Of a DNA stretch of 25,867 bases, positions 1 to 25,867 are shown one piece after another; position 1 is the first letter of the stretch; each line of letters starts with the position of its first letter. The stretch lies in the NCBI GenBank assembly GCA_016839585.1, contig JAEOTZ010000085.1:1-25867 (forward strand). Reading direction: 5' to 3'. The stretch is from Promethearchaeota archaeon (lineage in GTDB: Archaea > Asgardarchaeota > Lokiarchaeia > Sigyniarchaeales > SOKP01). Made by a program: the position numbers and the translations under genes. The notes beneath the pieces are model-generated. The model was not told the DNA's origin and searched no databases. It saw nothing but the letters and a program-made list of their open reading frames with translations.

Positions 1-1425
1 CTGCTTCCGCCCCACCCGGACGCCTTCCTACCAGATCACGGAATTCTTCTTCCCGTGCTCTTGGGTCTCGGTGGCAGATTTGAGCCCCGTCCATTTTCAG
101 GGCCATATTTCTCGGCAAATGAGTTATTACACACTCGTTAGGAAGTGGCTACTTCTATACCTATCCTTTTGCTGTCTTGGAAATATGACGCCTTTTAGTT
201 TAACACTTAACCTGCACTTAGGGACCTTAACCCAAGTCTAGGTTGTTCCCTTCTCGGCGACGGACTTTACGCCCGCCAACCCGTTTCCCAGAGTCTACAG
301 CGCCAGCAGTTTCGGAGTTTAAGAGTGGGGCGAGGGATTTCTCCCCCATACCACACAATTAGTGCTCTACGCCACTGGCTACTTCGTCTGAGACTTGGCT
401 GATACCAACTTCGGGGAGAACCAGCTATCACCGATCTAGATTAGCCTTTTGCTCCTATTCCCAGTTCATCCAAGCGAATTGCACATCAGCACTGGTGCAG
501 ACTTCCATCACCCTTTCGAGCGACTTCATCTTGACCAGGAATAGATCGACCGGCTTCGGGTATTATGACAGAGACTTTAGGCCCTTTAAGACCATTCTTC
601 TGGCCTAATCCCTTAGAAGGAATAGCTAAACGTTTTCCAGATGGCAAAACCATCCTTCAACGAGTAGTTTTCCCTAATGTGATGATTAGGTTGCAAGAAT
701 ATTGGTTTCCCTACGCCTACATGGGTGATCCACTTAAGCTTGCCTCTACCATAAACTCCCTGGCCAATGATTCCAGACTGATGATGCAACCCTAGTCCTC
801 TGCACTCTGATGTTCCGTCACCAGAACTCATTCGTACAGAATCTGTCCTTTCAGGCTGCATCCTTACTAAACTATTTGGTTTCAAGCACTTTTCACTGCC
901 CTTCCGGGTTACTTTTCATCTTTCGCTCACGCTACTATTTCTCTATCGGTCTTGGGACATATTTAGATTTACCAGCGTGTATCTGGCACATTCGTACGAG
1001 AAAACCATCCCGCACTAATCGGGGACTCTCGCAGCAACCATCTAGATTATGATTACGCGGCTATCACGCTCTATAGCTCAGCATTCCAGGAGTATTCATC
1101 TTCTCTAGGGAGGTCGTACAAGGCCCACACACCACATCTCCCATAGGTTTCCCTAGGGATTCGGTTTGATCTGTTCCGCTTTCGCTCGCCGTTACTCACG
1201 GAATCACTATTGTTTTCTTTTCCTCCTGGTACTAAAATGTTTTACTTCCCAGGGTTCCCCTTCCCTTCCGGGAATCTTGTGGATTATTAGGCCACAAGTG
1301 GATGTCCTATTCGAGGATCTCGGGGTCAACGTCTACTTGCAACTAACCCGAGCTTATCGCAGCTTGTCACGCTCTTCATCGGTGCCCAAGCCAAGATATC
1401 CACCAAATAGCGGAGGCGTATTGGC
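1..1425 (-). rRNA. rrl: 23S (LSU) rRNA, 5' portion; continues past the left edge of the window; 5' end approximate
   Basis: The reverse complement contains conserved LSU motifs: GGTGGAT..CTTGGC...CGATGAAG..CGTG (1404 downward), GAAGTAAAACATTTTAGTACC..AGGAAAAGAAA, AGTAACGGCGAGCGAAAGCGG, GACCGATAG..AA.TAGTAGCGTGAGCGAAAGATGAAAAG, CCCGAAGCCGGTCGATCTA, GATAGCTGGTTCTCCCCGAA, GGGTTAAGGTCCCTAA and GGAAGGCGTCCGGGTGGGGCGGAAGCAG. The sequence is archaeal-type. Confidence 0.97.
591..706 (-). other. Enlarged 23S rRNA expansion segment at the ES9 position
   Basis: About 110 nt lie between GGGAAACC and GGTCTTAA, which are nearly adjacent in bacterial 23S. The ends pair (accattctt..cctaatc / gattagg..aagaatattggt), and there are inner stems gaagga/tccttc and gatgg/ccatc. 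Confidence 0.75.
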
Positions 1426-2021
1426 GTCTAATTGAGGAAAGATTCAGATTGCTTGTATAAAGGATTGCATACTAGGATAATAAGTTAATTGAGACGATTC
1501 TTTGGAAATTATTACTTAATGGGGAGTATGTTCCTATGAGCATGATTTTTCATGCTTGGCTTGGTTTACTCACTTCCCGTATCACCTTAATCATTAGGTA
1601 CTCCATGCGCCGAAAGAGAGAATTCCTTATTTTTTGTGCGATTTCAAGTTCTCGCATGTTTCACTTATTAAGATGTACTTCCGCGAGGCCAATACCAATT
1701 AAAGGTGTATATCATCCAAAATAGATGACACATTTTCCCACCAATAATTTTAATAATTTTGATGGCAAATATACCATCGGCAAAATATTAGAGTATTTAC
1801 TTAATTAAAAATTTTATGGTCTAAAATTATTAAAAAGCAAGAATTATTTGAGAAAAATCTAAAAATAAATAAATAGTAAATAAAATCTATTTTTATATAT
1901 TGAATTTAATCCAAATCAGAAAATAGAATAAGTTTTATAGTTTAATTATAAATACCTTAATTATTAGCAATAGAACAGAAAATTATGTATTAATTAATTA
2001 TAATTAATTTACCATTGAATT

Positions 2022-2891
2022 ATGTGTTGTAAAGTTCTAGTCGGTACTTCTGGCTGGGGTTATGATGAGTGGGTCGGACCTTTTTATCCAAAAGGTCTAA
2101 AGAAAGAGGATTACCTTCTGTATTATTCAGAAATTTTTTATACGAATGAGATTAATACTACCTTTTATAACATCCCTTCAAAACGGATAGTTGAAAACTG
2201 GTTAAGTAAAACTCCAAAAAATTTTTTATTTTCAGTAAAGATACCTCAAACTATTACGCATGAGCATAAATTGGATATTAAATTCTGCTTAGATGATTTG
2301 GATTATTTTTTAAAAGTTATGAATCCCCTAATTGAATCTAAAAAATTAATATCATTTTTAATTCAATTGCCTCCCTCTTTTAATAAAAAAGAGCACTTTG
2401 GCAATTTAAAGCAATTTATAGATAATTGGCCAAGAAATCGAGTAAATGATCATTACTATATAGTAGTCGAGTTTAGACATAAATCTTGGATGGACCCCGA
2501 GACATTTAATTATTTAAAGGAAAAGCATTTAACTTATTGCGTTGTAATAGAGCCATTGTTACCGCCCCGCATGGATGTAACCAATCCAGAATTTGCTTAT
2601 ATTAGGTTTCATGGTTATGGTAAGAAAATCTGGTTTGATTATTTTTTTAAAGAAGAAGAAATAAAAAATTGGGCACATTCAATAAAAACTATAATTCCAA
2701 CAGTAAAAAAGATAGGTATCTATTTTAATAATCATTTCTCTGGCTATGCTGCAAAAAATTCTTTAATGTTAATGAAAGAATTAGAACTTGAACCTAGACA
2801 TTTCCCTAAAAACATAAACATTCTAGAAATTAAGAAAAAATCAGGGACATTTTCAAAAGGGCAAATAGGCTTGGATGAATTTATGAAATAG
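2022..2891 (+). CDS. DUF72 (YecE-like) family protein
   Basis: Family motifs VGTSGWGYDEWVGPFYP, EINTTFY, FSVKIPQTITH, LIQLPPSF, VEFRHKSW, YIRFHG and YFNNH. Confidence 0.93.
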   Translation: MCCKVLVGTSGWGYDEWVGPFYPKGLKKEDYLLYYSEIFYTNEINTTFYNIPSKRIVENWLSKTPKNFLFSVKIPQTITHEHKLDIKFCLDDLDYFLKVMNPLIESKKLISFLIQLPPSFNKKEHFGNLKQFIDNWPRNRVNDHYYIVVEFRHKSWMDPETFNYLKEKHLTYCVVIEPLLPPRMDVTNPEFAYIRFHGYGKKIWFDYFFKEEEIKNWAHSIKTIIPTVKKIGIYFNNHFSGYAAKNSLMLMKELELEPRHFPKNINILEIKKKSGTFSKGQIGLDEFMK

Positions 2892-2941
2892 GAACATAGA
2901 ATTTCGAAGTTTTATGAATTTATAACGGAGTCAAGAAAAGA

Positions 2942-3949
2942 TTGGATAAAATAAAATTAAAGATTGGTGTTATTGGAGCCGGTTCTATAGGGAGTTTGTT
3001 TGGCGGATATATTGCAAATTTTAAGTTTAAAACATATTTCCCTGAAGTAATATTTTTTTGTAGAAAAGATCATGCTGAAGCTATTAATAAAAATGGTTTA
3101 AAAATTATTAGGAATCAATCTACTTATGATATAAAAGGTATAAAAGCTTATGAAAATGAGAAAAAAATTGAAGATAAGATATCTAAGAATTTATCTTTTA
3201 GTTTTGATTTTATTTTTCTTACTACTAAGGCATATGATATTGAAACTGCTATTTTTCAATATAAGAAAATAATTGATGCAAGTAAATATTTAATTATTTT
3301 ACAGAATGGAATTGGGAATGAAGAGAACGTAAGTAAATTTTGCCCAAAAAATAAAATTATTAGGATAGTAACTACAAATGGAGCACTATTAGCTGAACCG
3401 GGGAAAGTAATCCATACTGGCTTGGGTCTAACAAAAATTGGATTTCCATTTCTTATTAGATTGGATCTTAAACCTAAAGATTTTGAACAACGCCAATCAG
3501 ATATAAATTTATTGAAAAATATTTTAAATTTCGCAGGTTTAAAAACAATAATCGTTGATGATATTATTAGTGAATCTTGGGAGAAAGTATTCATAAATGT
3601 TGGAATTAATCCCATTGGAGCTTTAACTCAATTAAGAAATGGTGAATTATTGGAAATCAAGGGGTTAAAATATTATATGGGTGAAGCAGTTAAAGAAGCA
3701 ATTAATGTTGCTAGAATGAAAAAGATTAACCTTTCTGAAAAAGATTATATTGCTTTAACTTATGAAGTAGCGAAAAAAACTTCAAAGAATAAAAATTCTA
3801 TGCTACAGGATATTTTAAATGGGAAAACAACAGAAATTGATTTTTTAAATGGAAGAATAGTGAAATACGCCAATAAACTAGGAATTGAAGTGCCTATTAA
3901 TAAAGTTTTAACATCTTTAATCAAGGGATTAGAAGATTCATTATCTTAA
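2942..3949 (+). CDS. panE: 2-dehydropantoate 2-reductase (ketopantoate reductase)
   Basis: Rossmann motif IGAGSIGSLFGG, plus TKAYD, LQNGIG, WEKVFINVGINP and NSMLQDILNGKTTEIDFLNG. TTG start with GGAG upstream. Confidence 0.95.
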   Translation: MDKIKLKIGVIGAGSIGSLFGGYIANFKFKTYFPEVIFFCRKDHAEAINKNGLKIIRNQSTYDIKGIKAYENEKKIEDKISKNLSFSFDFIFLTTKAYDIETAIFQYKKIIDASKYLIILQNGIGNEENVSKFCPKNKIIRIVTTNGALLAEPGKVIHTGLGLTKIGFPFLIRLDLKPKDFEQRQSDINLLKNILNFAGLKTIIVDDIISESWEKVFINVGINPIGALTQLRNGELLEIKGLKYYMGEAVKEAINVARMKKINLSEKDYIALTYEVAKKTSKNKNSMLQDILNGKTTEIDFLNGRIVKYANKLGIEVPINKVLTSLIKGLEDSLS

Positions 3950-4479
3950 TTAGTGTCAGCATTTCGAACCATGTAGTACGCGTTTTCTCCATCTCGGTAA
4001 TAATTCTTTTTGGCACTATTCATTTTAAAGTTAAATTTTTCATATAATTTTATAGCGATATAATTTGATACCCTTACTTCTAAGACTAATTCTGTGATCT
4101 TATGTTTTTTTACAGCCGATATACTATTAGATAACAATGTTGTTCCAATTCCTCTTCTTCTATATTCTTCAGAAACTGCAATAGATACCAAGTGTCCTTT
4201 ATTTACATATTTTAAACTATCCATAGAAGGAATTTGCTCAACTCTCCACATCACATAACCTATAACTTTATTATCTTTATCGGTTGCTACCAAAAACGCT
4301 TCTGGAAAATTATCAAGAATGCTTTTATAGAAAAAGTAGGGATAATCTTCTGGTAATTCTCGTTCATTTACCTCGATTACGCCCTCCAAGTCATTTAATT
4401 TACATCTCCTTATTAAAATCTGAGATTCAATTTTAATATTATTCATAATGTTTATCTTAGTTTCTTTATCAGTACCCAT
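3946..4479 (-). CDS. Ard1/RimI-family N-terminal acetyltransferase (GNAT)
   Basis: LPEDYPYFF, GHLVSIAVSEEYRRRGIG (acetyl-CoA motif A), LEVRVSN..AIKLYEKF and YYRDGENAY, as in archaeal Ard1/eukaryotic Naa10. Convergent with panE, overlapping by 4 bp. Confidence 0.93.
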   Translation of the reverse strand: MGTDKETKINIMNNIKIESQILIRRCKLNDLEGVIEVNERELPEDYPYFFYKSILDNFPEAFLVATDKDNKVIGYVMWRVEQIPSMDSLKYVNKGHLVSIAVSEEYRRRGIGTTLLSNSISAVKKHKITELVLEVRVSNYIAIKLYEKFNFKMNSAKKNYYRDGENAYYMVRNADTN

Positions 4480-4584
4480 TGTTATCCTTGATTAATGATG
4501 GTTTTTAAAAAATAGAATGTTAATATATAGGATAATAATAATAGAAACATTTAAGCTTTTCTGAATTAGTTTATAATAGCTATT

Positions 4585-5394
4585 TCACGTTCCTAAAATT
4601 TCAAAAGCATCTTCTTTTTGTTTTTCTATATAATTTATTATAAGATCTAAAGTATTTTTTATATTCTTTTTATTATCAAAGTTTTCAATAATTTTCTTTA
4701 ATTCATTTTCACTAAATTTTTTTAGTTCTCCTACGATTTTAATCATTTCAGGTAAAGTTCTGACGATATTATCTACAATGGTTATATCTGCGCATAATGA
4801 CGTTCTACTTAAAGGATTTAAATCGACAGCAATAACCTGTTTATTTAATTTTTTCAGTGCTTCAGTTCTATCTCCATCTTCAAGAGGAACTAATATTACA
4901 TCAGAATAACAGATGGATTCCACCAACCTTCTATTGCTATCTAATCCCTCAATTTCAACCATTTTATCTTCATATATACCTCTGATACCATGAGCACCAG
5001 CGTTCTCTAGTAATTTCTTAATTGCTTCGACTCTTCCCTTCTTCTTATAAAATAAATTAATCTCGAGTGGAGCATTAATCATTTTCGAAAGTTTAACAAT
5101 TTCATTTGGTACAAGTGCGGCCACATTCCCATTAACGCTGATAACAGGCTTTTTAGCAAGAAGAAGCATTGCTACTGCGGCTTTAATGGCTTTTTCTGCA
5201 GTAATATTAGTTTTTTCCCCTAGAATATAGTCAAGACACTCGCCTCTCCCATGAGCAATTAAGCCCGCTTCTGCAACAACCAGATTTTTCATACCTTCAA
5301 TTATTTTATGTCTATACAATAAGCTTTCATAGCGTGGATGCGTTTTAGGGAGGTTATTATTCTGACGATTTTCTTTTTCCATGATAAATGCCAT
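4585..5394 (-). CDS. 4-phosphopantoate--beta-alanine ligase (archaeal phosphopantothenate synthetase, PPS)
   Basis: PKTHPRYESLLYR, GLIAHGRGE, PVISVNGNVAAL, EINLFY, VPLEDGDRTEAL, DLNPLSRT and TIVDNIVR. The start may be the second Met. Confidence 0.95.
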   Translation of the reverse strand: MAFIMEKENRQNNNLPKTHPRYESLLYRHKIIEGMKNLVVAEAGLIAHGRGECLDYILGEKTNITAEKAIKAAVAMLLLAKKPVISVNGNVAALVPNEIVKLSKMINAPLEINLFYKKKGRVEAIKKLLENAGAHGIRGIYEDKMVEIEGLDSNRRLVESICYSDVILVPLEDGDRTEALKKLNKQVIAVDLNPLSRTSLCADITIVDNIVRTLPEMIKIVGELKKFSENELKKIIENFDNKKNIKNTLDLIINYIEKQKEDAFEILGT

Positions 5395-5434
5395 TTAATT
5401 AGAATTTATTAATTTATTTAATTAATCCTCAGAA

Positions 5435-8400
5435 TTAAATTTTATAGATTAATGAGTTTCGTTTATTAATCTCGAAAATTTTAGCCTTTTCTTTTATAAA
5501 GGAAGGATCTACTTTCACTTTATTTCTTATAAATCTAAGAGTTAATGGTTCATCAATTATTTTTGATGATAGATAAAAAGCTGCTCCCACTACATGAGGA
5601 ATATAAATGTTATTTGTAATTCTATCTCTCATCCTTGCTTCTTTGATGATTTGGATTACATATTTTACACATTTTTGTGAAACGCCCAATTTTTTACCAA
5701 ATTCCACCACATGTATTATTAAGCCAATATCTTTTAATTCCTTATCAAAAATTTGAAAAGCTTTTCTTTTATTTCTTATTGTTTTTTCATTAATCCCTAG
5801 TTTATTAGCAATATCCCTAAACGTCAAATGTTTGTTGAAAAGTTTCGATATAAGATAATACATCGAAGCAATATCGAAATGCAATGTTTTTTTATCGTTA
5901 ATTAGACCAGCTCTAACCGCTTTTCTAATAAAAAACCTAACAAGTAAAAAGTATTGCTTTGAAGCATTAAATTTTTCAGCAAACTTTCTACTAATAGTTT
6001 TTATTTGCCTCCTGATTAACATTTTTTCCAAAAAGTCAAAATTATGTGTGGAGTTTAAAATTTTTATATCCATTGAAAATTTATTTATTATTTCCGTTTT
6101 TGTTATTGGCTTGTATAATGCCAATGAAGCTAAATAAAAAGCTGTAGCTATTATATGTTTTATATTATCTCTAAATGTTATCTTCTTTTGCTCTTTAGCT
6201 TTCATTATTAAAGTTTTAGTAAATTCGATGCAATCATTTGAAATTTTCAAATCATTTGCCATAATCTTAACTAAACTATTAATCTTGAAAGAAAGAAACT
6301 CATCTTCAAATGACAAGAATACTTTTTTCTTTAGATGTAAGGTTCGATAAGTAAAATTTAACTTTTTAGAAATTATTCTTAACGCTTTATTCTCATTAAA
6401 TGCTTTTGTGGTGAAAAAATAAGCAACTGCAATATAAAATTTAATATCAAAACCTAATTGAATATAACATTGTTTTACTGCTTTATTAATTAATTCTTCC
6501 GTGTATTTGATACAACCTGTGGAGATACCAAGCTTTTTTCCATACTCATTTACTAAGTTATGAATTTTAAGAATAGTATTATCGTTCTTATCTTTTTCAT
6601 ATAAATCAAGTTTGTCAGCAATATAATCCCATTTTATATTAACTTTTTTGGCTATATCCTGGATTGTCACATTTCCAATTAGAGTATCAAAAGCTATGTA
6701 ATAGGCTGCAGCAACTATATGCTTAGAGTAATCACTCTTGTTAATTATTTTTTTTACTAATGCTTTTTCTATAAGTTTCTTTGTAAAATTCTTAACTTCA
6801 TTAGAAACTTTTAACCTGTCTCCGAATTTATCAAGAAAAGCATTTAATTGTATTTTTTTTAGAAAAAAATCATAATATTGGAATTTTTTTTTAACCTGTG
6901 AAAGGGAATATCTATCAAGATTGAGTGTATTAGAAATTGTCTTAAGAGTAACTGGTTCATTTAATGCATTTGAAACTAAATATATAATCGATGCTGTAAG
7001 ATGTTCAATATTATCCTCTATTTCGATAACCCCTTTTCTCAAGGCTACACGAATTAAATTTTTAGAAAGAGATTTACATACTTTTGAAATACCTAATTTT
7101 TGGTAATATATATTTATAAGGTTTTGGATTTGGATTCTTAGTAAATAGTTTCTTACTATCTCAAAATCCCTCAATCTATTTCTCAAAGTACTATTATGTA
7201 GATATATTTGCTTTAGAATTTTTTCTTGAGTCGTTTTATTATTATAAGCTTTAGCTGCTAAGAATAGAGCAACAGTAATATAACCTTTTGTAATCCTATT
7301 TTTTTTTATAATTTTCCGATTATAAATCCTTTTTATGATTTTCTTAGCAAGATTTTTAATCTCTAAATTAACTTTAAGTTTTGTAGAGTATTGTTCAACC
7401 AACGATATGTAATAAGATATGGATTTCTTGGTTGCTTCCTGATAATTAAAGTTATCAGGAATTCCATAAGTTTCTTTAAAATATTTCTCAAATAATGTAT
7501 TAATCTTATTATAAATAAGTACTTTTTGTGTTGGATTTTTACTTTTAAAAAACCTTATATCAGAATCAAATAATTTGTGGAATTGCTTAATTTGATTATC
7601 ATTAAGGCTCTGCTTTGAAAAAATATATTCTAATTTTATTTCAGGGATTTTTTCAGATGTATCAATTTTTTTATCTAATTCATTTCGAAAAATTTTATAA
7701 AGATTTCTTGTTCCAAACTCTTTCTCCAAATCATCTAAATTATATAAATAGACCTCAAGATCGTGGCTTTCAGAGAGTCGTTTTATCTCCTCTAGATCAC
7801 GCCTTCCAATTAAATCTATTATAAAATCCCAATATTTTATGTAGGATGATATCTGAATTATTTGTCTAAAAAGTTTATGACTTATAATTCTGATATTTTC
7901 ACAATTTTTTTGTAATAAGAGATCATCTTCCGGTAGAGAACGTGTTTGAACTTTATTTTTCCAGTGGGTTCCTACAATGAGAAAAAAAGTGTGGCTATTT
8001 GGATTGTATTTATTTATTTTATTGATTAAATTATCTTTAGATAAATTACTTGTTATATCAATAGTAATATACTTTATATTTTGTTTTTTATTCTCGGATA
8101 GATTTAGAAATTTAAATAGATTATCGAAGATATGCTTTGATTTTATATTTTTTTTGATTAAACCATCTGGATGAATATTAAGATTCGGTTTATATATATA
8201 AGGCTCACTGTAATAAATAATACTTCTGTTTTTTAGTTCTTTAGTTAATAATTTAGCAATAGCTAAATGGGCAAACAAATTTACAAAATGGTCGTAATAT
8301 TTTGAGTAATTTTTACCTCGAGTTCCTTTTATATTGTCATTGCTGTTCAATTCATTTATATTTTCCAAATTTTCCTTTAAAAGGTCCTTCAAATTATTCT

Positions 8401-16527: not shown

Positions 16528-17568
16528 TTACTTTCCGTCAAAAATTTCTTCTTGATTTTTTTTTAATTTTAATAGTTGCTCACGAATAACAGTATCATAT
16601 CCCAATTTTCCACTAGTTTTAGGTAAATCTTTCAAAGCTTTTTTATAAGCTATTAAGGCCAGTTTTTTATATTTCTCTCTATCCCAATAACTCCCTAAAG
16701 AATCGAAGACCTCACCAATTCGAGACCAATTGTTTAATAATTCATATAAAAGGTTAACTCCTTTTTTATAATTAATAAAAAAATGATTTTTTCTCCAAAT
16801 ACGGAATTGTTTGGTGGGAAAAACCTTATAAGCATCCAATAATAATTCCCAGCATTCAGGATCATTATAAAACTGGAATATAACATATAAAAACTGTGAA
16901 TTATATTTTAAATTTAAATAAATGTTATCGATGAAAATAAACTCTTTAAGATCTTCCAAATTGATCTCTCTCTGATAAAAAGTAAGTTCATTTAAATATT
17001 CCTCAACAATTATTTCAATCTCTTCTTCATTCAAATACTTTAAATATCCAATTACTATCAGATATTTACCAGCAAAGGGTCTATCCAATAATCTTTTTGC
17101 AATTTCTTCCTTGAAAACTTTTTTAGCAATAGGGTCTCCTACTTTAGTTAGTTCTTCTAATAATGGAAAAGATAAACTACTATGGAGAAGCCTTGTATCA
17201 TAATTATTTTCTGCCCATGCTTGAAGATTTGAGCAATGTGCCCAGAATTCTGTTTCAGGGTCAATATTAAATTCATAAATTGGGTATTGTTCTAAAGATC
17301 GATCTAATCTCTCTGCTACCTCATCAATAGATTTAATATCGTCAAAAGAACTAATATCAGCAACTGGGATATTTAACATTAAAAATTTGCATTGTCGAAA
17401 TCTTTTCTTGTTTATATAGATATATGTACGATCAAAAAGCTTACAAACAGTAATGAACTCATTTATTTCAAATGTTTTTATCTTCGGGTCAATTCGAGCA
17501 ATATGCTTGCCAAAATTGTTTTTAAAACACTCTTTTATTTTTCGGTCATTGTGATTCATCTTAATCAA
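16528..17568 (-). CDS. Hypothetical protein with a conserved EFWxHCSNLQAW domain and a helical/TPR-like C-terminus
   Basis: 346-aa ORF containing CKFLMLNIP..SIDEVAE..PETEFWAHCSNLQAWAENNYDTRLLHSSLSFPLLEELTKVGDPIAKKVFKEEIAKRL. I recall this domain from an expanded lokiarchaeal family often fused to LRRs (unverified). C-terminal ALIAYKKAL is TPR-like. The start may be the ATG three codons in. Confidence 0.8.
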   Translation of the reverse strand: MIKMNHNDRKIKECFKNNFGKHIARIDPKIKTFEINEFITVCKLFDRTYIYINKKRFRQCKFLMLNIPVADISSFDDIKSIDEVAERLDRSLEQYPIYEFNIDPETEFWAHCSNLQAWAENNYDTRLLHSSLSFPLLEELTKVGDPIAKKVFKEEIAKRLLDRPFAGKYLIVIGYLKYLNEEEIEIIVEEYLNELTFYQREINLEDLKEFIFIDNIYLNLKYNSQFLYVIFQFYNDPECWELLLDAYKVFPTKQFRIWRKNHFFINYKKGVNLLYELLNNWSRIGEVFDSLGSYWDREKYKKLALIAYKKALKDLPKTSGKLGYDTVIREQLLKLKKNQEEIFDGK

Positions 17569-18179
17569 TATAAAATAATCTCTTTATATTTAAACAAAAA
17601 AATGAAAATCACCAATTATCTTCTTTATCATTTTTCATTTATAAAGACAAAAATCCGCTTGAATGAAAATTTTTTCTTTAAATAATACTATTTGTTATGT
17701 AAATTTACTAATTCGGTTGTATTTTTTATCTATTATATCTTAGGTAATATAACATTATAAACATTACTGCTAGAATAAGATAAGATGATCATATCTCTCC
17801 AATATCATATATAAAGAAAAAATCTTAACACAATAACTTGTTTCTCATATTTAAAGAAAAAATTTGTTAATAATTTTCAAGTTAATTTCAAAACTAAATA
17901 ATCGTGAATACTCAAGGACTTAAAATAATTTATAATTTTGAGCATCCTATGCAATAATAAGACAGATATTAAAGAAAAGAAACTTGAAGAACTGTTTCAC
18001 GATTAACCAGTTAAAAATAATAACTTTTTTTTGCTAAAACACATCAAAATAGCTTTCTACACTTAATTTAAATTTTAGGAGAGATTACGACTAATTTCCA
18101 AAAAAAAACAAAAATCTACAATAGTTTAACACTTAAAAATAATTGTTTAACAATTTGTTTAACAAAATAAGAAAAAAAA

Positions 18180-18506
18180 TTAATAATCCTCTTCTAATAT
18201 TTTCTTACAATTCTCACAGATAGGGTCTGCTTCTTTTGTAAACATAATTCTATTACAAATTCCACAATTCCTAATATTTTTTATAGCTCTCTTAAATCCT
18301 TCTATTTCTTCAACTGTAGGTTCATATATAGCTTCTTTATAATCTTCACATACAGTTCTTTTATAACAATCTCTACTTGGGTCTATTTTACATTCTCTCT
18401 GAATAAGGATACTATTAGGTGTTCTACTTTCTTTAATATAAAAACTTCTTGTTTCAGTTTTCTGAAATTCACAACTATAACATAAAGGGAATTTTTTTGA
18501 TGTCAC
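18180..18506 (-). CDS. Small Cys-rich putative zinc-binding protein
   Basis: 108 aa with 9 Cys: CYSC..C..C..C and CGIC..CENC. Purine-rich SD-like GGGTGAGGAAAGAGAG precedes the GTG. Confidence 0.7.
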   Translation of the reverse strand: MTSKKFPLCYSCEFQKTETRSFYIKESRTPNSILIQRECKIDPSRDCYKRTVCEDYKEAIYEPTVEEIEGFKRAIKNIRNCGICNRIMFTKEADPICENCKKILEEDY

Positions 18507-18628
18507 CTCTCTTTCCTCACCCCCTTATCTGTAATTTAAATCAGTAGTAAATTTTTATTCAGCTATAATAATAAAATTAATTTTATGAGCTTTATAAAAT
18601 ATATCAAAAATAAAAAATAGGAAAAAAA

Positions 18629-19096
18629 TTATTTAGATTTTAGGTTAAATCCTTTAACTCCCTTATCTTTCTGCTTAGGTATAGTTTTTAAATCTGTTGA
18701 TGTTTTAGAGATTGATTCAGTTAGCAAATCCAAGTCAATATCTTTATTCTCAACAATAAATTCAAAAGCCCTTTTATTTTTTGAGAATAGTTCGTTTATT
18801 ATATTGTAAAGCCCTAAGACATGAGGTACTTTCTCAATGATTTCTTCCATTTTTTCAGTTTTTCCGTTTAATTCATTAAGTACTTGTCTTAATTCTTTAT
18901 TTTCCTTTTCGAGAGTATAGATTTTATCTACTTTTTCTTTATATCCATTGACCTTTAAGCTAACTTCTTTCAGATTACCGATTAAGACTAAAGATTCAAT
19001 TTTCTCAATGTAATTTTTGATGATTCTTTCTAAATAATTTGTTATGTAATATTGGTCAACAACGCCTTTTATTTCCAAATTTCCAATTACTTCCAA
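18629..19096 (-). CDS. Hypothetical coiled-coil protein
   Basis: 155-aa ORF with heptad-like LEKENKELRQVLNELNGKTEKMEEII. TTG start is uncertain. Confidence 0.6.
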   Translation of the reverse strand: MEVIGNLEIKGVVDQYYITNYLERIIKNYIEKIESLVLIGNLKEVSLKVNGYKEKVDKIYTLEKENKELRQVLNELNGKTEKMEEIIEKVPHVLGLYNIINELFSKNKRAFEFIVENKDIDLDLLTESISKTSTDLKTIPKQKDKGVKGFNLKSK

Positions 19097-19155
19097 ATTT
19101 CAACTGCACATTTTGCTTTAAAAAAATAAATTTCTTTCATATTCTTAAGAAAGGG

Positions 19156-19277
19156 TGACTCCTGCCAACGAGACGCAAAAGCGCGTCTGAAAGATACAAT
19201 AGGGGGAGGAGGGCGAAATCAGAGTGTAAAGACTTACACTACCAAAAGACAAAAATCCAGGGTGTAGGCAGGAGTCA
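19156..19277. ncRNA. Candidate structured ncRNA, copy 1 (unknown family)
   Basis: GC-rich island in AT-rich intergenic DNA. 11-bp closing stem TGACTCCTGCC/GGCAGGAGTCA, hairpins AGACGC/GCGTCT (19171-19188) and AGTGTAA/TTACACT (19223-19240). The core is repeated at 23924-24016. Confidence 0.72.
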
Positions 19278-19783
19278 TGGTTTTTCTATAGAGATAATTC
19301 AGAAATAATTGAGACATTTATTTAATTTTAAATCTTGCGTAAATATATGATTTAGGGTTTATATAATTATTCGTATTTGAATTGGTATTTGATTTAAAGT
19401 ACCTCTAATTGAAGATTTTTCACGGATGTCATATGAATAAATCGAAAGGTCAATCTTAAATTTAATAAGGATTCGATTCTGAATAATAATTTATAAACTT
19501 GCACCACAGTAACCTACTATATAGCTCTGAATATTATTTAAAACAATATCAGATAGCATAAAATTACATAAACTGAGATAGAAATCTTTATTTAATATTA
19601 ACCTAATTATTCGAAGGAAATGTGGAGAGATTCTTAATAGCGAATAGAGAAATTTCGGGAAGAACAGAGAAAAACCCATATTTTCTCATAGAAAGCAGTG
19701 ATAATAACTAATACATGAAAAACATCAATGGTGGGTTAAATAAAATAAAATTAAATATTTACAAATAATATTATAATTAAGAC

Positions 19784-20791
19784 ATGAAATCATTTAGTAA
19801 TAACATTCTTCAAGATATATATATTCGAGACTTAAAAATTAATGATGCAGTACTTATAATAGATTTAATTATATCTGAATATGGTGAGAATTATTGTGAT
19901 AAAGAATTTTATGATATTAATGTTTTAAAATATTATTTATTGAAAATCTCTGAAAAAAAAGAAGGTATTTGGAAAGGAGCCTTTTTTAAAAATCAACTAA
20001 TTGGTCAAATGTTCGTAATTATTAGACATAATACCTTTTTCGTTAAATTGACGATTTTGAAGAATGAGTTTAGAAATAGGGGCATTATTAATAGATTAGG
20101 TAATGAAATGGTTAGATCTCATTATGACTTTAAAAATTCAAAAATAAGATGTTGTTATGCTTTTGTTGATAGAAATAATCAATCAATTTTATACATATTA
20201 AAAAAATTTAGATTTTATAGTGTTGGCTCTACACCCTATCATGAAAGTGATAAAAATTATATTATATTTGCGAGAATTCTATTTGATTTCAAACAAAAAT
20301 TAATTTCACCTTATTCAAAATTAATTGGAAAAATAAAAAAAACTATTTGTGAAACTAATATACTTAGAAGTTTTAAGATAGAAAAATCTCAAGATATGCA
20401 TGTATTAAATAGAAATAATAATGATATAAAGATAATAAAATTAAAACAAAATTTTCCTTTTAAATATCAAATTTTAATTAATAATAAGCTATGTGCTGAA
20501 TTTATTGAAAATGAATATAATAAATCTTGGTATGATTTTCAATTTTTTTATAATCTAACTTTAAAATCAAAGTATTCTATTTTAACAACAATAGTAGATT
20601 TTTTTAAAAATACAAAAGGAATCAATGCATTATCTATTCCTACACACGTAAATGATAATACTCTTCAAAAATATCTTATAAAAGAAAATTTAAATTATTA
20701 TGCTTTTTTGCCATTTTATTATGGACAAGAAGATGCAATTTTATTAGGGTTATCTAAGATAAAATTAAAAAAAACTAAAGCTATTTCATGA
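19784..20791 (+). CDS. GNAT-family N-acetyltransferase with a degenerate second domain
   Basis: IYIRDLKINDA, LIGQM, TILKNEFRNRGII (motif A) and N..ILYILKKFRFYSVG. Overlaps the next gene by ATGA. Confidence 0.75.
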   Translation: MKSFSNNILQDIYIRDLKINDAVLIIDLIISEYGENYCDKEFYDINVLKYYLLKISEKKEGIWKGAFFKNQLIGQMFVIIRHNTFFVKLTILKNEFRNRGIINRLGNEMVRSHYDFKNSKIRCCYAFVDRNNQSILYILKKFRFYSVGSTPYHESDKNYIIFARILFDFKQKLISPYSKLIGKIKKTICETNILRSFKIEKSQDMHVLNRNNNDIKIIKLKQNFPFKYQILINNKLCAEFIENEYNKSWYDFQFFYNLTLKSKYSILTTIVDFFKNTKGINALSIPTHVNDNTLQKYLIKENLNYYAFLPFYYGQEDAILLGLSKIKLKKTKAIS

Positions 20792-22323
20792 AGCCTAAAA
20801 TCTTGTTTCTAAAAAGTTTAAATCCAGAATTATTATCAACCGAAGCTCTTGCCTTAAAAATATTTAACAATCCTAAGTATGATAAGCATCCTTTAATAAA
20901 TAAAGATTCAATTGAAAGAGCATTTAAAGAATATGATGAAAAATTAAATCCATTAAATCGCGAAATGCTTCCAGCTATGACAGATATAAATCTGAATATC
21001 GAAGGCAACTTTATTTCCAAAAATATTCCTGAAATTCAGAGTGTTGTCATTAATGAAATATGTACTAAACAATTATTATATGAAACTCTAAACAAATATA
21101 GCGATATTACTCATATTGGTCTCAGTGCATATGCATCAGGAATGGATAATACAATTGAAATAATAAAAACTATACAAGAAGAATATTCTCACATAGAATT
21201 ATTAGTTGGGGGTGTTGGAACAGTATATTCACAAATTCAAAATTTGATTCCTCCTAAAAATATATGCATAGGAGAAGGAGTTAATTTTCTTCGCAAAAAA
21301 TTTGACTTGCCATTACTTTCGAGAGGGAATTTTAGAATTCCAAAAATCTTTGGATATCTAAGTAATATTCCTCTTTCCATAAAGACAGCCTACATGATTA
21401 CACAATTAGGCTGCCCCTATAACTGTGATTTTTGCATAACATCAAAATTTTTTGATTATTTTCCTTTCTCTAATTATAAAAAAATTATTAATTTTATTGA
21501 AGAATTAAGCCTAAAATCTCAGAAGGATATATTTATTTATTTATGTGATCCTAATGGATTCAATCCAAAATCACAATGGAAGAAAGTATTTAATTATTTT
21601 ATAGAAAATCCAAAAAGTATAGATAATAATATATTTATAAGTGTTTTAGCCTCTCTTTTTCACATAAATAAATTTCAATTAGAAGAGATTCAAAAAAAAT
21701 CCCCCCTAAAAATATTTTTTATTGGCTATGGAATAGAAAGCACATTGAAGGGAGGATATTTAAAAAATAAAGGAAATTATGCTAAAGTCATTAATAAATT
21801 AAATAAAAACGGGATTATCACTTTTCATACATGTATTATAGGACTTCCTATTCATACAAGAAAAAATATTATTACTGATATTAAAAAAAATTGTAAATTA
21901 AAATCAGATATTATCTCTTTTAATACTTTTAAACCAATTCCTATAACACCTCTCTATAATCAATTAAAATCAGAAGGAAGGATTTATGAAGAAAACTTAC
22001 CTCCAGAATTGTTATATTATGAAGGATTCATGCCTTTTAAGCACCCACATTTAGGCTCTGGATTTGATATATTACCATATGCTTTCAAAGCTTATTATGA
22101 AAGTGAAAAAAAAATAATTGACATATTTAATAACTTAACAAATAAATTTATAGATATTTTCAAAATTACAAATTCAAGAAAAATTGGTCGAGTTTTAAAA
22201 GTATTTATGGAATTAAGTAAAAAAAACTATGATTATTTCTGTCCAAGAATGTCACTTCACTTATCAAAGATATATGCAAAAAGAATGCATAAAACGCTTG
22301 ACAGAATTTCAAGTACATTATAA
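20788..22323 (+). CDS. B12-binding-domain radical SAM protein
   Basis: N-terminal cobalamin-binding-like HIGLSAY...LLVGGVG...IGEG, followed by TQLGCPYNCDFC (CxxxCxxC), IGYGIES, IIGLP and PIPITPLYNQLKSEGRI. Confidence 0.9.
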   Translation: MKPKILFLKSLNPELLSTEALALKIFNNPKYDKHPLINKDSIERAFKEYDEKLNPLNREMLPAMTDINLNIEGNFISKNIPEIQSVVINEICTKQLLYETLNKYSDITHIGLSAYASGMDNTIEIIKTIQEEYSHIELLVGGVGTVYSQIQNLIPPKNICIGEGVNFLRKKFDLPLLSRGNFRIPKIFGYLSNIPLSIKTAYMITQLGCPYNCDFCITSKFFDYFPFSNYKKIINFIEELSLKSQKDIFIYLCDPNGFNPKSQWKKVFNYFIENPKSIDNNIFISVLASLFHINKFQLEEIQKKSPLKIFFIGYGIESTLKGGYLKNKGNYAKVINKLNKNGIITFHTCIIGLPIHTRKNIITDIKKNCKLKSDIISFNTFKPIPITPLYNQLKSEGRIYEENLPPELLYYEGFMPFKHPHLGSGFDILPYAFKAYYESEKKIIDIFNNLTNKFIDIFKITNSRKIGRVLKVFMELSKKNYDYFCPRMSLHLSKIYAKRMHKTLDRISSTL

Positions 22324-22331
22324 AGTAATAT

Positions 22332-23513
22332 CTATTTCTCCAGAAAATATAGATCACCTTTATTAATTACTTTAAAAAATCGTTTAATAATATTTAAGAC
22401 GAATTCCTCTTCTTTATCCTTTTTTTCCATAAAATGCAAAACCAATTCTTTTAATCTTCCATTATTACTATAATTTCTCTTTAATAGTTCCAAGAGTTCG
22501 TTTCTAATGAATTGTTCTTCTTCATTATCATCTTTTTTCGTTATTTTGATGTGAAAAGCAAGATCGATTTCATTTTCAAGAGATATCCAATGCAATTTTT
22601 CAAGAAATTTTAGAAAATTAAGGGGATATTTATCAATTGTTGAATATTGTCTAAAATCATTTAAAATATAATTTATCCAATTATTTAACGAATTTTGAGA
22701 ATTAAAATTTAAAAAAATTTCATTATCTTGCGACATTTTAATCCATAAATAATGATCTTTATCATTTATTATTTTAGAAAAATTTACTAAATGCTTTAAA
22801 TTATGATCTAATAATCTCATCCTTTCTTTTTTAGCAATATCTGAACTCCTAAATAAAAAAGTTTCTTTGAAATCGAATCGTGCATATAAATCCGTCTCAG
22901 AAAACATAAAATCTTCCACTTTTAATCCTAATATACTTAATATTCCTACCATTCCTTTGCAATTCTCAAAGTGGAGGTTTTTGTAAATTCCTATATATTC
23001 TAAAAAGCCTTTAAAAAATTTACTATTTTTTTCTTTGAATAAATCTATTCTTATTTCCTTTGTTAATTTGTTGGATAATAGATATCGTTTAAGTCTTTCT
23101 ATTATTATCTTTATACTATTGAAATCATTCGGATCAACTTCATTAATTACCCAATTCCTAAATTTTAATAATATACTAGGAATCTTATTAATATTTAGGA
23201 TAGAATATTTATTCATTATAATTCCAATATCAAAGAAAGGTATAACTGCTTTGAATGAGATATTATCATAAATATCAGTAATTTCTTTATCTGGAATTAT
23301 TCTAATATCTTCAAGTGATTTTCCTGATGTTAAAATTTCCATGCATTTTTCTAATAAAAAAGAACAAAACACTGATTTATTCTTATATCTTAAATCCTTA
23401 GGATATTTATTTCTATTTTTAGACAAATATCTGTCAATCCATTCATTTAAAGCTATAGATACTGATATTGATAAAGGTTCTTTTTTATTAGATAAGAATT
23501 TTTTAGTAGTCAT
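22332..23513 (-). CDS. Hypothetical protein with N-terminal ribbon-helix-helix-like domain (possible regulator)
   Basis: 393-aa ORF starting KEPLSISVSIALNEWIDRYL...NKSVFCSFLLEK, an alternating beta-strand plus two helices with an N-K-S motif typical of RHH. Convergent with the radical SAM gene, 8-bp gap. Confidence 0.65.
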   Translation of the reverse strand: MTTKKFLSNKKEPLSISVSIALNEWIDRYLSKNRNKYPKDLRYKNKSVFCSFLLEKCMEILTSGKSLEDIRIIPDKEITDIYDNISFKAVIPFFDIGIIMNKYSILNINKIPSILLKFRNWVINEVDPNDFNSIKIIIERLKRYLLSNKLTKEIRIDLFKEKNSKFFKGFLEYIGIYKNLHFENCKGMVGILSILGLKVEDFMFSETDLYARFDFKETFLFRSSDIAKKERMRLLDHNLKHLVNFSKIINDKDHYLWIKMSQDNEIFLNFNSQNSLNNWINYILNDFRQYSTIDKYPLNFLKFLEKLHWISLENEIDLAFHIKITKKDDNEEEQFIRNELLELLKRNYSNNGRLKELVLHFMEKKDKEEEFVLNIIKRFFKVINKGDLYFLEK

Positions 23514-23913
23514 TTTTCACAAAATTATAATGTTAATATCGTATATAATTTAGTATTATCTAAAACTACATAAATATTTTTATTAAAATTTAAAATCAGT
23601 TGTCCATTTTTTCCTTTTCATAGAAAGTTTCTTAATTTTTTTTCTAATATAATACGTATTTATTTATATATAAACTAATCGATCATTAGTCATATAATAA
23701 TACTTAAAAATAAGAGGATTATTAAAGACTCATATTTTTCTTTCAAAAATATGAATTGTTATTAAATATGTAAAATTTTGATTTGACATAAGAAAAAGCT
23801 AAAAATTGAAAAACTATGTTGCGTGTGATAAAAAGAAAAATAGATATAAAAGATAAAGACTCTCATTTCAAATCATTCAAGTAGGAAATCCTACAACATA
23901 TTCATTAAAAGGA

Positions 23914-24033
23914 AGCACCCATCAACAAGACGCAAAAGCGCGTCGGAAAGATACAATAGGGGGAGGAGGGCGAAATCAAAGTGTAAAAGACTACACTTCC
24001 CAAAGACAAAAATCCAAAGTGATGATGGGTGTT
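23914..24033. ncRNA. Candidate structured ncRNA, copy 2 (same family as 19156-19277)
   Basis: Closing stem AGCACCCATCA/TGATGGGTGTT (one G-U on +), hairpins GACGC/GCGTC and AAGTGTA/TACACTT. The 93-nt core has about 7 differences from copy 1. Confidence 0.72.
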
Positions 24034-24255
24034 AAAATATTTTAGGATTATTTTAATTTTTATCTTTAATTTCATATATTATATGATTCGAAAAAGTGTA
24101 ACATTGGGAATAGATAGGTATAAATTCAAGTTTTTCTTAATTTTATGGAAAAGAGATGATTTACATAATTCGCTTAGAAAATAATTTTAGGACCTTTAAA
24201 AAGACATGGGTAGTAAAAAGAATAAAGCTTATCACACTTCTTTAATTTTTATTAT

Positions 24256-24744
24256 TTATACCCAAGGATTTAAAATAATTATTTCATCTTCTTGTGATTC
24301 TTCTCCATAAATTGCATTATATTGAACATTTAGACAAGGATAATTTTTTATTGGGCAGTCTTTATAAATGTTTAGAAACCTAATTGCGTTCTTACTAGAT
24401 TTTTTCTTTCTCTTTAGAAGGAGATTCTCGAATAATTTGACATATTCGGGTTTAGAAAGTTCATCAATAATTATTTTCTGATAATTACCGATGTCATATT
24501 TGTCCTTTTTAAATTCAAGAAATTTATCACATTCTAATTTCAATGTTTCAATCGATTTCTCTGCCTCTGATGGTGTGAGTTCATGAGCTATTATTAAATT
24601 TTGTTCGATATACGGATAATTTTCTTTTATACCATAGCCCGTACTCATTGAAGTCGGATTTAACGCCCATTGCAAAATACTATCCAACATAACGTTATCC
24701 TTTTTATATTTCTTAATTAATTCTTTGATTATTTCTTCCGACAT
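24256..24744 (-). CDS. Hypothetical protein, possibly C-terminally truncated
   Basis: 162-aa ORF with ATG start and genome-typical composition; no recognisable motif. Confidence 0.6.
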   Translation of the reverse strand: MSEEIIKELIKKYKKDNVMLDSILQWALNPTSMSTGYGIKENYPYIEQNLIIAHELTPSEAEKSIETLKLECDKFLEFKKDKYDIGNYQKIIIDELSKPEYVKLFENLLLKRKKKSSKNAIRFLNIYKDCPIKNYPCLNVQYNAIYGEESQEDEIIILNPWV

Positions 24745-25152
24745 TTTAATCTCTTATTCTTTTTAATAAATAATCTTAATTGGATAATCATAAAGAGCAG
24801 TCTCTAGAAAAATTAATTAAATGAAAATTTAACTTATCATTCTATCATGCTCAGCTTTCTTTTCAAGTTCTTGATATATTTTATTTAAGAGTATTGGGTA
24901 TTCCAGAACAGGATAATCCATTTTAGTATGAAATTTATAATTCTAGGCGATTTTTACTAAAATTATTTTATTCTTTTCTTTTTCAAGTTGGGAATTAGAA
25001 TTTAATCCTTTGAATTTTCTAAGAAAAGTTTGATACGAATTACCCCTCTTTTTATCACCATTGGTTTTACTTTAGAATATTAAAATTCTATATGTTATAA
25101 AAGAAATCTATAGAATTACCTATAGATAATAAAATAATTAAATAAGTATAAT

Positions 25153-25299
25153 TTAAATCTTCACTTTCATCTCCAGATGTCTGTTATATCTATTAAGGAT
25201 ATAACCTAAATCAAAACCTAGAAAAGGTTGGACTAAAATCTCTAATGTTCCATGAAAGTTATCTAAATGATCATAGATATATTTCCTCATGTATTTCAT
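25153..25299 (-). CDS. Possible 48-aa small protein (MKYMRKYIYDHLDNFHGTLEILVQPFLGFDLGYILNRYNRHLEMKVKI)
   Basis: Hand-translated ATG-TAA frame 30 bp downstream of the 73-aa ORF on the same strand. Not in the ORF track. Confidence 0.3.
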   Translation of the reverse strand: MKYMRKYIYDHLDNFHGTLEILVQPFLGFDLGYILNRYNRHLEMKVKI

Positions 25300-25329
25300 T
25301 TATCTTTTAGTTAGGAATGGTATTTTATA

Positions 25330-25551
25330 TTACTCCTCTCTATTAAACTCTGATACACATGTATAAATAATGTCCGTTGGGGATTTTGGTTTTAATTCCT
25401 CAAGGTCTACTATTTGAGTACTATGTCCACGATGTGTTTTCTCAAATTGCTGTAATAATTGTATAGCTTTATAATTATTAACATTAATAATGCAATATAG
25501 ATGGCAATCGAAACAAACTCTCGCTCTTGTTTTTTCTAATTTATTCTCCAT
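25330..25551 (-). CDS. Small C2H2-type zinc-binding protein
   Basis: RARVCFDC...FEKTHRGH (CxxC + HxxH), 73 aa, ATG start. Confidence 0.75.
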   Translation of the reverse strand: MENKLEKTRARVCFDCHLYCIINVNNYKAIQLLQQFEKTHRGHSTQIVDLEELKPKSPTDIIYTCVSEFNREE

Positions 25552-25867
25552 CTTATTAACAACCTTTTTAGGATTTTTCTTACAAAATCATTTATAGAGA
25601 CCTCTATAGTGATAATAATATAATTAAACTCCCAAAATTTAAAATTTAATCAATTAATTATTTTAATTATAATTTTCTTTTGAATTGATTTAATAATGAC
25701 CAATTTCGATTTAACCAATTACATTGACCTAAATTCTTACATAAAGAGAAGGGAAGAGAAAAGAAATCTGAACAGACATAAAAATACCAGGGAGAGATTA
25801 AACTCAATAGAGTTTAATAGAGGGCGAAATCCAATGCTAGCTCAAATTAATTTAGAATAAATTTCTC

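Follow-up and report, generated by a model that had tools for sequence, protein, structure and literature searches.

The window analyzed here, i.e., the whole 25,867-nt contig JAEOTZ010000085.1 of a Promethearchaeota archaeon, contains two copies of a folded element, copy A at positions 19153-19283 and copy B at positions 23910-24040 (the elements and their parts are given without a strand except where one is named). We conclude that A and B are paralogs, each a gene for an undescribed structured small RNA of approximately 120-130 nt; both lie in contexts other than the primary locus of this RNA family. The range given for copy A is that of a full covariance-model match (140.7 bits), and copy B scores 109.4 bits. 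The two copies have a core of 93-95 nt in common, with 92.6% identity over 95 nt and an E value of 7e-32 in a BLASTN search inside the 3.45-Mb genome, which is far beyond chance. An earlier note on this DNA had reported a shared core with a perfect 33-nt run, closing arms that are unrelated between the copies while each pairs with its own partner, a one-base offset of the second hairpin in B relative to A, and renewed similarity 5' of the stem; the core is real by both direct reading and BLASTN, the 33-nt run is real, the arms read as described, the coordinates bear out the offset, and the 5' similarity is real. The gene for a 393-aa protein of unknown function, which belongs to a Promethearchaeota hypothetical-protein family, is located at 22332-23513 on the minus strand; a homologue of this protein adjoins a copy of the RNA in three other genomes, an observation of context only.

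In copy A, the closing helix P1 has its left arm at 19156-19169 and its right arm at 19264-19277; positions 19156-19166 pair over 11 bp with 19267-19277 and, beyond an A.A mismatch, 19168-19169 pair with 19264-19265. P1 encloses hairpin P2 (19171-19188; 6 bp between strands 19171-19176 and 19183-19188), the P2-P3 junction (19189-19222), hairpin P3 (19223-19240; 7 bp between 19223-19229 and 19234-19240), and an invariant single-stranded junction (19241-19262). In copy B, the arms of P1 (23915-23924 and 24023-24032), which are unlike those of A in sequence, form 10 of 10 pairs including one terminal G-T, and are followed inward by P2 at 23929-23944 (strands 23929-23933 and 23940-23944) and by P3 at 23979-23998 (strands 23979-23985 and 23992-23998, i.e., with the register shift relative to A). 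The B junction homologous to the invariant one (23999-24019) carries three changed positions, the only deviations seen in the family. Both copies fold far better than dinucleotide shuffles on either strand, with z scores for A and B of -5.5 and -5.1, respectively, on the plus strand and of -5.1 and -4.4, respectively, on the minus strand; none of 200 shuffles was as good. Immediately left of P1, copy A has a conserved AAAGG(G) (19150-19155), which in the minus reading would form a short fixed CC(C)UUU tail past the helix, and 3 nt beyond the other end of P1 lies a T5 run (19281-19285), a candidate terminator on the plus strand. A flank kept from the primary locus (19322-19368) comprises a promoter-like and a TATA-like block; the promoter-like block is a degenerate form of a near-palindromic AAATTTAAATTT block and, on the minus strand, shows partial complementarity to the invariant junction. 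Copy B has likewise retained a promoter-like block (24050-24069), about 20 nt to the right of P1.

Comparison of 50 diverse copies establishes the fold as a three-way junction composed of P1, P2, P3, and two long single-stranded junctions. Each of the 24 modelled base pairs has changed on both sides in a compensatory manner; 92.5% of the cells are paired as compared to 77.1% after shuffling, and 151 double-change cells were observed versus 31 in shuffled alignments. None of 500 shuffles attained the observed pairing values, and slid controls paired at just 27-43%. The earlier proposal of selection on a folded single strand that forms a multi-way junction and has invariant unpaired segments is thus supported, and the arms of homologues, when checked for pairing, were found paired. 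P1 (11-14 bp) varies freely in sequence with pairing always kept, to the point that the arms of paralogs can be wholly different and still pair. P3 is a conserved hairpin and P2 an optional one; P2, the first of the two hairpins, does covary between copies but is dispensable, as one genus (g9) is without it and still has P1 and P3, albeit in other sequences. Small ORFs that run across the element (e.g., 23905-24075, minus strand) were dismissed because the helices covary.

The two junctions differ in how they are conserved. The invariant junction has a 19-nt core that is identical in every full copy examined and was found in more than 118 Promethearchaeota contigs; it is A-rich on the plus strand and U-rich and Sm-site-like on the minus strand, where it reads G-A-U5-G, single-stranded, between two helices. 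The P2-P3 junction is conserved among orthologues of the primary copy and variable among paralogs; it is purine- and G-rich with a Shine-Dalgarno-like GGAGG on the plus strand, and C/U-rich with an anti-Shine-Dalgarno-like CCUCC on the minus strand. GGAGG and GAGGT are enriched at positions -18 to -8 of ORF starts in this genome, which indicates that Shine-Dalgarno motifs are in use. A target search with the C/U-rich loop returned generic Shine-Dalgarno-like sites alone and no specific target.

While the element had been described as present in two copies, the same genome contains at least two more full copies, one at C16:15046-15175 and one at a locus divided over two contig ends (C65:1-134 and C80:1-128), as well as fragments at C64:37580-37659 and C16:28635-28676; carrier genomes have 1-18 copies. 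By BLASTN, copy A matches 97 of 101 genomes of its GTDB family, including 36 of 36 high-quality ones. Covariance-model surveys gave a consistent picture: in a phylum sample (model R1), all 25 of 25 genomes of family f1 matched and none of 125 from 26 other Asgard families; in a class sample, matches were obtained in 119/126 genomes of f1, 1/13 of the sister family f2, and 0/11 of others. In cultured relatives of the MK-D1 type, the RNA appears to be absent. The RNA is hence a near-universal core feature of one Lokiarchaeial (Promethearchaeia) family; the earlier suggestion of a structured RNA family in Asgard archaea stands as to the family being real but not as to an Asgard-wide distribution. 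Many BLAST matches that appear "partial" are full-length paralogs with different arms; an integration (att) target, as is seen with tRNA genes, is therefore unsupported by these matches and by those on viral contigs described below. At least one assembly has copies at its contig ends, and the copies are left unannotated at present.

Among 4227 covariance models of Rfam 15, the sole match in the whole window was to LSU rRNA at 1-1427; a search of 19000-24200 on both strands at E <= 10 gave only two chance matches, both off the element, in agreement with the earlier view that the element fits no known family. A full-text literature search and a preprint check likewise gave no description of this RNA. 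Several specific identities were considered and rejected. The 5S rRNA model (RF00001) has no match on the element, and family f1 has separate 5S genes that score weakly over their full length (25-33 bits), with a 5S-like locus in this genome at C88:199-272. ARAGORN detected no tRNA or tmRNA in the window. The reading of the alignment does not support an H/ACA or C/D guide, as there is no conserved ACA after P1 and no K-turn in P3; C/D-like strings are not conserved, and no guide family of Rfam matched. The loose resemblance to Y or vault RNAs that had been noted is without support, since this 99% complete genome has no TROVE (Ro) match and the sequence of the stem varies between copies, unlike the lower stem of Ro60-bound Y RNAs, which is conserved and has a bulged C. 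A compact, multi-copy, strongly covarying RNA that is absent from Rfam and near-universal in one large Lokiarchaeial family merits entry in RNA catalogues, whatever its function.

Genomic context argues that the RNA is a stand-alone gene and not the leader of a fixed downstream gene. The primary copy is found, in synteny conserved across at least six genera, between a tes-like divergent radical-SAM gene and a gene encoding a 130-aa membrane protein. This fixed position, 200-270 nt before the membrane-protein gene on the plus strand and 180-410 nt before tes on the minus strand, together with a variable P1 and conserved junctions reminiscent of riboswitch aptamers, could suggest a cis-acting leader (a riboswitch, attenuator, or protein-binding leader) of an adjacent gene, in which P1 would be the switch helix. 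Also in line with a leader, some lineages have a downstream segment that can pair with part of a junction. To the right of the element lies a conserved block with a palindromic core that fits the promoter consensus of the lineage and showed no orientation preference towards genes genome-wide; its complementarity to the invariant junction (14 bp, with three G.U on the minus strand) is not taken as an established helix, given that this junction shows no variation. Another complement on the downstream side, which matches the other junction, is limited to some lineages and crosses the first. The 43 paralog loci speak against a leader, as their neighbours are unrelated and a co-oriented downstream gene is present in only about half of them on either strand; copy B, moreover, has no plus-strand gene after it, and in genus g2 the RNA and tes are kept apart by an ORF on the opposite strand. 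Variation of one junction among paralogs and the possible loss of P2 also count against a leader, as do the long stretches before the next gene, which hold terminator-like runs and a separate promoter-like block. Overall, we consider a cis-acting leader very improbable. The chances are slimmer still for a DNA-level repeat in which P1 would represent terminal inverted repeats, whether of a MITE, of another non-autonomous mobile element, or of a recombination site in single-stranded DNA. Multiple copies, inverted terminal repeats, and an assembly that is broken at one locus are what such a repeat would produce; however, the arms of A, B, the C16 copy, and many paralogs differ and yet pair, which a transposase-recognised end would not allow, and all three helices covary, internal ones included. 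Syntenic retention of the primary copy across genera also argues against mobility. The earlier note had named target-site duplications and a cognate transposase as signs of a MITE; we found no target-site duplication in the flanks of A or B and no transposase or integrase domain in the neighbours scanned against Pfam. Four matches were obtained on viral contigs, of which three are chance matches inside ORFs; the fourth, at the start of a 224-kb contig, is a divergent copy.

With regard to the strand, transcription from the minus strand of the window appears somewhat favored, based on wobble-versus-mismatch counts and folding energies. Across 75 unique sequences, the helices contain 58 cells with A.C-type mismatches, which are G.U on the minus strand, versus 21 with G.U, and distinct helix variants at internal positions show A.C versus G.U in 33 and 14 cases, respectively; wobble counts of this kind are not phylogenetically independent. 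The primary copy of one genus retains a C.A within P1 (G.U on the minus strand), and the minimum free energy is lower on the minus strand for 57 of the 75 sequences. In several hairpins, moreover, the loop is CGAA on the plus strand and hence UUCG on the minus strand. The same family could instead be read from the plus strand, as a stand-alone RNA whose junctions are rich in A and G and which is terminated by an oligo-T run; its GGAGG-rich loop would then mimic a Shine-Dalgarno site, bound by the 3' end of 16S rRNA or by a protein, or would form a G-rich tertiary element. Within 15 nt after P1, 43% of copies have a run of at least 5 T on the plus strand versus 13% on the minus strand, and 20% versus 1% have a run of at least 6 T; this excess, along with the A-rich unpaired regions that are typical of structured RNAs, favors the plus strand, and the tRNA genes of this genome end similarly. 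Copies A and B also fold slightly better on the plus strand, and some copies have G.U pairs on this strand (e.g., the C16 copy and the terminal pair of B). The minus strand has only CC(C)UUU(U) as a short, fixed tail. When a promoter matrix was derived from the tRNA genes of this genome (consensus AAAATTTTAATTAT), it did not discriminate between the strands of the element, and no consistent tRNA-type promoter is found upstream on the plus strand. The cues in the earlier note, i.e., G-U pairs in favor of plus and a U-rich tail in favor of minus, are reversed across the family, with wobble pairs favoring minus and long U-runs following the plus-strand stem. In light of these data, we regard the plus-strand reading as the less likely of the two.

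As a whole, the observations are best explained, with a probability of about 0.6, by an undescribed family of structured RNAs, likely transcribed from the minus strand, that act in trans as sibling small RNAs with a protein partner. In the minus-strand RNA, the invariant junction would present a U-rich, Sm-site-like stretch between two helices, and the variable junction a C/U-rich loop with CCUCC. The constant module may bind a protein, for which an Sm-like (SmAP/LSm) ring is the obvious candidate, while the variable exposed loop may pair with targets, probably the Shine-Dalgarno regions of mRNAs for the primary copy. P1 may serve as a structural clamp only, which would explain its compensated drift in sequence. 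The single-stranded U-rich Sm-type site between helices exists solely in the minus reading. LSM-domain genes have four matches in this genome, one of them at C74:1075-1269, but their copy number barely differs between families with the RNA (mostly 3-4) and without it (2-3), which is too weak for a co-occurrence signal. The conserved single-stranded module of about 20 nt offers a handle for a partner search, e.g., in pull-downs based on the RNA or on SmAP proteins.

Among known RNA systems, the Hgc RNAs of Methanocaldococcus, which are in Rfam, represent orphan genes for GC-rich structured RNAs in archaea with AT-rich DNA. The Lokiarchaeial RNA likewise folds from a GC-rich island in intergenic DNA that is AT-rich, and it too is a stand-alone gene of unknown function, but it is multi-copy, occurs in another taxon, and matches no Hgc family at E <= 10. 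C-rich anti-Shine-Dalgarno sRNAs include RsaE/RoxS of Firmicutes and sRNA41 of Methanosarcina mazei. On the minus strand the primary copy similarly exposes a long C/U-rich loop with CCUCC in a genome that uses GGAGG-type sites; by contrast, there is no homology to these sRNAs, some paralogs do not conserve the loop, and no specific target was identified. Sibling trans-acting sRNAs that depend on Sm/LSm (SmAP) proteins or Hfq are exemplified by Qrr1-5 of Vibrio and by the SmAP-associated sRNAs of Sulfolobus and Haloferax. Resemblances to this group are several paralogous copies per genome, a stand-alone gene, stable flanking helices with a short U tail, a variable exposed loop, and, in the minus reading only, a single-stranded U-rich module that stays constant; differences are that no sequence or model match exists, that an Sm-like partner of the Lokiarchaeial RNA is putative, and that these sRNAs do not typically have a three-way junction with a long terminal closing helix. 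Finally, eukaryotic Sm-class snRNAs have an Sm site (R-A-U4-6-G-R) between two stems. While the base after the G is a U and not a purine in the Lokiarchaeial RNA, no snRNA family of Rfam matches, nothing points to splicing, and confinement to one Lokiarchaeial family means that the RNA is not ancestral to Asgard archaea as a whole, the minus-strand RNA does have G-A-U5-G between two helices, and the Asgard archaeon that hosts it has several LSM-domain genes. It is conceivable, although we consider it unlikely, that these genes encode Sm-type RNP RNAs of an Asgard lineage, in which the G-A-U5-G site would load an LSm/SmAP ring and paralog-specific loops would steer the particle to different RNA targets. 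Through the module, one could test for Sm-type RNPs with exchangeable targeting loops in this lineage; such particles would represent a prokaryotic counterpart, inherited or convergent, to the design of Sm-class snRNPs.

The window holds two copies, A (19153-19283) and B (23910-24040), of an intergenic element of about 125 nt, and direct reading of the sequence bore out the positions claimed in the earlier note. An alignment of A (19100-19300) with B (23860-24060) likewise agreed with that note in showing a conserved core with a 33-nt perfect run, flanking arms that differ between the copies and whose sequences had been given correctly, a register shift of one base in hairpin 2, and similarity resuming 5' of the stem. 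BLASTN within the 3.45-Mb genome aligned the two copies over 95 nt with 92.6% identity (E = 7e-32), and folding of either strand gave a three-way junction shared by both, with a closing helix (P1) and two hairpins, 1 (P2) and 2 (P3); these folds beat dinucleotide shuffles by far (z of -4.4 to -5.5 over both strands). A and B are direct repeats flanking a 4.6-kb segment in which an overlapping gene pair (within 19784-22323, plus strand) encodes a protein of 335 aa that belongs to no known family, together with a radical-SAM enzyme of 511 aa. Proteins of 346 aa (16528-17568, minus strand) and 393 aa (22332-23513, minus strand), neither of which has a Pfam family, belong to lineage-specific families with members beside paralogous RNA copies in other genomes, at 7 and 4 loci, respectively. 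Three very large adjoining genes at 5435-16374 (minus strand), a stretch that may be an island, encode proteins of 1673 aa (TFIIB repeat and HTH domain), 631 aa (HerA-type ATPase domain) and 1279 aa (no family).

While the earlier note had treated the element as present in two copies only, the genome (91 contigs, 99% complete, the window being contig C76) also contains a full copy divided between the ends of two contigs (C65:1-134 and C80:1-128, identical in sequence), a diverged full copy (C16:15046-15175), and fragments on contigs C64 and C16. At 25790-25867 of the window, a stretch of about 70 nt that takes in the end of a small ORF (25696-25860) is repeated almost unchanged within C3 and at the ends of three contigs (C16, C42 and C64); a multi-copy element on which the assembly broke is the probable explanation. 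The earlier note had proposed a BLASTN search of other genomes and a covariance model. With BLASTN, copy A had matches in 97 of 101 genomes from its own GTDB family and in all 36 of those of high quality. A covariance model (R1) built from 38 copies found 1 to 18 copies per genome; matches were confined to this family in a phylum-wide sample (25/25 genomes, versus 0/125 in 26 other families), and a class-wide sample yielded 119/126 genomes of this family, 1/13 of its sister family (a fragmented genome) and 0/11 of other families. An exact scan placed the 19-nt invariant core on more than 118 contigs in public genomes, nearly all labelled Promethearchaeota or Promethearchaeia, as the Loki lineage is now called. 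A divergent full copy (33.7 bits) lies at the very start (20-146) of a 224-kb viral-classed contig, IMGVR_UViG_3300029288_000001; this contig either comes from a host or is a large mobile element of Asgard archaea with a copy of the RNA.

In an alignment of 50 diverse copies, which was fitted to the model and hence somewhat biased in favour of the structure, all 24 modelled pairs covary, each having changed on both sides; standard pairs fill 92.5% of cells versus 77.1% in column shuffles, and double-change cells number 151 versus 31. None of 500 shuffles attained any observed pairing measure, and sliding partners by 1-3 columns reduced pairing to 27-43%. Pairing is supported independently of this alignment by the raw sequences of paralogs whose P1 arms are entirely different, so that, as had been claimed for the swapped closing stem, differing arms still pair; the copies of this genome alone contain three different stem sequences, all of which pair, and two pairs of hairpin 1 altered on both sides. 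In one genus (g9), P2 is entirely missing while P1 and P3 are kept with other sequences, and some copies have an extra hairpin inserted within the P2-P3 junction. In orthologues of the primary copy, the locus in conserved synteny, the sequence of this junction is conserved; among paralogs it differs. The P3-P1 junction, in contrast, is invariant in all full copies, with small deviations in copy B only. Elsewhere in the genome (C71:15399-15440), a short near-palindrome joins two motifs found in the G-rich junction of the RNA, GGGCGAAAT and CCTCCCCCTAT, with their order inverted, and may be another small structured element.

Known classes do not account for these features. Searches of Rfam 15 gave no match to either strand of the element even at E <= 10, and ARAGORN found neither tRNA nor tmRNA in the window; genome-wide, it reported only 11 tRNA genes without introns allowed and 30 with introns allowed, which suggests that many tRNA genes carry introns or are unusual. 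Since the Rfam 5S model had no match in the genome, the element was tested as a divergent 5S rRNA; this was rejected because relatives have separate, full-length, sub-threshold 5S matches elsewhere. In relatives of the same family (L049-L054), the RF00001 matches score 25-33 bits against a gathering score of 38 bits and are thus missed by standard annotation; one of them led to a 5S-like locus at C88:199-272 in the present genome. The genome likewise has its RNase P RNA and its SRP RNA at loci other than the element. The loose likeness to Y RNA suggested previously did not hold, as a genome search found no TROVE gene. A MITE would account for dispersed copies, but arm sequences are not conserved, synteny of the primary copy holds from genus to genus, and neither target-site duplication nor nearby transposase was found; as for an integration target, matches in viral contigs were mostly chance and inside ORFs. 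A literature search found no published description. The earlier interpretation is supported: the element represents a genuine new family of structured RNAs in Lokiarchaeia.

The RNA is somewhat more probably read from the minus strand. Among 75 unique sequences, helix cells with A.C-type mismatches, which are G.U on the minus strand, outnumber G.U cells (58 versus 21), and minimum free energy is lower on the minus strand in 57 of the 75; counted as distinct helix variants at internal positions, the mismatches again exceed G.U (33 versus 14). A C.A conserved mid-P1 in the primary copy of genus g2, and UUCG in several minus-strand loops, were also counted for this strand. By contrast, T runs of at least 5 within 15 nt after P1 favour the plus strand (43% of copies versus 13%), as do the A-rich unpaired regions, which are typical of structured RNAs. 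The minus-strand tail is a short CC(C)UUU(U) at a fixed position, corresponding to the AAAGG that is conserved to the left of P1. The strands were not told apart by a promoter matrix derived from tRNA genes.

The primary copy has on one side a divergent radical-SAM gene that includes a zinc ribbon ("tes") and on the other a gene for a 130-aa membrane protein, a conserved setting that a cis-regulatory leader might have; this reading was rejected because neighbours at 43 paralog loci are unrelated and only about half of these loci have a co-oriented downstream gene, on either strand. Right of the element in plus coordinates, primary loci share a conserved block whose palindromic core matches the lineage's promoter consensus, followed by a TATA-like block. 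The conserved block is retained beside A (19322-19368) and B (24050-24069), so the duplicated unit reaches about 130 nt past P1. On the minus strand the block could pair with the invariant junction (14 bp, including three G.U that are C.A on plus), and most of the variation within the block consists of A-to-G changes; as the invariant junction offers no covariation signal, this pairing is a lead only.

If the RNA is read from the minus strand, its constant module would be U-rich and Sm-site-like, between two helices, and the primary-copy loop would carry CCUCC; GGAGG-type Shine-Dalgarno sites are in use in this genome. LSM-domain genes are present, their counts barely differing between lineages that carry the RNA and those that lack it, and a target search with the loop yielded no specific target. 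A trans-acting role with a protein partner and targets is a candidate only, suggested by the pattern of the family: a constant single-stranded module, a variable exposed loop, a drifting clamp helix, and several paralogs per genome as stand-alone genes. Sibling trans-acting small RNAs, which have a common protein partner and differing targets, are built in this way.
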